Origin: an uncultured Bacilli bacterium
GTDB lineage: Bacteria; Bacillota_I; Bacilli_A; RF39; UBA660
Direction of reading: 5' to 3'
DNA length: 64,000 nt
NCBI GenBank assembly: GCA_934149245.1
Contig: CAKPER010000004.1
Coordinates: 3,757-67,756 of the forward strand
Part shown: in pieces, positions 1-64,000 of the stretch
How positions within the stretch are numbered: position 1 is the stretch's first letter
Layout: each line of letters opens with the position of its first letter
Notes under the pieces: model-generated
Seen by the model: the letters and a program-made list of their open reading frames with translations, nothing else
The model's database searches: none
What the model was told of the DNA's origin: nothing
Made by a program: the position numbers and the translations under genes

Positions 1-2
1 TG

Positions 3-1316
3 TATAAAAATAACAAAATTGACAAAAGTGAATTGAAAGAAGCTTATTCTACTAAATTAAAATATTTAGGTAAGGAACATGAAACAAATTTAGAAAATGC
101 CCTTTATTTTAGAGATGCCGTTTTAAAAGAATTAGATAGTATTAGCAGTGTACCAAAAACGCTTATTGAGACTGGTGAATTAAATATATACACTACTCTT
201 GATACTAAGGCTCAGGAAGATTTGGAAAACTCTGTAAAAAATAATATGAAAGATAGTAATGATAACTTACAAGTTGCTGGATTAATGATGAATCCTGATA
301 ATGGTGGAGTAATGGCTATGATTGGTGGAAAAAATTATTCATCAAGTCAATTTAATAGAGCAATTAGCTCTAAAAGACAAGTTGGTTCTATTATGAAACC
401 TATACTGTATTATTCAGCCTTAGAAAATGGTTTTACTTCTGCTTCAACTTTTATTAGTGAAAAAACTACATTTAATTTTTCTAATAATCAAAAATATATG
501 CCTAAAAATTATAACGATATATATGCAAATGGACCAATTACAATGGGAGCTGCTATAGCATATTCCGATAATACTTATGCTATTAAAACGAATCTCTTTA
601 TGGGAGAAAAAAATTTACTTAATATGAGTAAAAGGTTAGGAATTAAAAGTAATTTAAAACCTGTACCATCTCTTGCCCTTGGTACAGGAGAAATTAGTAT
701 GATAGAAATGGCTGAAGCTTACAGTAGTTTTGCTAATATGGGATATAAAATAGAGAGTCATTTTATTGATAGAGTTCTAGATAAAGATGGTAATATCCTT
801 TATAAATATAATAATGTTAAAGATTCTATTTTAAATTCAAATTTAACTTATATTCTTAGTGAAATGCTAACTTATACTTATGATCAGGCATTTATTGATT
901 ATAGTTATCCTACTTTAATTAATTTATATCCAAAAATAACTCAAAAATATGCTATTAAAAGTGGAACCACTGATACTGATATGTGGATTATTGGATATAA
1001 TAAAAAAAGTGTTTTAGCTATTTGGAATGGTTATGATGATAATAAAGTTATTACATCAAAGAATGGTTATCATAAAGATATTTGGATCGATACAATGGAA
1101 AGCTATTTGAAACAAACTAAAAAAGAAGATAACTGGTATAATATGCCTAAAGATGTTGTTGGAGTTATGTTAAATCCTATAACAGGAACTATTTCCACTA
1201 ATAATGATAAAAAATCTAAAGTTTACTATTTTCTTAAGGGAACTGAACCTACTGATGAAACTATTGATTTAGAAAGTGTTTTTCGGGAAGAAATTAATAC
1301 TACTAAAGAAAATTAA
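3..1316 (+). CDS. Penicillin-binding protein, transpeptidase portion (5' end lies outside the window)
   Basis: The reading frame is open from the window edge (codon phase starts at nt 3), upstream of the tracked ATG at 33. Transpeptidase motifs are present: SxxK (GSIMKP), SxN (YSDNT) and KTG-like (KSGTT). Confidence 0.85.
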   Translation, partial: YKNNKIDKSELKEAYSTKLKYLGKEHETNLENALYFRDAVLKELDSISSVPKTLIETGELNIYTTLDTKAQEDLENSVKNNMKDSNDNLQVAGLMMNPDNGGVMAMIGGKNYSSSQFNRAISSKRQVGSIMKPILYYSALENGFTSASTFISEKTTFNFSNNQKYMPKNYNDIYANGPITMGAAIAYSDNTYAIKTNLFMGEKNLLNMSKRLGIKSNLKPVPSLALGTGEISMIEMAEAYSSFANMGYKIESHFIDRVLDKDGNILYKYNNVKDSILNSNLTYILSEMLTYTYDQAFIDYSYPTLINLYPKITQKYAIKSGTTDTDMWIIGYNKKSVLAIWNGYDDNKVITSKNGYHKDIWIDTMESYLKQTKKEDNWYNMPKDVVGVMLNPITGTISTNNDKKSKVYYFLKGTEPTDETIDLESVFREEINTTKEN

Positions 1317-1327
1317 AAAAGTGGAGA

Positions 1328-2959
1328 TTATTTTTCCACTTCTATATTTATAGTGTATGACTGTTCACTATTATTTTCATTTATATTTAATTTATATCCC
1401 AATGATTCTAAGCTAATAGCCATATTTTTAAACATATTTATAACTGGAGTTACATCTTTTGGTGCTTGCATATTATTTATTGATGTATCCATATCATCAT
1501 CTTCTTCTGGTATTTCATCTAATTCATCATCGTCTTCATCATCAATATCATCTTCTGAATGATTATTAGGCATAGTGTTATTAGATGGAGAATTAGTATC
1601 TAAATTTCCGTCATTGCTTTGTGTAGGTTCATTTATTAATGGAGCTGGAGATATATTATTTGCTACTGATGATTGTTGAGTTTCATTTAAAGTATTTTGA
1701 CTTGATAGGTTTGGAATTATACTGTTAAGTGGATTAATATTATTGACTTCTTGAGTATTAATTGAAGAATTCGAGATTGGAGATTCATTTAAATTCGGAG
1801 TTGGAACAAAACCTTGATTAACTGAACTTGGTAGTGGTTGATTATACTGAACATCAGAAGTGATGTTAGGTGTAGTATTTATTTGATTATATGCAATATT
1901 ATCATTATTATTAGGTATTGATTGCATAGAATTATTTAATTGACTGTTATTATCAACTACCTGTTGTTGTAATGGCGTAGTATTTATATTTTGATTGTTT
2001 AATTGCTCCAAATTAGGAGTAATATTTTGTCCAGTTGCTAAAGAACTAAAATTTTCACTAGGATTACTTTTAAAATTACCAATATTATTATTTAATGGCT
2101 GGTTATTTTGCATACCATAATTACTAGTTTGTTGTTGAACGCTTTCTTGATTTGTTCCCGTTAAATCTATTAGAGGTGAAGGTGCTGTTAATGGTTGACT
2201 ATAATTCATTTGGTTAGATTGTTGTTGAAAAGAGCCAAAATTTGGTGATAAATTCATATTAGTTGGTTCATCTTCCAAAGATGGAAAAAATCTTCCTCCA
2301 AATGTTGGTTCCTGAACAGGTGATGGCTGTTGAACTTGTTGATTTAAATTATTATTATTTTCATTAATTAAATTATTTTGATTATTATTCATAATATTTT
2401 CTTCCCTTTCTTCTTCTTTATTTAATTCAGATAAACTAATAATATCAGAATTTATAGAATTATCTTTAAATGTAGGTTGTTGTATAGCTGAATCTATTTT
2501 ATAATTAGTTTCTTTATTAACTTTTATTTCTCTATTTGATAATTCTACTTTAGAATTAATTCTATCTAGAGGAATGCCTAATGATATGCTAATTTTTTCT
2601 TTATTTATATTAGGATATTCCAAAAGCTTTCTATATAAGAATGCCTCTTCTTTGCCAGATAATTCTTGTCTTTGAATATTGTCTAGAATAACCATTTCTA
2701 TCGCTTGTTCGTCAGTTAGATTTTGAATTATTACAGGTAATTTACTCATTCCTATTGCTTTTGCGGAATTATATCTCCTATTTCCTAAGATAATTTCATA
2801 TTGAATTCCCTTAGGTCTTACTACTAAAGGGGTTATTATTCCATGATTTTTAATTGAAGTTGCTAAATTATCTAAATTGTTGTAGTCATTATCTATATGC
2901 GATTGAAACTCTCCCGGAATTAACTCTGTAATACTTATATATTTAATATTTTCCTCCAC
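1328..2959 (-). CDS. ParB/Noc-family protein with a very long N/Q/S/P-rich low-complexity linker and an acidic tract
   Basis: GTG start with SD-like TGAGGGGA 5 nt upstream. The N-terminus carries ParB boxes (ILGNRRY = GxRR box; LDNIQRQEL = ENLQR-like box) and an HTH-like segment. Residues ~190-467 are low complexity and 468-491 are D/E-rich. The C-terminus (LGYKLNI...YTINIEV) resembles a ParB dimerisation tail. The gene sits next to rsmG, where noc lies in Bacillus. Confidence 0.75.
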   Translation of the reverse strand: MEENIKYISITELIPGEFQSHIDNDYNNLDNLATSIKNHGIITPLVVRPKGIQYEIILGNRRYNSAKAIGMSKLPVIIQNLTDEQAIEMVILDNIQRQELSGKEEAFLYRKLLEYPNINKEKISISLGIPLDRINSKVELSNREIKVNKETNYKIDSAIQQPTFKDNSINSDIISLSELNKEEEREENIMNNNQNNLINENNNNLNQQVQQPSPVQEPTFGGRFFPSLEDEPTNMNLSPNFGSFQQQSNQMNYSQPLTAPSPLIDLTGTNQESVQQQTSNYGMQNNQPLNNNIGNFKSNPSENFSSLATGQNITPNLEQLNNQNINTTPLQQQVVDNNSQLNNSMQSIPNNNDNIAYNQINTTPNITSDVQYNQPLPSSVNQGFVPTPNLNESPISNSSINTQEVNNINPLNSIIPNLSSQNTLNETQQSSVANNISPAPLINEPTQSNDGNLDTNSPSNNTMPNNHSEDDIDDEDDDELDEIPEEDDDMDTSINNMQAPKDVTPVINMFKNMAISLESLGYKLNINENNSEQSYTINIEVEK

Positions 2960-3044
2960 AGCTATCCCCTCAATTCTTTATTCTATAAATATAATAAACT
3001 ACTTTTTAAATTTTTTCAAGAAAAAAGTAAAAATTTATATATGT

Positions 3045-3746
3045 TTACAAATTTTTCTTTTTTATTACTTTATATTCTCTTGGGTATTTGATATCTGTTT
3101 TTTTATTTTTCTTAAATAACACTAAAGTTCTAACACTATTTTCATATGGTAATTCAAAGCACTTTTTATCTTCTAAAGATAGGGATAATTTATTCATATA
3201 ATGGTTTATATCTATTTTTTCATTAGATATATCCCCTTTCATTGCAATATACATACCTCCTACCTTTAATAGTGGTATTGAATATTCTAGCAGATGAGTT
3301 AAAGGGGCTACCGCTCTTGATGTAACTATATCATATTCTTCTCTTACATTTCTACTATATATTTCTGCACGTTCATTAATAACATTTATATTTGTTAAGT
3401 TCAATTTCAAAATAACCTTATTTAAAAAACTACATTTTTTTGTAGTTGAATCGACTAATGTTATATTCAACTGTGGAAAAGCTATTTTTAATACCATTCC
3501 TGGAAATCCTGCACCTGTTCCTATATCACATACTTTTTGATCAGACAATTCTACTATTTTGCTAATTGTTAGAGAATCATAAAAATGTTTTAAATATACT
3601 TGATTTTCATCAGTTATGGATGTTAAATTATATTTTTTATTTTCTTCCTTTAACAATCTATAATATTCATCTAATTGAGATAATTGTTTAGTATTTAATT
3701 TAATTCCTAAATCTGATAAAGCTCTTATAAATTCATCTTTATTCAT
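3045..3746 (-). CDS. rsmG: 16S rRNA (guanine527-N7)-methyltransferase RsmG (GidB)
   Basis: SAM-binding motif DIGTGAGFPG. It lies directly downstream of mnmG with an 8-nt overlap, the conserved mnmE-mnmG-rsmG order. Confidence 0.9.
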   Translation of the reverse strand: MNKDEFIRALSDLGIKLNTKQLSQLDEYYRLLKEENKKYNLTSITDENQVYLKHFYDSLTISKIVELSDQKVCDIGTGAGFPGMVLKIAFPQLNITLVDSTTKKCSFLNKVILKLNLTNINVINERAEIYSRNVREEYDIVTSRAVAPLTHLLEYSIPLLKVGGMYIAMKGDISNEKIDINHYMNKLSLSLEDKKCFELPYENSVRTLVLFKKNKKTDIKYPREYKVIKKKNL

Positions 3747-5613
3747 TATAATTTTTCCTTAAATAAATCATTAATATAGAAATATCTGCTGGATTTACTC
3801 CACTAATTCTCATTGCTTGACCAATGGATTCAGGTTTTACTTCTTCTAATTTTTGTCTAGCCTCACTTGCTAGATTTTTTATTTTTTTATAATCTATATC
3901 TTTAGGAATTTTTTTAGTATCATGACTCATTATTTTCTTTGCTTCTCTTTTTATCTTATTTATATAACCTTCATATTTTATCTCTATTTCAACTTGTTCC
4001 TTGATTTCATCACTATAATTAGTATCAAAAAGTTCTAGTTTTTTTAATATACTAAAATTTATCTCTGTTCGTTTTAATAGTTCATATACAGTTATTCCAT
4101 CTTTCAATATTGCTGAATTAATAGATGATAATTTTTCGTTAATTTCACGGGATGGTTTGATTTTTATATCTTTTAATTCTTGTTTTAACTTATCTATACT
4201 ATCTAATTTATTTTGAAATTGTTGATATCTTTTTTCATCAATTAAGCCAACTTCATAACCATATTTTCGAAGTCTAATATCTGCATTATCATTTCTTAAC
4301 AATAGTCTATATTCTGCTCTTGATGTTAACATCCTGTAAGGTTCTCTTGTACCTTTTGTTACTAAATCATCAATTAAAACTCCTATATATGCCTCATCTC
4401 TTTTTAAAATTAATGGTTCTTTATTCTCAAGTTTTAATGCTGCATTTATTCCAGCTATTAATCCTTGACATGCAGCTTCTTCATATCCACTTGTTCCATT
4501 TATTTGGCCTGCTGTAAATAAATTTTTTATAATTTTAGTTTCCAAACTAGCATAAATTTGGGTTGGATAAATAGCATCATATTCTATGGCATAAGCATAT
4601 TTTAAAATCTTGGCATGCTCTAATCCTGGAAGTGAATGTACCATTTTTTCCTGAATATCAATTGGCATACTAGTAGAAAATCCTTGTAAATAAATATCAT
4701 CATAGTATAAACTTTCAGGTTCTAAAAATAATTGATGACGATCTTTATCTTTAAATCTTGTTATTTTATCTTCTATTGATGGACAGTATCTAGGACCAAC
4801 TCCGGTTATATCATTTAAACCACCATACATACTTGATTTTGATAAATTATCTAAAATAATTTTGTGAGTTGTTTTATTTGTATATATTAAATAGCATGGT
4901 TCTTGATTATTCATATCATATAATGCTTTAATATCATGAGAAAATGTATATTCTTTTTTATCACCATCTTCTCTTTTTGTTTTTGAAAAATCTATTGAAT
5001 CCCTTGCTATTCTTGGAGGGGTTCCTGTTTTTAATCTTAAAATTTTAAAGCCATATTTTTTTAAATTATCACTTAAGTGTAGAGATGGTTTTTCATAATG
5101 TGGACCACTTCTAACTCTACTTGCACCTCTTAAAATATCAGATTTTAAGTATGTTCCAGTAGTTAAAATTACAGTTTTTGATTTTATAATAGTATTATCA
5201 GATAATATTACACCTTTTACGGTTTTATCATCAATAACTAAATCTTCAACCATTCCTTCTAATAATTGTAAATTTTCTTGGTGTTTTAAAGTTTTCAACA
5301 TCTCTTGTGGATAAGTTACTTTATCTGCCTGTGCTCTTAACGAATGAACAGATGGCCCTTTAGAAGAATTCAACATTTTCATTTGAATTAATGTTTTATC
5401 GGCATTTATTCCCATTTCTCCACCTAGAGCATCTATTTCTCTAACAATAATTCCTTTGGCTGAACCACCTATTGATGGATTACATGGCATTGTTGCTATA
5501 TTTTGTATGTTACCCGTTATTAATAACGTTGAATGTCCTATTCTTGATGTAGCTAAAGCAGCTTCACAACCAGCATGTCCTCCTCCTACTACTATTACTT
5601 CATAATTTTCCAT
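3739..5613 (-). CDS. mnmG: tRNA uridine 5-carboxymethylaminomethyl modification enzyme MnmG (GidA)
   Basis: N-terminal FAD motif VIVVGGGHAGCEAA. Length of 624 aa and full-length GidA-like sequence. Synteny supports the call. Confidence 0.97.
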   Translation of the reverse strand: MENYEVIVVGGGHAGCEAALATSRIGHSTLLITGNIQNIATMPCNPSIGGSAKGIIVREIDALGGEMGINADKTLIQMKMLNSSKGPSVHSLRAQADKVTYPQEMLKTLKHQENLQLLEGMVEDLVIDDKTVKGVILSDNTIIKSKTVILTTGTYLKSDILRGASRVRSGPHYEKPSLHLSDNLKKYGFKILRLKTGTPPRIARDSIDFSKTKREDGDKKEYTFSHDIKALYDMNNQEPCYLIYTNKTTHKIILDNLSKSSMYGGLNDITGVGPRYCPSIEDKITRFKDKDRHQLFLEPESLYYDDIYLQGFSTSMPIDIQEKMVHSLPGLEHAKILKYAYAIEYDAIYPTQIYASLETKIIKNLFTAGQINGTSGYEEAACQGLIAGINAALKLENKEPLILKRDEAYIGVLIDDLVTKGTREPYRMLTSRAEYRLLLRNDNADIRLRKYGYEVGLIDEKRYQQFQNKLDSIDKLKQELKDIKIKPSREINEKLSSINSAILKDGITVYELLKRTEINFSILKKLELFDTNYSDEIKEQVEIEIKYEGYINKIKREAKKIMSHDTKKIPKDIDYKKIKNLASEARQKLEEVKPESIGQAMRISGVNPADISILMIYLRKNYNE

Positions 5614-5629
5614 TTATTTCACATCTTTT

Positions 5630-6982
5630 CTATTTTCCTAAACAAAATCTTGAGAATAATTCATCTAATAATTCTTCTTTATAAGTTTCTCCAATTATTT
5701 CTCCTAATGTTTCCCAAGATTGTTTTATTCCTAATTCAACTATCTCTATTGGCTCATTATTATCAATTGACTTAATTGATTCATCTATATATTCTAAAGA
5801 TTTTTTTAGAAGTGATATACTTCTAGCATCAGTTAAATATGTTAAATCATCAGATTCTATTTGGCCTAAGTTAAATAATTTTATTATTTCTTTCTTTAAA
5901 TCATCTAAACCTACTCCATTTTTAATACTTGTTTTTATATAACTTTCGGTTAAAATATTTAAATCAATTTTTTGTTCAAGATCACTTTTGTTTATAACCG
6001 TAATATGTTTTTTATCTTTTAATAAATCAAATATTTTTTTATCTTCTTCTTGTAATATTTCATTATTATTTAATATTAGTATCACTAAATCACTTTTGTT
6101 TATTATTTCTTTGCTTTTTTGAACACCTATTTTTTCAACAATATCATTTGTTTGTCTTATACCAGCTGTATCTATTATATTTAATACGACACCATTTAAG
6201 ATAATATTTCCCTCGACTATGTCTCTCGTTGTTCCCTCAATATCTGTAACAATTGCTTTTTCTTCTTCTAATAAAGCATTTAATAAACTACTTTTTCCAA
6301 CATTAGGTCGTCCTATTATCCCAACATTTATTCCATTTGTAATAATTTTTCCTTCTTGTGATTTTTTTATTATACCTTTTAATTTTTCATTGAATTTTTC
6401 CAAGAAAGGTTTTATACTTTTAGTTGTTAATTGTTCAATATCTTCATATTCAGGATAATCTATATTGACTTCTATGTGTGAAATAATTTTTATTAATTCT
6501 TCTCTTAATGTTTTTATTTTGTTTGTCACTTTTCCTGTTAATTGATTAATTGACAAATCTCTTGCACGTTCTGTTTTAGAAGAAATTAAGTTCATAATAC
6601 CATCTGCCTCTAAAAGATCAATTCTACCATTTAAAAATGCTCTCTTGGTAAATTCACCTGGCTCTGCTAACCTAGCACCATTTAATAGTAATAATTCCAA
6701 TATTTTATTTGTTGTTGCAACTCCACCATGACTGTTAATTTCTACTATATTTTCTGTTGTAAAAGTTTTGGGAGCCAGCATAACCGATACTAATACTTCG
6801 TCTATTACTTTATTGTTATCTACAATATATCCATAATTTATTGTATGGGTAGCAACCTTATTTAAATCTTTACCTTTCCATATTTTGTTAACTATTTTTA
6901 AACTATCAATTCCACTTACTCTTATTATTGAAATGGCTCCTACTCCAAGTGATGTTGATATTGCTGCTATAGTATCATTCAT
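5630..6982 (-). CDS. mnmE: tRNA modification GTPase MnmE (TrmE)
   Basis: G-domain motifs GRPNVGKSSL and DTAGIR. The C-terminus ends in the conserved CLGK. Synteny supports the call. Confidence 0.95.
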   Translation of the reverse strand: MNDTIAAISTSLGVGAISIIRVSGIDSLKIVNKIWKGKDLNKVATHTINYGYIVDNNKVIDEVLVSVMLAPKTFTTENIVEINSHGGVATTNKILELLLLNGARLAEPGEFTKRAFLNGRIDLLEADGIMNLISSKTERARDLSINQLTGKVTNKIKTLREELIKIISHIEVNIDYPEYEDIEQLTTKSIKPFLEKFNEKLKGIIKKSQEGKIITNGINVGIIGRPNVGKSSLLNALLEEEKAIVTDIEGTTRDIVEGNIILNGVVLNIIDTAGIRQTNDIVEKIGVQKSKEIINKSDLVILILNNNEILQEEDKKIFDLLKDKKHITVINKSDLEQKIDLNILTESYIKTSIKNGVGLDDLKKEIIKLFNLGQIESDDLTYLTDARSISLLKKSLEYIDESIKSIDNNEPIEIVELGIKQSWETLGEIIGETYKEELLDELFSRFCLGK

Positions 6983-7042
6983 ATTATCTTTCTCCTTTTT
7001 CTATATTTTAGCATATTATAAAAAAAAATAAAACTATGTATA

Positions 7043-7906
7043 TTAATTATCATTGTATAATTCAATTTCTTTTTTGTTATATGCTTCTATGATTTTATTC
7101 CAAATAGTAGAATTAACATATCTAGCTTTTTTGGGATGAATTAAATATCTTACTGTTAATTCAATGTGGTCATCTATAATCTGAGTATATATTATTGGAT
7201 CGTAATGATTATAATAAATTCTATATTCACTAGATATATTGTTTATTTGTTTTTTCATTTTTGCAGGAATACTTTTGATTATTTCATTTGAATTTACTAT
7301 TTTGTAAATTATTCCTTTTGTTTTTGATATGTCTGAATTTAGTGGTACTTTTATTGTAAGTTCATTCCAAATATATTTAAATGCTTTATTATAATTTCTT
7401 AATGGATAATTAAAGATTGTAGAATTAGGAATATGTGTTATAACACCTGTACTTTGTCCAATAAAGTTTTCATTATTTACTTCCAGCACCTCAAAATTAA
7501 GAGCATTAATATTAACAACATCACCTTTATAATTATTTATTTCTATTCTATCTTCTATTACAAATGGTTTTTTTAATTTGATATATATTCCTGAAAAGAA
7601 GTTAAAAATTAAATCTCTAAGTGCTATTGTAAAACCAGCAGATATTAAACTTATTACAGTTAAAAAATTATTGATATACTTTCCCCATAAAAATAAAAAT
7701 ATTATTAAATTTATTATAGTAATTAACACTTTAAATTTTTGGGTATATAAGTATTCATTTTTAGAATTATTAACATGTTTTATAATTCTTAATCCTATTT
7801 TTTTTATAATATATAGAGCTAAGAAAAATAAAATACTTTTTAATATAAGAATTATATATTCTTTATTAATGCTTGTTAAATTACTAATATACACTATTGT
7901 TTTCAT
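7043..7906 (-). CDS. Small-conductance mechanosensitive channel (MscS family)
   Basis: N-terminal TM helices are followed by the MscS core pattern GFTIALRDLIFNFFSGIYIKLKKPFVIEDRIEINNYKGDVVNI. The gene is inserted between mnmE and jag. Confidence 0.75.
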   Translation of the reverse strand: MKTIVYISNLTSINKEYIILILKSILFFLALYIIKKIGLRIIKHVNNSKNEYLYTQKFKVLITIINLIIFLFLWGKYINNFLTVISLISAGFTIALRDLIFNFFSGIYIKLKKPFVIEDRIEINNYKGDVVNINALNFEVLEVNNENFIGQSTGVITHIPNSTIFNYPLRNYNKAFKYIWNELTIKVPLNSDISKTKGIIYKIVNSNEIIKSIPAKMKKQINNISSEYRIYYNHYDPIIYTQIIDDHIELTVRYLIHPKKARYVNSTIWNKIIEAYNKKEIELYNDN

Positions 7907-7989
7907 TATTGCACCTCTTTTCTTATTTTATTAATTAATTTTATTTTTATGAAAGAATTAGCTTTAAGAAAATTAAACCAAGAAAAAAA

Positions 7990-8598
7990 TTAATTTTCTC
8001 TTGGTTTTATTACTACATATCTATTTGGTTCTTCACCATGACTTTCTGTATATACCTTAGAATTGCTAGATAAGGCATTATGAACTATTCTTCTTTCATA
8101 TGAATTCATACATTCTAGCTTTGCTTCAACACCTGTTTGAGATACTTCTTTAGCTATTTTTTTTGCTGTTCTTTCAATAATTTCTCCTTTTTTTGCTTTG
8201 TAATTTTCAACATCTACTATTATTTTTACCTTATTATTAATATTTTGTGGTATTGTTTGTCTTATTATATCTTGAATAGCTTGAATTGTTTTGCCATTTT
8301 TCCCAATTAAAATGGAATTATTATCTGAAAAAATAGTTAAACTTATTGTTTTTTCAATTCTTCTAACTTCTAAATTAGCTTGAATTCCCATTAAACTAAC
8401 TAGTTCTTTTATCTCCTCTTTTAAATAATTTATTAAATCATTTATACTAACAATCTCTATTTTAGTACTTTTTTTTAATATACCCTTTTTTTCTTCAACG
8501 ATATTAACTATTAAATCACTTTCTTGAGTGTTCAATTCATTAGTTGCATTTTTTATAGCATCATCATAATTTTTACCTTCAAAAAAATACTTATTCAT
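7990..8598 (-). CDS. jag: Jag/KhpB RNA-binding protein (KH + R3H domains)
   Basis: Immediately follows yidC (stop and start adjacent). R3H-like C-terminus (ERRIVHNALS...) and KH-like GKNGKTIQAIQ. Confidence 0.85.
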   Translation of the reverse strand: MNKYFFEGKNYDDAIKNATNELNTQESDLIVNIVEEKKGILKKSTKIEIVSINDLINYLKEEIKELVSLMGIQANLEVRRIEKTISLTIFSDNNSILIGKNGKTIQAIQDIIRQTIPQNINNKVKIIVDVENYKAKKGEIIERTAKKIAKEVSQTGVEAKLECMNSYERRIVHNALSSNSKVYTESHGEEPNRYVVIKPREN

Positions 8599-9537
8599 CT
8601 ATTTTTCCTTCTTCCTTTCAACATAAATATTCTGGAAAATGGTAAACAAACTAGATGTTATCCAATATAGACCTAAAGCCGCTGGTAGAGAAAGCGATGC
8701 TACTCCAATCATAGCCATCATAAAGTATATTGTGTATTTCATTTGATTAGCGGCTGGACCCGATTGATCTTTTAATGTTTTAGAGAAAGACAAGAAAGAT
8801 GTTAAAATTATTAATGCTAATAATAATACATACCAATAATTATGATGTGTAAAAATTCCAACCCAAGGAGTAGTTCCCATCTGATAAACTAGAAAATTAT
8901 TTTCAAAAAGAGCTGGTGTTCTATTAATTGCTTCTAAAAAGGCAAATAATAATGGTAATTGAATAAAAGCTAACAAACATCCTGACATAGGATTTATTTT
9001 ATATTTTTGATAGACCATCATCATTTCTTGAGCTTTTTTAGTTTGTTCCTCGCTACTATCTTTTCCTTTATATTTTTTCTCTATCTTTTCTAATTCTGGT
9101 TGAGCTTTTTTTAATAATTCGGATTGCATAGCAGTTTTTTTGGTTACTGGCATTAATAACAATCTAATTAGTAATGATGTTATTATAATTGATAAACCAT
9201 AATTTTTTAATAACAAACCAATCTGAATTATTAACCACGCTAATGGCTTTACAAATATGCTCGTCCATAGACCTTCATAATTTTCCAATGGACTAAAATT
9301 TTTACATTCTGGTAACTTAGAAACTTTAATTCCATTTTTTTTATATAATTTTGTTACATTATCATTTGTTGGCTTACAAATAATGTTTTCAGTAATTGAT
9401 TGTCCTGTTTCTTTATTTATTACAACATTATTTTTTTTATCTTTTAGTGTTTTGGTACACCCTGATAACAATAATACACACATTATTATTATAAATATTT
9501 GTTTTATTTTATACTTATTTTTCATTAAATTCTCCAA
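8599..9537 (-). CDS. yidC: Membrane protein insertase YidC/SpoIIIJ (lipoprotein type)
   Basis: Lipobox LLSGC after the signal helix. Multi-TM 60-kDa-IMP-like core. Conserved rnpA-yidC-jag order. Confidence 0.9.
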   Translation of the reverse strand: MENLMKNKYKIKQIFIIIMCVLLLSGCTKTLKDKKNNVVINKETGQSITENIICKPTNDNVTKLYKKNGIKVSKLPECKNFSPLENYEGLWTSIFVKPLAWLIIQIGLLLKNYGLSIIITSLLIRLLLMPVTKKTAMQSELLKKAQPELEKIEKKYKGKDSSEEQTKKAQEMMMVYQKYKINPMSGCLLAFIQLPLLFAFLEAINRTPALFENNFLVYQMGTTPWVGIFTHHNYWYVLLLALIILTSFLSFSKTLKDQSGPAANQMKYTIYFMMAMIGVASLSLPAALGLYWITSSLFTIFQNIYVERKKEK

Positions 9538-9856
9538 TCTTATTTATTAGTGTTATAAACTTTTTTTCTAACTGACGATAGTCCAATTCTATTGCCTTCT
9601 TCCTAAATATTATAACATAGTCATACGATTTTTGTATAGCATTTCTGTTAGTATCTATTATATTTTTTAATCTTCTTTTTAATTTATTTCTTTGGTTAGC
9701 CTTTCCTACTTTTTTAGGAACAGATATTCCATAACGATTATTTAACATACGTTTTTCTACAAAATAAACCACAAAAAAACTATTCTTTACAAATTTTTTA
9801 TTATTTATAATATTCGTATACTCAAATTTACTTTTTATTATATCCTTTTTCTTCAT
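9515..9856 (-). CDS. rnpA: Ribonuclease P protein component
   Basis: 113-aa basic protein with the RNase P protein pattern (GISVPKKVGKANQRNKLKRRLK). It lies downstream of rpmH. Confidence 0.9.
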   Translation of the reverse strand: MKKKDIIKSKFEYTNIINNKKFVKNSFFVVYFVEKRMLNNRYGISVPKKVGKANQRNKLKRRLKNIIDTNRNAIQKSYDYVIIFRKKAIELDYRQLEKKFITLINKIGEFNEK

Positions 9857-9916
9857 TATCTCCTCCGCTTATATATAATATATGAAAGAATATTACTATT
9901 TTTTTAAATTAATGAG

Positions 9917-9941
9917 TAAAAAAATGCTACATAAGTAGCAT
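9917..9941 (-). terminator. Hairpin plus U-run between rpmH and rnpA (intrinsic terminator or attenuator)
   Basis: On the minus strand: ATGCTAC-TTAT-GTAGCAT stem-loop (plus-strand coordinates 9924-9941) followed by a T-run (plus-strand A-run 9918-9923). Confidence 0.5.
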
Positions 9942-10063
9942 TAAGCACATAATCTTTTTCTTTTTTTTGCTCTTCTCTTGCGTAGAACATTTCCTTTAAC
10001 ACGGGCAAAAAAGCCATGTTTCTTTGCTCTCTTAGCTTTATTTGGTTGATACGTTCTTTTCAT
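9941..10063 (-). CDS. rpmH: 50S ribosomal protein L34
   Basis: Hand translation of the minus strand gives MKRTYQPNKAKRAKKHGFFARVKGNVLRKRRAKKRKRLCA (40 aa). SD GGAGGTG lies upstream. It is missing from the ORF track because it is under 60 aa. Confidence 0.95.
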   Translation of the reverse strand: MKRTYQPNKAKRAKKHGFFARVKGNVLRKRRAKKRKRLCA

Positions 10064-10227
10064 AAAATTACACCTCCAAGTCAAATGCTATTTTATTATA
10101 TATGTTAATTAATTTTCTGTCAACTATTATACTTATAAAAACAATATTTTTTGAAATTTTTTACTTTTTTATTTTAATATTTCTAAATTTATAGTATAAT
10201 ATGTTTAAGAATAAGGAGGATGATTTC

Positions 10228-11976
10228 ATGTTTAAGGAAATAACCGCAATTAGTAAAAATTTTGCAATGGTTAAACTAGAAGGAAATGCTAGTGATGATT
10301 TACTCAATATGAATGTCATTTTTGAAGATGGAACAAAAAAAATACTAGGAGAGGTTGAAGAAGTCGATGGTCAGCAAATAAAGGTTAGTTTCCTGGGAGA
10401 ATTTGTTAATGATAAATTTTTAGGTGGTATTATTCGTAAGCCTAGCCTAACTTCAAAAATTAGAATGATAAATCAAAACGAGCTTAGTGAGCTTGTTGGT
10501 GACAATAATGATAAAAGTATGATATTGGGATTATCACCTCTTTATAATGACTATCCTATAAAAATTGATATTGATGATATGTGGAGTAATCATAGTGCTA
10601 TTTTTGGTAATACTGGTAGTGGTAAAACTTACGGAGTAGCCAGATATGTGCAAAATTTATTTAATATTCCAAATATCATACCTTTTAATAGTAATATTTT
10701 TATATTTAATAATACCGATGAATATGATAATGCCTTTAAAAGTATAAGTAATTTTAATATTAATTTTAACTATAAAATGTTCTCGCTTTCTGGTGAAAGT
10801 AGTAATAGAATTAGGTTACCATTATGGTTATTGTCTGTTGATGATTATGCTAACTTATTAGATGTTACAGAATACTCGCAACTTGCTGTTATAGAAAAAA
10901 TGTTAAGTTTAGTATCGGCATTTGCTCGTAATGATGAAGAATCAAAAAGATACAAAAATCATTTAATAGCTAGTGCTATAACATCAGTTTTATATACAAA
11001 TCAAACTCCAGGAAGAATAAGGGATCAAATATTTTCTATTTTAGAAAAGTGTAACACTGATGAATTAAACTTAGATTTTGAAGTACCTGGAATTGGGTAT
11101 ACTAGACAATTTAGAAAATGCTTTGAAATTGATAGTAAAGGAGAATTTGCAGAGCGTGTTTTAATTGCTGAATATATTCAAAAATTTATTGATAATACAA
11201 CTAAATGGAATGAAGATTTTGTACCTATCTATTTTACACTAGATGACTTGGAGACTGCTCTTAATTTTGCTCTTATTTCCGAAGGATTATTACTTAATGA
11301 AAAATCATATTCAGCTGCTATGGCTTTAAAAGTAAGATTGCATACTCTAAATAATAGTAGTTATAAAAAGATTTTTGAATATGATAGGTTTGTTAACGCA
11401 ACTGAATTTTTGATGGATATAATTATGATAGGTCAAAACAAGAGAGCACAAATTATTAATTTTGTATTAGAAGGCATCGATGACAGATTTGCTAAAGCTA
11501 TTGTAAAAGTTTATTGTAGAATTATTTTCAAGTTTAGTAAAGGTTTAAAAGAAAGAGGCGCAATGCCAATACATTTAATGTTAGAGGAAGCTCACAGATA
11601 TGTACAACGTGATAATGATATAAATATATTAGGTTATAATATGTTTGAAAGAATTGCTAAAGAGGGAAGAAAATTTGGAGTTGTACTCGACTTAATTACG
11701 CAAAGACCTACTGAGTTATCTGAAGCAGTTATTTCACAATGTACTAATTTTTTGATATTTAAAATAACACACCCAACTGATTTGGATTATATAAGAAAAA
11801 TGGTACCAAATATTAGTTCCGATATTATAGAAAAACAAAAATCATTGCAATCTGGGACTTGTGTTGCTTTTGGAAAAATGATGAAAATTCCTATGATTGT
11901 AAAAATGCAATTACCTAATCCAGAACCTAAAAGTTCTAATGCATCTATATATAATAAATGGATGGTAAATATTTAA
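10228..11976 (+). CDS. HerA/FtsK-superfamily ATPase (DUF87-type, HAS-barrel N-terminus)
   Basis: The preferred start is ATG 10228, which has AAGGAGGA 8 nt upstream; the track start at 10201 has no SD. Motifs: Walker A GNTGSGKT, Walker B HLMLEEAHRY and ITQRP. The N-terminal beta-barrel-like segment resembles a HerA HAS domain. No NurA, SIR2 or nuclease partner ORF is adjacent. Confidence 0.8.
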   Translation: MFKEITAISKNFAMVKLEGNASDDLLNMNVIFEDGTKKILGEVEEVDGQQIKVSFLGEFVNDKFLGGIIRKPSLTSKIRMINQNELSELVGDNNDKSMILGLSPLYNDYPIKIDIDDMWSNHSAIFGNTGSGKTYGVARYVQNLFNIPNIIPFNSNIFIFNNTDEYDNAFKSISNFNINFNYKMFSLSGESSNRIRLPLWLLSVDDYANLLDVTEYSQLAVIEKMLSLVSAFARNDEESKRYKNHLIASAITSVLYTNQTPGRIRDQIFSILEKCNTDELNLDFEVPGIGYTRQFRKCFEIDSKGEFAERVLIAEYIQKFIDNTTKWNEDFVPIYFTLDDLETALNFALISEGLLLNEKSYSAAMALKVRLHTLNNSSYKKIFEYDRFVNATEFLMDIIMIGQNKRAQIINFVLEGIDDRFAKAIVKVYCRIIFKFSKGLKERGAMPIHLMLEEAHRYVQRDNDINILGYNMFERIAKEGRKFGVVLDLITQRPTELSEAVISQCTNFLIFKITHPTDLDYIRKMVPNISSDIIEKQKSLQSGTCVAFGKMMKIPMIVKMQLPNPEPKSSNASIYNKWMVNI

Positions 11977-12020
11977 ATTTTTAATTATAACAATATTTAT
12001 AAAATTAAAATTATTATTTA

Positions 12021-12058
12021 AGTTTCTTCAGTTCTCTGGATTTGAAGGAACTTTTTTT
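12021..12058 (+). terminator. Intrinsic terminator after the HerA-like gene
   Basis: 10-bp stem: AGTTTCTTCA (12021-12030) pairs with TGAAGGAACT (12043-12052), with one G-U pair. The loop is 12 nt and a T7 run follows. Confidence 0.7.
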
Positions 12059-12166
12059 ATACTGATAGATATTAAATTTAATATTATATACTATTAATTA
12101 GAAAATAATTTTAAATATATATTTATATAAAGAAGTTGGTAATATTATTTTCTATAATAATATCTG

Positions 12167-12198
12167 AAAAAGACATCTAATTTTTAGATGTTTTTTTT
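12167..12198. terminator. Second, bidirectional-looking terminator hairpin with no gene ending at it
   Basis: ACATCTAA (12173-12180) pairs with TTAGATGT (12184-12191) across a 3-nt loop. An A-run lies on the left and a T8 run on the right. Confidence 0.6.
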
Positions 12199-12356
12199 GA
12201 ATTAAACAAAATTTAATTTGCTTATAATTTTTATTATATACATTCTTAATATATAGTTTTAAAAAGTGTTTTATAAATAAAATATTAATTACCTACAAAT
12301 GTATAAAAAACTTTTGTAAGAGTTTCAACGCATTGAAAATTTATATTATAAAAAAG

Positions 12357-12642
12357 TTTTCCACAGTTTTAAACTTTTTAATTATACACATAGAAAAGTA
12401 GATAAATATAAATTAAGTGCTCAATAAAATCACTGTATATTTGATTAGTAAATTTTACGTAAATCATGATTACTCACAACTTTCAACAAAGGATATTTTA
12501 ATCCACATGGAGAAAAAGTTTTCCACATGTGGAAATTTTTTAGGTAATAATACCTGTTGAAAAATATCAAAATTCCTTATTTAACAAGAAAAATTGCTGT
12601 TCGCTTTTTTTATGTTTTTTATTTAGAAAAAAGTTTTCCACA
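12357..12642. promoter_or_regulatory. oriC left part: DnaA-box cluster upstream of dnaA
   Basis: Boxes compared with TTATCCACA: TTTTCCACA 12357-12365; TAATCCACA 12499-12507; TTTTCCACA 12519-12527 abutting inverted TGTGGAAAT 12528-12536 (18-bp near-palindrome); TTTTCCACA 12634-12642. Several share the extended context AAAAAGTTTTCCACA. Confidence 0.8.
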
Positions 12643-12729
12643 GTTTTGCTTCTTGTTACTTAATAATGAAATTTAAACACTTTTATTTTTTTTATGATAA
12701 AATATCTTTAGATGTTGGGAGGTAAATTT

Positions 12730-14130
12730 ATGAAATTAGAAAATTTATGGAATGATTTTCTTTCAAGGATAAAGGAAAATATTTCTTCACTTTCTTATGA
12801 AACCTGGTTTAAAGATACAAAACTAGTTTCTTTAAATAAGGATAATTTAGCTATTGTTGTTGTTCCGATGCCTTTTCATAAAAAACATCTAGTTGAAAAT
12901 TATCTAAATATAATGGAAAAAACCATATATCTTATCACTAAAAAACAATACAACTTCGAATTTTTATTAGAAGAAGAATGGACAGAAAGAACTGAAAATG
13001 AGACTTTCAACAATCTATCTAATAATAAAATCTTGGAAACTCCAGAAAGAAAAAACGCTAATATTATACATCAAAATATTGAAGATGCAAATTTAAACAA
13101 AGAATATGTTTTTGATACGTTTATTGTAGGTAATTCAAATAGATTTGCTTACACAGCCTCTATGGCCGTAGCTGAAAAACCTGGAAAAGCTTATAATCCA
13201 CTATTTTTATACGGAAAAAGTGGGCTTGGAAAGACTCATTTAATGCATTCAATAGGTAATTATATAATTGAAAATTCAAATTTAAAGGTGTTGTACATAT
13301 CTAGTGATAAATTTGTTAATGATTTTATTAATGCTGTTAGATATAATGAAAAAGATAATTTTGATAAAATAGATGTTTTTAAAAATAAGTACAGAAATAT
13401 TGATGTATTGATGATTGATGATATTCAATTTTTGGGTAATGCAACAAAAGGACAGGAAGAATTTTTTCACACATTTAATGAATTGTATAATGAAAACAAA
13501 CAAATAGTTATAGCATCTGATCGCTCAGTTGATGACTTAAAAATGTTAGAAAATAGATTACTTACTAGATTTAATTGGGGATTAACAGCAAATATTACGC
13601 CTCCAGATTTTGAATTAAGAGTTAATATAATAAAAAAGAAAATATCTCATCAAGAATCTGCCAAAGATGTTCCAATTGAAGTAATAGAGTATATTGCTAA
13701 TAATTTTGCATCTGATGTCAGGCAACTTGAAGGAGCAATTACAAGAGTTTTCGCTTATGCTTTAATGATGAATAAAGGCAAAATTGATTTAGATATTGCT
13801 ATTGATGCGTTGAAAGATCAACTAACTGATAAGAGTGTTTATAAAAATGATGTACACAGAATTCAGACGGTAGTTTGCGATTATTTTAAAATTACCATAG
13901 AAGATATAAAAGGAAAAAAGCGCAGTCAGAATATCAACTATCCAAGACAAGTAGCTATTTATTTATGTAGAACATTAGCTCATGAATCATTTCCTAAAAT
14001 TGGAACATATTTTGGTGGAAGAGACCATTCAACAATAATGAGCTCTTACCGAAAAATTGAAAAAGACTTAAAAGAAAATGAACAACTCAAAATAGTAATA
14101 AAAGAACTAAAAGAAATGTTATCCACATAA
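12730..14130 (+). CDS. dnaA: Chromosomal replication initiator protein DnaA
   Basis: The preferred start is ATG 12730 (GGGAGG 8 nt upstream). AAA+ motifs GKSGLGKTHL and LMIDDIQFL. C-terminal DnaA signature region (YLCRTLAHESFPKIGTYFGGRDHSTIM). Confidence 0.97.
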   Translation: MKLENLWNDFLSRIKENISSLSYETWFKDTKLVSLNKDNLAIVVVPMPFHKKHLVENYLNIMEKTIYLITKKQYNFEFLLEEEWTERTENETFNNLSNNKILETPERKNANIIHQNIEDANLNKEYVFDTFIVGNSNRFAYTASMAVAEKPGKAYNPLFLYGKSGLGKTHLMHSIGNYIIENSNLKVLYISSDKFVNDFINAVRYNEKDNFDKIDVFKNKYRNIDVLMIDDIQFLGNATKGQEEFFHTFNELYNENKQIVIASDRSVDDLKMLENRLLTRFNWGLTANITPPDFELRVNIIKKKISHQESAKDVPIEVIEYIANNFASDVRQLEGAITRVFAYALMMNKGKIDLDIAIDALKDQLTDKSVYKNDVHRIQTVVCDYFKITIEDIKGKKRSQNINYPRQVAIYLCRTLAHESFPKIGTYFGGRDHSTIMSSYRKIEKDLKENEQLKIVIKELKEMLST

Positions 14131-14259
14131 TAAAGTTGATAATTTAAAAAGTTTCCCACATAGCTGTGGAAAAAATATTTTAATGAAAGCTTATAAAATA
14201 AGAGTTTTTTTATGTTTTCCACAGAATCCACATCATAATAAATAATAATATAATAAAAA
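14119..14259. promoter_or_regulatory. oriC right part: DnaA boxes in the dnaA-dnaN spacer followed by an A/T-only candidate unwinding run
   Basis: Perfect TTATCCACA at 14119-14127 overlaps the last dnaA codons. Further boxes: TTTCCCACA 14152-14160 facing TGTGGAAAA 14165-14173; TTTTCCACA 14215-14223; GAATCCACA 14224-14232. A 25-nt run of A/T only follows at 14235-14259. Confidence 0.75.
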
Positions 14260-14275
14260 GAAAGAAGGAATAAAA

Positions 14276-15391
14276 ATGAAATTTATTATTAAACAAGATA
14301 TTTTATTAGAAAATTTAAACCATGTAGCTAGAGCTATATCACCAAGGAATTTAATCCCTATTTTAACAGGAATTAAATTTGAATTAACAGAAGAAGGATT
14401 GTATTTATCTGCTAGTGATACAGATATCTCTATAAGATGTTTAATTCCTAGTGATAAAATAATTGAAGTTTCAACTTTAGGAAGTATCGTTATTGGTGGA
14501 AAGTATATTGTAGAAATTATAAAGAAGCTTCCTAATATGGATATAACTATTGAAGTTATTGATGGGTATAAAATGATGATTAGTACAAGTAATACTGAAT
14601 TTAATCTTAATGGAATTAATCCAAATGAATTTCCAAATCTAGATTTAGAGGAAGGAAAAAATCCTATTGTTATTAAAACTAATACAATTAAAAAAATTAT
14701 TTCTCAAACTTTTTTTGCTACATCTCAAAATGAATCAAGACCACTTTTGACTGGAATTAATTTTAGAATTGATAATAACGTGATGGAGATTATAGCAACA
14801 GATTCTTATCGTTTAGCAAAAAAAACAATTACATTAGATGAGAATATAGAAAATAAAATTAATATTGTTATTCCAGGTAAAAATTTACTTGAACTATCTA
14901 AGATTTTAGATGATGATAACGAGAACTTAGAAATGCATGTTTTTGAAAATAAAATTCTATTTAAATATCAAAATATTTTATTTTTATCTAGATTATTAAG
15001 CGGTACATATCCAGCAACGTCGAACATTATTCCTAATAATTTTAGTGTAAGTGTGGAATGTAGTTGTAATGGACTTTTTGAAATGATTGATCGTGCTTCA
15101 TTATTAACTTCTGATAGAGATAAGAATACTATAAAACTACAACTTGGTTCTAATTCTATGATTATTTCTTCTAATTCTCCTGAAATTGGAAAAGTAGAGG
15201 AAAAAATGCTTGTTGATAGTAGTGATGAAATTGCTATATCATTTAGTTCAAAATATATGTTAGATTCTATAAAAAGTTTTGAAACTGCTAACATTACTTT
15301 ATTTATGAATGATGATAATAGTCCAATTATTATAAAATCAAATGATGATGAATCTTTAACTCAATTAGTATTACCAATTAAAACTTATTAA
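14276..15391 (+). CDS. dnaN: DNA polymerase III beta sliding clamp
   Basis: 371 aa, located immediately after dnaA. The three-domain clamp-like sequence ends in LVLPIKTY. Confidence 0.95.
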   Translation: MKFIIKQDILLENLNHVARAISPRNLIPILTGIKFELTEEGLYLSASDTDISIRCLIPSDKIIEVSTLGSIVIGGKYIVEIIKKLPNMDITIEVIDGYKMMISTSNTEFNLNGINPNEFPNLDLEEGKNPIVIKTNTIKKIISQTFFATSQNESRPLLTGINFRIDNNVMEIIATDSYRLAKKTITLDENIENKINIVIPGKNLLELSKILDDDNENLEMHVFENKILFKYQNILFLSRLLSGTYPATSNIIPNNFSVSVECSCNGLFEMIDRASLLTSDRDKNTIKLQLGSNSMIISSNSPEIGKVEEKMLVDSSDEIAISFSSKYMLDSIKSFETANITLFMNDDNSPIIIKSNDDESLTQLVLPIKTY

Positions 15392-15400
15392 AAATTTATT

Positions 15401-15428
15401 TTTCGACACATTTCGACAAAATTTGACA
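15401..15428 (+). repeat. Three helically phased direct repeats TTTCGACA / TTTCGACA / TTTGACA upstream of the comK-like gene
   Basis: The GACA cores lie at 15405, 15415 and 15425, an exact 10-bp period. A weak promoter candidate lies downstream (TTTAAT 15440-15445, then 17 nt, then TATAGT 15463-15468). Confidence 0.5.
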
Positions 15429-15488
15429 CTATTTTATGTTTTAATATCTTTAGTGCAACTTTTATAGTTGTGCAAAAGGGGGGATAAT

Positions 15489-15959
15489 ATGTTGAAAAAC
15501 TATATAATTAATGATGAAACTTTATTACTAATTCCATATTTTTATAATGGTGCTAATATTACAAAAGTTTATGAATTTGATGAAGAGTTATTAGTTGAAA
15601 AACTACCTTATGAAATTATAAAAGAGAGTTGCTTATTTTTTGGTAGTTCCTTCGAGGGCAGAAGAGATGGAACTATGGCTTTAATTAATTGCAAGATGAA
15701 GGTGCCTGTTATAATAGAGGAGTCTAGGAAAATACTATTTTTTCCAACATGTTCAATTGAAAATTCAAATAACATGTGGATTTCATATAATAACATGATA
15801 AATTTTAATAAGGTTGATTCAAAAGAAACTGTTATTAATTTTAAGAAAAATAAATCAATAATGGTTAATGTCAAATATAATTTAATTGATAATCAATTTG
15901 TTAGATGCATAAAGCTAGATTCAGTTATTTCAAATAGGTTTGATAAGCATTTATATTAA
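15489..15959 (+). CDS. comK: ComK-family competence transcription factor homologue
   Basis: The preferred start is ATG 15489 (AAGGGGGG upstream). It aligns by eye with B. subtilis ComK blocks: SCLFFGSSFEGRRDGT, KVPVII, ILFFPTCS, MWISY. Confidence 0.8.
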   Translation: MLKNYIINDETLLLIPYFYNGANITKVYEFDEELLVEKLPYEIIKESCLFFGSSFEGRRDGTMALINCKMKVPVIIEESRKILFFPTCSIENSNNMWISYNNMINFNKVDSKETVINFKKNKSIMVNVKYNLIDNQFVRCIKLDSVISNRFDKHLY

Positions 15960-15965
15960 TGACAT

Positions 15966-15992
15966 AAAAGGTCCTTTGAAAGGGCTTTTTTT
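15966..15992 (+). terminator. Intrinsic terminator after the comK-like gene
   Basis: AAAAGGTCC...GGGCTTTTT hairpin (core CCTTTGAAAGG) followed by a T7 run. Confidence 0.6.
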
Positions 15993-16107
15993 GTTATAAA
16001 ATAACAACTTTTTCTGGATAAATTATTTAAAAAATCTTTTATTTATGGTATAATTTAGTTAATTAAACATTAGTAGGAATTGGTGATTAAATTGGAAAAT
16101 ATTTACT

Positions 16108-17235
16108 ATGAAAATTAGAACATTAAAATTAAAAAATTTCCGAAATTATTCTGAATTAAGTATAGATTTAAATGGTAAATTGAATATTTTTATTGGGGAT
16201 AATGCTCAGGGGAAAACCAATATTTTAGAGTCTATAACTGTTTTAGCATTGACCAAATCTGGTTTCAATGTAAAAGATAGTAATTTAATAAAGTTCGGGG
16301 AAAACTTTGCCAATATTTCTGCTGATGTTGATTATGAAAACACTATTAAAAATTATTTTATAGGTTTTGATGAAAAAAGTAAAAAGGTAAAGATCAATAA
16401 TAATATTGTTGATAATTATTCTGATTATATTTCAAGAATTCGTTTAGTTTTATTTAGTTCTTTTGATATTAATTTATTTAGCACTTCTCCTTCAAATAGA
16501 AGAAGGACGTTAAATGTTAGTATTAGTCAATTATATAAAAACTATTTAAAAAAAATGCAGAAATTTAATTTTTTGTTGAAAAAGAGAAATCATTTTTTAA
16601 AAGAAGTTGTAATTAAGGGAATGGATGAAGCAAGAAAATTGTATTTTGAAATACTTAATAAAGAATTTTCTATGGTTGCTGTTGATATTGTTTTTTTTAG
16701 AAAAGATTATATTGATTCTATTAACAATATAATTTCAAAAGTTTATGAAGAAATAACAGGAGATATGGGATTGTATTTAAAGTATAGTACTAATATACAA
16801 ATAGATGATATTTCTTCTTTAAATAGTGATTATTTTGTTAAATTACTATCTCAAAATTATAATAAAGATATTTTTTATAAAATGACTCTCTTAGGACCAC
16901 ATAGGGATGACTATTCTTTTATTTTAAAGGATAGTGATTTGTCTGTTTATGGTTCGCAAGGTCAAAAAAGGGCTGCAGTATTATCATTGCGCTTATCTGA
17001 GGCTATTTTAATAAAAAGTGTAACTGGGGATTATCCCATTTTATTGTTGGATGATATATTTAGTGAACTTGATATAAAAAAACGTAATAGTCTTATAAAG
17101 TATGTTAGTGATGATATGCAAACAATTATAACTACAACGGATTTAAAAATGATTGATAAATCTTTAATTCAAAAGGCTAAGATTTTTGAAATAGTGAATG
17201 GTGTTGTGAAAAATGTAAACAAGAAAGAAGGATAA
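16108..17235 (+). CDS. recF: DNA replication and repair protein RecF
   Basis: Walker [10 protein letters not shown], the SMC-like signature GSQGQKRA and Walker [12 protein letters not shown]. Synteny supports the call. Confidence 0.93.
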
Positions 17236-17237
17236 GA

Positions 17238-19151
17238 ATGAATAATGAACATTATGATGCTTCTGATATACAGGTTTTAGAAGGATTAGAAGCAGTTAGA
17301 AAAAGACCTGGTATGTATATAGGATCTACTAGTTCTAGAGGATTACATCACTTAGTGTGGGAAATTGTTGATAATGCTATTGATGAAGCATTAGCTGGCT
17401 ATTGTGATGATATAGAGGTAATTATTAATAAAGATGGTTCCATTACCGTAAAAGATGATGGTAGAGGAATTCCTGTCGAAGTTCATCCCAAAACAGGACT
17501 TTCTACTGTTGAGACTGTGTATACAGTTTTACATGCAGGAGGTAAATTTGGTGGTGGAGGCTATAAAGTTAGTGGTGGATTACATGGAGTAGGAGCTTCT
17601 GTAGTTAATGCATTGAGTAAATGGGTCGAAGTTACAGTATATAAACATGGTAATGTTTATAATATTAAATTTGCTAATGGTGGAAAAACTGTTCAGCCAC
17701 TTACAGTAGTCGGTGAATGTAGTGAAGATAGAACTGGAACTACAGTATCTTTTATGCCTGATGATACTATTTTTACTGATACAACAGTGTTTGATTATGA
17801 TGTCTTAAAAACAAGAGCTAGAGAACTTGCCTTTTTGAATAAAGGGCTAAGAATTATTTTAATAGATGACCGTACTGATAAAACTGATACTTTTGTATAT
17901 GATGGTGGAATAAAAGAATTTGTTAAATATGTTAATAAGGATAAGAAACCTATTCATGATGATATTGTTTATGTTGAAGGAGTGGAGAATGACATATCTT
18001 TAGAGGTAGCTTTACAATATAATGATAGTTATAGTTCTACCATTTATTCTTTTGTTAATAATATTATTACTCCAGAAGGAGGAACGCATGAAGATGGTGT
18101 GAAGATGGCTCTTACTAGAATTATAAATAATTATGCTAGAAATAATAAGATTTTAAAGGATAATGATGATTCACTTTCTGGAGATGATGTTCGTGAAGGA
18201 ATAACTATGATTGTATCAGCAAAGGTACCTGAGCCTCAATTCGAAGGACAAACAAAGACTAAGTTGGGTAATAGTATCGTTAGAAAAGTAGCAAATAGTA
18301 TTTTTGGCAAAGAATTTGAGCGTTTTTTGTTAGAGCATCCTAATGATTCTAGAATTATTATTGAAAAGGCAATGACAGCAGCTAGAGCTAGAGTTGCTGC
18401 TAAAAGAGCTAGAGAACTTACTCGTAGAAAAGGTGGTCTTGAAGTTAGTAATTTTTGGGGAAAATTGACAGATTGTTCTTCTAAGGATGCAACTATTTCA
18501 GAAATGTTTATTGTTGAAGGAGATTCAGCAGCTGGTTCTGCTGTTAGTGGTAGAAATCCTATAACGCAGGCTATTTTACCTATTAGAGGTAAAATATTGA
18601 ATGTTGAAAAAGCTAGATTGGATAAGGTTTTAGCTAATGAAGAGATAAGGACTATGATAACTGCATTAGGAACTGGTATAGGAGAAGAATTTGATATTAA
18701 TAAGTTACGTTATTATAAAATTATTATAATGACTGATGCTGATGTTGATGGAGAACATATTAGAACATTGCTTTTGACGCTTTTTTATAGGTATTTTAGA
18801 CCTCTTTTGGAGGGCGGGCATATATATGCTGCTCAACCACCTCTTTACTCTGTAAAGCACGGAAAAACGATTAAATATGTATTAGATGATAATGAATTGA
18901 ATGAATACTTGAGTTCTTTACCTGAGAATACGAAAGTTGAACAAGGAAGAATGAAAGGTCTTGGAGAAATGAATCCTGAAGAGTTGAGAGAGACTACTAT
19001 GGGAATAGAAAATAGAATATTAAAGCAAATTACTATGGATGATGCAGTAGCTGCTGATGAAATTTTTCAATTATTAATGGGTGAAGAGGTAGCACCACGA
19101 AGAAAATTTATTGAAGATAATGCTTTAAATGTAGAAAATTTAGATGTATAA
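17238..19151 (+). CDS. gyrB: DNA gyrase subunit B
   Basis: GHKL ATPase and TOPRIM motifs ([35 protein letters not shown]-like, DADVDGEHI). Confidence 0.98.
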
Positions 19152-19167
19152 TGGGAGGTAATATGTT

Positions 19168-21645
19168 ATGCAAGATGATATAAGAGATAGAAAAGTGGCA
19201 GTTGATATAGTTGGTGAAATGAAAAAATCTTTTTTAGATTATTCTATGAGTGTAATAGTTGCTAGAGCTATACCTGATGTTAAGGATGGTTTAAAACCTG
19301 TTCATAGAAGAGTTCTTTACACTTTGTATGAGGAGGGAATGACCCCAGATAAAAAATATCAGAAAAGTGCAAATGCTGTTGGAGCAGTTATGGGACATTA
19401 TCATCCACATGGAGATTCTGCTATTTATGATACTATGGTTAGAATGGCACAAGATTTTACTTATAGACATTGTTTAGTTGATGGTCATGGTAATTTTGGA
19501 TCTATAGATGGTTTTGGAGCAGCTGCAAGTCGTTACACAGAAGCTAGATTATCCAAAATTTCTATGGAATTGTTACGTGATTTGAATAAAGATACAGTTG
19601 ATTTTTCTGATAACTATGATGGTCAAAGAAAAGAACCTGTTGTTTTACCAAGTAGATTTCCAAATATATTAGTAAATGGGAATATGGGAATTGCTGTTGG
19701 AATGGCTACTAATATTCCACCTCATAATCTTGGAGAGGTAATAGATGGGTGTATTGCTTATATAGATAATCCTGATATTACAGTATCTGAACTAATGAAT
19801 TATATACAAGGTCCAGATTTTCCTACTGCTGGTGTTATTTTAGGAAATTCAGGAATTAGAAGGGCTTATGATACGGGTAGAGGTTCTATTACAATTAGAG
19901 GAAGAGCTGAAATTGATGAACATCATGGTAAGAATAGAATTATAATAACTGAGCTTCCATATCAGGTTAATAAAAAGTCATTAATAACCAGAATTGGAGA
20001 GTTAGTTAGAGATAAGGTATTAGATGGAATTAGTAATTTAAGTGATGAGTCTGCATTAGAAGGTATAAAAATTGTTATAGATGTAAAGAAAGATGCGAAT
20101 GCAAATGTTGTTTTAAATAATTTGTATAAACATACTCAGCTTCAAGTTTCTTATGGAATTAACTTTTTAATGTTAGTTGATGGTAGTCCAAGAACTATTG
20201 GTTTGAAAGAAATTCTTGAAAAATATATAGAGCATCAAAAGCATGTTATATATAGAAGATGTAAATTTGAGCTTAATAAATATAAATCGAGGTTACATAT
20301 ATTAGAGGGATTAAAAATAGCTCTTGATAATATTGATAAGGTTATAAAAATTATTCGTGAATCAGAAAGCGATGATATTGCCAAAAAAGGATTAATGCTT
20401 GAATTTGGTTTATCTGATTCTCAATCACAGGCTATTTTAGAAATGCGTTTGAAACGTTTAACTGGTTTAGAAAAATCTAAGATAGAGGATGAAATTTCGG
20501 AGTTGTTAAAATTAGTAGCTCATTTAGAAGAAATTATTAGTGATGAGCATAAAATTCTTGATGTCATAAAGAAAGAGATGCTTGAAATTAAGGAAAAGTA
20601 TGCTGATGACAGAAGAACTTATATTGATATGAGTGCTATTGACTTTATAGATGATGAATCATTGATACCTGTGGAAAATATGTTTTTGACACTTACTAAT
20701 AAGGGATATATAAAGAGAGTGCCTATTGATACTTATAAAACTCAAAATAGAGGTGGAGTTGGTATAAAAGGTATGTCGACTAATGAAGAGGATTTTGTGG
20801 AATATATTTTAAACGCTACAACTCATGATTATATATTATTTTTCACAAGTAATGGTAGAGTGTTTAGAATGAAGGGTTACGAAATTCCAGAATATAGCAG
20901 GCAATCCAAAGGTTTACCTTTGGTTAATTTGATAAAGTTAGAAAATGGTGAAAAAGTTACTTCATTGTTGAAAACTACTTTAAATGAGGATTATAAGTAT
21001 TTAATATTTGCTACTAAAAATGGTTTAATTAAGAAAACTGATATTTCAGAATTTTTAAATATTAGAACTAATGGAAAGAAAGCTATAACTCTTAAAGATA
21101 ATGATGAGTTAGTTTCTGTTAAAAAAACAACAGGTGAAAATGAAATTTTAATGGCGTCATCTATCGGAAGGATGGTTAGATTTTCTGAAAATGGTATTCG
21201 AGTTATGGGAAGAAATGCATCTGGTGTAAAGGGTATTGATTTATCTGGAAGTAGTTTAGTAGGTATGGAAGTTGTTGAAAATAATCAAGATGTATTTGTT
21301 GTGACTCGTAATGGTTATGGCAAGAAAACTCCAGTGGACGAATATAGAATAACTAGTCGTGGTGGAAAAGGAGTTAAGACATTAAATGTAACAGAAAAAA
21401 ATGGTCCTATTATATCTTTTAAAACTGTTGATAATGAAAATAAAGAACAGGATTTGTTGATTGTTACAAACGAAGGAATAGTAATAAGAATAAAAATGGA
21501 ACAAATTTCTACAATGAGTAGAGTTACTCAAGGAATAAGATTAATTAATCTTAGGGATGGACAATTTGTTAGTACAGTATCTATTGTTGACAGTGAGAAC
21601 GAAGAAGATAATGAAAAAGATAGTTCTTTAGATACTAATGTTTAA
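19168..21645 (+). CDS. gyrA: DNA gyrase subunit A
   Basis: QRDR-like region HPHGDSAIYDTMVRMAQ and the active-site AAASRYTEARL. A C-terminal beta-pinwheel is followed by an acidic tail. Confidence 0.98.
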   Translation: MQDDIRDRKVAVDIVGEMKKSFLDYSMSVIVARAIPDVKDGLKPVHRRVLYTLYEEGMTPDKKYQKSANAVGAVMGHYHPHGDSAIYDTMVRMAQDFTYRHCLVDGHGNFGSIDGFGAAASRYTEARLSKISMELLRDLNKDTVDFSDNYDGQRKEPVVLPSRFPNILVNGNMGIAVGMATNIPPHNLGEVIDGCIAYIDNPDITVSELMNYIQGPDFPTAGVILGNSGIRRAYDTGRGSITIRGRAEIDEHHGKNRIIITELPYQVNKKSLITRIGELVRDKVLDGISNLSDESALEGIKIVIDVKKDANANVVLNNLYKHTQLQVSYGINFLMLVDGSPRTIGLKEILEKYIEHQKHVIYRRCKFELNKYKSRLHILEGLKIALDNIDKVIKIIRESESDDIAKKGLMLEFGLSDSQSQAILEMRLKRLTGLEKSKIEDEISELLKLVAHLEEIISDEHKILDVIKKEMLEIKEKYADDRRTYIDMSAIDFIDDESLIPVENMFLTLTNKGYIKRVPIDTYKTQNRGGVGIKGMSTNEEDFVEYILNATTHDYILFFTSNGRVFRMKGYEIPEYSRQSKGLPLVNLIKLENGEKVTSLLKTTLNEDYKYLIFATKNGLIKKTDISEFLNIRTNGKKAITLKDNDELVSVKKTTGENEILMASSIGRMVRFSENGIRVMGRNASGVKGIDLSGSSLVGMEVVENNQDVFVVTRNGYGKKTPVDEYRITSRGGKGVKTLNVTEKNGPIISFKTVDNENKEQDLLIVTNEGIVIRIKMEQISTMSRVTQGIRLINLRDGQFVSTVSIVDSENEEDNEKDSSLDTNV

Positions 21646-21662
21646 TATATATATTTATTTTG

Positions 21663-21699
21663 AAAAGAACATATTTAATTTCTTGATATGTTCTTTTTT
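21663..21699 (+). terminator. Intrinsic terminator after gyrA
   Basis: 12-bp stem: AAAAGAACATAT (21663-21674) pairs with ATATGTTCTTTT (21686-21697). The loop is 11 nt and a T-run follows. Confidence 0.75.
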
Positions 21700-21700
21700 A

Positions 21701-21716
21701 TGTTTCACGTGAAACA
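21701..21716. promoter_or_regulatory. parS site, perfect 16-bp palindrome TGTTTCACGTGAAACA (module 1)
   Basis: Exact match to the Firmicute Spo0J/ParB parS consensus TGTTNCACGTGAAACA. The palindrome extends to 18 bp (ATGTTTCACGTGAAACAT). DnaA box TTTTCCACA follows 9 nt later (21726-21734). Confidence 0.85.
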
Positions 21717-22265
21717 TTTTTTTAGTTTTCCACACTCTATAAAAAAGATAGAGTGTCTTCAAATTAAATTGATTGTTGATATGGCAAGAATTAAGCTAGC
21801 TTATTTAATATCCACAACATTTAAATTACTATAAAATATTTTTTTATTATATATCATTATTAATATAATATTTAATTTTTAAGTTAATCTATATAAAAGT
21901 ATTTGTTATAAATTATTTAATACACTATAAAAATTTAGTTAGGTTTATATTTTTAAATTTTATTTGATATAGATATCATTATTTTTCGTATTACTAGTTT
22001 TGTTATATGTATGTGATTGCTTGTTATTAATAATGAAACATATTTGTTGATAATTTATTTAAATTAAAAGTAGTTATAAACATAATGATTAAAGTATTAT
22101 ATATATAATTAAAGTAGTAAGAGTAAATTATTGTCATTTTGATAGTTAAAAATTAAGATATATACATATACATATTTTAAATTTTTAAAAATAGTTAGAT
22201 TAGTAGGTATTTATTTTTAATGTTTAATAATTAATATATATAGTTATTATTTATTTTATTGTGGG

Positions 22266-22328
22266 AAATTGAATAGATATTAAACATATTATATTTTAAA
22301 TTTAATTAAATTTCCACAAATTGAATAG
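22266..22328 (+). repeat. Direct 11-mer repeat AAATTGAATAG, each copy abutting a DnaA-like box
   Basis: Copies at 22266-22276 and 22318-22328 (52-bp offset). The first follows TGTGGGAAA and the second follows ATTTCCACA. Confidence 0.6.
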
Positions 22329-22471
22329 TTTAATTGTTTTAAATAGATTAGAAATCAAATTTTGGTGTGGATAATTTTACTATATCTGAATTTATATTTG
22401 TAATATTAGTTGGGTAATTTCTATAAATTAATTTTATATTTAATGCTAATCTTTTTATTATTTACTTTTTT

Positions 22472-22487
22472 AGTTTCACGTGAAACA
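22472..22487. promoter_or_regulatory. parS-like site AGTTTCACGTGAAACA (module 2; 15/16 match to consensus)
   Basis: 14-bp perfect palindrome core GTTTCACGTGAAAC. DnaA box TTTTCCACA follows 7 nt later (22495-22503). Confidence 0.8.
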
Positions 22488-22828
22488 TAAAAAGTTTTCC
22501 ACATCCAATGTTTTTAGTAATTTTATTGTTGTTAATTAAAATTGCTCAGATATATTGTAATATAGTTAATTTGTACAAAATAATATAGTTTTTGAAAAAT
22601 TAACTCTGTAATAAAACTTTTTCTAAAAAAACTAATAATTTTGGTACAAATTGTGAAATAAAAAAGTATTGTTAAAGCTATATATATTACTAATTGATTA
22701 ACAATAATTATTATAAAATTCAAAATAAAATGTAAAGATTTTAGCTATTTATTATTTTTCGTTTTTATTAAATTTAATAAATTATTGGAAGAAAGTGTAG
22801 CTTTTTTATTAATTAGTGATTTAAATAT

Positions 22829-22845
22829 TATATATATATATATAT
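22829..22845. repeat. (TA)8 dinucleotide microsatellite
   Basis: Read directly from the sequence: tatatatatatatatat. Confidence 0.9.
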
Positions 22846-23356
22846 TAAATAAGTTTTGAACAGACTAAAAAAAAGAGGTTTTGAATATCTATTAGCATTA
22901 AAAAAACGTAGAATAAAATAATTTTATAAATATTAAACAGACAGTCTCTTAGGTTGTGGAAAATCACTAAATTAACAACTATATTTATTTTTACTACTTA
23001 TGGATGTATGATATAGCCTGGAATTTTAAACAAAAAATTAATATTAATATTTATATATTATGTAAGGTAAAAGTAATGTATGACTATAATTCAGTAGAAT
23101 ACGAAATATGATATGATAATAAAAATAGAAATTTATTTTTTTCTGTTTTATACATTTTAGATTCTAGATTGAAAAATCAATATATAAGTTATTAAAATAA
23201 ATTAAATTTATGTAGAAACTATTGTTACTTTTTGGTGTTGTTTATTGTTAACATTTTTGACGGTTGGGTGAAAAAATATATTTTTATGGTGAATTTAAAT
23301 ATTTTATGTTATTTGCTTGCATTAATTATTTTTAATATTATGTATATTATTTTTTA

Positions 23357-23372
23357 TGTTTCACGTGAAACT
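23357..23372. promoter_or_regulatory. parS-like site TGTTTCACGTGAAACT (module 3; 15/16 match to consensus)
   Basis: Same 14-bp palindrome core as the other two modules. DnaA box TTTTCCACA follows 6 nt later (23379-23387). Confidence 0.8.
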
Positions 23373-23429
23373 TTTTTGTTTTCCACAGTTATAAATATAA
23401 AAACTTTACTTTTATTACAAAATATGGTA

Positions 23430-23518
23430 CTATTTTTTCGATGCAACGATTTTTTAATAGAATCAAGTCAGGATCGGAAGATAGCAGCTTTAATATTATA
23501 TGTCGTGTGCATCAATAG
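23430..23518 (+). ncRNA. ffs: Signal recognition particle RNA (small bacterial 4.5S/scRNA type)
   Basis: Conserved helix-8 core AGUCAGGAUCGGAAGAUAGCAGC, with a GGAA tetraloop closed by GAUC/GAU (compare E. coli GGUCAGGUCCGGAAGGAAGCAGC). Flanking pairings are GATGCA (23440-23445) with TGCATC (23508-23513), and CTATT (23430-23434) with AATAG (23514-23518). It lies directly upstream of dnaX, like scr in B. subtilis. The exact ends are uncertain. Confidence 0.75.
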
Positions 23519-23530
23519 ATATTAAAAAAA

Positions 23531-23562
23531 AGTTTGCAAACTAATGTTCGCAAACTTTTTTG
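23531..23562 (+). terminator. Intrinsic terminator following the SRP RNA
   Basis: AGTTTGC (23531-23537) pairs with GCAAACT (23550-23556), with an inner AAC/GTT extension. A T6 run follows. Confidence 0.7.
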
Positions 23563-23639
23563 CGTTTTTTATAGACTTTATTTTGATATTTTGTTATAAT
23601 ATTTTTGTGGTTATATTTTATGGTAGGTGGTGATTTTGT

Positions 23640-25337
23640 TTGAGTTATGTTGCTTTGTATAGAAAATATCGTCCTAACAACTTTAATGATTTGATTGGTC
23701 AAAATGCTGTTACTTCTATTATAAAAAATGAAATTTTAAATAATAAGGTTTCTCATGCTTATCTTTTTTCTGGACCTAGGGGTACTGGTAAAACTTCAGC
23801 GGCTAAGATAATAGCTAAGATGGTTAATTGTCATAATTTAAGTCCTGATGGTGTTCCTTGTGGAACATGTTCGAGTTGTTTGAATTTTTATAACAGTAGT
23901 GATGTAGTAGAAATTGATGCGGCTTCTAATAATGGGGTTGATGAAATTAGAGAATTACGAGATAAAGTTAATCTTGTTCCTACATATGGAAAATATAAAG
24001 TTTATATAATAGATGAAGTTCATATGCTCACTAACCAAGCTTTTAATGCTTTGCTAAAAACATTAGAAGAACCTCCTAAACATATAATTTTTATTTTGGC
24101 GACTACTGAGTTTTCAAAAATACCTGATACTGTTGTTTCGAGATGTCAAAAGTTTCAATTTTCTCGGTTTTCAACTAATGAAATTGTTGAAAGACTGGTT
24201 TATATAGCTTCAAAAGAAAATATTTCTATTGATAGAGAAATTTTAGTTGAGATTGCGAGATTATCTAATGGTGGTTTAAGAGATGCAATTAATATATTTG
24301 ATCAATTTATTTCTTATAGTGGAGTTGATTCAAAAAAATCACTTAATGATTTGTATTTATTAAATGGTGTAGTTTCTTTAGATGAAATGCTTTGTTTATT
24401 AGATTTTATTATTGAAAAAAAATTAGATAAAATAGTAAGTTTTGTTAATGATATAACTAAAACTGGTAAGGATATGAGTCATTTTTTGGAGGATTTTTCG
24501 TTTTTAATAAAAAATGTTTATCTATTAAAAAATGATATTGATTTATTTGATGAAGTTTTTAAGGAAAAAACTAAAGCATTAATGAAATTTTCAAATAATT
24601 TTTCTAGTGATTTTTTGTATAATATCATATTTTCTTTAAATGAGTTGGTTAATCAATTGAGAAATTCTAATTTTTCGAGTATTTTGTTGACTATGTTTTT
24701 TATTAATTTAAGTTTAAAATATAGTTCTTCTAGTGTAGATGTAGATCTTTCTGATAAGGAAGTAGTTAATAATGATGTTAATTTTAATGGTGAAAATATA
24801 AGTTTTACGAACAATAGAATTGTTGAAAATATAGAGAATAAAACTGATAGTAAATTTAATATTCAAAGTTTATCATTAGAATTAAAAAAGATCAGAATTA
24901 ATAATGCTTTTGCAACAGCTTCTAAAGAATATAAAGAAAATTTTTTAAAAAACTGGAAAATAGCTGTCTCAAGTGATAATATTGATCCGTTAATTAAATC
25001 TATTATTAGTGACTTGGATGTTTTAGTTGTTGGAGAAAATGATGTTATTTTTGCAGTTAAGTATGATTCCTTATTAGAAAGAGTTTATAATCATTTTGAT
25101 CAAATAAAAAAAATTATTGATAGTAGTTTTGAAAAAGAATATAGAATTGTTTTTATAGATTTAGATGAATGGAAGTATGAAAAAGATAAGTATATTTTAA
25201 ATATTAAATCAGGAAAAAATTACGTTTATATTGATGAAAATGATAGGAATAAAAAATGTGATAATGATATAAAAAAAGATGATGTAGACAAAATTATTTC
25301 TATATTGGGAGATGATGTTGTTAATTTCGAAAATTAA
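23640..25337 (+). CDS. dnaX: DNA polymerase III subunit tau/gamma
   Basis: TTG start with GGTAGGTGGTGA upstream. Walker A GPRGTGKTS, a Zn module CGTCSSC, and the box pair VYIIDEVHML and SRCQKFQF. Confidence 0.95.
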   Translation: MSYVALYRKYRPNNFNDLIGQNAVTSIIKNEILNNKVSHAYLFSGPRGTGKTSAAKIIAKMVNCHNLSPDGVPCGTCSSCLNFYNSSDVVEIDAASNNGVDEIRELRDKVNLVPTYGKYKVYIIDEVHMLTNQAFNALLKTLEEPPKHIIFILATTEFSKIPDTVVSRCQKFQFSRFSTNEIVERLVYIASKENISIDREILVEIARLSNGGLRDAINIFDQFISYSGVDSKKSLNDLYLLNGVVSLDEMLCLLDFIIEKKLDKIVSFVNDITKTGKDMSHFLEDFSFLIKNVYLLKNDIDLFDEVFKEKTKALMKFSNNFSSDFLYNIIFSLNELVNQLRNSNFSSILLTMFFINLSLKYSSSSVDVDLSDKEVVNNDVNFNGENISFTNNRIVENIENKTDSKFNIQSLSLELKKIRINNAFATASKEYKENFLKNWKIAVSSDNIDPLIKSIISDLDVLVVGENDVIFAVKYDSLLERVYNHFDQIKKIIDSSFEKEYRIVFIDLDEWKYEKDKYILNIKSGKNYVYIDENDRNKKCDNDIKKDDVDKIISILGDDVVNFEN

Positions 25338-25516
25338 AATGTTTGTAGTTGCTTTTTGAAGAGGTAAATTAAGTTATTATAAAATATTTGTTATTTATAG
25401 TTAATTTTATATTTATGTTTTTCAAAACAAAAGTTTTTAAAAATAAAGTAAAATATAGAAAGAAAGGTTCAATTGATGGCTTGGATGCTATTTGTTGATT
25501 AATGAGGTGATAAAAT

Positions 25517-25816
25517 ATGAATATTCAAAGTTTGATGAAAAGGGCACAGGAAATGCAAAAGGATTTACAAAAAGTTCAAAAGGAGTTAAGTAATTCTAGT
25601 TATGTTGGTAAATCTTCTTGTGTTGAAATTACTTTAAATGGTGATAAAAAGATGCAAAGTATTAAAATAAATTTAGAAGAAGAAATTTCTGGAGATGATA
25701 TAGAAATGTTGGAAGATATGATATTGGTAGCTTATAATGAAGCTTCCAAAAAAGTTGATGATGATAAAGAAAAGAAACTTTCTAAATATGGTAATGGTTT
25801 GGCTGGAATGATGTAA
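25517..25816 (+). CDS. ebfC: Nucleoid-associated protein YbaB/EbfC (YaaK)
   Basis: 99 aa with a YbaB-like sequence (MNIQSLMKRAQEMQKDLQKVQKEL...). Conserved dnaX-ebfC-recR order. Confidence 0.9.
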   Translation: MNIQSLMKRAQEMQKDLQKVQKELSNSSYVGKSSCVEITLNGDKKMQSIKINLEEEISGDDIEMLEDMILVAYNEASKKVDDDKEKKLSKYGNGLAGMM

Positions 25817-25819
25817 TTT

Positions 25820-26413
25820 ATGTATCCTAGTTCTATTAATAATTTGATGACAATTATGGAAAAATTACCTGGTATTGGAGAAAAAACAGCTGAAAGGTTA
25901 GTTTTTTCATTACTTGATTTTTCTAGTGATGATTTAACTAATTTTTCTAATTGTTTAATTGAGTTTAGAGATAATGTTGATTTTTGTTCTATTTGTGGCA
26001 ATATAACAGATCATAAAGTGTGTGACATTTGTTTAGATAATGAGCGAGATAATTCTGTGGTAATTGTTGTGGAAAAGCCTAAAGATATTTTGCTGTTTGA
26101 AAAGCTTAAGAATTTTAAAGGAAAATATCATGTTTTAAATGGTTTAATTTCGCCTTTGGATGGTATTGGTCCAGAACAGATAAATTTAGCTTCACTTGTT
26201 CAGAGAGTAGTTAATTGTAACGTAAAGGAAATTATATTGGCTATTAAACCCAATATAGAAGGTGATACTACTATGTATTATATAAAAAAGTTACTTGATT
26301 CTTTTGATGTTAAAGTAACTAAAATAGCTGCTGGTATTCCAGTTGGTACGGAAATTGAGTATTTAGATACTATTACATTAAAATTAGCTATCGATGGAAG
26401 AAAAGATATTTAG
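25820..26413 (+). CDS. recR: Recombination protein RecR
   Basis: HhH (LPGIGEKTAERL), a C4 zinc finger (CSICGN...CDIC) and a Toprim domain. Confidence 0.95.
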   Translation: MYPSSINNLMTIMEKLPGIGEKTAERLVFSLLDFSSDDLTNFSNCLIEFRDNVDFCSICGNITDHKVCDICLDNERDNSVVIVVEKPKDILLFEKLKNFKGKYHVLNGLISPLDGIGPEQINLASLVQRVVNCNVKEIILAIKPNIEGDTTMYYIKKLLDSFDVKVTKIAAGIPVGTEIEYLDTITLKLAIDGRKDI

Positions 26414-26445
26414 TATTCTAAAGCATATAATTTACTGGTGATTAG

Positions 26446-26631
26446 ATGCTTAAAAAAATTTTAATATTGTTGCAACAAATAATATTTGCTATTGTTTTGA
26501 TTTATACATATGATAGTTTATCTATTTCTATTTGTAGCAGTATTCCTATTAACTTTTTAACAGTTTCTTTGATTACTTTATTTGGTTTTTTTGCTATGTT
26601 TCAGCTTATTATATTTAGTTATTATATTTAG
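26446..26631 (+). CDS. Small two-TM membrane protein, BofA-like (pro-sigma-K processing inhibitor family candidate)
   Basis: The segment IPINFLTVSLITLFGFFAMFQLII parallels B. subtilis BofA VPINLVTTAISGILGIPGIAALVVI. Its position after recR matches the recR-yaaL-bofA neighbourhood. Confidence 0.5.
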   Translation: MLKKILILLQQIIFAIVLIYTYDSLSISICSSIPINFLTVSLITLFGFFAMFQLIIFSYYI

Positions 26632-26645
26632 TTTATAATTGTGGG

Positions 26646-27623
26646 GTGATGTATGTGTTTGATGAATATAAAGATGATCAAAGAGTTGCATATAACTTAT
26701 TAAAGAATTCTTTGGAAATTGGTAAATTATCTCATGCATATTTAATAGATACAAATAATTATGAATATTCTTGGGAATTTGTTCTTTCTTTTGTTAAAAT
26801 GGTTATTTGTCCTAATCATTATTCTAATTTTTCCAAATGTGGCTCTTGTAGTATTTGTTCTAGAATTTTGGATGGCAATTATATGGATTTTAAGATTATT
26901 GAACCTGAGCAAGTTTCATTAGTAATAAAGAAAGAACAAATTTTAGATATTCAAGCAGAGTTTAGTAAGAAATCAATAGAAGGAAAAAATTTAGTTTATG
27001 TTATAAAAGATTGTGATTGTATGAATGCTCAGGCAGCAAATTGTCTTTTAAAATTTCTAGAAGAACCAAATGAAAAAATCATTGCTATTTTGGTTACAAA
27101 TAACGTGTCTAAGGTTCTAAATACTGTTGTCTCTCGATGTCAATTAGTGAGATTGTATTCTAATAGCAAGAATGAACTTAAAGCTTTTGATAAATTTTTA
27201 ATTAATATTTGTGATACTGACGATTCTAAAAAGAAATTTTTAGATGATCCCTTAAAAGTTAATATGATAGAAAATATTGTAAATTTTATTGGTTATTTGG
27301 AAGAATTTGGTATAGATGTATATATTTATATTAAAAAGTTTTTATATGATAATTTTAATGATAGAAATGACTATATTTTAGGGTTGTATTTGATTATAAA
27401 CTTTTATTATGATGTTTTGAAGTCAATAAATAATATTGATGATTTCTTTTTTTCGGATTATCTAGATGAAATAAAGAAAATTGCTGATTTTAATAATAAT
27501 AATTCTGAAAAAATATTGAATAAATTGAATGTTTTTTTAGAAACTAGTAATGCATTATATAAAAATTGTAATATTTTTTTAACTTTAGATTATATGTTAA
27601 TAAAATTTAAAAAATGTATGTAG
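26646..27623 (+). CDS. holB: DNA polymerase III subunit delta prime
   Basis: KLSHAYL, a Zn-module CGSCSICSR, and the LLKFLEEP and SRCQL motifs. The exact start is uncertain (GTG 26646 or ATG 26649). Confidence 0.85.
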   Translation: MMYVFDEYKDDQRVAYNLLKNSLEIGKLSHAYLIDTNNYEYSWEFVLSFVKMVICPNHYSNFSKCGSCSICSRILDGNYMDFKIIEPEQVSLVIKKEQILDIQAEFSKKSIEGKNLVYVIKDCDCMNAQAANCLLKFLEEPNEKIIAILVTNNVSKVLNTVVSRCQLVRLYSNSKNELKAFDKFLINICDTDDSKKKFLDDPLKVNMIENIVNFIGYLEEFGIDVYIYIKKFLYDNFNDRNDYILGLYLIINFYYDVLKSINNIDDFFFSDYLDEIKKIADFNNNNSEKILNKLNVFLETSNALYKNCNIFLTLDYMLIKFKKCM

Positions 27624-27633
27624 GTGATAATTT

Positions 27634-28416
27634 ATGAATTTTAATGTTGTAGAGGTGGAATTTGATTTAGTAAAAAAGCATGAATTTTTTTTAAATAAAA
27701 GTTATTCTTTGAAAAGTGGAATAACCATAATAGTTAATTCTGAGAGAGGTTTACAATTTGGAAGAGTAGTGAATATTAATGATGATGTGAATAATTTCTC
27801 AGAGTTAAATCTTTATGATGTTGTTAGAATTGCTAGTAAAAGTGATTATCAACAACATTTAAATAATTTAAAATCTATTGGTTCTGCTGTTAAGATTTGT
27901 AAGGAGTTGGTAAAAAAGAACAATTTATCTATGACTATTTTGGATGGAAGTTATAATTTTGATAGGACGCAACTTTTATTTAGATTTGTTGCTGATGAGA
28001 GGGTTGATTTTAGAAACCTTGCGAGAGAATTGGGTTCTATATTTAAAACAAGAATTGAATTGAGACAGATTGGAATTCGAGATAAATCTAAAGAAGTTGG
28101 AGGCATTGGTCCTTGTGGACGTATATTATGTTGTACTAGTTTTTTAAATAGTTTTGATAGCGTTACTATTAGTATGGCTAAAAATCAAGGAGTTTCTTTA
28201 AATCCTACTAAGATTAATGGTGTATGTGGTAGATTGTTATGTTGTTTGAAGTATGAGAATGATGTTTATTCTTATAATAAAAAAGATTTACCTCGTGTTG
28301 GTTCTAAAGTATCTATTTCGAATAAACAAGGAAAAGTTACTTTTGTAAATATATTAAAAAAAGAATATACTGTTATTTTTAATGATGGTAGTAAAAGTGT
28401 TATGAAAATTAATTAA
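27634..28416 (+). CDS. ricT: PSP1-domain protein RicT/YaaT (stage 0 sporulation protein)
   Basis: PSP1 C-terminal pattern with a Cys cluster (GPCGRILCCTSFL, GVCGRLLCCLKYE). It follows holB as in Bacillus. Confidence 0.9.
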   Translation: MNFNVVEVEFDLVKKHEFFLNKSYSLKSGITIIVNSERGLQFGRVVNINDDVNNFSELNLYDVVRIASKSDYQQHLNNLKSIGSAVKICKELVKKNNLSMTILDGSYNFDRTQLLFRFVADERVDFRNLARELGSIFKTRIELRQIGIRDKSKEVGGIGPCGRILCCTSFLNSFDSVTISMAKNQGVSLNPTKINGVCGRLLCCLKYENDVYSYNKKDLPRVGSKVSISNKQGKVTFVNILKKEYTVIFNDGSKSVMKIN

Positions 28417-28434
28417 TTTGTGGTGGTGATTTTT

Positions 28435-29295
28435 ATGTGGCAACTTAGTTATAATGATAATGCATCGTTATATTTGATTCCTACTCCTATAGGGAATCTT
28501 GAAGATATTACTATACGTGCAGTTAATGTTATTCGTAATGTGGATGTGATTTTTGCAGAGGATACTAGGGTAACCTATAATCTTTTGTGTTATTTAAAAA
28601 TATCTAAAAAATTGATTTCTTTACATGAACATAATGAAAATGTTATGAAAAATAGAGTACTTGACTACTTGAAAAATGGCAAATCAGTTGGTTTGGTTAC
28701 CGATAGAGGAACTCCAATTATAAGTGATCCTGGGTATAAGACAGTTAAATATATTACGGAACATGGATTTAATGTTATTGCGTTGCCAGGGCCATGTGCT
28801 TTTGTTTCAGCTCTTGTTGCTTCTGGAATTTCAGCAGATAATTTTGTGTTTGTTGGATTTTTAGAGAGTAAAAAAAGTAAGAAAAAAAAGCAGTTAGAAA
28901 ATTTGCAATATTACCAAGAAACATTGATTTTTTATGAGGCTCCACATAGAATTTTGGATACTATGAAATTAATTTTAGAGGTTTTTGGTGATAGATATGT
29001 TAGCCTTTCTAGAGAAATATCTAAAAAATATGAAAGTATTTATAGGGGATATATTAGTGATTTAATACCTACTTTAATTGATGTTAAAGGTGAATTTGTG
29101 ATAGTTGTTTCTGGATTTGAAAAAAGTGATGAAGAATTTTCAGAGGTTGATATTTTTGATAAGGTTTCTGAATATGTTGAGAAAGGATTTAGCAAAAAAG
29201 AAGCAATAAAACAAGTTTCTTATGATTTAAATTTAAGAAAGAATGTTGTATATGATGTTTATCATTCGTTATTGAAAGATGGTGATAGTTTATGA
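28435..29295 (+). CDS. rsmI: 16S rRNA (cytidine1402-2'-O)-methyltransferase RsmI
   Basis: The preferred start is ATG 28435 (GGTGGTGA 5 nt upstream). Tetrapyrrole-methylase-fold N-terminus LYLIPTPIGNLEDITIRA...IFAEDTR. Confidence 0.9.
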   Translation: MWQLSYNDNASLYLIPTPIGNLEDITIRAVNVIRNVDVIFAEDTRVTYNLLCYLKISKKLISLHEHNENVMKNRVLDYLKNGKSVGLVTDRGTPIISDPGYKTVKYITEHGFNVIALPGPCAFVSALVASGISADNFVFVGFLESKKSKKKKQLENLQYYQETLIFYEAPHRILDTMKLILEVFGDRYVSLSREISKKYESIYRGYISDLIPTLIDVKGEFVIVVSGFEKSDEEFSEVDIFDKVSEYVEKGFSKKEAIKQVSYDLNLRKNVVYDVYHSLLKDGDSL

Positions 29296-29852
29296 AGTTA
29301 ATATTTGGTTTAGGTAATCCTGGTTTGGAATATACAAAAACTCGTCATAATGTTGGATTTTCTTATTTAGATTATATTGCAGGTAAAAAAGGTCTTAAAT
29401 TTAAAGAGAGTAAGTTTAAGGCAGATGAAACTTCTTTTTTTATTAATAATGAGAAAATTTTACTTATAAAGCCACTTTCTTTTATGAATCTTTCTGGTGA
29501 AATTGTAAAAAAATATGTTGATTATTATGATGTTTCTTTAAAGGATATTTTAGTTATACATGATGATTTAGATATGATGCTTGGAAAAGTTAAAATTATG
29601 TTTGCTCATAATAGTGGGGGACATAATGGAATAAAAAATATTAATGATTGTTTAAAATCTAATCAATATGCTCGACTTAAGATAGGAATTTCACGTGACT
29701 CTTCTATAGAAGTAAAAAATTATGTGTTAGGAAAATTTAATAAAGAAGAGTTAAATAAAATTCAGAATATTTTTGCTAATATTTCAGATTTAGTTGATGA
29801 TTTTTGTATTATTTCAATTTCAGAATTAATGAATAAATATAATAAAAAATAA
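29292..29852 (+). CDS. pth: Peptidyl-tRNA hydrolase
   Basis: MKLIFGLGNPG...YTKTRHNVGF signature. Its ATG overlaps the rsmI TGA stop. Confidence 0.93.
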   Translation: MKLIFGLGNPGLEYTKTRHNVGFSYLDYIAGKKGLKFKESKFKADETSFFINNEKILLIKPLSFMNLSGEIVKKYVDYYDVSLKDILVIHDDLDMMLGKVKIMFAHNSGGHNGIKNINDCLKSNQYARLKIGISRDSSIEVKNYVLGKFNKEELNKIQNIFANISDLVDDFCIISISELMNKYNKK

Positions 29853-29870
29853 TATTATAAGGAGATATTT

Positions 29871-32800
29871 ATGATGGGATTTTTTTCTAATTTATTTGAA
29901 ATTAAGGATAGTAATTATTTTGCTGTTTCTGGACTAAATTTGGAACTTTTTTCTTTGTATATTTATGATACTTATTTAAAAAAACAAAGAGGTATGATTG
30001 TGGTAACTAATTCTTTGTATGAAGCAAATATGTTAGTTGATACTATTACTAATTATACTGATAAGGTTTTATTTTTTCCAATGGATGATTTTATTACTAG
30101 TGAGGCTTTGGCGATTAGTCCAGAATTTAAAAGTGAACGAATTAATGCAATTAATAAATTGGTTGATGATAATAATTATATTGTTATAACTAATTTAATG
30201 GGAATTTTGAGATATTTACCTTCTGTTGATGTTTGGAAAAATTCTATTTTAGAAATATATCAAGGTCAAAAAATTGATAGATTTTTATTACAGAAAAAAT
30301 TATTGGAATTAGGCTATGAAAAAGAGACTATAGTTTCTGAAACCGGCAAAATAGGTGTTAGAGGGTTTGTTTTAGATATATTTCCTATTGGAGAAGAAAA
30401 TCCAATAAGAATTGAATTTTGGGATAACGAAATTGAAAGTATAAAATATTTTGATGTTTCTTCTCAATTATCTAATATTGAGGTAAAAAGGATAAAAATT
30501 TTTCCATTTACGGAATTTCTTCTTGATAATGAAAAAAGTGATGTAATATTTAAACAAAAATATTTAAAGTATTATTCTAAGAAAATTGCTGGTTTATGGA
30601 ATTATATAGATAATTCTTTAGTATTTTACTATGATTATAATCAAATATTAGATTCTTATAGATTATTAAGAAAAACAATATTGGATTATGATATGGAAAA
30701 AGAGTCAATTATTGATACTGAATATATGTTTGATTTGAGAGATTTGAATTTTGAACAAGAAGTTTTTTTGATGCCATTTGATAGTTTACTTAAAGATATA
30801 AAAGTAAATGAGTATATTAGATATACATCTTATGAAATAGAAAAATATAATGCTAATTTAAAAAAAATAAAAAGTGATTTAGAAAAATTTTTACGAGAGA
30901 AAAAAACTATAATTATATGTGCTGATGATAAGAAGATTGTTAATAAAATTATAGAATATTTTGATGATGTTGATTTTTTAATTACGTCTGATGATAATAT
31001 TTTTTTAGAAAAAATTAATATTATTGAAAAGAAAATAAAAAAAGGGTTTATGTATGAGAATTATATTGTTATTTCTACTAATGATCTATTTGGTGGCGCT
31101 AATAAGATTAAGTATAATAATAAGTTTAAGCTAGGTGTTAAAGTTGATACTGTGGATAGTTTAACTAAAGGTGATTATGTTGTTCATGTTGATCATGGGA
31201 TTGGTATCTATGATGAATTATGTACAATTAAAAAAAATGGCTATAAAAAAGATTATATAAAGTTGATATATTCTGGTAATGATGTTTTGTATATACCGAT
31301 TGAAAATATTGATAGAATTAGTAAATTTTCTGCAAGAGATGGAATTATTGTTAAATTAGATAGTTTAGGAAATGATAAATGGCAAAAAAGAAAAGCAAGG
31401 GTTAAAGGAAGACTTGAAGAGATGGCTTCTAATTTACTTAAAATTTATGCAGAACGTGAATCAAAAAAAGGCTATTCTTTTTCTAAGGATGATGAAAATC
31501 AAGTTCTTTTTGATAGTAGTTTTATTTATACAGAAACTCCTGATCAATTAAGAGCAATTAATATTATAAAGGAAGCTATGGAAAAGCCTAAACCAATGGA
31601 TATGTTGTTATGTGGTGATGTAGGTTATGGAAAGACTGAAGTTGCTTTTAGGGCTATGTTTAAAGCTATTAATGATGGAAAGCAAGTGGCTTATCTTTGT
31701 CCTACTACTATTTTATCAAATCAACAGTATAATAACGCTTTAGTTAGATTTAAAGATTTTCCAGTAAATATTGCTATATTGAACCGTTTTGTTTCTAAAA
31801 AGGATCAGCAAATTATAATAAAAAAATTAATTGAAGGCAAAATAGATATATTGTTTGGAACCCATCGTATTTTAAGCAAAGATATAGGGTTTAAAGATAT
31901 AGGGTTATTGGTTATAGATGAAGAGCAAAGATTTGGTGTTACTCATAAGGAGAAGATAAAGGAATATAAATCTAACATTGATGTTTTAACTTTGTCTGCA
32001 ACTCCAATTCCAAGAACATTGCAGATGTCTATGTCAGGTATAAGAAGTCTGGCATTAATTGAAACGCCTCCCGAACATCGATTACCAATTCAAACTTATG
32101 TTTTGGGAGAAAATAATAATATTATAAAAGATGCTATTTACAAAGAATTATCTCGTAAGGGGCAGGCATTTATATTATTTAATTCAGTGTCTAAAATAGA
32201 GAGAAAAGTCTTGGAAATAAATGAATTAGTTCCTGAGGCTAGAATTGATTTTGCTCATGGTCAGATGACTAAGCTAGAGCTGGAAAATAAAATGCAAAAT
32301 TTTATTGATTATAAATATGATGTTATGATATGTACTACTATAATTGAAACAGGAATAGATATTCCAAATGTTAATACATTAATTGTGTTAGATGCAGATA
32401 AATTTGGGCTTTCTCAGTTGTATCAAATTAGAGGTAGAATAGGAAGAAGTGACAAGATAGGCTATGCATATTTAATGTATAATGATAGAAAGGAATTAAA
32501 TGATATTGCTGTTAAAAGATTAAATACAATAAAGGAGTTTACAGAGCTTGGAAGTGGTTTTAAGATTGCTATGCGAGATTTATCTATTAGAGGTGCAGGA
32601 GATATTTTAGGTAGTGAACAATCTGGCTTTATTGATTCTATAGGAATAGATTTATATTTAAAGATGTTAAAAGATGCTGTTGATAAATTAAAAGGTAAAA
32701 ATACTGAAAATAGTGAATCGGATAATCCTGATAATAAATCTTTAATAAATGTTGATACATATATAAGTGATGATTATGTAAATGATGATGATCTTAAAAT

Positions 32801-33200
32801 AGAATTACATAAGAAGATAAATAGCATAAGTTCTTTGGAAGAATTATTTGAAATAAAAGCTGAGATAGAGAATAGATTTGGAAAGATTAATAGAGAAATG
32901 GAATTATATATGTATGAAGAACTATTTGAAAAATTGGCAAAGAAAATAGAAGTCATTAACGTTGTACAAACTAATAGTTATATTGATTTAGAGTTATCTT
33001 CTCAAATTAGTAAGAAAATAGATGGTGAAAGTTTGTTTTTACTTGCTTATGATGTTAGCGAAAATTTTAGATTGAAATTTAATAATAATAAGATTCATAT
33101 TATTTTAGATTTTATTAATTTGGATAAACATTTTTTGGTTTATTTAATTGAAATTTCTTCTAGATTAATAGATTTATTAAAAAAGGAAAGTAATGATTAA
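29871..33200 (+). CDS. mfd: Transcription-repair coupling factor Mfd
   Basis: 1109 aa. CarD-like domain (GDYVVHVDHGIG), helicase motifs (GDVGYGKTEVA, DEEQRFG, SATPIPRT) and a TRG-like region. Confidence 0.97.
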   Translation: MMGFFSNLFEIKDSNYFAVSGLNLELFSLYIYDTYLKKQRGMIVVTNSLYEANMLVDTITNYTDKVLFFPMDDFITSEALAISPEFKSERINAINKLVDDNNYIVITNLMGILRYLPSVDVWKNSILEIYQGQKIDRFLLQKKLLELGYEKETIVSETGKIGVRGFVLDIFPIGEENPIRIEFWDNEIESIKYFDVSSQLSNIEVKRIKIFPFTEFLLDNEKSDVIFKQKYLKYYSKKIAGLWNYIDNSLVFYYDYNQILDSYRLLRKTILDYDMEKESIIDTEYMFDLRDLNFEQEVFLMPFDSLLKDIKVNEYIRYTSYEIEKYNANLKKIKSDLEKFLREKKTIIICADDKKIVNKIIEYFDDVDFLITSDDNIFLEKINIIEKKIKKGFMYENYIVISTNDLFGGANKIKYNNKFKLGVKVDTVDSLTKGDYVVHVDHGIGIYDELCTIKKNGYKKDYIKLIYSGNDVLYIPIENIDRISKFSARDGIIVKLDSLGNDKWQKRKARVKGRLEEMASNLLKIYAERESKKGYSFSKDDENQVLFDSSFIYTETPDQLRAINIIKEAMEKPKPMDMLLCGDVGYGKTEVAFRAMFKAINDGKQVAYLCPTTILSNQQYNNALVRFKDFPVNIAILNRFVSKKDQQIIIKKLIEGKIDILFGTHRILSKDIGFKDIGLLVIDEEQRFGVTHKEKIKEYKSNIDVLTLSATPIPRTLQMSMSGIRSLALIETPPEHRLPIQTYVLGENNNIIKDAIYKELSRKGQAFILFNSVSKIERKVLEINELVPEARIDFAHGQMTKLELENKMQNFIDYKYDVMICTTIIETGIDIPNVNTLIVLDADKFGLSQLYQIRGRIGRSDKIGYAYLMYNDRKELNDIAVKRLNTIKEFTELGSGFKIAMRDLSIRGAGDILGSEQSGFIDSIGIDLYLKMLKDAVDKLKGKNTENSESDNPDNKSLINVDTYISDDYVNDDDLKIELHKKINSISSLEELFEIKAEIENRFGKINREMELYMYEELFEKLAKKIEVINVVQTNSYIDLELSSQISKKIDGESLFLLAYDVSENFRLKFNNNKIHIILDFINLDKHFLVYLIEISSRLIDLLKKESND

Positions 33201-33220
33201 TAAATGAGGTGTTGCAGTTT

Positions 33221-34315
33221 ATGAATATTTTTAGTTATATTGATAAATATGGTGTTTATTCTTTTGATGAATTAGAATTCAATGATGTAGATAATCTGAT
33301 TTTTTCTTCATTATCATATGTTGATTTAGGAGATTATGTTAGTGCAAATAGGTTTAATAAAAAAAATATATCTTCTGTTGGAAAAGCTTTTTTTGAAAAG
33401 TTTGATTCTAAATCTAAGAATATAATTGCTACTAAAACTGGAATAAAGGTGTTAGAAAACATTATGAATACTAGAAGATTTTCTTCTCTGATGCTATATA
33501 ATTATTCTTATATTGGTGATGATAAACAACAATTTAGTGCAATTACAATTGATATTAATTCTAAATTGTCGTATGTTTCTTATGAAGGTACTGATCATTT
33601 GATTAGTGGATGGCATGAGGATTTTATGATGGCATATGAATTTCCAGTGTTATCTCAAAGAAGGGCAATAGATTATTTAAATCGTCATTTTTTGTTTAAT
33701 AATAGGGATATAATTCTTGGTGGACATTCTAAAGGTGGGAATTTAGCTATGGTTGCTGGAATGTATGCTAATTTTTGGGTTAAGGATCGAATAATTAAAA
33801 TTTATAGTAATGATGGTCCTGGACTTAGAAAAAAGGAAATATCTAGTAAGTATTATCTTAGTATAAAAGAAAAGTTAGTTCATATAATTCCTAATTATAG
33901 TATTGTTGGATTAGTTTTGCGACATGATGATAATTATTTTGTAGTACGTTCTTATAAAAAAAGTATATATTCTCATAGTTTAGATACTTGGGTAGTTCAA
34001 GATAATAAATTAGAACAGGCTCCTTTGAGTTCTTTTAGTAAAATTTTTGATGAGAGTATGATTAACTGGTTGGATATGTACAGTGATGAAGAAAGAAGAA
34101 TGTTTGTTGATGCATTATTTTTGATTTTTGAACAAGCTGGTATTGTTAGTTTGAAGGATATTTTAAACAATAAGAAGATTATTTTTAAGTTGATTATGAA
34201 ATCAAATCAATTTGATAAAAAAACTAAATCTATGATTAGAGACTTTCTTTATGTTTTTTTTAGTTGTTTCAAAGAAATAAAATCACAGGAATTACTTGGC
34301 CGTTCAAATAAATAA
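33221..34315 (+). CDS. DUF2974 (Mbeg1-like) alpha/beta-hydrolase-fold protein
   Basis: Nucleophile-elbow-like GGHSKGGNLA and the overall DUF2974 pattern. The preferred start is ATG 33221. Confidence 0.65.
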   Translation: MNIFSYIDKYGVYSFDELEFNDVDNLIFSSLSYVDLGDYVSANRFNKKNISSVGKAFFEKFDSKSKNIIATKTGIKVLENIMNTRRFSSLMLYNYSYIGDDKQQFSAITIDINSKLSYVSYEGTDHLISGWHEDFMMAYEFPVLSQRRAIDYLNRHFLFNNRDIILGGHSKGGNLAMVAGMYANFWVKDRIIKIYSNDGPGLRKKEISSKYYLSIKEKLVHIIPNYSIVGLVLRHDDNYFVVRSYKKSIYSHSLDTWVVQDNKLEQAPLSSFSKIFDESMINWLDMYSDEERRMFVDALFLIFEQAGIVSLKDILNNKKIIFKLIMKSNQFDKKTKSMIRDFLYVFFSCFKEIKSQELLGRSNK

Positions 34316-34379
34316 ATTTATTTATAACTTTTTTCTTTTTTGTGATATAATCTTAGTATAGAATAGTGGAGGGATAATT

Positions 34380-35399
34380 ATGAAGTGTGTTTCTATTTCA
34401 GGGGTAAAAAAATTTGTTTTAAAAGAAAAAAATAAACCAATTTCAAGAGATGGTTCTGTTATTATTGATGTTAAATCGTGTGGAATATGTGGCTCAGATA
34501 TACATTATTGGTTATCTGGTCAACCAGTTGGACTAATTATGGGACATGAATTTGCTGGTGTAGTGGTTGATCCTGGGAGTAGGAGTGATTTGAAAAAGGG
34601 AGATAGAGTTACAGGCTTGCCTATTTCTCCTTGTATGAAGTGTGATGCTTGTCATAGTGGTAATTACCAGTATTGTTCTGAAACTTGGACTGATGCTGTT
34701 GGCTTGTCTTTAGATAATTCTGGAGCTTATGCAGAATATACTAGTTGTAGACCTGATATGATTAGGAAAATTCCTAATGGTGTTAGTTATGATGCTGCTT
34801 GTATGGTTGAACCATCAGCTGTTAGTTTGCATGCAGTAAATTTGGCTTCTATTAAAATTGGTGATACTGTTTTGATAATTGGTGGTGGTATTATTGGTTT
34901 GATGGCAGCAGAGTTTGCTAAAATGAATGGTGCTAGTTATGTTGTATTGTTGGAAACAAATAAAAAAAGAGGGAAAAAGGCTGTTAATTATGGAAAAATT
35001 GATGAATATTATGATGCTTTAAATCCTAATTCTGTTTCTCAATTGATTACAAAAACAAATGGTGGATTTGATAAAGTCATAGATTGTTGTGGTAATGCAG
35101 CAGCTGTTAGTGAAGCTTTGTCTTGTGTAAAAGCAGGTGGAAAAGTTATAATGGTAGGTGTTTCAATGGATAGTATACCTGTTCCTACTATTTTAGGAGT
35201 AATGAGAGAGGTAACTATGCAGGGTTCAATAGCTTACACTCCAATAGAATTTGATAAATGTATTGATTTAATTTCTGGTAAAAAAATTAATGTTACTAAG
35301 TATATTGATGATTTTATAAAATTAGATGAGGCTCAAGAAGCGTTTGAACGTTTAACTAGTGGTAAGGATGCTGCTGTTAAAATTATTTTTAAGCCTTAA
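34380..35399 (+). CDS. Zinc-dependent medium-chain alcohol/polyol dehydrogenase (threonine/sorbitol dehydrogenase-like)
   Basis: CGICGSDIH, GHEFAGVV, a structural-Zn Cys cluster (CMKCDACHSGNYQYC) and a Rossmann motif GGGIIGLMAA. Confidence 0.85.
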   Translation: MKCVSISGVKKFVLKEKNKPISRDGSVIIDVKSCGICGSDIHYWLSGQPVGLIMGHEFAGVVVDPGSRSDLKKGDRVTGLPISPCMKCDACHSGNYQYCSETWTDAVGLSLDNSGAYAEYTSCRPDMIRKIPNGVSYDAACMVEPSAVSLHAVNLASIKIGDTVLIIGGGIIGLMAAEFAKMNGASYVVLLETNKKRGKKAVNYGKIDEYYDALNPNSVSQLITKTNGGFDKVIDCCGNAAAVSEALSCVKAGGKVIMVGVSMDSIPVPTILGVMREVTMQGSIAYTPIEFDKCIDLISGKKINVTKYIDDFIKLDEAQEAFERLTSGKDAAVKIIFKP

Positions 35400-35463
35400 T
35401 ATTTTTTGCATAGATTATTTATTAATGTTAATAATATTAGTGTAGTGTTAAATTTTGATTTTT

Positions 35464-35505
35464 TTAGCAATCTCTATTGACAATTGCTAAAAACAGTGCT
35501 ATCAT
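35464..35505 (+). promoter_or_regulatory. SigA-type promoter overlapped by a CIRCE-like inverted repeat, upstream of hsp20
   Basis: TTAGCAATC-N9-AATTGCTAA (35464-35490) compared with CIRCE TTAGCACTC-N9-GAGTGCTAA. The -35 TTGACA is at 35477-35482, the spacer is 17 nt, and the -10 TATCAT is at 35500-35505. Confidence 0.55.
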
Positions 35506-35529
35506 TAGTAATGAAAGGTGATGATAAAT

Positions 35530-35940
35530 ATGGCTTTAATACCAAGATTGATGCCAAATTATTTGGATGGTGTATTTGATGATTTTTTTACTCCTGTTAA
35601 GGATAGTGAATTTTCTAGAATGAAGTGTGATATTTATTTGAAAGATGATAACTATATTATGGAAATGGATATTCCAGGTTTTAATAAGGAAGATGTGAAA
35701 ATTGAAGTTGATGATAATGATTATCTTACTATAACTGCTGAAAAATCTAATGAAAGTTCTGATGATGAAAAGGAATATGTTAGAAAAGAAAGATGCTATG
35801 GTAAATACCAAAGAAGCTTTTATGTTGGGGATATAGATAAAGAAAATATTGATGCTTCATTTGAAAATGGTATTTTAAAAGTTACTATGCCAAAAAAACA
35901 AGAAGAAAAATCATCTAAAAAAACTATTGAAGTTAAATAG
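35530..35940 (+). CDS. Small heat-shock protein (Hsp20/alpha-crystallin family)
   Basis: Alpha-crystallin domain pattern (DIYLKDDNYIMEMDIPGFNKEDVKIEV...LTITAEK...FENGILKVTMPK). The preferred start is ATG 35530. Confidence 0.9.
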   Translation: MALIPRLMPNYLDGVFDDFFTPVKDSEFSRMKCDIYLKDDNYIMEMDIPGFNKEDVKIEVDDNDYLTITAEKSNESSDDEKEYVRKERCYGKYQRSFYVGDIDKENIDASFENGILKVTMPKKQEEKSSKKTIEVK

Positions 35941-36028
35941 ATTTATAAATAAAAAAAGGTCTTTATGATCTTTTTTTTAGTATATTTTTTCTTAATTATG
36001 GGAAACTATTTATAGAATGAGGTGACTT

Positions 36029-36562
36029 ATGAAAACAACTGGTATAATTAGAAGAATAGATGATTTAGGAAGAATAGTTATTCCAAAAGAATTAAGAAGA
36101 AATTTAAGAATTCAAAATGGTGATTCTTTAGAAATATTTGTTGATTTGAATTCCATTGTATTAAAAAAATACTCTCCTATGGAAAGTATTGAAGAATCTG
36201 CACTTAAGTATGTAAATAGCTTTAATCAAGTTCTTAAGCGTAATGTTATTGTTTGTGATAAGGAGAAAGTTATTGCTGTAAGTGGCGAATTACGTAAGAA
36301 ATATATTGGAAAAGGTATAAGTGAACAAATGATGCATAGTATGGAGAGACGGGATAGTTTTGTTGAAAGGCAAAAAAAAGAATTTTCCTTTGTTGATGGA
36401 ATTACGGATGTTGGATATTATTCTTTTTGCTCAATAGTTAGTAATGGTGATCTTTTAGGTGCTGTTATTATTGTATCGCTTACTTCTGCATTATCAGAGT
36501 CTGAGGAGCAGATGGCGGTTATTTTAGCTAAATTACTTGAAAATAAATTTATTTGTGATTAG
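36029..36562 (+). CDS. spoVT: Stage V sporulation protein T (AbrB-family regulator with GAF-like C-terminal domain)
   Basis: SpoVT/AbrB N-terminus MKTTGIIRRIDDLGRIVIPKELRRNLRI..GD.LEIF. The 177-aa length is typical of SpoVT. Confidence 0.9.
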   Translation: MKTTGIIRRIDDLGRIVIPKELRRNLRIQNGDSLEIFVDLNSIVLKKYSPMESIEESALKYVNSFNQVLKRNVIVCDKEKVIAVSGELRKKYIGKGISEQMMHSMERRDSFVERQKKEFSFVDGITDVGYYSFCSIVSNGDLLGAVIIVSLTSALSESEEQMAVILAKLLENKFICD

Positions 36563-38909
36563 TTGATTTGTATAGTTTATTAGTTATAATTAAAAGTATT
36601 ATACTAGATAAGCTTATAACTAATGATATATTTTTATAGGGTGCTTTATAATCTATGGTAATTTTATGAGTGCCTTTTTTTATTGGAAAACCTATAAAAT
36701 TTTTATTCGTTTTTTCATAATTGATTTTATCATTATCAAGTTTTATATTAAATCCTTTATCATAGGGGATAGAGATGTTAAAGTATCCATTTTCTTTTAC
36801 ATCTATTTTTCCTTCTATGTGATCTCCTTTTGTTTTATTGCTATTAATTTTGTATTCTTGTATATTGTTTTTTTCAAAGATATCTGAGTAGTCAACTACA
36901 TAAGTTTCCAGATTAGTTATTTTGTATGTGCCTTTTTTTATGTAGATGTCTAGTATATCTGTATTATATAAATAATAATTAAATGTGTAATTTTTGTTAT
37001 TATATTTCCAATTTTTACTGGTCAATGTGTTTTTTTCGTTATTTATAGTTATTGATAAATCTTTATTTGGATTATAGGTATTTGTAAATCTTATTAAAAT
37101 TAACTTGTCTTTTGTATTGGTATTTAATTTAATTTTTAAATAAGCATTTTTTTGGGCTTTTATAATTAATTTTTCGTTGAAGTTTTCTAATTTTAAGTTA
37201 TTTTGTTCAATTATTTGATAATTTGTGTTACTTTTTTCAATATCTAATTTATTTGAATTTTTTTTATCTTTATTTGTTTTTATTACGATATTATTTAGAA
37301 GTGCTATAATATTAGTGGGGTAGTTTAGATTATTAAAAGTATTTTCAGAAATTATGTTTGATGTTGCATAACCTAATGGTAAAACGTTATGATTTTTATA
37401 TAGTTTTATTCCATTTTTTTCTTTTATTAATTCTAAATTTTTATTTTCATGTTTTGTTATTATATATTTTTCTCCTAATATGTTTTGAGATAATATATTA
37501 TCACTTGAAGAAATCATAAAGTTATTTCTGAATTGTTTGTTATTATATAATGTTTGGTAATAAAATGATTTATAATTATTATTGTATGTTGATGAATAAA
37601 GTGTTGTTTTATATTCACGATTGTTATTTATTTTATTTATGTATTCTATATTATCTATTAAGTTATTAATACGATATGTTGTATTATCTTTTTTTGTAAT
37701 ATATTGAACTAATTCGTTTATTGTTTTATTTTCTTGATTGGTGTATTCACTTTTTGTCATTAGTTTGTCAGTACTGTTAATAATTAGACATACAGAAATG
37801 GAAGAAATTATTGCATATAGTATAATTAATGCGTCTATGCTCTTTTTATTTTTCTTAAATATATTTTCTAAAAAATCTGCTGTTATTAATAAGGCTAGTG
37901 GTATAAATGGAATTAAGGATTTGCCGTTAATGTATAGTTTTCCGTTTAATATATAACTAAATAATGGAATAATGCTTATTATTAATATGAAAATTGATAA
38001 TCTTTTTGTAGCTTTATTTTTGTTATAAAGTGATGTATGAATGAGCGCAATTAGTGTTATTAATGTAAGTCCCATTGAATAACTTCCATATAATAAGTAG
38101 TTTTGTGGTTTTATTAAATCGACTAAACTTAATTTATTGATTGTGTTTGATCTACCATTTAGTAGACAATATAGAGTTGGAAAAATTAGTATACTAGCAT
38201 TTAAAATTCCTTCTATTACTGGTAATGATAGTTTGAGTGTTTTTTTTAGGAAGCCTTTATGGTTATTTTTAAAAAACTTATAAAGATAATATATGAATAA
38301 AGCTACTAGGCTTGATATACTAAAAAAATAACTTGTAAATATTAATAAAGTTATAGATAAAGCAATAATTAGTATGTTATTATTTTTTAGATATCTGTCA
38401 ATTCCATAAAAGCCTAGTATTAGAAAAGGAAGATAGTTTATAAACATTATGTGTCTTTTGGTATGAAAAATAATAGGTCCAGCACATAAAAATAATAGGG
38501 TTGTAATAAATCTAGTTTTGAATGTATAGTTGTTTTCTTTGAGAAAGAAGTAAAATAGTATAGTACTTGTTACTGTGATTATAGATGATGATATTATTAC
38601 ATAATCAAGCATAGGTATTTTTGGAAAAAAATATGATATTATTATGATTGGATTTAATAATCCGTAGTATGATAAGTAGTATATGTTTTGACCACTTCCT
38701 AGATTAGGGGCAAAGTCAGGAAAAATATCTTTTGTTTGATAAAAAAGATTTCTAAAATATTCTGGTATTACATAATGTTGAATACTAAAGTCTATTTTTG
38801 AGGCAAATATATAATTATTTTTTGTTATACAAGTGTATATAAGAATGTAAGTTATTATATAAAATAAAATTGCTAAAAAATCTTTTTTCTTTTCTTTTTT
38901 TGTGTTCAT
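36549..38909 (-). CDS. yfhO: YfhO-family polytopic membrane glycosyltransferase-like protein
   Basis: 786 aa. The N-terminal half has many TM helices, followed by a large extracytoplasmic N/K-rich domain and a terminal TM anchor. Its 3' end overlaps spoVT convergently by 14 nt. Confidence 0.7.
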   Translation of the reverse strand: MNTKKEKKKDFLAILFYIITYILIYTCITKNNYIFASKIDFSIQHYVIPEYFRNLFYQTKDIFPDFAPNLGSGQNIYYLSYYGLLNPIIIISYFFPKIPMLDYVIISSSIITVTSTILFYFFLKENNYTFKTRFITTLLFLCAGPIIFHTKRHIMFINYLPFLILGFYGIDRYLKNNNILIIALSITLLIFTSYFFSISSLVALFIYYLYKFFKNNHKGFLKKTLKLSLPVIEGILNASILIFPTLYCLLNGRSNTINKLSLVDLIKPQNYLLYGSYSMGLTLITLIALIHTSLYNKNKATKRLSIFILIISIIPLFSYILNGKLYINGKSLIPFIPLALLITADFLENIFKKNKKSIDALIILYAIISSISVCLIINSTDKLMTKSEYTNQENKTINELVQYITKKDNTTYRINNLIDNIEYINKINNNREYKTTLYSSTYNNNYKSFYYQTLYNNKQFRNNFMISSSDNILSQNILGEKYIITKHENKNLELIKEKNGIKLYKNHNVLPLGYATSNIISENTFNNLNYPTNIIALLNNIVIKTNKDKKNSNKLDIEKSNTNYQIIEQNNLKLENFNEKLIIKAQKNAYLKIKLNTNTKDKLILIRFTNTYNPNKDLSITINNEKNTLTSKNWKYNNKNYTFNYYLYNTDILDIYIKKGTYKITNLETYVVDYSDIFEKNNIQEYKINSNKTKGDHIEGKIDVKENGYFNISIPYDKGFNIKLDNDKINYEKTNKNFIGFPIKKGTHKITIDYKAPYKNISLVISLSSIILLIITNKLYKSTNHK

Positions 38910-39046
38910 AGTTTTTCCTCCTTTTTTATTACTTTTGGCTATATTATAACATGGTTTTCTTTTTTAAAACTTAATTTTTTATTAATATTATAGGTAATTT
39001 ACATATTATGTTAAAAATGTTATAATTTATTTTGGGTGGAGGCGAT

Positions 39047-39544
39047 ATGTTGAGTAGTAGATATTTTGAAAAAATTACTTTTTTGCAATTTAAGAATGAT
39101 ATTTGTGATGATATTGAGTTATATAACAAATATGAGTTACCTAAACGTTCTACTAATGGTAGTTGTGGCTATGATATTAAGGCAATTAAATCTTTGGAGA
39201 TTGCACCAGGTGAAATTGTAAAAATTCCAACTGGAATAAAAGCTTATTTTTTGAAAGATGAATTTTTAATGTTGGTAGTTAGAAGTAGTATGGGATTTAA
39301 GTATAATGTTCGTATGTGTAATCAGGTTGGAATTATTGATAGTGATTATTATAACAATTGTGATAATGAAGGACATATATGGATTGCTCTCCAAAATGAA
39401 GGTAAAAAAGTTTTTTCTATAAAAAGTGGTGATGCAATATGTCAAGGTATATTTTTAAATTATTTGACATGTGATGATATTAATAATAATGTTCGAGTTG
39501 GTGGTATTGGGAGCACTAATTCTTTAGAAGATAAGGAGAATTGA
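39047..39544 (+). CDS. dut: dUTP diphosphatase (trimeric dUTPase)
   Basis: Motifs GSCGYDI, RSS and GIIDSDY, plus the C-terminal GGIGST. The preferred start is ATG 39047, after GGAGG. Confidence 0.85.
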   Translation: MLSSRYFEKITFLQFKNDICDDIELYNKYELPKRSTNGSCGYDIKAIKSLEIAPGEIVKIPTGIKAYFLKDEFLMLVVRSSMGFKYNVRMCNQVGIIDSDYYNNCDNEGHIWIALQNEGKKVFSIKSGDAICQGIFLNYLTCDDINNNVRVGGIGSTNSLEDKEN

Positions 39545-39549
39545 TAAAA

Positions 39550-41091
39550 ATGGTAAAAGATAAATTTTATATTAGTACAGCAATTGCATATACAAGTGCT
39601 AAGCCTCATATTGGTAATACTTATGAAGTTGTTTTAGCAGATGCTATTGCTAGGTATAAGAGGTTACAGGGATATGATGTTTATTTTCAAACTGGAACTG
39701 ATGAACATGGAGAAAAAATCGAAATAAAAGCGAAAGAAGCTGGGGTAACACCTTTAGAATATGTTGATAAGATTTCTAATGAAATTAAAAATATTTGGGA
39801 TGTAATGAATACTAGTTATGATTGTTTTGTTCGTACTACAGATAAAAATCATGAAAAAATTGTTCAAGAGATATTTGAAAAGTTTTATGAGCAAGGAGAT
39901 ATTTATAAGGGGGAATATAAAGGATTATATTGTACACCTTGTGAGTCTTTTTGGACTGAGAGTCAGTTGGTAGATGGAAAGTGTCCTGATTGTGGAAGAG
40001 AAGTAAAAGAAGCAAAAGAAGAGGCTTATTTCTTTAAAATGAGTAAATATTCAGAATGGTTAGAAGGATACATTGATAGTCATCCAGGTTTTATTGAACC
40101 TGAAGTACGTAAAAATGAGATTATTAATACATTTATAAGACCAGGTCTTCAAGATTTATGCGTATCTAGAACGAGTTTTAAATGGGGAATTCCTGTTACT
40201 TTTGATCAAAATCATATCGTTTATGTTTGGATAGATGCTTTATCTAATTATATTACTTTTTTGGGGTATCATCCTAATGAAAATTGTAGTGATAAATTTA
40301 AAAAGTATTGGCCTTGTGATATTCATTTAATTGGCAAAGATATTTTGCGTTTTCATACTATTTATTGGCCTATTATGTTGCATGCTTTGAATTTGCCTAT
40401 TCCTAAAAGAATTTTTGGTCATCCTTGGTTGTTATTTGGAAATGATAAAATGAGTAAAAGTAAGGGAAATATTGTTTATGCTGATGATTTAGTTAATAAA
40501 TATGGTGTTGATGCAATACGTTACTATTTAATTCATGAAATGCCATTTGCAAGTGATGGAACCTTTACAAATGAGTTATTAGTTGAGAGTATCAATAGTA
40601 ATTTAGCAAATATTCTTGGTAATTTAGTTAATCGAACAATTGGGATGATTAATAAATACTTTAATGGAGTAGTTGAAAATAAGAATATATTTGAAGAAGT
40701 TGATGATGAATTAAAAGATTTAGTTTTAGATACTAAAGATATTGTTGATGATAAAATGGAAAACTTAAAGATTGCTGATAGTTTAGATATTATATTTGAT
40801 ATTTTTAGAAGATGTAATAAATATATTGATGAGACTATGCCTTGGGTATTAGCGAAAGATGATAGTAATAATGATAGATTAGCTACTGTTTTATATAATT
40901 TAGTTGAATCTATAAGATTTGGTGCGGTTTTACTTCAACCGTTTATGCCTGAGACTGCTGATAAAATTTTTAAACAGTTAAATACTGATAAAACTACTTA
41001 TGATACATTAGATAAATTTGGATATTATAGAAGTGGTAGCCATGTTGGGGAGGCTCAGGTGTTATTTCAAAGAATTGAAATAGAAAAATAA
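39550..41091 (+). CDS. metG: Methionine--tRNA ligase (short form, no C-terminal tRNA-binding appendage)
   Basis: HIGN (HIGH-type) motif, KMSKS, and a Zn knuckle CPDCG. The preferred start is ATG 39550. Confidence 0.95.
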   Translation: MVKDKFYISTAIAYTSAKPHIGNTYEVVLADAIARYKRLQGYDVYFQTGTDEHGEKIEIKAKEAGVTPLEYVDKISNEIKNIWDVMNTSYDCFVRTTDKNHEKIVQEIFEKFYEQGDIYKGEYKGLYCTPCESFWTESQLVDGKCPDCGREVKEAKEEAYFFKMSKYSEWLEGYIDSHPGFIEPEVRKNEIINTFIRPGLQDLCVSRTSFKWGIPVTFDQNHIVYVWIDALSNYITFLGYHPNENCSDKFKKYWPCDIHLIGKDILRFHTIYWPIMLHALNLPIPKRIFGHPWLLFGNDKMSKSKGNIVYADDLVNKYGVDAIRYYLIHEMPFASDGTFTNELLVESINSNLANILGNLVNRTIGMINKYFNGVVENKNIFEEVDDELKDLVLDTKDIVDDKMENLKIADSLDIIFDIFRRCNKYIDETMPWVLAKDDSNNDRLATVLYNLVESIRFGAVLLQPFMPETADKIFKQLNTDKTTYDTLDKFGYYRSGSHVGEAQVLFQRIEIEK

Positions 41092-41143
41092 GAAATTATA
41101 TTTATAATAAGTTTTTATTATTTGATTAGTTTGATTTTTGTTG

Positions 41144-41174
41144 GTATGATTATTGGTTTAATAATCATACTTTT
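41144..41174 (+). terminator. Probable intrinsic terminator after metG
   Basis: 11-bp perfect stem: GTATGATTATT (41144-41154) pairs with AATAATCATAC (41160-41170). The loop is 5 nt, then TTTT. It is AU-rich, hence only moderate confidence. Confidence 0.55.
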
Positions 41175-41350
41175 AGTTATATTTAATATTCGACAAAAAA
41201 TTTGGAGAAGGAGTGTTATTATTGATTTACAAAATGAAATGTAAAATATTTTTAAAGTGTTTACTTTTATTTACATTTTGTACTTCATTTGTTATTATTT
41301 TGTTAAGTAGTTAAGCAGTTTGGTAGTTTTTAAGAAAGGAACGAAGAAAT

Positions 41351-41524
41351 ATGCTTAATAAAGTTAAAAATCAAGAAAAGTTAATCATGAATTTTTTTGT
41401 TGTAATGTTGTTTATTGTTGGTATTTATGTTGTTTTAGAAAGGGAATTAATAGATGTTATATATTTTGGAGTTTTAGTTTATTATTTTATAAGATTTTTA
41501 TTGATTAAAAAAAATGGGAGGTAG
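41351..41524 (+). CDS. Possible 57-aa two-TM membrane peptide (below the ORF-track cutoff)
   Basis: Hand translation: MLNKVKNQEKLIMNFFVVMLFIVGIYVVLERELIDVIYFGVLVYYFIRFLLIKKNGR. A weak SD (AAGAAAGGAA) lies upstream. No homology is recognised. Confidence 0.3.
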   Translation: MLNKVKNQEKLIMNFFVVMLFIVGIYVVLERELIDVIYFGVLVYYFIRFLLIKKNGR

Positions 41525-41532
41525 TGGTTTAA

Positions 41533-42294
41533 ATGTTAGTAGATACACATTGTCATGTTTTTTGGGAGTATTATGAAGATTTAGAACAGGTTATAACAAG
41601 AGCTAAGGATAAGGGAGTAGGAGCTTTAATAGTTAATGGTTATGATATGTCTTCTAATAAGGAAGTATTAGAGTTAGTTAAAAAGTATGATATTGTGTAT
41701 GGTGCTTTAGGTATTCAACCCGAAAATTTAGATGAATTAAATGATGAGAATATATCTTTTATCGAAGAACATATTAATGATGATAAGATAGTTGCTGTTG
41801 GGGAAATTGGACTAGATTATCATTATGATTTGGATAAAGAACGTCAAAAAGATTTATTTAAGAGACAATTAGATATTGCAAGAAAATATAATAAACCTGT
41901 TATTGTTCACAGTAGAGATTGTATTCAAGAGACGTATGATATTTTAAAAATGTATAATATAAAAGGTATAATGCATTGTTATAGTGGAAGTGTAGAGATG
42001 GCTAAAAAATTTGTGGAAATTGGTTTCTTTTTGGGAATTGGTGGTATTTCTACTTTTAAAAATTCTCGAAAGGTAGTCGAAGTAATAAAAAATATTCCTA
42101 TCGAATATATTTTATTGGAAACAGACTGTCCTTATTTGACTCCTGAACCATATCGTGGTAAAAGAAATGAGCCTGCTTATATTCCTTTAATTTTAGAGCG
42201 AATTTGTTCTTTAAAATCCTTGAATTATAAGGATGTAGAAGAAGTTATGACTTCATCGATTTTACGGTTATTTGACAAAAAGATTAAACTATGA
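41533..42294 (+). CDS. tatD: TatD-family metal-dependent DNase/hydrolase (YabD)
   Basis: N-terminal DTHCH, plus the GEIGLDYH, HSR, and HCYSG and ETDCPYL motifs. It follows metG as in Bacillus. Confidence 0.9.
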   Translation: MLVDTHCHVFWEYYEDLEQVITRAKDKGVGALIVNGYDMSSNKEVLELVKKYDIVYGALGIQPENLDELNDENISFIEEHINDDKIVAVGEIGLDYHYDLDKERQKDLFKRQLDIARKYNKPVIVHSRDCIQETYDILKMYNIKGIMHCYSGSVEMAKKFVEIGFFLGIGGISTFKNSRKVVEVIKNIPIEYILLETDCPYLTPEPYRGKRNEPAYIPLILERICSLKSLNYKDVEEVMTSSILRLFDKKIKL

Positions 42295-42339
42295 TAGAAT
42301 TATATGTGCCTGAGATGAGAAAATAAGAGGTGATATATA

Positions 42340-43107
42340 ATGAGAAAAATAGTATCTAATGTATTGATTGTTTCTACACAATTGATTATTGGTGGACTAT
42401 TTTTGTTTATGTTATTTTCGGATAACAATGAGGATAAGAGAAATATAGTTGTTAAAAATGACAACATGAATAAGATGGCAGATGCTGTTTCTGAACTTTT
42501 TGTTGCTGATCCAAACTCTAATACTAATGATAGTAGTACAGAGGAAGTTAATTTGGTTAGTGAAGAAGAGAAGAAAGCACAAGAAGAGGCAGAAGCAAAG
42601 GCTAAAGCAGAAGAGGAGGCTCGTCAAAGAGCAGCTGCAGAGGCTGAGGCGGCTAGAATTGCTGCTGAGCAAAAAGCACAAGAAGAAGCTGCTCGTAATG
42701 CTATAATTGTAAGTGCAAATGGTTACAGGTCTAAACCAGCTGCTGGTTTTAATGTTACTACTGGAAATAGAACTTATAGTTTATCAGATGGTGAGTTTGC
42801 TATTTTAGCTACTGTAGTTAATTGTGAAGCTAATAGAAGTAGTAGAGATGATGTGCTGGCTGTAATGTCTGTAATATTGAATCGTGCGGATAGAAATGGT
42901 GGTTCTCCTGTTTCTGTAGTTTCTGCTAGAGGCCAGTTTTCTTGTTATACTGGTAGTGGAACTACTGTTTCAGATTCTGTTGCTTCTGTTATGCGTGATG
43001 CTTTATATAATGGCATTCGTAATAATAGTTATTCTTCTTTTGGGTCGTGGAGATCTGGAGTTAGTAATAACTATATTGTTGATGGTGGTAATAGATATTA
43101 TCGCTAG
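42340..43107 (+). CDS. Membrane-anchored cell-wall hydrolase, SleB/CwlJ (Hydrolase_2)-like C-terminal domain with A/E/K-rich coiled-coil spacer
   Basis: N-terminal TM helix. The spacer contains EEEKKAQEEAEAKAKAEEEARQRAAAEAEAARIAAEQKAQEEAARNA. The C-terminal domain has FAILATVVNCEANRSSRDDVLAVMSVILNRADR, typical of SleB-type lytic enzymes. Confidence 0.65.
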   Translation: MRKIVSNVLIVSTQLIIGGLFLFMLFSDNNEDKRNIVVKNDNMNKMADAVSELFVADPNSNTNDSSTEEVNLVSEEEKKAQEEAEAKAKAEEEARQRAAAEAEAARIAAEQKAQEEAARNAIIVSANGYRSKPAAGFNVTTGNRTYSLSDGEFAILATVVNCEANRSSRDDVLAVMSVILNRADRNGGSPVSVVSARGQFSCYTGSGTTVSDSVASVMRDALYNGIRNNSYSSFGSWRSGVSNNYIVDGGNRYYR

Positions 43108-43133
43108 GAAAGGATTGTTTTCCTTTCTTTTTT
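43106..43133 (+). terminator. Intrinsic terminator
   Basis: 9-bp stem: AGGAAAGGA (43106-43114) pairs with TCCTTTCTT (43121-43129), with one G-U pair. The loop is 6 nt and a T-run follows. Confidence 0.7.
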
Positions 43134-43162
43134 GTTTATGTTTTTAAGGAGGTATTTATAAT

Positions 43163-43954
43163 ATGGATTTTAAATTTAAAAAATCTTTAGGGCAAAATTT
43201 TTTGACTGATCAAAACATTATTCATAAAATAGTAGACAGTGCTAATATTGATGATAGTACTTTATTATTGGAAGTAGGTCCAGGTGGTGGGGCAATCACT
43301 AAGTATATGGTACCGTTGTGTGGGCATGCGTTGTTATATGAAGCAGATTCTAGATTAGAAAAAAATTTAAATGAATTATTGAAAAATAATCATAATTATA
43401 CAATTAAAATAGGAGATTTTTTGGAAACTAATCTTGAAGAAGATATTAATAATTATTCTTATTCGAAATTATATTTAGTTGCTAATTTACCATATTATAT
43501 AACAACTCCTATTATTATGAAGTTTATAAATGAGGAGGTTTTCCCAGATAAAATTGTTATTATGGTTCAAAAGGAGGTTGCTAATCGGTTAGCAGCGTCT
43601 GTGGGAACTAAAAATTATGGAGCATTAACTGTTTTTCTTGATTATTTTTATGAGGTAAAAAAGCTTTTTGATGTTAGTAAAAATTGTTTTATTCCTTGTC
43701 CTAACGTGGATAGCGCTGTTATTTGTATGAATTTGAAAGGTGATAGACCTTATGTTAAGGATATGATGCTTTTTAAAAAGATTATTAGAGATGCTTTTAG
43801 ATATAAAAGAAAAAATTTAAGAAATAATTTTAAAGGATACAATTTAGAGGAGATAGATAAAATATTAAAGGAAAATAATTTGACGTTAAACTCAAGAGCT
43901 GAGGATTTGGATTTAGAAATATTTATTTTAATTGCTAATAGATTAAGTAAATAG
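43163..43954 (+). CDS. rsmA: 16S rRNA (adenine1518/1519-N6)-dimethyltransferase RsmA (KsgA)
   Basis: KSLGQNFL N-terminus, SAM motif EVGPGGGAIT and NLPYYITTPI. Confidence 0.93.
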   Translation: MDFKFKKSLGQNFLTDQNIIHKIVDSANIDDSTLLLEVGPGGGAITKYMVPLCGHALLYEADSRLEKNLNELLKNNHNYTIKIGDFLETNLEEDINNYSYSKLYLVANLPYYITTPIIMKFINEEVFPDKIVIMVQKEVANRLAASVGTKNYGALTVFLDYFYEVKKLFDVSKNCFIPCPNVDSAVICMNLKGDRPYVKDMMLFKKIIRDAFRYKRKNLRNNFKGYNLEEIDKILKENNLTLNSRAEDLDLEIFILIANRLSK

Positions 43955-43986
43955 TTCTTTTTTTTTTCTATTTACATATATTTTTT

Positions 43987-44766
43987 ATGGGTGATATTGT
44001 GATAAAAATTGGAGATTATGTTACACGTATATCATATAATAATGATATTATTTTTAAAGTAGTTGATATAAAGGATAATAATTATTTTTTAGTTGGAGCT
44101 TATCTTAGGTTATCTGCTGATAGTCCAATTGATGATTTGAAATTATATGATGGTAATATTAATGATGATAACTTTAAGATAGATTTTAGTGATTATTCAA
44201 ATTTGGATAGAAATGATTTTTTTTATTTGCCAGGAAAAATATTACATATTGATGGCGATGAGGAATTTTTGAGGAGAAGTTTAGAATTTTATAAAAAAAA
44301 TAGGATTAAAGCTTATGGATTATTTTTAAATGAATCTGATTTGAGTGATAATTTATATGATTATTTGGTAAAGTATAATCCCGATATTTTAGTTATTACT
44401 GGTCATGATGCTTTATATAGAAAGAAAAATAGAAATGGTACATATAAAAATACTAGTAATTTTGTTTCTGCTGTTAAAGAGGCTAGAAGATTTGAAAAAT
44501 CACATGAGAAGCTTATAATAATAGCTGGTGCTTGTCAATCGAATTATGAAGAGCTAATAAAGGCTGGTGCTAATTTTGCTTCTAGTCCTAAAAGAATTAA
44601 TATTCATGCATTAGATCCTGCAATAATAGCAGGTTCATTGGCGTTTTCTGATAAAAATGAAAATATTAATCTTATAAAAATACTTGAAAAAACAAAATAT
44701 GGTTCTGATGGAATAGGTGGCATTATTACTAAGGGAACGATGTATGTAGGTTTTCCAAGAGAATAA
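43987..44766 (+). CDS. yabG: Sporulation-specific protease YabG (peptidase U57)
   Basis: N-terminal IGDYVTRISYNNDIIFKVVDI parallels Bacillus YabG. The core ILVITGHDA...GACQSNYE matches, and ksgA-yabG-veg synteny supports it. Confidence 0.85.
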   Translation: MGDIVIKIGDYVTRISYNNDIIFKVVDIKDNNYFLVGAYLRLSADSPIDDLKLYDGNINDDNFKIDFSDYSNLDRNDFFYLPGKILHIDGDEEFLRRSLEFYKKNRIKAYGLFLNESDLSDNLYDYLVKYNPDILVITGHDALYRKKNRNGTYKNTSNFVSAVKEARRFEKSHEKLIIIAGACQSNYEELIKAGANFASSPKRINIHALDPAIIAGSLAFSDKNENINLIKILEKTKYGSDGIGGIITKGTMYVGFPRE

Positions 44767-44779
44767 AAGGGGGATTTTG

Positions 44780-44998
44780 ATGAATATAGAGAAAATTCGT
44801 AGAGATATAAATAAAGGTTTGGGAAGTGATGTTATTGTTACTCATAATGAGGGAAGAAATAAAATTTATGAGTATGAAGGTAAAGTAGTAGAAGTTTATA
44901 ATAATATTTTTATTATATTAGATAAAAAAGATGCAAGAAAAAAAAGTTTTAGTTATTATGATGTGTTGACAGAAGCTGTTAAAGTATCTTTTAAGTAA
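44780..44998 (+). CDS. veg: Veg protein
   Basis: 72 aa. The pattern I...I...LG..V.....GRNK......G.V.EVY..IF.I...........FSYYDVLTE.VKVSF matches B. subtilis Veg. ATG 44780 follows AAGGGGGA. Confidence 0.8.
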   Translation: MNIEKIRRDINKGLGSDVIVTHNEGRNKIYEYEGKVVEVYNNIFIILDKKDARKKSFSYYDVLTEAVKVSFK

Positions 44999-45119
44999 TT
45001 ATTTAGTTCTTTTTGTAAATTAATTAGTCAAATTTTTCCAAAAATATTGACTTTTTAATATATTATATATAAAATGTATTTAGAAAATAATATTTTCTAG
45101 AAGGAGAGTTGATACAAAA

Positions 45120-45377
45120 ATGAAGATTACTTCAGTTAATGTACACAAATTTGAAAAAGAAAATTCTCGTATGAAAGGAATTGCAGTTGTTACTCTTGAT
45201 GATTGTTTTGTTGTTAAGGGAATAAGAATTATAGATGGTGATAATGGATTATTTATTGCTATGCCTAGTAAGACTACTGCAACAGGAGAACATAGTGATA
45301 TTGCTCATCCAATTAATAAAGAGACTCGTCAAATGTTTGAAGAGGCTATTATTAAAGCTTATAACGAAGCAGAGTAA
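45120..45377 (+). CDS. spoVG: Septation/sporulation regulator SpoVG
   Basis: MKITSVNVHK...MKGIAVVTLDDCFVVKGIRIIDGDNGLFIAMPS...DIAHPINKETR is a strong SpoVG pattern. Confidence 0.92.
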   Translation: MKITSVNVHKFEKENSRMKGIAVVTLDDCFVVKGIRIIDGDNGLFIAMPSKTTATGEHSDIAHPINKETRQMFEEAIIKAYNEAE

Positions 45378-45384
45378 TGTAATT

Positions 45385-45412
45385 AGAACTAAGACTTTAG
45401 TTCTTTTTTTTT
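45385..45412 (+). terminator. Intrinsic terminator after spoVG
   Basis: AGAACTAA (45385-45392) pairs with TTAGTTCT (45397-45404) across a 4-nt loop. A T9 run follows. Confidence 0.8.
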
Positions 45413-45447
45413 GTGTTTGGCATATATATTGTTAGGGAGGGAGTTTG

Positions 45448-45741
45448 ATGGATAAAGTAAGAGAATTGGAAAATAATTTTAATCATGGAATATCAATTGC
45501 TGAAAGAAAGAATATTATAGTTACAGGTGTTAAAAAGATTGAAAGTTTTGATAATGAGGAATTTATGATGGATACAACTTTGGGGTTTTTAGTTATAAAG
45601 GGAAGTGGTTTAGAAATTATAAAACTTGATACTTATCAAGGAAATGTTTCTATAAAAGGACAAGTAGATAGTCTTAATTATATGGAAAGTGCCATAAAAA
45701 AAGAAAAAGACAATTCTTTTATAAGTAAGTTATTTAAATAA
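45448..45741 (+). CDS. yabP: Sporulation protein YabP
   Basis: YabP-like sequence (NIIVTGVKKIESFDNEEF...LVIKGSGLEI..LD...G.V.IKG.VDSL.Y). ATG 45448 follows GGGAGGGA. Confidence 0.85.
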   Translation: MDKVRELENNFNHGISIAERKNIIVTGVKKIESFDNEEFMMDTTLGFLVIKGSGLEIIKLDTYQGNVSIKGQVDSLNYMESAIKKEKDNSFISKLFK

Positions 45742-45744
45742 ATT

Positions 45745-46017
45745 TTGTTATTAAAAATTCAGATTTTATCTTTTTTATTTTCTTTTTTTTATGGTATAGT
45801 TTTTTATGTTCTTTTAAATTTTTTTAATAGATATATTTATTCTACTAATTTATTTATAAAAATATTTTCCACGATGCTGTTTATTTTAATTAGTTCTTGT
45901 ATATACTTTTTTGCGTTGCTTAAAATTAATAATGGTTATGTTCATATTTATTTTTTTATTTGTTTTTTAGTTGGCAATATAATGTGTAAAGTTTTATATA
46001 GGAAATTGAAAAATTAA
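45745..46017 (+). CDS. yabQ: Spore cortex biosynthesis membrane protein YabQ (candidate)
   Basis: Small three-TM protein immediately after yabP. The call rests mainly on position. Confidence 0.6.
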   Translation: MLLKIQILSFLFSFFYGIVFYVLLNFFNRYIYSTNLFIKIFSTMLFILISSCIYFFALLKINNGYVHIYFFICFLVGNIMCKVLYRKLKN

Positions 46018-46052
46018 ATATTTTGTGTTAGAATTTGTTGTGTATAGGATAG

Positions 46053-46373
46053 GTGATTAGGGTGGCTAAGAAAAAATCGAAATATACAATAAAAACTAAG
46101 GGAAGAATGTTTATTATTTTTATGTTTTTTTTATCAATTATATCTACTTTAAGTTATACTTTGTTTACTAATTTAAAGCAAATTAATGATATTAGGATGG
46201 AAAAGAGGTCTTTGAATAAGGAAAAGAGTTCTTTAGTTGAGAAACAGGAATCTTTGAAGGCTGATATTGAGAAACTTTCAGATTCTGAATATATTGCTAA
46301 ATATGCTAGAGAAAAATATTTTTATTCAAAGCAAGGAGAAATTATTCTTCGAATTGATGATACTAAAAATTAA
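46053..46373 (+). CDS. divIC: Septum formation initiator DivIC/FtsB family protein
   Basis: Single TM helix followed by a coiled coil, then the conserved tail EYIAKYAREKYFYSKQGEII. yabP-yabQ-divIC synteny supports it. The start codon is uncertain. Confidence 0.75.
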   Translation: MIRVAKKKSKYTIKTKGRMFIIFMFFLSIISTLSYTLFTNLKQINDIRMEKRSLNKEKSSLVEKQESLKADIEKLSDSEYIAKYAREKYFYSKQGEIILRIDDTKN

Positions 46374-46386
46374 AAAGAGTCTGTTA

Positions 46387-48273
46387 TTATTCAGATTCTT
46401 TTTCTTCTTTTTCTTTACTAACTGTTTTTGTATCATCATTTGGTAGATGACCAGTTTTTACTAATGAATCAATTTGTTCTTTGGTTATTGTTTCTTCTTC
46501 TAATAATGTTGTTGCAATTAATTCTAGTAAATCTTCATTTTCTTTTATAAGTTTTTTGGTTTTTTCATAGCAATTATTTATTATGTTTCTCATTTCTTCA
46601 TCTATTTCATGAGCTACTATATCAGAAATGTTTCTATTTTTAGTATAGTCTCTTCCTAAGAATGTATTTCCAGATGGTTCTTCTAACATCATTGGTCCTA
46701 GTTTACTCATTCCATATTCTGTTACCATACTTCTTGCTATTTTAGTTGCTTTTTTAAAGTCATCATGAGCTCCAGTAGTAACTTCTTTGAATTTTACTTC
46801 TTCAGCAACTCTACCACCTAATAGACCACAAATTGACTCTAGTAATTCATCTTTTGTATAATTAAATGTTTCTTCTTTTGGAGTCATCATTGTATATCCA
46901 CCAGCTTGTCCTCTTGGGATAATAGTTATTTTTTGGACATCGTTAGCTCCTTCAAGTTTTAAACCTACAACTGCATGTCCTGCTTCATGATAGGCTACTA
47001 GTTTCTTTTCTTTATCAGTATATTTTTTTGTTACTTTTGCTGGTCCCATTATAACTCTATCTGTTGCTTCATCTATTTCGTTCATTGTTATACATTTTTT
47101 ACCTCTTCTTACGGTTAGAAGGGCTGCTTCATTTAAAAGATTTTCTAAATCTGCACCACTAAATCCTGGTGTTCTTTTAGCTAAATATTCTAAAGTTATA
47201 TTTTTATCTAGAGTTTTATTTTTAGCATGAACTTTTAAGATTTCAACTCTAGCATTTTTATCTGGTAGACCAACTGTTACTTGTCTATCAAATCTACCTG
47301 GTCTAAGAAGTGCTGGGTCTAAGACATCTGGTCTATTTGTTGCGGCTATTACAATTATTCCTTCATGAGGACCAAAGCCGTCCATTTCTGTAAGTAGTTG
47401 ATTTAATGTTTGTTCTCTTTCATCGTGTCCACCACCTAAACCAGTTCCTCTTTGTCTTCCTACAGCATCAATTTCATCTATAAAGATTAAACATGGTGCA
47501 TTCATTTTTGCTTGTTTAAACATATCTCTAACTCTTGCTGCTCCAATTCCAACGAAAAGTTCAACAAAGTCAGAACCACTTATATAGTAAAATGGTACTT
47601 TTGCTTCTCCAGCTACAGCACGTGCTAGTAATGTTTTACCTGTTCCTGGAGGGCCTACTAGTAATACACCTTTTGGAATACGTGCACCCATAGCTTGGAA
47701 TTTTTTAGGACTTTTTAAAAAGTCAATTAATTCTTTTACTTCTTCTTTTTCTTCTGTTAATCCAGCAACATCTTTAAATGTTGTTTTTGTTCCTTCTTCT
47801 AGAAGTTTTGCTTTGCTTTTGCCAAAGTCTATTGATTTATTGCTACCACCTATTTGTCTAGTAAATAGCCAGAATAGCATACCAGCAAGAATTGCTAATG
47901 GAACTATATCCACTAGAACAGTTATCCATTCAGATGCTTCTGGGTCTTTTGCGACATCTAATTCAAATTTTTGATTATCAGCAGCTTTTGTTATTTTTGA
48001 TAAAAATTCATCTGATTGTGGAATGCTTAGTGTAAAATATTCTTTTTCTTCATAACCCTTTAATTTTCCAGATATATCATATGTTTTGGTTCTGGTTTTG
48101 GGAGTAATTTCTATCTCGGTTATTTTTTTGTCATTTAGCGAGCTTACAAACTCATCATATGTTAATTTGTTTATTTTTGTGTTGAATGAGTTAAAAGCAA
48201 ATAAACAAATTAATATAAAAACAAATAAAAATACATATGGGAATAATCCTTTCTTAACTGTTTTTTTGTTCAT
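46387..48273 (-). CDS. ftsH: ATP-dependent zinc metalloprotease FtsH
   Basis: The preferred start is the ATG at 48273 (GGAGG 6 nt upstream; the earlier MKRRKI codons are the SD itself). Walker [12 protein letters not shown] region, HEAGH zinc site. Confidence 0.97.
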
Positions 48274-49588
48274 AATTTTCCTCCTTTTCACAGTACTTAA
48301 GTATTATATCACAGAATTGTTCCTTTGGTCTATTAAATTTGGACTTTTTTATGTTTGGTATCCATAATATTGAATCGTTATCATCAACAAGTAATGGGTA
48401 TTTATCTCTTAATGTGATGGGAATTTTTTTGTCTATGAAAATATCTTTGATTTTTTTCTTACCATTTAGTCCTTTTATTTCAATGTAATCACCGTTTTTT
48501 CTATTTCTAAGATATAGTGGTAATTTGATATCTTTAGAGTTTAGTCTACAAATGTCATTACCATCATCTATTTCCTCGTTTACTTTAATTATGGTTATAT
48601 TGTTTACGGTTGTTATGTTTTGTAATTTTATTTTATAATTAATTTTTTCTTCTTTTTGTTTAATAGAAATTGTATTATATTCTTTTTGACAAATAGAATT
48701 TTTAGGAAGATCTATTATAAGGTTTGGTTTGTTATTATTTATCATATTGATTATATCAGTTATATTTTTTTCTTTTATTATATTAGGTTTGTTGCTATAA
48801 TATTTAGTTAATATTGAAAAAATGATGTTTTTTTGAATTAGGTGGTCTATTTTATCAAAGTTAGATATATCTAATTTTTTGTTCTTATATAATTTATTTA
48901 GATAATTATCTGTAATTTTATTTATATAATTATTGTATTCTAGTAATGTTTTTGAAAATTTCAGAAATTGGGCATGTATATTTTCATTTTCAGATTTTAA
49001 AAGTGGTAATATTTGATTTCTTATTCTGTTTCTGGTGTAGTTGTTATCAAAATTAGATTTATCAATATAGTATTTTATGTTATTTTTTTTGTTGTAATCA
49101 ATTAGATCTTTTTTAGTATATTTTAAAAATGGTCTTACTATATAATAATCGTTGTGTTTTACTATTTCTTTTATGCCAGCATATCCTTCTAGCGTAGAAC
49201 CATGGTTTATTTTCATTAAAATTGTTTCTATTAAATCATCACCATGATGTGCGAGAAAGATATATTTTGTGTTATATTTTTTTAGAATTTCTTCATAAAA
49301 ATGATAGCGTTTATTTCTTGCTTCATTTTCAAAGTTATTTTCATTGTAACTTTTAATTTTTTTACATTCAAATATGATATCGTTTTTTTGGCAATAATTT
49401 TTTAGATAAAGTTCCTCTTCTTTACTTTCTTTTCTTTTATTATGGTTTATATGAGCACAAACTATTTTCTTTTGGGTATTATTTTTTAGATAATGTAATA
49501 GTGCCATAGAATCTGGGCCAGATGAACAGCCAATTATAATATATTTTTCTTTTTCTAGATTTATATTGATATTTACATTATTTAGCAT
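48254..49588 (-). CDS. tilS: tRNA(Ile)-lysidine synthase TilS
   Basis: PP-loop GCSSGPDSMAL. 444 aa. Its 3' end overlaps the ftsH start by about 20 nt. Confidence 0.9.
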   Translation of the reverse strand: MLNNVNININLEKEKYIIIGCSSGPDSMALLHYLKNNTQKKIVCAHINHNKRKESKEEELYLKNYCQKNDIIFECKKIKSYNENNFENEARNKRYHFYEEILKKYNTKYIFLAHHGDDLIETILMKINHGSTLEGYAGIKEIVKHNDYYIVRPFLKYTKKDLIDYNKKNNIKYYIDKSNFDNNYTRNRIRNQILPLLKSENENIHAQFLKFSKTLLEYNNYINKITDNYLNKLYKNKKLDISNFDKIDHLIQKNIIFSILTKYYSNKPNIIKEKNITDIINMINNNKPNLIIDLPKNSICQKEYNTISIKQKEEKINYKIKLQNITTVNNITIIKVNEEIDDGNDICRLNSKDIKLPLYLRNRKNGDYIEIKGLNGKKKIKDIFIDKKIPITLRDKYPLLVDDNDSILWIPNIKKSKFNRPKEQFCDIILKYCEKEENYEQKNS

Positions 49589-49677
49589 TTATATTCCTTC
49601 TTTCTTTTTTTGATAATTATATCAAAAAATCATAATAAAAACAAAAATTATTGATGATATGTTTGGGATAGAAATGT

Positions 49678-49706
49678 TTGACAAATTTTGGAATAGAGAA
49701 TATAAT
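49678..49706 (+). promoter_or_regulatory. Consensus SigA-type promoter
   Basis: TTGACA (49678-49683), an exact 17-nt spacer, then TATAAT (49701-49706). It lies upstream of the 140-aa ORF and soj-spo0J. Confidence 0.6.
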
Positions 49707-49732
49707 TTTGGAGAGGTGTACTGTAATAAGTT

Positions 49733-50155
49733 ATGGAGCAGTTTTATAAAATTAAGTATTCTGGTGTAATAGCTACATTGTTATTATATAAAAGAGAAAT
49801 AACAGCTATTGATATTATTAATTTTTGTAGTAAAATTTCTGATGAATATGAAGTTGTTGATGATGGAATTCAAGATCTCTTTGAATGTGTTGAAGTAGAT
49901 AGTCAATTTAATTTTAGAATAAAAAAGTATTTGGATTATTATTCTATATTAAAAAATGGAAAAACTGTTTTAGAATTTTTAAACAGTAAAGCTTTAATGG
50001 ATTTAATTTATATTTATGTTGATATGGAAAAGGAAACTGAGATTGTTCAATCATCAAGGAAAGATTTTGAGTTTAAAGGTAAAATTTTTGATATAAAAGG
50101 TAAAATTTGTAAAAAATGTAGAAAAATTAGACCAATGTTTATGAAACAGGCATAA
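49733..50155 (+). CDS. Hypothetical 140-aa protein with basic Cys-containing tail (KGKICKKCRKIRPMFMKQA)
   Basis: ORF in the gene-direction frame with a consensus promoter upstream. No family is recognised and the SD spacing is poor. Confidence 0.45.
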   Translation: MEQFYKIKYSGVIATLLLYKREITAIDIINFCSKISDEYEVVDDGIQDLFECVEVDSQFNFRIKKYLDYYSILKNGKTVLEFLNSKALMDLIYIYVDMEKETEIVQSSRKDFEFKGKIFDIKGKICKKCRKIRPMFMKQA

Positions 50156-50241
50156 AGTAGGAAGATATATTTTATAAAATCTCTTTATTTTTGCTGTGAA
50201 ATTTGATACAATGGATTATGTAGGAGATAAGGGTGAGTATT

Positions 50242-51039
50242 ATGGGAAAGGTAATAGCAATTGTAAATCAAAAAGGTGGTGTAGGCAAAACAACTACTAG
50301 CATTAATTTGGCTGCTTCTTTGGGAGCCTTAAAAAAGAAAGTTTTGTTGGTTGATTTAGATCCACAAGGAAATGCAACGACTGGTGTTGGTATTAATAAA
50401 GGTGATATTAATAGTAGTATTTATGAGGTTTTAGTGATGAAGACACCTATAGAAAAAGCAATTGTTAAAACTAAAACTAAAAATTTAAGTGTGTTACCCG
50501 CATATTTAAATTTAGCTGGTGTTGATATGGAACTTATTGAAATAGAAAAACAATATCGTCAAAAAGGTGAGAAGTTTAATAGAGTACTTAGGTTAAAAGA
50601 AGAACTTGGTAAAGTTAAGGATAGGTATGACTTTATTTTAATAGATTGCCCTCCTTCTTTGGGAATTTTGACAACTAATGCTTTAGGTGCTTCTGATAGT
50701 GTACTTATTCCTGTTCAATGTGAATATTTTGCTTTAGAAGGAATTATGCAACTTATAAATACTATAATGTTAGCCCAAAAAAAGGTAAATCCTAATCTTG
50801 ATATAGAAGGGGTTTTATTGACTATGTTGACTACTAATACAAATTTAGGGTTAGAGGTTGTTGAAAGTATAAAAGGATTCTTTAAAGAAAGAGTTTATGA
50901 CACTATAATTCCGAGATTAATAAGATTAGCTGAGGCACCTTCGCATGGAAAGCCGATTTTAGAATATGAACCTAGAAGTAAGGGAACTGAGGCTTATTTG
51001 AATTTAGCTAAGGAGGTTATTGATAAAAATGGAGCATAA
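50242..51039 (+). CDS. soj: Chromosome partitioning ATPase Soj/ParA
   Basis: Deviant Walker [12 protein letters not shown]. Full-length ParA pattern ([17 protein letters not shown]). The preferred start is ATG 50242 ([13 protein letters not shown]). Confidence 0.95.
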
Positions 51040-51910
51040 AAGACAAGCTCTTGGTAAGGGGTTAGAGCAGTTATTTAGTAGTGAGGTTTTGGATTTTGAT
51101 TCTTTTGAAGATAATATAATGGAAAATGCTAAGGAATCTGATATTATACAAATTCCTGTTGAAGATATTAGGCCAAATCCATATCAGCCTAGAAGAAGTT
51201 TTGATCAACAAGCTTTAGATGAATTGGCTACTTCTATTAAAAATTATGGTGTGTTCCAACCTATTATAGTAAAGAAAAGTATAAAAGGTTATGATTTAGT
51301 TGCTGGAGAAAGAAGACTTAGAGCTTGTAAATTAGCTGGTCTTGATACTATACCTGCAATAGTAAAAGATTTTTCTGATGAGGAGATGCGTGAGATAGCT
51401 CTTTTGGAAAATCTACAAAGAGAGAATTTAACTTCTATTGAGCTTGCTTGGGCATACAAAGGAATAATTGATAGTTTGCATATTAGACAAGAAGATTTAG
51501 CAGCAAAAATAGGAAAGAGTAGAAGTCATGTTACAAATACTTTAGGATTATTGAATTTACCAAATGATGTTCAAGATATGGTACTTGATAATAAGTTGTC
51601 TATGGGACATGCTAGAGTACTTAGTAAGATGAAAGATGAAGACAAAGTAGAAGAATTGGCAAATAAGGTTGTTAAAGATAATATTAGTGTAAGAGATTTA
51701 GAAGATATTTCAAGTAAAAGTAATATTTCTAAGAGAGTTCAAGTTAATAGATTACCTAAAACCGAAAACCAATATAAGTATATTGAAAATGAATTAAGAG
51801 ATATACTTGGAACTAAGGTTAGAGTTGAAAATAAAAAAATTGAGATTTTTTTCGAATCTTCTGTTGATTTGACAAGGATATTAGATATTTTGAATGTTAA
51901 TGTTGATTAA
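51029..51910 (+). CDS. spo0J: Chromosome partitioning protein Spo0J/ParB
   Basis: [11 protein letters not shown]-terminus, ParB boxes [15 protein letters not shown] and ENLQRENL, an HTH, and the C-terminal [16 protein letters not shown]. Confidence 0.93.
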
Positions 51911-51955
51911 GAATATTTGATGTATGAAGTTAATTTTTTTAAATTTTAATATGGT

Positions 51956-51989
51956 AAAACCCACATCTATAAATTTAGGTGTGGGTTTT
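51956..51989. terminator. Bidirectional intrinsic terminator between spo0J (+) and the FemAB gene (-)
   Basis: 12-bp stem: AAAACCCACATC (51956-51967) pairs with GGTGTGGGTTTT (51978-51989). An A-run and a T-run flank it. Confidence 0.75.
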
Positions 51990-52071
51990 ACTGTTTTATC
52001 AAACTTAGATTTTAAATAATATTAGCTGAAATTTTTTTCTGCTAAGTGTTATGTACTTAAGATATTTAATT

Positions 52072-53319
52072 CTATTTTTTTAATTTTCTATATATATGTA
52101 ATAATTTTGGCAATATTTTATACATAAATGGTTTGTTGATCAAGTCAAATTCGCCAATAAATTCTATATAGGTGTCTCCAAATTTTTTCTTATAAGCATG
52201 TAATCCTTTTAGATTTTTACAATTTGTATTTGGATCTCCAACGGTGCCATATAAATCTAAAAATCGATAATTATGATTGAAACAATATTCTATAGTTTCA
52301 AAATATATTCTATTTACTGCAAATAAATATTCTCCAAGTCGATTGTTTCCAATATACATTGTCCACATCATATCGTTAGCAATTCCATTAATAAGAGAAC
52401 AAATTGTTAAATTTTCTTCTTCTTTGTAAGGTTCAAACATTTTTAATTCTTTTTCTAGACGTTTTAATTTGTCTAAACTATCTGCTTTGTTTTTCTTTTT
52501 TATTAATCCTTTATCAAAATCATCTTTTATTTTTTCGTGATTTTTTAAAGTTTCTTCATATAACTCTTTTCCGTTTACACTTACATCAAATACTAGTATA
52601 TTTTTATATTTTTTTCCATATTCGTATAGCTTTTTGTAAAATTCATCAGAATATTGGATGAATTCATCTTTAGCAGCATTTGATTTGTTTAGTTCAAAGA
52701 AATGCTCCACATTACTATTTAAGTTTATTTTGAGGTTATAGCTATAACTTCTATGAACTGTTTGCATAAATGTTTTAGATATGCTTTTTTTTATGTCATC
52801 CATATTTTTATATTGTTCAAAATAGCGTCTGAATGTATATCTAGGTTCATTGTTTTCATATAATTTTACAAAGCCTTGGTGCTTGTATCCAAGATTAATG
52901 AGATTATTGAATATATCAATATTATTTTTTCCTTTTTCTATTCTATTTCCATCTTTATCAATTTCTTGGTACATTATTTCAGGGTTAATTTTTAAATATA
53001 TTGCGTTTGTTCTTTTTAAATACTTTTTTATTTCTTCTGTAAATATTTTTAATAATTCTTTATCTTTAAAATCTATTAAATAACCGCGAGAACAATAGTA
53101 ATAGCAAAGACCTAGTGGCATGTTTTTCTTTAGAAGTAAGGCTGCTGCTACTAAGTTGTTTTTTTCATCTTTTAATCCAATGTAGCAGGGGATTTTTCCT
53201 CTTGTTTCTTTGAAAGCTTTTCCCCATGCGTATGATTGTAGAAAATGGCTATATTTAAATGAATTAAAGAATTTTATATATTCTTCTTTTGGTACATTTT
53301 CAATAAATTTATATTTCAT
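52072..53319 (-). CDS. FemAB-family peptidoglycan aminoacyltransferase (FemX/MurM-like)
   Basis: N-terminal SHFLQSYAWGKAFKETRGK and an overall two-GNAT-lobe plus coiled-coil insert layout typical of FemABX. 415 aa. Confidence 0.85.
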   Translation of the reverse strand: MKYKFIENVPKEEYIKFFNSFKYSHFLQSYAWGKAFKETRGKIPCYIGLKDEKNNLVAAALLLKKNMPLGLCYYYCSRGYLIDFKDKELLKIFTEEIKKYLKRTNAIYLKINPEIMYQEIDKDGNRIEKGKNNIDIFNNLINLGYKHQGFVKLYENNEPRYTFRRYFEQYKNMDDIKKSISKTFMQTVHRSYSYNLKINLNSNVEHFFELNKSNAAKDEFIQYSDEFYKKLYEYGKKYKNILVFDVSVNGKELYEETLKNHEKIKDDFDKGLIKKKNKADSLDKLKRLEKELKMFEPYKEEENLTICSLINGIANDMMWTMYIGNNRLGEYLFAVNRIYFETIEYCFNHNYRFLDLYGTVGDPNTNCKNLKGLHAYKKKFGDTYIEFIGEFDLINKPFMYKILPKLLHIYRKLKK

Positions 53320-53321
53320 AA

Positions 53322-54164
53322 TTAATTATCTTTCCTTTCTCTTATGCTTCTATCTAATACGCCTTCTTTAAAAAAGTGTTGATAGTCTTTGGTATTGTTG
53401 AAATCTCCTCCCCATGACCAACCATATTCTTTGAAGATTTTATAAATTGTATCATTTCTTGTAATCATTCCTTTTATGTTTAATGTTCTATCTTTGTATT
53501 TGGTAGCAGTTTTAGGATAGATTTCATTTCCATATACGTAAGGATTATATAGTGGATTAATATCAATAGCTAAACCAAATGCATGCCATGACAAGTCGGT
53601 TTCTTCTTCTAAAATTCTGTAATTAAATGCAGATGTATTATTATCTTCCATTGATAATTCATCATCACAGTTATATTCTTCTACTAAGTTCATTTTTTCA
53701 ATTTGGTATTTTTCTTCAAATAGTTTGTAGAAAATTTCAACGACATCTTGGGCTACTAGCTTGTTTATAATTATTTCGCCTTCTTTAATTTCATTATCAA
53801 AGTTGTAATATTTTACCTTTACATATTTTAAGTCATCATAGCTAATTTTTGAATATCTTTCGTCGAACGATTTAGGAAAAGAGCAACCAGTTATTTTTTC
53901 TTTAACTTTTTCACTTAAATCTTCATAATAAAAACTATCTTTATATGTCACTTTGTTTAGTTGTTCTGGCTGTTTTTTATTTTCTTTTTTGATGACTGTC
54001 TTTTTATGAATTTTTTGGTTTTTATTATTTGTTATTTTTAGTTTTAGACTTTTATAAAAAATAAAAATAGATATAATTAGTAATAATGTTGTTATTATTA
54101 ATAAAATGATATTTTTATATTTTAACTTTTTTTTTCTTTTTTTCAATTTATACCACCTTATCAT
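53322..54164 (-). CDS. Membrane-anchored M15-family D-Ala-D-Ala peptidase-like protein
   Basis: N-terminal TM helix. The SxHxxGxAxD metal site is present as LSWHAFGLAIDINP, and a later WSWGGDF...DYQHF resembles the M15 C-terminal His motif. Confidence 0.7.
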   Translation of the reverse strand: MIRWYKLKKRKKKLKYKNIILLIITTLLLIISIFIFYKSLKLKITNNKNQKIHKKTVIKKENKKQPEQLNKVTYKDSFYYEDLSEKVKEKITGCSFPKSFDERYSKISYDDLKYVKVKYYNFDNEIKEGEIIINKLVAQDVVEIFYKLFEEKYQIEKMNLVEEYNCDDELSMEDNNTSAFNYRILEEETDLSWHAFGLAIDINPLYNPYVYGNEIYPKTATKYKDRTLNIKGMITRNDTIYKIFKEYGWSWGGDFNNTKDYQHFFKEGVLDRSIRERKDN

Positions 54165-54323
54165 AGATATTTTTTTTCATATAAAATTCTATCTAATAAA
54201 TAATATTTTGTCAAGATTGGTGCACTTAGATTGACTTATTTTGTCGATTGAAAAGAATTGTTTTTCTTAGTTTTGTGTATTACAATATTATTGTAGTAGA
54301 TATAGAATGTGAGGTTATTAATA

Positions 54324-54548
54324 ATGAATGCAAAAGTAAAATGGTTTAATAATGATAGGGGATATGGTTTTATAGAACACATGCCAGAAAATGATATTTT
54401 TGTTCACTATAGTGCAATTAAGATGAATGGTTATAAAACTTTGAATGAAGGCGATAGGGTTGATTTTGATCTGATTGAAACTCCTAAGGGCTTGCAAGCT
54501 ATTAATGTTAGATGTGATAGTAATCATAAAATTATAAATCTTAGCTAG
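54324..54548 (+). CDS. csp: Cold-shock protein (CspA family) with short C-terminal extension
   Basis: KVKWFNNDRGYGFI (RNP1) and DIFVHYS (RNP2). The preferred start is ATG 54324. Confidence 0.9.
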   Translation: MNAKVKWFNNDRGYGFIEHMPENDIFVHYSAIKMNGYKTLNEGDRVDFDLIETPKGLQAINVRCDSNHKIINLS

Positions 54549-54570
54549 TTAATTTTAAAACTAGTTTTTT

Positions 54571-55479
54571 TTATATCTTACTAATTTCTTCTAGTTTATT
54601 AATGATTTCTTTACCAAAATTCATACTTTTTAAAAATTTTGTATCATTTATAGAATAGTTGCGTCCTAATGAATCAAGTTCCAATATGGGCATTTCTATT
54701 ATTGTATTTTGTAGTGTTATTTTTAGGGTGATGGAATTACATTTATTTTGAAATCCAGTTATATTTTTTTTGCTTATTTGATTTTTAGTAATTATTGGAT
54801 TTCTATCAATTAATAGTTCGTAGTTTGTTATTTCACTTATGTTATATTTATAGTTGTTGTTATTTAAATGAAAAACTATATTTTTATTACAATCTATTGA
54901 TATACCAATATTATTTTCATTAATCTTTTGATATATTGGTACTATTCCACATAAGTATTTTGTTTCTTTTTCTATTTCTTTACTCCTATTTTCTTCTGAT
55001 AGTATTATTTTTAGAAAATTATTAATTTTTTCGTTATTACCATTAGCTTCTAATAAAATATTATTTATATTTATGATTTTGCTTAATAGATTGTTTTTGA
55101 TTATAGTGCAGTATTTGATATCTTGATATGATATGGTTTTGTATTTTTCAGTATTTGCTATCCAAATTGATCTTGAGGTAGCTACTAACCAATATTCTGT
55201 ATTAGTTTTTATTTCTTTAGTAAATATTATAGCTAGTAGTGTTTCGTTTTTGGGAATTAAGTTAGCAATAATATTAGCTTTATCTTTGTTTAAATCTGGG
55301 CAGTTGTTTAAAATCCAATGCACTTTATTTTCATTAAGGACCTTGTTTTGAATATTTATATTGGTTAGATTTTCAAATATTGTTGATGTTTCTATTAAAT
55401 TGTTATAGTTGTTATTTTCCTCTTTGATGTTTTTTAATTTATTTTTAATATTATCAATAAAATTATTACTCATATTCAT
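54571..55479 (-). CDS. Hypothetical N-rich 302-aa protein, possible bacterial PH-like domain in the N-terminal half
   Basis: The ORF fills the gap between two confident genes. The segment ETLLAIIFTKEIKTNTEYWLVATSRSIWIANTEKYKTISYQDIKYCTIIKNN resembles YokE-type bPH topology. No confident family assignment. Confidence 0.45.
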   Translation of the reverse strand: MNMSNNFIDNIKNKLKNIKEENNNYNNLIETSTIFENLTNINIQNKVLNENKVHWILNNCPDLNKDKANIIANLIPKNETLLAIIFTKEIKTNTEYWLVATSRSIWIANTEKYKTISYQDIKYCTIIKNNLLSKIININNILLEANGNNEKINNFLKIILSEENRSKEIEKETKYLCGIVPIYQKINENNIGISIDCNKNIVFHLNNNNYKYNISEITNYELLIDRNPIITKNQISKKNITGFQNKCNSITLKITLQNTIIEMPILELDSLGRNYSINDTKFLKSMNFGKEIINKLEEISKI

Positions 55480-55558
55480 TCTCCTTTGTTATTTTATTTA
55501 AATTTTAATATTATTTTATTTAAAAAGCAATGAATTTTTAAATTTTTTAAAATATTAT

Positions 55559-55586
55559 TTGAATAAATTGTGGATAATGGTATAAT
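55559..55586 (+). promoter_or_regulatory. serS promoter candidate with a perfect DnaA box in the spacer
   Basis: -35 TTGAAT at 55559-55564, a 16-nt spacer, -10 TATAAT at 55581-55586. TGTGGATAA (reverse complement of TTATCCACA) lies at 55569-55577. Confidence 0.45.
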
Positions 55587-55610
55587 AAATTTATGAAATG
55601 AGGGATGTTT

Positions 55611-56900
55611 ATGTTAGATATAAAATATGTTAGAGAAAATCCTGAAAAGGTTAAAGAAAATATTAAGAAAAAATTTCAGGATCAAAAGTTACCTCTTGTT
55701 GATGAAGTTATAAAGTTAGATGCTGATATAAGAGAACTTAAAGTTAAAGGAGATAATTTGCGTCAAGAGAGAAATACTATTAGTGATGAAATTGGAAAAT
55801 TGTTTAGAGAGAAAAAAGTGGATGAGGCAAATGCTAAGAAACAAGTAGTTGTTGATATTAATAAAAAACTTGAAGAAATAGAGTTAGAGGAGAGTAATCT
55901 TACGTTATCTTTAAAGAAAAAAATGATGGTTATTCCTCAGATTATGGATGATTCTGTTCCTGTTGGTAGAGATGATAGTGAGAATGTTGAAAATGAAAGA
56001 TTTGGTGAGCCTATTGTTCCAGAATATGAAATTCCATATCATGCAGATATATGTGCTAAATTTAGTGGAATAGATAAGGAAAGTGCTGGAAGAACTAGTG
56101 GAACTGGTTTTTATTACTTAGTTGGTGATATAGCTAGGTTACATTCTGCTTTACTTAGTTATGCTAGAGATTTTATGATTAATAAAGGTTTTACTTATTG
56201 TGTTCCTCCTTTTATGATTAGAGGAGATGTAGTTGATGGAGTTATGTCTTTTGATGAGATGGATGCTATGATGTATAAGATAGAAAATGAGGATTTGTAT
56301 TTAATTGGAACTAGTGAGCATTCTATGATTGGAAGATTTAAAGGACAAATAATTAATGAAAGTGATTTACCGATTGCAATGACTTCATATTCTCCATGTT
56401 TTAGAAAAGAAGTTGGTTCTCATGGCTTAGAGGAAAGAGGTTTATATAGAGTACATCAATTTGAAAAAGAGGAAATGATAGTTTTATGTAAACCAGATGA
56501 TGGAATGGATTGGTATAATAAAATGTGGAATTATACTGTTGAATTTTTTAGAAGTTTGGATGTTCCAGTTAGAACTTTGGAGTGTTGTAGTGGAGATTTA
56601 GCTGATTTAAAAGTTAAATCATGTGATGTTGAGGCATGGAGTCCTAGACAGAAAAAATATTTTGAGGTTGGCTCTTGCTCTATATTAGGAGATGCTCAAG
56701 CTAGAAGATTGGAAATTAGAGCTAAAGGTGAAAAGGGTAATTATCCATTATTTACTCTTAATAATACTGTAGTTGCGTCTCCACGTGGATTGATTGCTGT
56801 TTTGGAGAATAATTATCAAGAAGATGGTAGCGTTTTAATTCCAAAAGTTTTGCAATCGTATATGGGTGGAATAGAGAGATTAGTTCCAAAAGAAAAATAA
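55611..56900 (+). CDS. serS: Serine--tRNA ligase
   Basis: N-terminal coiled-coil arm (MLDIKYVRENPE...) and class II motifs (FRKEVGSHG..RGLYRVHQF; GSCSILGDAQARRL). The preferred start is ATG 55611, after GAGGG. Confidence 0.95.
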   Translation: MLDIKYVRENPEKVKENIKKKFQDQKLPLVDEVIKLDADIRELKVKGDNLRQERNTISDEIGKLFREKKVDEANAKKQVVVDINKKLEEIELEESNLTLSLKKKMMVIPQIMDDSVPVGRDDSENVENERFGEPIVPEYEIPYHADICAKFSGIDKESAGRTSGTGFYYLVGDIARLHSALLSYARDFMINKGFTYCVPPFMIRGDVVDGVMSFDEMDAMMYKIENEDLYLIGTSEHSMIGRFKGQIINESDLPIAMTSYSPCFRKEVGSHGLEERGLYRVHQFEKEEMIVLCKPDDGMDWYNKMWNYTVEFFRSLDVPVRTLECCSGDLADLKVKSCDVEAWSPRQKKYFEVGSCSILGDAQARRLEIRAKGEKGNYPLFTLNNTVVASPRGLIAVLENNYQEDGSVLIPKVLQSYMGGIERLVPKEK

Positions 56901-56920
56901 TTTTTAAGAGGTGAATTTTT

Positions 56921-57601
56921 ATGTCAAAAATTATAAAGACTAAAGAGCGAGGCAATTTAATTGTTATAAGTGGTCCTAGTGGTGCTGGTAAGGGAACTAT
57001 CGTTGATGGCTTAAAGAAGGTTAATGAGAATATATGGGTTTCTATTTCAATGACTAGTAGAGAACCTAGGAAAAATGATATTCCAGATGAAACTTACTTT
57101 TTTGTTAGTCGTGAAGAATTTGAAGAGAGGATATCTAGGGGAGAATTTTTAGAATATGCTATATATAATGAAAATTATTATGGAACTCCTAGAGATAAAA
57201 TTGCTCATAAATTAGAACAAGGTTATGATGTTGTCTTGGAGATAGAAATTCAAGGGGCTTTAAAGGTAAAAGAACTAGTTGATGATGCTATATTTATATT
57301 TATTTTACCACCTTCTATGAAGGAATTGCGAAATCGTCTTGTGAATAGAGGAACAGATAGCAAGGAAAAAATTCTAAATAGATTTAAAAGAGCTTATCAA
57401 GAAATAAATGAGGTTACTAAATATAATTATGTTGTTATAAATGATGATATAGATAAAGCTGTAAAGAAAGTTAATGCTATTCTTCTTAGTGAAAGATGTA
57501 GAGTTGATAGAATAGAAGATGTATATTTAAATAATATGGAAGAAGAAGTTCATGAGTTATTAATTGATAAAGAATTTGAAAATAAAGATATAGAAATATA
57601 A
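56921..57601 (+). CDS. gmk: Guanylate kinase
   Basis: P-loop GPSGAGKGT, SMTSREPR, and EYA..NENYYGTP. Confidence 0.93.
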   Translation: MSKIIKTKERGNLIVISGPSGAGKGTIVDGLKKVNENIWVSISMTSREPRKNDIPDETYFFVSREEFEERISRGEFLEYAIYNENYYGTPRDKIAHKLEQGYDVVLEIEIQGALKVKELVDDAIFIFILPPSMKELRNRLVNRGTDSKEKILNRFKRAYQEINEVTKYNYVVINDDIDKAVKKVNAILLSERCRVDRIEDVYLNNMEEEVHELLIDKEFENKDIEI

Positions 57602-57695
57602 TTGAAAAAGATGTTGATAAAAGGTTTTTTATTGCAATTGTAAAAATCTTTTTTTTGTTTTATAATTAATTTAATATTTTAGAAAGAGGTGTGTT

Positions 57696-60600
57696 ATGGT
57701 TAAGTTTAAAACTATGGATGCAAATGAGGCCGTTTCTTTAGTGGCGTATAAATTTAGTGAAGTATGTGGTATTTATCCTATTACTCCAGCATCACCTATG
57801 GCTAGTTATGTTGATAGAATGAGTAGCTGTGGTGAGAAGAATTTTTTTGATAATACGGTTAAAGTTATTGAAATGCAAAGTGAAGCTGGTGCGGTTTCTT
57901 TAGTGCATGGTGCTTTACAAAGTGGGGCTTTAGCTACTACTTTTACAGCGAGTCAAGGTTTATTATTGATGATTCCAACACTTTATAAAATGGCTGGGGA
58001 GCTTTTGCCTGCTGTTATACATGTTGCAGCTAGGAGTTTATCTACACATGCTCTTAGTATTTTTGGTGATCATCAAGATGTGTATGCTTGTTTAAATACA
58101 GGAGCTTGTATGTTATCATCTAGTAGTGTGGAAGAGGCATATTATATGGCAATTATAAGTCATTTATCTTCTATTGCTGCAAGTTTACCTATTATCAATT
58201 TTTTTGATGGCTTTAGAACAAGTCATGAAATTGATAAAATTAGAATAACTGATATGGAGAAAATTGCTAGCTTGATTGATAAGGATAAGTTGGATGAATT
58301 TAGGAAGAAGGCTTTGAATGCTAATACTCCTAATTCTAGAGGAATGGCAGAAAATGATGATATATATTTTCAACATACAGAAGCTAGAAATATTAATTAT
58401 ATAAATAGTGTAAATTATATTGCAAAGTATATGGAAAAAATTAGTAAACTTTGTGATTTGGATATAAGGCCTTATAATTATTATGGTTCAAATAACGCTA
58501 AATATATTATAGTTGCTATGGGAAGTGTCGTTAGTACTATTAGGGAAGTGGTTGGTCTTTTAAATAAAGATGATGATTGTTATGGAGTAGTTGATGTTCA
58601 TATGTTTAGACCTTTTAGTGCAGATTATTTAGTTGATGTTGTTCCTGATAGTGTTAGAAAAATAGCTGTTTTAGATAGAAGTAAGAGTTTTGGTTCTAAT
58701 GGAGAACAATTGTATTTAGATGTTCTTAGTGCATTTTATTGTAAAAATATTAAAATTTATGGCGGAAGATACGGCCTTTCTTCTAAGAATACTACGCCTA
58801 ATGATATTAAGGCAATATATGACGCTATGATAAATAATATTATTCATAATAATTTTACTGTTGGAATAAATGATGATGTAACTAATTTGAGCTTGAAATA
58901 TTTAACTGATTTTCATTTGCCATTATCTAAGGTCGAGGCTAAAATATATGGTTATGGTTCTGATGGAATGGTTTCAACTATTAAAGATTTAATAAAAATA
59001 GTGGGTGATAATACAGATAATTATGTTCAAGGATATTTTCAATATGATAGTAAAAAAAGTGGAGGAGTTACTAGATGTCATGTTAGAATGGATGATAGGC
59101 CTATATTAAAAACTTATTATGTTGAGCAAGCTAATTTTATTGTTATTAGTAAGGATAATTATATATACAGATATGATATTTTAGATGAAATTGCTGATTA
59201 TGGAACTCTTTTACTTAATACAAGTTTAGGTGATTTGGAACTTATTAAAAGTTTACCTAATAAGGTTAAACATTTAATTGCTGTAAAAAAGATTAATTTT
59301 TATGTTATAGATGCTAGTAAAATTGCTGGAGAGTGTGGACTTGGTAATAAGATTGGAACTTGTATGGAAAGATGTATATTTCATTTGTTTAAAATTATAG
59401 ATGATGATGTTGTTAGAAAAATTATGTATGATACTAATCACAAACGTTTTATTGATAAGGGAGATGATGTTGTTGCTAAGAACAATATGGTAGTTGATAA
59501 ATCACTTTCTGAATTGAGAAAAATTGATATTAGTGATAGCTTTTTAGATGCTGAGTTTTTTGATGATGTTTCACATGATTTTAATACAATTATTAATAAT
59601 CTAAAAGGTGATAGTTTACCAGTTAGTGCTTTTTTGGATAAATCTAGTGGAATTTTTTCACCAGGTAGTTCTAAATATGAGAAAAGAGAAGTTGCTTCTT
59701 TAGTTCCTTGTTGGATAAAAGAAAATTGTATTCAGTGCAATCAATGTAGTTTTGTCTGTCCGCATGCTGTTATTAGGCCTTTTTTGTTAGAAGATAGGTG
59801 TGATAATATTGAAACTGTTTCTTCAATGTTTCCTAAAAATCTTAATTATACAATAGGTGTTTCTTATAAGGATTGTACTGGTTGTGGGTTATGCTATAAT
59901 ACTTGTCCTGGTAAAATGGGTAAAAAGGCTATCAAGATGGTTGATTATAATAAGAAAGAATGTCGACAAGAGATTTTTGATTATTTATTGTCTAATAATG
60001 TTAATGATAAATATAAGTTTAAAAACTTGAATGTTAAATCTGAGGGGTTTATTGCTCCTAAATTTGAATTTAATGGTAGCTGTAGTGGTTGTGGTGAGAC
60101 ACCTTACTTAAAGAATTTAACACAAGTATTTGGAGAGAAATTGTATATTGCTAATGCTACAGGGTGTTCTTCTATATATGGTGGTAGTGTGCCTAGTACT
60201 CCGTATAGTATTCCTTGGGCTAGTAGTTTATTTGAAGATAATAGTGAATATGGTTTAGGTATAAAAAAAGGACTAGATGTTAGACGAGAAAAAATAGCTT
60301 ACTATATGCAACAAAATCTTGATAAGGAATATGATTTATTTAATAAATGGCTTAATAATAGAGATGATTATGAATTATGTTTGGAAGTTTATAATAATAT
60401 TGATTATAATAGGCATAAATATTTACAAGATTTAAAGGGATATATTTTGCCTAATGTTTTGTGGATAGTTGGTGGTGATGGTTTTGCTTATGATATAGGA
60501 TATGGTGGTTTAGATCATGTTTTATCTAGAAATGATGATGTAAATATTTTGGTGTTAGATACAGAGGTTTATTCGAATACTGGTGGTCAGACATCTAAAT

Positions 60601-61091
60601 CGTCTAATTTTGGGGCTGTTGCAGCGTTTTCTAGTGATGGTAAGAGATCTTTTAAAAAAGATTTGGCTCGAATTGCTATGTGCTATCCTCATGTTTATGT
60701 TGCTTGTTGTAATATTGGCTATAATAAGGAACAATATATTAAAGCTCTTTTGGAGGCTGCAAACCATAAGGGACCTTCTATTATTATTGCTTATTCCCCT
60801 TGTATTGAACATGGTATAAGAAGAGGAATGAGTTATAGTATGATGGAGGGAGAATTGGCTACTAAATGTGGATATTTTCCAATATTTAGATGTAATCCGG
60901 ATAAAGATTTATTTACTATGGATAGTAAGAATGTAGATTTTTCTTTATATGAAGATTTTTTAAATAATGAAAATAGGTTTGTTAGACTTAAGAGTATTGA
61001 TAGAAAAAGTGCTAATTATTTGTTAAATACTCAAAAAGAATGGGCTATTAAAAGATATAATTACTATAATAAAATGGATTCTGATAATTAA
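57696..61091 (+). CDS. nifJ: Pyruvate:ferredoxin (flavodoxin) oxidoreductase, single-polypeptide PFOR
   Basis: 1131 aa. Two 4Fe-4S ferredoxin motifs (CIQCNQCSFVCP, CTGCGLCYNTCP), a TPP-binding GGDGFAYDIGYGGLDH...NTGGQ, and an N-terminal PFOR domain I. Confidence 0.97.
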   Translation: MVKFKTMDANEAVSLVAYKFSEVCGIYPITPASPMASYVDRMSSCGEKNFFDNTVKVIEMQSEAGAVSLVHGALQSGALATTFTASQGLLLMIPTLYKMAGELLPAVIHVAARSLSTHALSIFGDHQDVYACLNTGACMLSSSSVEEAYYMAIISHLSSIAASLPIINFFDGFRTSHEIDKIRITDMEKIASLIDKDKLDEFRKKALNANTPNSRGMAENDDIYFQHTEARNINYINSVNYIAKYMEKISKLCDLDIRPYNYYGSNNAKYIIVAMGSVVSTIREVVGLLNKDDDCYGVVDVHMFRPFSADYLVDVVPDSVRKIAVLDRSKSFGSNGEQLYLDVLSAFYCKNIKIYGGRYGLSSKNTTPNDIKAIYDAMINNIIHNNFTVGINDDVTNLSLKYLTDFHLPLSKVEAKIYGYGSDGMVSTIKDLIKIVGDNTDNYVQGYFQYDSKKSGGVTRCHVRMDDRPILKTYYVEQANFIVISKDNYIYRYDILDEIADYGTLLLNTSLGDLELIKSLPNKVKHLIAVKKINFYVIDASKIAGECGLGNKIGTCMERCIFHLFKIIDDDVVRKIMYDTNHKRFIDKGDDVVAKNNMVVDKSLSELRKIDISDSFLDAEFFDDVSHDFNTIINNLKGDSLPVSAFLDKSSGIFSPGSSKYEKREVASLVPCWIKENCIQCNQCSFVCPHAVIRPFLLEDRCDNIETVSSMFPKNLNYTIGVSYKDCTGCGLCYNTCPGKMGKKAIKMVDYNKKECRQEIFDYLLSNNVNDKYKFKNLNVKSEGFIAPKFEFNGSCSGCGETPYLKNLTQVFGEKLYIANATGCSSIYGGSVPSTPYSIPWASSLFEDNSEYGLGIKKGLDVRREKIAYYMQQNLDKEYDLFNKWLNNRDDYELCLEVYNNIDYNRHKYLQDLKGYILPNVLWIVGGDGFAYDIGYGGLDHVLSRNDDVNILVLDTEVYSNTGGQTSKSSNFGAVAAFSSDGKRSFKKDLARIAMCYPHVYVACCNIGYNKEQYIKALLEAANHKGPSIIIAYSPCIEHGIRRGMSYSMMEGELATKCGYFPIFRCNPDKDLFTMDSKNVDFSLYEDFLNNENRFVRLKSIDRKSANYLLNTQKEWAIKRYNYYNKMDSDN

Positions 61092-61205
61092 AATTAGAAT
61101 CCATTACTTTACTTTTTTTGTTTTTTTAGTGTAAAGTGTTGTGTAAAATATTTTTACTATTTTTAGTTGATGGTATAATTGTTGTTATAGATAGGAGTGT
61201 TGTTG

Positions 61206-61478
61206 ATGGCTAGTGAAACTAAAAAGAGTGTATCAAAAGATGAAAAAAAGGTAGTTTCTAAGAAAAGAAGAATAAAAAATAGTAAGATTAGATTAAAAAC
61301 GGATAAACAGATGAATAAAGAAGCAGTTATAGAAGAAAATGTTTCTTTATTATCAATGCTGATTATTGTGATTATATGTATTGTTGTGGGAATTTTTCTT
61401 GCGGTTATACTATATGATTTAGCCCTTAGTAGTAGTGGATTAATTTTTAATGATTTTTTAAAAACTTTAATAAGCTAA
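61206..61478 (+). CDS. Hypothetical small membrane protein (Lys-rich N-terminus, one TM helix)
   Basis: ATG 61206 lies 8 nt after TAGGAG. A single hydrophobic helix, LLSMLIIVIICIVVGIFLAVILY. No family is recognised. Confidence 0.4.
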   Translation: MASETKKSVSKDEKKVVSKKRRIKNSKIRLKTDKQMNKEAVIEENVSLLSMLIIVIICIVVGIFLAVILYDLALSSSGLIFNDFLKTLIS

Positions 61479-62614
61479 TTTCTTTTGTAAATTGGAGGTT
61501 GTTTATACTCTTTTTCTATTATGTTTTTATTTAATGGTAGTGAATATATTTTTGCAACTCTAAATTCTATGTCTAGTAGTGGAGATAGATTAGGCTTGTA
61601 GTTTGTTATTAAAGGGACTTTTAAGTCTTTTTTTATTTGGTTTAGATATAGTCTGCCTTTTTGGGAAAAACCTAATACTCTTATATAATCTATATTTAGA
61701 TTGCTAGACTCATCTTTTGTAAAGTTTGTTAAAATATGAATAAGCATTCTGTTTACCTTATTATATGTGTAGCGTTTATTTTTTATTTTTTCTACTAGTT
61801 CTTTCCAGGAATTTACGCTATTAATAACTTTATTAATTCTGTTTTCAATTCCTTCATCTACTGTTTTGTAGATTGCTAAATTTGTAGAGGTTATTATTTT
61901 GTATTTTATATATGGAAAGTATGATTCAAGAGAAAGATTTTGATAGAGATAATCTGTTTGGTATTTGGGAATATAATTTGTTATGTCTTTTTTTTCTCTT
62001 ATTAGAGTTCTTATTAAAGTTGCACTTGCTATTTTTTTTGAGGCTATTTTGGAATGATAATCTATTGTTCTTTTTATTGAGACGGTATTAATTTTATAAT
62101 TGTTTCTTATTATTTCTTTTATGTATGATATTCCTAATAAATCGTTTGGTGATGAAGTTGTGTATCCTAATATGTCTTTTAAACTATTACTCATGGCTGT
62201 TGGATAATTTATTCCTTGATTTAAATATGTTTTAACTTTTTCATCATACTTTTTATTATTTAGCTGGGTTGATGCAAGTTTTTTTAGTTTATTTATATCA
62301 TTGCTTTCACTACCAAATATTAAAGTATCAATTTGTAGAAAATTTAATATTTTTAATGCTCCCTTTGCAAAAATATCGGCTGATTGTGTTGCATATGGAA
62401 AGGGGAGTTCTATCACGAGGTCTATGTTATTATCTAGGGCTATTTTTGTTTTGTCCCATTTATTTATTATAGAAATATCACCTCTTTGAGTGAAATATGA
62501 ATTTGTAATTAGTATGATGATGGAGTCTGGATATAATCTTTTTATTTCTTTTATTTGATATATATGACCATTATGTATTGGATTGTATTCAGCTATTAAA
62601 CCAATTCTTTGCAT
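61475..62614 (-). CDS. tmcAL: tRNA(Met) cytidine acetate ligase TmcAL (YlbM/DUF795 nucleotidyltransferase)
   Basis: N-terminal GLIAEYNPIHNGHIYQI (HxGH nucleotidyltransferase). The preferred start is the ATG at 62614 (GAGGTGA 5 nt upstream). Confidence 0.85.
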   Translation of the reverse strand: MQRIGLIAEYNPIHNGHIYQIKEIKRLYPDSIIILITNSYFTQRGDISIINKWDKTKIALDNNIDLVIELPFPYATQSADIFAKGALKILNFLQIDTLIFGSESNDINKLKKLASTQLNNKKYDEKVKTYLNQGINYPTAMSNSLKDILGYTTSSPNDLLGISYIKEIIRNNYKINTVSIKRTIDYHSKIASKKIASATLIRTLIREKKDITNYIPKYQTDYLYQNLSLESYFPYIKYKIITSTNLAIYKTVDEGIENRINKVINSVNSWKELVEKIKNKRYTYNKVNRMLIHILTNFTKDESSNLNIDYIRVLGFSQKGRLYLNQIKKDLKVPLITNYKPNLSPLLDIEFRVAKIYSLPLNKNIIEKEYKQPPIYKRN

Positions 62615-62734
62615 AAAAATCACCTCTTTTAGAACATAATAACATAAATTTATTAAAATATGTTAAATTATGTTAGCAAGTTGCAAAAAAAAACTAGGAG
62701 TGATATAATCTTTTAGAAAGAAAGAGGTAAATTT

Positions 62735-64000
62735 ATGAAAGTTAAAAAAAATAATTTTTCTAAAGAAGATGTGATGAAAAAAGTAAAAAATTTTTGTAAG
62801 AAGTTAAAAAAGAAATATACTATGATTTTTAAAAATTATCCACTTTTGGTGTTTTTTGTTATTTCTGTTTTATTTAATTCGTTTTTGCTTAGAGCTATAA
62901 CGGTTCATAATTTCTTTTACATTAAACCTTTAGTTATGGATTTGGCTATGATATTTATAATATCGTCTTTGGGTTTTTTGTTTAAAAGTAATAAGAGTAG
63001 GGATAGGTATTTTATATTTTTTTCTATTTTTACTTCGATAGTTTGTGTAATTCATTCGATATATTATTCATATTATGATTCTTTTGCTTCTATTTCTTTA
63101 CTTGCTACTTCAACTTTTGTTGTAGATGTTGGTGATGCTGTTGTTGAAAAAGTTATGAGAATTCAGGATTTTATTTATTTATGGCAACCAATTTTTATGT
63201 TTTATGTTTTATATCATATAAAGAAAAAAAATAAAAAAGTTAATATTATGTCAAGAAAGTTTGGATTTGTTAATTTGTCTTTAACTGGATGTGTGTTGCT
63301 TGGCGTAGGAAGTGCTCTTATGAGTCCTACTGAATGGAGCAGGTTTGGTAAAATGTGGAACAGGGAATCAGTTGCTTCTAGTTTTGGAATATTTGCTTAT
63401 CAAGCTAATGATATCATTCAGAGTTTAGAGCCAAAAATTAACAATTTATTTGGACATGATAAAGCGTTGAGATATGTTAATGATTATTATAAGAAGAATA
63501 GTGTTAATGATTCTAAAAATGAGTATAGTGATGTTTTTAAAGGGAAAAATGTTATTGTTATTCATGCTGAGAGTTTGCAAACAATTGCTTTAAATAGAGA
63601 ATTTGAAGGTAAGGAAGTTACTCCTACTTTGAATAGACTTTCTAAAGAAGGGGCTTATTTTAGTAATTTTTATTCTGAGGTTGGAGTAGGAACTAGTAGT
63701 GATGCTGAATTTACATTTAGTACCTCACTTATGCCATCTAATAATGGAACTGTATTTGTAAATTATTTTGATCGTGATTATAATACAATTCAGAAAATGT
63801 TTAAGAGTAATGGTTATTATACATTTAGTATGCATGGTAATACTGGAGATTTTTGGAATAGGGCTACTATGCATGAAAATATGGGGTATGATAAATTTTA
63901 TAGTAAAAGTTCATTTAAAATAGATGAAACAATTGGATTAGGAATTAGTGATAAGTCATTTTTTAAGCAAGTGGTTCCTAAAATAAAAAAGATAAAAGAG
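62735..64000 (+). CDS. ltaS: Lipoteichoic acid synthase-like sulfatase-family protein (3' end outside the window)
   Basis: ATG 62735 follows AAGAGG. The frame is open to the window end (422 codons). N-terminal TM helices are followed by an extracellular domain with VIVIHAESLQ...PTLNRLSKEGAYFSNFY...GTSSDAEF (LtaS catalytic Thr region). It is absent from the ORF track because no stop codon lies in the window. Confidence 0.85.
   Translation, partial: MKVKKNNFSKEDVMKKVKNFCKKLKKKYTMIFKNYPLLVFFVISVLFNSFLLRAITVHNFFYIKPLVMDLAMIFIISSLGFLFKSNKSRDRYFIFFSIFTSIVCVIHSIYYSYYDSFASISLLATSTFVVDVGDAVVEKVMRIQDFIYLWQPIFMFYVLYHIKKKNKKVNIMSRKFGFVNLSLTGCVLLGVGSALMSPTEWSRFGKMWNRESVASSFGIFAYQANDIIQSLEPKINNLFGHDKALRYVNDYYKKNSVNDSKNEYSDVFKGKNVIVIHAESLQTIALNREFEGKEVTPTLNRLSKEGAYFSNFYSEVGVGTSSDAEFTFSTSLMPSNNGTVFVNYFDRDYNTIQKMFKSNGYYTFSMHGNTGDFWNRATMHENMGYDKFYSKSSFKIDETIGLGISDKSFFKQVVPKIKKIKE

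Follow-up and report, generated by a model that had tools for sequence, protein, structure and literature searches.

In the 64,000-nucleotide stretch of DNA analyzed here (the window), the slot of noc, which normally encodes the nucleoid occlusion protein Noc, a guard of cell division, is occupied by a gene for a 543-aa protein, which we are inclined to regard as a remodeled orthologue of the noc product that no longer works like Noc of Bacillus subtilis. The protein very likely no longer loads at specific DNA sites, and the gene, judging from sequence comparison, probably has two products: besides the 543-aa long form there would be a short form of 354 aa, comprising the spacer and the dimerization domain. 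The host clade is one of reduced-genome uncultured gut Bacilli.

Locus, terminal domains and loss of the DNA-site reader

The ORF of the long form (1328..2959, minus strand; GTG start) follows directly upon the genes mnmE-mnmG-rsmG, and thereby takes the place directly downstream of rsmG (gidB) near oriC that serves as a criterion for Noc. The upstream neighbor rsmG (GidB; 3045..3746, minus strand), which defines the noc slot, is syntenic in 16 of 16 related loci. The start is preceded, 6 nt away, by the Shine-Dalgarno (SD) sequence GAGGGGA (2965..2971, minus strand; -9.5 kcal/mol for the duplex with an assumed anti-SD), and the 85-bp gap after rsmG holds a promoter-like site, TTGAAA-17-TATTAT (2991..3019, minus strand), found by consensus matching, a measure by which the count of such sites in the noc-slot region stays at the chance level. 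As the initial annotation had noted, a canonical Spo0J/ParB is encoded separately in the window (51020..51910, plus strand), with the Pfam domains ParB_N and HTH_ParB and the ParA-binding motif LGKGL, next to a soj-like ParA (50233-51039); it is presumably this Spo0J that acts at the three genomic parS sites. A third ORF with ParB_N, located on the 2.3-kb contig C75 and coding for a ParB-like protein of 298 aa, has no bearing on the noc-slot question.

The long form begins with a folded module (residues 1-146; 2522..2959, minus strand; AF2 pLDDT ~90; dN/dS 0.08) that combines a Noc-type ParB/CTP-binding domain with an HTH remnant. The earlier assignment of a ParB-family protein to the noc slot is borne out both by the rsmG synteny and by profile searches, in which the first 145 residues do score as ParB: residues 3-96 match Pfam ParB_N (PF02195; E 1.6e-23; 83 bits against a cut-off of 26.3) and the TIGR00180 ParB model is matched with 95.4 bits, above its cut-off of 58.45, whereas the match of residues 5-149 to positions 2-146 of 255 of the NCBIfam Noc profile (TIGR04285) reaches 106.9 bits, below the curated cut-off of 315. 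The best solved relative is Noc (7nfu) and not Spo0J (E 1.8e-24 by sequence, 2.2e-12 by fold), residues 3-141 aligning with Noc 26-165. At the other end lies a domain composed of a helix and a beta-hairpin (residues 498-543; 1331..1468, minus strand; AF2 pLDDT 85-90; dN/dS 0.06), which had been taken for a ParB-type dimerization tail. This too holds: against a profile of 20 canonical Noc C-terminal domains the last 46 residues score 17-19 bits, as compared to at most 8.1 in 2000 shuffles; hhalign against canonical Noc gives E 7.4e-5; and the Spo0J of the window has no match to this profile. Thus, the slot after mnmE-mnmG-rsmG, together with an N-terminal and a C-terminal domain that are both of the Noc type, points to noc orthology.

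The apparatus by which Noc reads its sites appears to be lost. The "HTH-like segment" described earlier stands insofar as AF2 predicts three helices (102-113, 120-127 and 131-146, within residues 102-146; 2522..2656, minus strand), but it is only a remnant with no match to Pfam HTH_ParB: the ParB/Noc DNA-binding domain has no second half here, the Noc profile match ending at position 146 of 255. A relative that keeps the full DNA-binding domain (L009) scores 117 bits. The Noc-binding site (NBS; ATTTCCCGGGAAAT) has no occurrence at up to two mismatches in the 1.47 Mb genome, nor at up to one mismatch in the 14 other related genomes that encode a protein without the full DNA-binding domain; it is present only in three related genomes (G165, G168 and G129), whose protein keeps GERR, ENIQR and the SERHAR domain. 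Apart from parS, no GC-containing palindrome of 12-16 bp recurs meaningfully in the genome as a replacement. Also missing is an N-terminal amphipathic membrane helix, in agreement with the initial annotation: the protein begins at the position of Noc residue 26, the first 25 residues of Noc being absent, and its stop-to-stop frame is just 549 aa, with six in-frame codons upstream of the start, and therefore leaves no room for an N-terminal extension. [quoted passage not shown] The suggestion that the protein must work differently from B. subtilis Noc is hence upheld by the loss of the membrane helix and of the site reader and by the lack of genomic NBS; the "CTP-dependent clamp" of the same annotation becomes doubtful, with the NBS-reading half gone, no NBS in the genome and the catalytic Glu replaced.

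The latter replacement concerns GNRR (residues 59-62; 2774..2785, minus strand), which in the alignment to Noc takes the place of GERR, with Arg62 kept and Asn60 in lieu of the Glu; position 60 is N in 97 of 117 homologues and E in three, and R62 is present in 104 of them. DNIQR (residues 93-97; 2669..2683, minus strand) is the counterpart of ENLQR. Both CTP-binding residues are therewith present, R62 as the second Arg of GERR and N94 as the Asn of ENLQR, corresponding to R89 and N121 of B. subtilis Noc, which are needed for CTP binding. The roles of the GERR residues are taken from the literature (PMC8429893; bioRxiv 10.1101/2021.05.05.442810), the catalytic Glu being E93 in Myxococcus xanthus ParB (bioRxiv 10.1101/2021.05.05.442810). 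We infer CTP binding by the N-domain from two residues only, R62 and N94; in more distantly related members of the family, box III is missing entirely. With these kept and the Glu changed to Asn, the domain might still bind CTP, hydrolyze it poorly and close without a loading site, by analogy with the E93A mutant of M. xanthus ParB; we see the chances of this as evenly balanced.

Conserved motifs embedded in the spacer

Between the two terminal domains extends a region predicted to be disordered (residues 147-497; 1469..2521, minus strand), both from its composition and from AF2 pLDDT values, which lie below 50 except at short motifs. Motif A (DIISLSELNKEEEREENI; residues 172-189; 2393..2446, minus strand) has D172, L179 and R185 invariant in 117 sequences. 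Motif B (QEPTFGGRFFPSLEDEPTNMN; residues 216-236; 2252..2314, minus strand), which has the highest helical hydrophobic moment within the spacer, has F220, G221, F224, P226 and S227 invariant in the same set, and in motif C (PLIDLT; residues 262-267; 2159..2176, minus strand) I264, D265, L266 and T267 are shared by 90% or more of the 117 sequences. Comparison of dN/dS by part sets motif B (0-0.05) alongside the two terminal domains, while the rest of the spacer drifts (0.36-0.65). Hence, the spacer is not the featureless prion-like linker as which it was first described.

Motif B, with its F..RFF signature, calls to mind the Noc membrane helix: its T-F-G-G-R-F-F resembles the S-F-S-R-F-F core of the helix of B. 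subtilis Noc, a likeness too short for a statistical test. In that helix (S4, F5, S6, R7, F8, F9), membrane binding depends on each of F5, F8 and F9 (PMC4331003). The look-alike of F5-S6-R7-F8-F9 is found here 220 residues into the protein (220-225) instead of at its N-terminus. The related long Nocs of the same family offer a parallel: the N-terminal membrane helix is absent in 27 of 28, and at least 15 of the 28 have an internal motif of the form (N/G)KFFxFLE(D/E)E..NMNM. What the motifs bind, membrane or partner, we likewise infer. We suggest that motif B (TFGGRFF..LEDE) would be the functional successor of the N-terminal FSRFF helix, moved into the spacer, where it would tie C-terminally joined dimers (long-long, long-short or short-short) to the membrane or to a partner protein. 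Attachment of such dimers to the membrane by this successor is a serious possibility, if somewhat short of an even chance, and attachment to a partner protein may be considered a possibility of similar standing.

The latter passes over into an explanation that does without a membrane, in which motifs B and C act as docking peptides, the candidates for the docked partner being a division protein, Soj/ParA, DnaA and the N-domain of the 543-aa protein itself, and the protein as a whole is a scaffold or adaptor; we hold this to be quite conceivable, albeit not the more probable option. It draws on the character of the motifs, an acidic-aromatic motif B and a beta-strand-like LIDLT, both invariant and both set within disorder, and on charge: the core of motif B has a net charge of -2, where the N-termini of canonical Noc range from 0 to +1, and the motif includes Gly-Gly as well as two Pro, which makes it unfavorable as a helix on an anionic membrane. 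Motif B is moreover like a transposed version of the ParA-binding (L/F/I)G(K/R)G(L/F/I) (PMC12704722), and the genome has ParA and FtsZ but no MinC. On the other hand, the analysis turned up no partner, and six-frame searches of the genome found no further copy of motif B or of motif C. Mimicry of the FtsZ C-terminal peptide was considered and rejected, as the genome's FtsZ ends in DFDVPPFLRDRDNY and the resemblance between EPTFGGRFF and the peptide DFDVPPFLRDRD is weak. Finally, the DNA-binding, NBS-bearing Nocs of the family have no other candidate membrane element, which speaks for motif B as the relocated membrane anchor. A separate idea, that the spacer is the decayed second N-domain of a tandem noc duplication, was set aside; an hhalign comparison of the sequence from M190 onward with full canonical Noc aligned the C-terminal domains alone, an outcome that speaks neither for nor against it.

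A proposed internal start and a probable short form

Motif A ends directly before an in-frame ATG (codon 190; 2390..2392, minus strand), which is the proposed start of the short form and whose Met is invariant in 117 sequences. The nested ORF that it opens (1328..2392, minus strand) would encode 354 aa, i.e., the spacer with motifs B and C and the C-terminal domain. Upstream of the ATG lies an SD-like sequence, GAAAGGGA (2403..2410, minus strand), which includes the codon of the invariant R185. This codon is AGG in 17 of 17 loci, although AGG makes up 10% of Arg codons genome-wide and AGA predominates at the other conserved Arg positions R48, R62 and R223. The anti-SD had to be assumed because the 3' end of 16S was not found in the assembly; with it, the internal duplex, at -9.4 kcal/mol, equals that of the gene's own start and of the median real start, while an SD of such duplex energy precedes 0.5% of 5594 internal ATGs, and across all 19 loci the values range from -6.4 to -10.3 kcal/mol. 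Both this strength and the 9-nt aligned spacing in GAAAGGGA-N9-ATG are typical of real starts.

In four natural variants, the ORF that begins at Met190 stands as a separate gene. In L052 the upstream frame is closed, with an ATGA overlap, ahead of an intact downstream ORF; L053 has a deletion of the N-domain that leaves the SD, ATG and downstream ORF intact; and in L054 and L076 nonsense mutations close the upstream frame, again with the downstream ORF intact. Disruptions occur downstream of M190 too, as in the frameshift of P0099, so that some of the split variants may reflect sequencing errors or genes in decay. Taken together, the invariant ATG190, the conserved SD and the four split variants make it probable that the gene gives rise to both the 543-aa and the 354-aa proteins. 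A short form devoid of the N-domain would set the number of CTP-switch heads per membrane- or partner-bound dimer. Transcription of the short form from its own promoter was considered and set aside, promoter-like sites inside the 543-aa gene being no more frequent than by chance. As for a standalone or differently fused version of the short module (spacer motifs and C-terminal domain), an exhaustive search of 1.84 billion representatives returned 44 matches, all from the same family, and a few short ORFs, with none beyond the family.

Alternatively, GAAAGGGA-N9-ATG might be a translational pause, an mRNA-structure element or a frozen relic of a gene fusion, with the 543-aa protein as the only product. 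The second product is, after all, proposed here from comparison; an internal start is not general in the wider family, where it occurs sporadically (L043, L061 and L067) and most long Nocs lack a comparable site; and on two contigs the gene-caller chose this Met where there is a contig edge or a chimera. Against this alternative stand a rare AGG fixed in 17 of 17 loci while other conserved Arg codons vary, an invariant ATG at a start-like distance from a start-like SD, and the retention of SD, ATG and ORF in a variant without the N-domain and of the ORF in three variants with a closed upstream frame. Hence, we consider this alternative unlikely and retain the internal start.

Spacer composition, known systems and proposed mode of action

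The first description of the spacer as very long, disordered and Q/N-rich is accurate: about 350 residues are disordered according to AF2, and residues 190-467 consist of 24% N, 12% Q, 12% S and 10% P, with two K/R in 278 residues (0.7%). The resulting Q+N content of 36% compares with a proteome background of 8% N and 2.2% Q. Residues 468-491 form an acidic tract (SEDDIDDEDDDELDEIPEEDDDMD; 1487..1558, minus strand), present in the closest relatives only. It was from this composition that the initial annotation envisaged a single-product ParB/Noc CTP clamp with a linker expanded into a prion-like, condensate-forming spacer, phase separation being its function. In keeping with this, the Q/N excess and the near-absence of K/R extend over the entire 278 residues, the whole stretch is predicted to be disordered, and the subfamily roughly preserves the length of the spacer, with a median of 204 aa downstream of motif B. 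Yet the comparison of homologous linkers shows that the Q/N richness is not conserved: it varies from 17 to 42% across the subfamily, and the wider family has spacers that are acidic or rich in P, E and K. Further, the spacer sequence drifts at the rates given above as against practically zero for the embedded motifs, the short form is strongly acidic (pI ~4), and such a clamp would leave unexplained the invariant ATG and SD, the motifs and the joint loss of the DNA-binding domain, the GERR Glu and the NBS. We thus deem this view improbable, although the protein may still form condensates.

The notion of a decaying noc pseudogene, or of an assembly or frameshift artefact in the low-complexity part, can be dismissed for practical purposes: the truncated DNA-binding domain, the Noc model score of 107 bits against a cut-off of 315, and stops or frameshifts in some relatives might suggest it, but independent assemblies encode intact proteins (543, 542 and 541 aa, with 98, 92 and 68% identity), a search returned 178 homologues, more than 100 full-length homologues exist, the dN/dS comparison shows in-frame indels only, and three separate parts of the protein are under strong purifying selection.

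Noc is a ParB paralogue in which the CTP switch has been turned into a DNA-to-membrane tether. Seen against the Noc proteins of B. subtilis and Geobacillus thermoleovorans (7nfu, 7ng0, 7ol9), the 543-aa protein has the same slot after rsmG, the closest N-domain in sequence and fold and the same type of C-terminal dimerization domain; it differs in the absent N-terminal helix, in having three helices of the DNA-binding domain without genomic NBS, in the Asn for the GERR Glu, in a 350-aa disordered spacer in place of a short basic linker and in a probable second product from an internal start. With Spo0J/ParB, of which the window holds the canonical copy, it has in common the ParB_N fold and a similar domain order, but neither the N-terminal LG(K/R)GL nor HTH_ParB, and its C-terminal domain is of the Noc rather than the Spo0J type. 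PadC of M. xanthus (6ryk) also has a ParB-type nucleotide-binding domain with a catalytic residue missing and an adaptor-like role of the kind proposed here, and by analogy CTP may act on the 543-aa protein as a cofactor or switch without turnover; in PadC, however, both catalytic residues are missing, while the noc-slot protein retains Gln19, and PadC has a different, bactofilin-binding architecture and another genomic context. In-frame internal starts yielding two isoforms are known in bacteria, as in CheA-L/CheA-S, ClpB, IF2 and SafA/C30 of B. subtilis. In these, as proposed for the noc-slot gene, an in-frame ATG has its own SD and the short form shares the C-terminal part; none of them is a ParB/Noc protein, and in the present case the evidence for the second product is comparative, through synonymous-site constraint and natural split variants.

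Combining these elements, we tentatively advance a one-gene, two-protein system: a short acidic scaffold of motifs and dimerization domain would sit at the membrane or at a division or replication protein, the long form would add a CTP-binding, hydrolysis-poor ParB head that closes without a DNA site for loading, and the internal F..RFF would be the relocated Noc anchor. If this is true, bacteria without MinC would thereby possess a sequence-independent CTP switch for cell division or chromosome handling. In the literature searched, we found no description of a movable membrane- or partner-binding element or of a nested second product for any ParB/Noc protein.

A further close counterpart is provided by the long-linker Nocs of the same family (340-689 aa; e.g., L041, L057 and L060). 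Like the 543-aa protein, they occupy the same slot, lack the N-terminal helix and have a Noc-type C-terminal domain and a long disordered spacer with an internal (K/R)FF..LE(D/E)E..NMN motif. Unlike it, they retain GERR, ENLQR and a complete DNA-binding domain, their genomes contain perfect NBS, often in tandem arrays, their spacers are acidic or mixed and not Q/N-rich, and they mostly lack the conserved internal SD and ATG. The clade thereby presents a natural series, from canonical Noc, via long-linker Nocs that combine the internal motif with NBS arrays, to the form with joint loss of reader, Glu and NBS, and on to forms lacking box III. This series, which suggests that the membrane- or partner-binding element is movable and that a second product is nested in the gene, separates the removable from the indispensable parts of the protein: the dimerization domain and one 20-residue motif are always kept.

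The noc-slot ORF and its product

The ORF at window 1328-2959(-) is real: it spans 543 codons from a GTG start, with GAGGGGA six bases ahead, and its stop-to-stop frame is only 549 codons long, so that a hidden upstream N-terminal extension is impossible. Upstream lie rsmG, mnmG and mnmE, and downstream a convergent class-A penicillin-binding protein (PBP) gene; this mnmE-mnmG-rsmG-noc-slot gene-PBP order is kept in 16/16 loci from species-representative genomes, every one a 'Bacilli bacterium' genome assembled from gut metagenomes (of goat, roe deer or Hadza people). A terminator-like hairpin (window 1319-1341), which overlaps the final codons of the noc-slot gene, sits between its end (1328) and that of the PBP gene (1316) and could serve both. 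The ORF is neither an assembly or frameshift artefact nor a pseudogene, a concern raised in the initial annotation: the protein recurs in independent assemblies at lengths of 543, 542 and 541 aa (98, 92 and 68% identity); all indels are in-frame; and dN/dS, computed against two of these, is 0.08 for the N-terminal 146 residues, 0-0.05 for residues 214-238, 0.06 for the last 46 residues and 0.36-0.65 for the bulk of the spacer. A search of 5.8 billion proteins recovered 178 relatives, nearly all of 400-550 aa, and when 1.84 billion cluster representatives were searched exhaustively with the C-terminal 354 residues, only the protein's own family was matched. One relative, P0139 (750 aa), has the N-domain and motifs A-C (see below) and then, in place of the spacer and C-terminal domain, ~550 residues that are unrelated and apparently folded, through either fusion or mis-assembly.

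Profile searches identify residues 3-96 as Pfam ParB_N (E 1.6e-23), and the score against TIGR00180, the general ParB model, exceeds its cut-off; no further Pfam domain, HTH_ParB included, is matched. With the NCBIfam Noc model, residues 5-149 align to positions 2-146 of the 255-position profile, and the score of 107 bits falls short of the 315-bit cut-off. Among solved structures, the closest relatives are Noc proteins (G. thermoleovorans Noc, 7nfu, E 1.8e-24, query 3-141 to Noc 26-165; T. thermophilus Spo0J, E 6e-20). AlphaFold predicts an N-terminal module with confidence (1-146, pLDDT about 90), a disordered middle (148-498) and a C-terminal helix and hairpin (501-543, pLDDT 85-90); the best fold match of the model is again 7nfu (E 2.2e-12). 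A profile was built from the C-terminal ends, 62 residues each, of 20 canonical Noc proteins from other Bacilli. It aligns over the whole of residues 498-543 at 17-19 bits (maximum of 2000 composition-matched shuffles, 8.1 bits) and does not match the Spo0J of the window; hhalign against canonical Noc gives E 7.4e-5 over 44 columns. This bears out the ParB-type dimerisation tail proposed earlier, and, taken with the N-domain matches, both ends of the protein are therefore Noc-type.

Between them, the N/Q/S/P/T/L-rich composition and the acidic tract of the initial annotation are both present: residues 190-467 comprise 24% N, 12% Q, 12% S and 10% P, with 2 K/R in 278 residues (proteome background: N 8%, Q 2.2%), and residues 468-491 form an acidic tract limited to the closest relatives. 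Much shorter Q/N-rich, charge-poor windows occur in two other long ORFs of the same genome, of 324 and 507 aa (contigs C6, +, from 21275, and C5, +, from 4948). The separate canonical Spo0J of the initial annotation is likewise present: a ParB_N protein at window 51020-51910, it has an LGKGL ParA-binding motif and adjoins a ParA. A third ParB_N protein of this genome (L003, C75:542-1438; 298 aa, with an SGHRRKKA box) is encoded on a contig of 2.3 kb and is probably from a mobile element.

Departures from canonical Noc

The protein begins at the start of the main Noc N-domain, at about Noc residue 26, and thus lacks the 25 Noc residues in which the membrane-targeting helix and helix alpha-2 lie (PMC8429893); as the frame leaves no room upstream, the absence of an N-terminal amphipathic helix in the initial annotation stands. 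Its HTH-like segment fared less evenly: the three helices left after the N-domain (102-113, 120-127, 131-146) are the HTH itself, but HTH_ParB is not matched and the subsequent helices of the ParB/Noc DNA-binding domain are gone. On the nucleotide side, Arg62 and Asn94 align with two residues that B. subtilis Noc requires for CTP binding, R89 and N121 (PMC8429893). The Glu of the GERR motif is replaced by Asn, as in 97/117 homologues; the corresponding E93 of M. xanthus ParB is the proposed general base, and in E93A hydrolysis is nearly gone while rings close with CTP without parS (bioRxiv 10.1101/2021.05.05.442810).

The DNA sites follow suit. A pattern scan of the genome found three parS sites with 0-1 mismatch, all inside the window (21701-21716, 22472-22487 and 23357-23372), and no Noc-binding site (NBS; ATTTCCCGGGAAAT), even with 2 mismatches allowed. 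A long Noc-type frame (340-689 aa) is present in 38 of 40 genera sampled from the same taxonomic family; GERR, ENLQR and the SERHAR portion of the domain are retained in those that were examined, and many of their genomes have perfect NBS, often in tight arrays. We compared the present genome and 17 genomes with the FGGRFFPSLED-motif subfamily: at a tolerance of <=1 mismatch, NBS are confined to G165, G168 and G129, exactly the genomes that encode a protein with GERR and the complete domain (HTH_ParB at 117 bits in L009 and L012), and are absent from the remaining 15, the present genome included. Loss of the site reader therefore coincides with the Glu-to-Asn change and with the absence of NBS. 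Tandem NBS arrays were seen in genomes of the same family at G151:C1:89140-89707 (at least 7 perfect sites, ~79-bp spacing), G129:C3:152281-153137 (7 sites in 850 bp, at a distance of 16 kb from noc) and G077:C24:15933-16078 (3 perfect sites, 66-bp spacing), whereas NBS in B. subtilis are scattered.

Relative to Noc, then, four defining features fail, namely the N-terminal helix, the full DNA-binding domain, the NBS sites and the model cut-off; we therefore file the protein as a Noc-derived variant and not a Noc member, working partly like Noc.

Conserved motifs in the spacer

The spacer, first described as a prion-like linker, is not featureless and has three motifs conserved in an alignment of 117 homologues: motif A (DIINLSELNKxExERxDxxMNN; D172, L179, R185, M190 and N191 invariant or nearly so), motif B (QEPTFGGRFFPSLEDEPTNMN; P218, F220, G221, F224, P226, S227 and N234) and motif C (LIDLTD; I264, D265, L266 and T267). 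The T-F-G-G-R-F-F pattern of motif B recalls S4, F5, S6, R7, F8 and F9 of the B. subtilis Noc membrane helix, in which all three Phe are needed and S, T or P is preferred at position 4 (PMC4331003), a likeness too short for statistics. Our main argument that motif B might be the family's substitute for this helix comes from the long Nocs of the same taxonomic family: 27/28 lack the N-terminal helix, and at least 15/28 carry an internal (N/G)KFFxFLE(D/E)E..NMNM motif while still keeping the DNA-binding domain and NBS. The helical hydrophobic moment of motif B (0.54) is the spacer's highest, by a weak measure; its core, however, is net acidic with Gly-Gly and Pro, and it is equally likely that motif B is a partner-binding peptide, although the genome has no second copy of it and it resembles the FtsZ C-terminal peptide only weakly.

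Whether motif B acts as membrane element or partner peptide, the protein most likely works as follows. By analogy with Noc/ParB, the C-terminal domains would dimerise, so that long-long, long-short and short-short dimers could form (for the short form, see below). Motif B, perhaps with motif C, would tie these to the membrane or a partner; the N-domain would bind CTP with slow turnover and possibly self-engage without a loading site; and the HTH remnant could supply weak non-specific DNA contact. A role in division placement or timing is plausible: FtsZ is encoded at C11:1994-3079 with a normal C-terminal peptide, and MinC_C (PF03775) was not found in the 93%-complete assembly.

A candidate internal start at codon 190

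M190 is invariant among the 117 homologues. Twelve bases 5' of it, the R185 codon is AGG in 17/17 loci (AAG in two loci with Lys), a codon making up 10% of Arg codons in the genome and 13% elsewhere in the homologous genes; other conserved Arg (R48, R62, R223) are mainly AGA. This fixed AGG yields a conserved Shine-Dalgarno (SD)-like GAAAGGGA at an aligned spacing of about 9 nt from ATG190. With an assumed standard Firmicute anti-SD, the 16S 3' end being absent from the assembly, predicted pairing is -9.4 kcal/mol, next to -9.5 for the gene's own start and a median of -9.0 for 693 gene starts; only 0.5% of 5594 internal in-frame ATGs pair as strongly.

In four natural variants, the ORF that starts at the internal Met stands as a gene of its own, though P0099 carries a frameshift downstream of that Met. 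In L052 (1526-2985), a frameshift leaves a 174-aa N-domain gene ending in an ATGA overlap with the downstream ORF; in L053 (896-2122), the N-domain region is deleted with SD, ATG and ORF intact; L054 (3-914) has a TGA two codons ahead of the ATG; and in L076 (2-1261), of the same species at 99% identity, codon 150 is TAA. In L075, GC-rich foreign sequence (1-190) is joined exactly at GGAAAGGGAAG, just ahead of the internal ATG, probably making this a chimeric metagenome contig with its junction at the SD. We consider it likely, from these sequence patterns, that the gene makes a real second product of 354 aa, with a predicted pI of about 4.

No description of long-spacer Noc proteins, an internal Noc-like motif or two products of one parB/noc gene turned up in the literature searched; a 2025 survey of ParB-CTPase architectures gives Noc only in canonical form (PMC12704722).

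Most long Nocs of the wider family have no comparable internal SD and ATG. Sporadic strong SD-like sequences with an in-frame ATG appear in three of them (L043, L061 and L067), 19-40 codons ahead of the internal KFF motif and with pairing of -12.4 kcal/mol in L061, which suggests that internal starts may have arisen more than once.

Follow-up and report, generated by a model that had tools for sequence, protein, structure and literature searches.

The coupling of replication initiation to chromosome segregation is known case by case, through Soj and DnaA in Bacillus, a parS-located DnaA in Caulobacter, and RctB and ParB2 in Vibrio. In Bacillus subtilis, the Spo0J parS sites, with the consensus TGTTNCACGTGAAACA, reportedly load ParB and SMC near oriC (Lin & Grossman 1998; Gruber & Errington 2009). 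Bacillus parS sites are spread over hundreds of kilobases and are mostly intragenic, and Bacillota parS sites are usually scattered in genes. Clustered parS arrays near oriC occur in Caulobacter and Myxococcus, and Corynebacterium glutamicum is said to possess a clustered chromosomal array as well. Pseudomonas parS1-4 are likewise clustered near oriC, according to an excerpt of PMC4368675. In Caulobacter crescentus, DnaA binds boxes in the parS centromere via its domain IV, and centromere movement requires DnaA-ATP (Mera, Kalogeraki & Shapiro 2014, as related in an excerpt of PMC6399470). According to Okumura et al. (2012, PMC3245932), DnaA-box clusters close to the B. subtilis origin act with Spo0J/Soj to hold back initiation. 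On chromosome II of Vibrio cholerae, rctA/parS2 is bound by both ParB2 and RctB (PMC3141006 and PMC3688505, excerpted and in part via PMC6399470).

The locus described here lies in a 64,000-nucleotide stretch of DNA (the window) from an organism known from metagenomes only. Between the stop codon of gyrA (21645) and an SRP RNA gene on the forward strand (23431-23525; Rfam RF00169, 52 bits), which forms the right-hand boundary, extends an AT-rich spacer (21646-23430), gene-free over a length that no other stretch in the window approaches. Its G+C content of 16.6% compares with 26.1% for the window and 18-25% for the other intergenic spacers, an AT-richness only modestly above that of ordinary spacers at this locus. 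The two 60-nucleotide lines quoted in a preliminary description (21841-21900 and 21901-21960) indeed hold 4/60 and 6/60 G+C. We also agree with that description that no credible ORF separates gyrA from the SRP RNA: no wholly contained ORF exceeds 63 amino acids, and a 97-residue frame (23232-23525) spans module 3 and the SRP RNA gene. In Rfam, even at E≤1, the tract matched the SRP RNA alone and no further family; promoter-like sites are not more frequent in it than in shuffled sequence, a simple terminator scan found no terminator-like site inside it, and apart from the modules the window's tract yielded no repeats, whether tandem or long. The ORF, Rfam, promoter and terminator scans together speak against a hidden gene or RNA. 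An intrinsic terminator of gyrA is located at 21662-21699 on the forward strand, just upstream of module 1; it consists of a 14-bp stem followed by a U-run (-13 kcal/mol, z = -5.5 versus shuffles) and was missed by the simple scan because its stem has only two G-C pairs. Judged by these features, the tract appears to be a dedicated spacer that looks untranscribed.

Three modules occupy this spacer, each a composite of a parS and, after it, a putative DnaA box (pattern TTTCCACA, or TGTGGAAA when flipped). Module 1 carries the perfect parS consensus TGTTTCACGTGAAACA at 21701-21716, the same in nine other assemblies of the species, and a forward-strand box GTTTTCCACA at 21725-21734, the 9-mer of which (TTTTCCACA) begins at 21726, 9 nt past parS. 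In module 2, parS (22472-22487) reads AGTTTCACGTGAAACA, with one mismatch, where most other strains have TGTTTCACGTGAAACA; the 9-mer of its forward-strand box (22494-22503, GTTTTCCACA) begins at 22495, 7 nt past parS (8 nt in other strains). Module 3 combines parS TGTTTCACGTGAAACT at 23357-23372, with one mismatch and identical in other strains, with a forward-strand GTTTTCCACA at 23378-23387; here the 9-mer begins at 23379, 6 nt past parS, and about 45 nt separate the end of the box from the downstream SRP RNA gene. All three parS sites match the 16-bp palindrome consensus TGTTNCACGTGAAACA (0, 1 and 1 mismatches). Their positions, the shared order of parS then TTTTCCACA with all boxes on the forward strand, and the separation of module starts by 771 and 885 bp are as the preliminary description gave them. 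The T-run that it had counted as part of the module is merely AT-rich context, and a constant distance between parS and box has to be abandoned, with gaps ranging over 0-9 nt. A search of the 64 kb for TGTTTCACGTGAAACA with up to three mismatches yielded just these three sites (0.24 expected), in line with the earlier impression that no parS-like site lies elsewhere in the window; the CACGTG sites beyond the tract (29692, 47619 and 56782) have flanks unrelated to parS. Since the three modules recur in nine independent assemblies of the species, they are not an assembly artefact.

Five further DnaA-like boxes had been reported between the modules, and all five are found. Four are of the consensus type: ATATCCACA at 21808-21816 (forward strand), partly kept by other strains as AAATCCACA; ATTTCCACA at 22310-22318 (forward), inside a 36-nt island of perfect within-species identity; the perfect consensus TTATCCACA at 22366-22374 (reverse), which other strains replace by TTTTCCACA in a box-preserving change; and TTTTCCACA at 22955-22963 (reverse). 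The fifth, near 22259, is weaker and was recognized by inspection. At 22955, other strains read TTTTCCACC and carry a new TTTTCCACA about 60 nt away, a difference that has the appearance of box turnover. The 10-mer GTTTTCCACA occurs seven times in the 64 kb, always on the forward strand, where 0.09 copies are expected by chance; four copies flank dnaA (12356, 12518, 12633 and 14214), three belong to the modules and none is found elsewhere in the window. The pattern [TA]T[AT]TCCACA has seven matches within 2 kb at the tract versus seven in the approximately 60 kb outside oriC (about 0.12 per kb). The tract has the make-up of a DnaA-box cluster, namely predicted boxes of oriC-type sequence clustered in non-coding DNA away from oriC. 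Shuffling of the spacer with parS held fixed gave an expectation of 0.0007 composites per spacer in the window versus three observed; across three species the expectation was 0.0007-0.002 per spacer, and 3/3, 5/6 and 4/4 were observed. These numbers support the view that the pairing of predicted parS sites with oriC-type DnaA boxes is real and far beyond chance.

The dnaA gene itself is located at 12712-14130 on the forward strand (Pfam and NCBIfam DnaA), with boxes upstream (12357-12642) and downstream (14119-14223). In the dnaA-dnaN spacer (14214-14260), two tandem boxes are followed by a run of TAA/ATA triplets and AT-rich DNA. A standard bipartite oriC is thus predicted at the flanks of dnaA. 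The tract is origin-proximal, on the right of the dnaA-dnaN spacer at a distance of 7.4-9.2 kb, matching the roughly 7-9 kb from the unwinding region estimated before. Trans-acting partners are encoded in the window by a ParA/Soj-type ATPase gene (50233-51039, forward; Pfam AAA_31 and CbiA, NCBIfam ParA family) and a canonical ParB/Spo0J gene (51020-51910, forward; Pfam ParB_N and HTH_ParB). This pair has CTP-binding and ParA-stimulating motifs, and the ParB displays GERRLRA, an ENLQRENL stretch and an N-terminal LGKGL peptide; it is expected to load at the three parS sites. A Noc-like ParB paralogue of 543 amino acids (1328-2959, reverse), with a ParB_N domain and a long N/Q-rich linker, adjoins rsmG; its top NCBIfam match is nucleoid_noc, under the cut-off of that family. 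It is possible that this paralogue acts as a second protein on origin-region DNA; a search for Noc sites with up to two mismatches found none in the window. An orphan ParB lacking ParA, as the 543-residue protein after rsmG might have suggested, is ruled out by the parAB operon at 50233-51910. When DnaA residues were compared with the presence of boxes, the only differences were at positions 46 and 65 of domain I and at some positions of the linker, in a set of three taxa versus five that is too small to carry weight.

Within the species, the flanking genes are 99.1-99.6% identical and the spacer interior 84% (66% with gaps counted); the spacer evolves about 15 times faster than these genes. 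Despite this divergence, the parS core and the box of module 2 are unchanged. Modules 1 and 3 reside in within-species identical blocks beside the conserved flanks, and module 2 alone tests constraint at this scale. For comparison between species, loci of 3.6-22 kb each were fetched from 21 related species whose GyrA is about 60-100% identical. All 21 have a gene-free AT-rich gyrA-dnaX spacer with 3-7 parS sites, the count dropping below three only where the contig or the 8-kb block ends, and every parS of the fetched loci falls inside this spacer. The proposal of a dedicated non-coding centromere is upheld by this uniformity; an rRNA operon or ordinary genes at the same position in relatives, which had been named as evidence against it, were encountered in none of the relatives sampled.

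Pairing with a DnaA box is all-or-none per genome. It affects 27 of 32 parS sites in ten species with GyrA 64-100% identical, those of clade B having been found via the motif itself and hence with ascertainment bias, and none of 57 in eleven other related species. Among species fetched via GyrA instead of the motif (n=14, window included), three show pairing, and the idea of a fixed property of the lineage does not survive these counts. Sampling of metagenome contigs with GyrA patterns, which were too general, retained 80 loci, of which only five came from close relatives. In paired species the gap is 0-9 nt and the relative orientation constant, the T-rich end of the box facing parS; two genomes have the module as a whole facing the other way with respect to oriC. 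Box variants (TTATCCACA, ATTTCCACA and TAATCCACA) stay within DnaA-box degeneracy. Interspecies alignments are confined to the modules and the SRP RNA region; pairing is conserved in nine other species in which the nearby DNA has drifted beyond alignment. The box-less species possess larger parS arrays, with one to three stray boxes still in the spacer. As they keep or expand these arrays, the boxes appear to be dispensable for centromere function, and pairing, missing in eleven species that retain the array, is by this comparison unnecessary for it.

The similarity among the three modules of the window stops at about 25 nt of AT-rich flank. A generic dispersed repeat, the other outcome named as adverse, is ruled out by the three copies, all in the tract. 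Two specific candidates were rejected: the many non-origin copies with terminal inverted repeats of a MITE, and the G+C-rich hairpin with T-run of a terminator family, were not found for the modules in the window, nor does the terminator scan flag them. A composite scan of 185,579 species genomes returned at least 120 loci, and 90 of 120 among the matches listed adjoin origin-region genes. The matches listed also include single conserved pairs of parS and box in about 18 Acidobacteriaceae species and several Treponema. In candidate-phyla genomes, 7-11 parS sites were noticed downstream of gyrA.

On these grounds we favour, with moderate confidence, a model in which the tract is a chromosomal centromere where DnaA at the parS-adjacent boxes influences ParB loading or escape in cis and is itself titrated. 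ParB (51020-51910) would load on the three parS sites as a CTP-dependent clamp and engage ParA (50233-51039), and SMC would be recruited by ParB, by analogy with Bacillus. DnaA most likely binds the module boxes, against the ParB nucleation site or obstructing it, so that occupancy by DnaA would affect the loading or escape of ParB in cis, and vice versa. The spacer boxes would also draw DnaA off oriC, and assembly of the segregation complex would thereby be tied to the initiation state. As each parS has a box and extra boxes lie between the modules, the spacer appears to double as an origin-proximal DnaA-box cluster in the species of the window and in scattered relatives. It is plausible that the modules serve cross-talk of Soj/Spo0J with DnaA, or titration of DnaA. 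The sites, their statistics and conservation and the genes for ParA, ParB and DnaA are observed; protein binding at the sites and the direction of coupling, be it competition, roadblock or cooperation, are inferred. The gap of 0-9 nt, with no constant helical phase, argues against a single rigid protein-protein geometry, and the mirrored module in two genomes argues against a role tied to chromosome direction. More tentatively, and with considerable doubt, the modules may constitute a cis-encoded checkpoint that would have arisen or been kept repeatedly. DnaA, sitting 0-9 bp away from parS, would directly control whether the ParB-CTP clamp loads or makes its one-sided escape, or else ParB would control the access of DnaA. 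If this were true, a particular initiation state would be required for building the segregation complex.

Alternatively, a parS centromere and a titrating cluster of the datA/DBC type could share the spacer as two independent functions, the boxes needing just origin proximity and non-coding DNA and their adjacency to parS being without mechanistic meaning. According to the title of one paper (PMC7614844), ParA controls B. subtilis initiation independently of where parS is located, which counts for such a separation. Four further boxes have no parS beside them, stray boxes persist in the spacers of box-less relatives, and the effect of the B. subtilis DnaA-box clusters is mostly one of gene dosage, not of exact position (PMC3245932). 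Independent placement in a spacer of 1-3 kb, however, predicts about 0.001 pairs, compared with the 27 of 32 parS sites that have a box at 0-9 nt in one relative orientation, and boxes are conserved between species solely as part of a module; we therefore regard two unconnected functions as rather unlikely. Still less probable, in our estimate, is that the box is a passenger: parS arrays duplicate a short unit, and a founder may have chanced to include a DnaA box that is idle at the centromere. The all-or-none distribution (27/32 versus 0/57) is also what would be expected from such concerted evolution of a duplicating unit, module orientation is uniform in each genome, parS copy number differs within one species (6 versus 4), and relatives contain recent tandem duplications of parS units (91 bp x4.4 at 92% identity; 226 bp x2.6 at 87%). 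Yet the modules of the window and of two relatives (L001 and L007) are not recent copies, their flanks being unalignable and free of tandem structure. Of the 13 modules of three species, 12 moreover retain the 8-9 nt box in spite of the roughly 15-fold faster change of the spacer, and it is also retained in species just 64% identical in GyrA; the variants TTATCCACA, ATTTCCACA and TAATCCACA follow DnaA-box degeneracy, which indicates selection on recognition by DnaA.

A further reading does without DnaA as the reader. Another protein, such as the Noc-like paralogue, whose gene lies beside rsmG, or ParB on a third half-site, might recognize the parS-adjacent sequence, since TGTTTCAC resembles GTTTTCCAC; the likeness of the parS half-site to GTTTTCCAC, noted by inspection, is loose, and in one relative (L141) a perfect Noc site abuts parS. 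Against this, the leading G varies in relatives (tagATTTCCACA, TTATCCACA) whereas TCCACA is kept, the 10-mer of the modules also dominates among the boxes around dnaA, and the window has no Noc site at up to two mismatches, all of which makes another reader very improbable. The least credible of the readings considered makes the tract an element of the replication origin, either a third cluster of boxes or an alternative unwinding region. It is very AT-rich, with seven boxes no more than 9 kb from dnaA. The DnaA-trio element is a run of trinucleotide repeats directly after the paired boxes of an unwinding module. Tandem boxes followed by such a run are present at 14214-14260, but the boxes of the modules are single, widely spaced and, on inspection, followed by no triplet run. 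A predicted standard bipartite oriC already flanks dnaA, the minimum of the cumulative GC skew, where it switches, is near 10 kb and away from the tract, and relatives without boxes keep the spacer.

The model of a centromere with DnaA acting beside parS is of interest in that a compact module sets the predicted sites of two key DNA-binding proteins, ParB and DnaA, side by side. The related genomes amount to a natural experiment, with the module at nearly every centromere site of one genome and sister species that keep the centromere without boxes. As B. subtilis shares the parS and DnaA-box consensus sequences, the module is directly testable in that organism, or with purified proteins. It is furthermore unusual among Bacillota for a non-coding spacer to serve as a dedicated centromere and to be conserved at a fixed syntenic position, as in this uncultured gut lineage.

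The preliminary description was aware of no account of a fixed unit of parS and DnaA box; a link between the two has its closest precedents in the boxes of the Caulobacter centromere (excerpt of PMC6399470) and in the B. subtilis clusters acting with Spo0J/Soj (PMC3245932). As in Caulobacter, initiator sites lie within the centromere several kilobases from the origin, here as predicted boxes 6-9 nt from each parS; Caulobacter belongs to another phylum, and the excerpt of PMC6399470 describes no repeated, oriented unit of one box per parS there. The rctA/parS2 locus of V. cholerae also has neighbouring or overlapping sites for centromere protein and initiator, for which cross-regulation has been shown in Vibrio and which are predicted sites here, but it involves a plasmid-type initiator, a secondary chromosome and unrelated sequences. 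With the clustered arrays of C. glutamicum, Caulobacter, Myxococcus and Pseudomonas the tract shares several parS sites near oriC that form one centromere. Those arrays span genes and tens of kilobases or are without paired DnaA boxes, whereas the tract is non-coding, conserved and fixed in its syntenic position. Like the DnaA-box clusters of B. subtilis, which are near the origin, and datA of Escherichia coli, it carries consensus boxes outside oriC in intergenic DNA; those clusters are compact, often in promoters and not interleaved with parS, whereas the boxes of the tract span 1.8 kb and three of seven abut parS. The closest overall resemblance in components is to B. subtilis, with the same 16-bp consensus in an origin-proximal location and with ParA, ParB and a Noc-like paralogue encoded; unlike in B. 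subtilis, all parS sites of the window are gathered in one gene-free spacer of 1.8 kb, each beside a DnaA box.

Three parS-like 16-mers, starting at 21701, 22472 and 23357, are the sole matches in the 64 kb of the window at up to three mismatches; the DnaA box TTTTCCACA comes after each of them, on that strand, at gaps of 9, 7 and 6 nt (modules M1, M2 and M3). The preliminary description had reported this arrangement and orientation, and the absence of any other parS-like site; both hold, as does its account of the surrounding tract between gyrA and the SRP RNA gene (21646-23430) as gene-free and ultra-AT-rich. The tract contains no ORF of more than 63 aa wholly within it and no Rfam match, and has 16.6% G+C compared with 18-25% for other spacers. 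With the spacer shuffled and the parS positions fixed, 0.0007 composites of parS and box are expected, versus three observed. Four further consensus-type DnaA boxes lie between the modules, and the gyrA terminator, a strong hairpin with a U-run (21662-21699), is distinct from module 1.

The window covers the origin region of a strongly AT-rich genome (26% G+C). In its left part, rsmG, mnmG, mnmE, jag, yidC and rnpA lie on the minus strand, followed on the plus strand by a HerA-like ATPase gene, dnaA (12712-14130), dnaN, comK, recF, gyrB and gyrA (19168-21645); to the right of gyrA stand the tract, the SRP RNA gene (23431-23525), dnaX, ybaB and recR. Cumulative GC skew changes direction at about 10 kb. 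The HerA/DUF87-type ATPase gene (584-591 aa; 10201-11976, plus strand; 1538-3292 in the relative L001) interrupts the usual rpmH-dnaA origin spacer and is kept in nine of nine clade-A genomes (GyrA identity of 79% or more) whose loci reach far enough upstream. The dnaA-dnaN-recF-gyrB-gyrA block is otherwise invariant apart from a ComK-family gene between dnaN and recF (15468-15959, plus strand; alike in clade-A relatives; 723-1172 in L019), which is in two pieces in strain L005. SpoVT-like and YabG-like genes (36029-36562 and 43987-44766) suggest that this Bacilli lineage may form spores.

Among the spacers of the window, L001 and L007, alignment is possible only at the modules and over the SRP RNA and its promoter, which answers in the affirmative the question whether the module is kept while its surroundings drift. 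The same was examined within the species by comparison with nine other assemblies (L131-L139). There, identity is 99.1-99.3% in recF-gyrB-gyrA, with 4 differences over 1100 nt of dnaX, compared with 84% over aligned columns, or 66% with gaps counted, for the spacer interior (21741-23324), which carries indels of 10-120 bp, including deletions of 89 and 119 bp. This divergent segment begins directly after module 1 and stops just short of module 3; the non-coding DNA between the conserved modules is hypervariable here. Within it, M2 retains its parS core and its box without change; the 16-mer starts with A or T depending on the strain, and the gap gains one A. Given the interior's 0.34 changes per column, the probability that 24 columns stay unchanged is ~5e-5 if columns are independent. 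One extra box, TTATCCACA in the window, reads TTTTCCACA in the other assemblies; another decays, with a new box ~60 nt away. M1 and M3 sit in identical blocks beside conserved flanks and are uninformative within the species.

We compared the gyrA neighbourhoods of GyrA homologues and of a few close matches from metagenome contigs. GyrA homologues 99-100% identical to that of the window are present on many such contigs. The closest named relatives are labelled 'Bacilli bacterium', and a sister clade 'uncultured Mollicutes/Tenericutes bacterium'. Synteny is identical in every genome of clade A (ten species and the window): the gyrA-dnaX spacer is gene-free, 0.8-2.8 kb long, has 16-20% G+C and carries 3-7 parS, and all parS of each fetched locus (7-22 kb) lie inside it. 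Three species with GyrA ~60% identical have 3-5 parS directly downstream of gyrA. An rRNA operon or ordinary genes at this position, named beforehand as evidence against the proposal, occur in none of the relatives examined, all of which keep the spacer with parS. The dedicated non-coding centromere of the preliminary description thus recurs as a gene-free gyrA-dnaX spacer with a parS array in every relative compared, and this putative centromere is a universal feature of the lineage. Several relatives without boxes have built up their arrays through recent tandem duplications (units of 91 bp x4.4 at 92% identity and of 226 bp x2.6 at 87%); duplicated or copy-number-variable arrays lie at L009 12595-12993, L003 12669-13225 and L222 5794-6127, and two assemblies of one such species differ in copy number (6 versus 4 parS).

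Pairing of parS with a box is all-or-none per genome: 27 of 32 parS are paired overall, versus 0 of 57 in eleven other species. Three clade-A species have it, namely the window (3/3 parS, gaps of 6-9 nt), L001/L002 (5/6, 2-4 nt) and L007 (4/4, 2-4 nt); since they do not form one clean group on the GyrA tree, pairing must have been lost several times or gained several times. A search of species genomes for the pattern yielded, among the matches listed, seven sister-clade genomes (GyrA 64-66% identical to that of the window in the four that include gyrA), and all seven carry modules in the corresponding spacer: L019 (4/5 parS; two boxes are perfect TTATCCACA), L022 (3/4), L017 (2/3), L104 (1/2), L014 (1/1), and L061 and L072 (2/2 each), where the module is mirrored as a whole. 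As these genomes were recruited by the motif itself, their frequency is biased, but extra modules within their loci are still independent observations. In all pairs the T-rich end of the box faces parS, over gaps of 0-9 nt. At positions 46 and 65 of DnaA domain I (window numbering), the three box-paired clade-A species have L/V/I and L/S/L, called hydrophobic, and five box-less species polar residues (T/C/T/Q/Q and K/Q/M/N/N); as a possible co-evolving protein surface this is a weak lead, confounded by phylogeny.

The scan matched at least 120 loci, and among the matches listed most are single pairs. Origin-region genes (e.g. mnmG, rsmG, parB, gyrA, dnaA) are present in 90 of 120 blocks among the matches listed, which speaks against the anticipated objection that the unit is a generic dispersed repeat. 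Some pairs recur in conserved form between species: at least ~18 Acidobacteriaceae species have GTTCCACGTGGAACAAAAGATTTCCACA or a close variant in common; among the matches listed, the pair consists of GTTCCACGTGGAACA, AAAGA or AAAAGA, and TTTCCACA or a close variant (L012, L018, L027, L031, L035, L036, L059, L062, L063, L065, L078, L091, L098, L112, L119, L124, L127, L130), and mostly adjoins rsmG and/or a ParB-family gene. It could be a par operon promoter element under joint ParB and DnaA control. In at least six Treponema genomes (L073, L081, L108, L109, L110, L118), parS abuts a DnaA box, sometimes a box group; the pair lies downstream of gyrA in all five listed loci with gyrA and belongs, in three of these, to a group of 3-4 clustered parS. 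The 31-mer GTTTCACGTGAAACATAAAAAGTTTTCCACA of L110 matches module 2 of the window exactly. Three genomes of candidate phyla (Moraniibacteriota-type) have arrays of TGTTCCACGTGGAACA, 7-11 copies in 1.1-1.6 kb (L033 188-1469; L114 2500-4102; L034 1546-2624), directly downstream of gyrA in two of three loci and with an adjacent box at 1-2 copies only. Among the matches listed, Acidobacteriaceae and Treponema pair one parS of several, and only genomes of the Bacilli lineage have boxes at almost all their parS.

Genes for the cognate ParA (Soj), ParB (Spo0J) and DnaA are present, so that the Soj/Spo0J/DnaA circuitry has every component in the window. The canonical parA-parB operon (50233-51910, plus strand) encodes a ParB with an HTH domain, the 10-residue motif and the N-terminal LGKGL peptide, which stimulates ParA. 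The operon lies ~38 kb right of oriC, not beside rsmG/noc, and no parS is found within or beside it. Given this operon, a 543-aa ParB_N protein encoded next to rsmG (1328-2959, minus strand) was rejected as an orphan ParB. Its 150-aa ParB_N/HTH head, with GNRRYNSA where GERRxRA is expected, is followed by a long (~350-aa), low-complexity, N/Q-rich linker and a short C-terminal domain. We regard the protein as, most plausibly, a Noc-like paralogue. The window itself contains no Noc-type site (ATTTCCCGGGAAAT). A perfect ATTTCCCGGGAAAT palindrome lies 6 nt upstream of parS in the L141 spacer (~6519-6532; GyrA ~62% identical), and a Noc half-site follows a module in L019 (~7345); centromere spacers of the lineage may thus have gathered binding sites of several origin-region proteins.

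ParB forms a CTP-dependent clamp that loads at parS and then slides, and proteins bound to DNA can be roadblocks; in Bacillus, ParB-parS recruits SMC, and DnaA is controlled by Soj, which is controlled by Spo0J. In the spacer, consensus parS and oriC-type DnaA boxes are paired and conserved against a fast-drifting background. A reading in which DnaA and ParB are coupled at the modules seems to us moderately probable. One rival has independent centromere and titration functions in a shared spacer. Coupling is preferred mainly because 27 of 32 adjacent, co-oriented pairs are beyond what chance or independent placement can yield. Alternatively, the box may hitchhike neutrally within a duplicating parS unit; in its favour, the tandem arrays of box-less relatives attest such duplication; against it, the box of M2 has stayed unchanged amid hypervariable DNA. 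That box and parS always keep one orientation to each other may point to a defined arrangement or, instead, to shared descent of the units; neither a rigid geometry nor a role tied to chromosome direction fits well with the variable gap and the two mirrored genomes.

The box might also be read by a protein other than DnaA. The extended 10-mer GTTTTCCACA is found at seven places in the window, always on the plus strand (0.09 expected), four flanking dnaA and three in the modules; being common to oriC and modules, it marks the module boxes as the same kind as the organism's oriC boxes. That the tract is itself an origin element is a further rival. The box clusters expected of oriC are present on the dnaA flanks, and in the dnaA-dnaN spacer (14214-14260) the abutting boxes GTTTTCCACA and GAATCCACA precede a TAA/ATA triplet run and AT-rich DNA, which we take to resemble the Bacillus box-plus-trio unwinding arrangement. 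Under coupling, DnaA would sit on the boxes of the modules. Where 0-4 nt separate the two sites, it would contact ParB or exclude it and be excluded in turn, and at the 6-9 nt of the window the two could bind side by side; occupancy by one protein would alter how the other loads, or escapes on that side, and the tract's seven boxes would keep DnaA from oriC. As boxes were lost in most sister species, coupling would be an accessory rather than a core function.

Taken singly, arrays of parS, clusters of DnaA boxes and binding of DnaA at a centromere are already known: box clusters restrain initiation jointly with Spo0J/Soj (PMC3245932), and boxes in the Caulobacter centromere are bound by DnaA (PMC6399470). 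In the literature searched, whose coverage is incomplete, we came across no account of a unit of parS and DnaA box that is repeated. New are the one-to-one, co-oriented pairing at almost all parS of a genome, its recurrence across a deep lineage in which sister species cleanly have it or lack it, and the occurrence in Bacillota-like genomes of a dedicated, non-coding centromere whose syntenic position is fixed. The parS and DnaA-box consensus sequences of Bacillus subtilis are identical to those of the modules, which makes the module testable in that organism.
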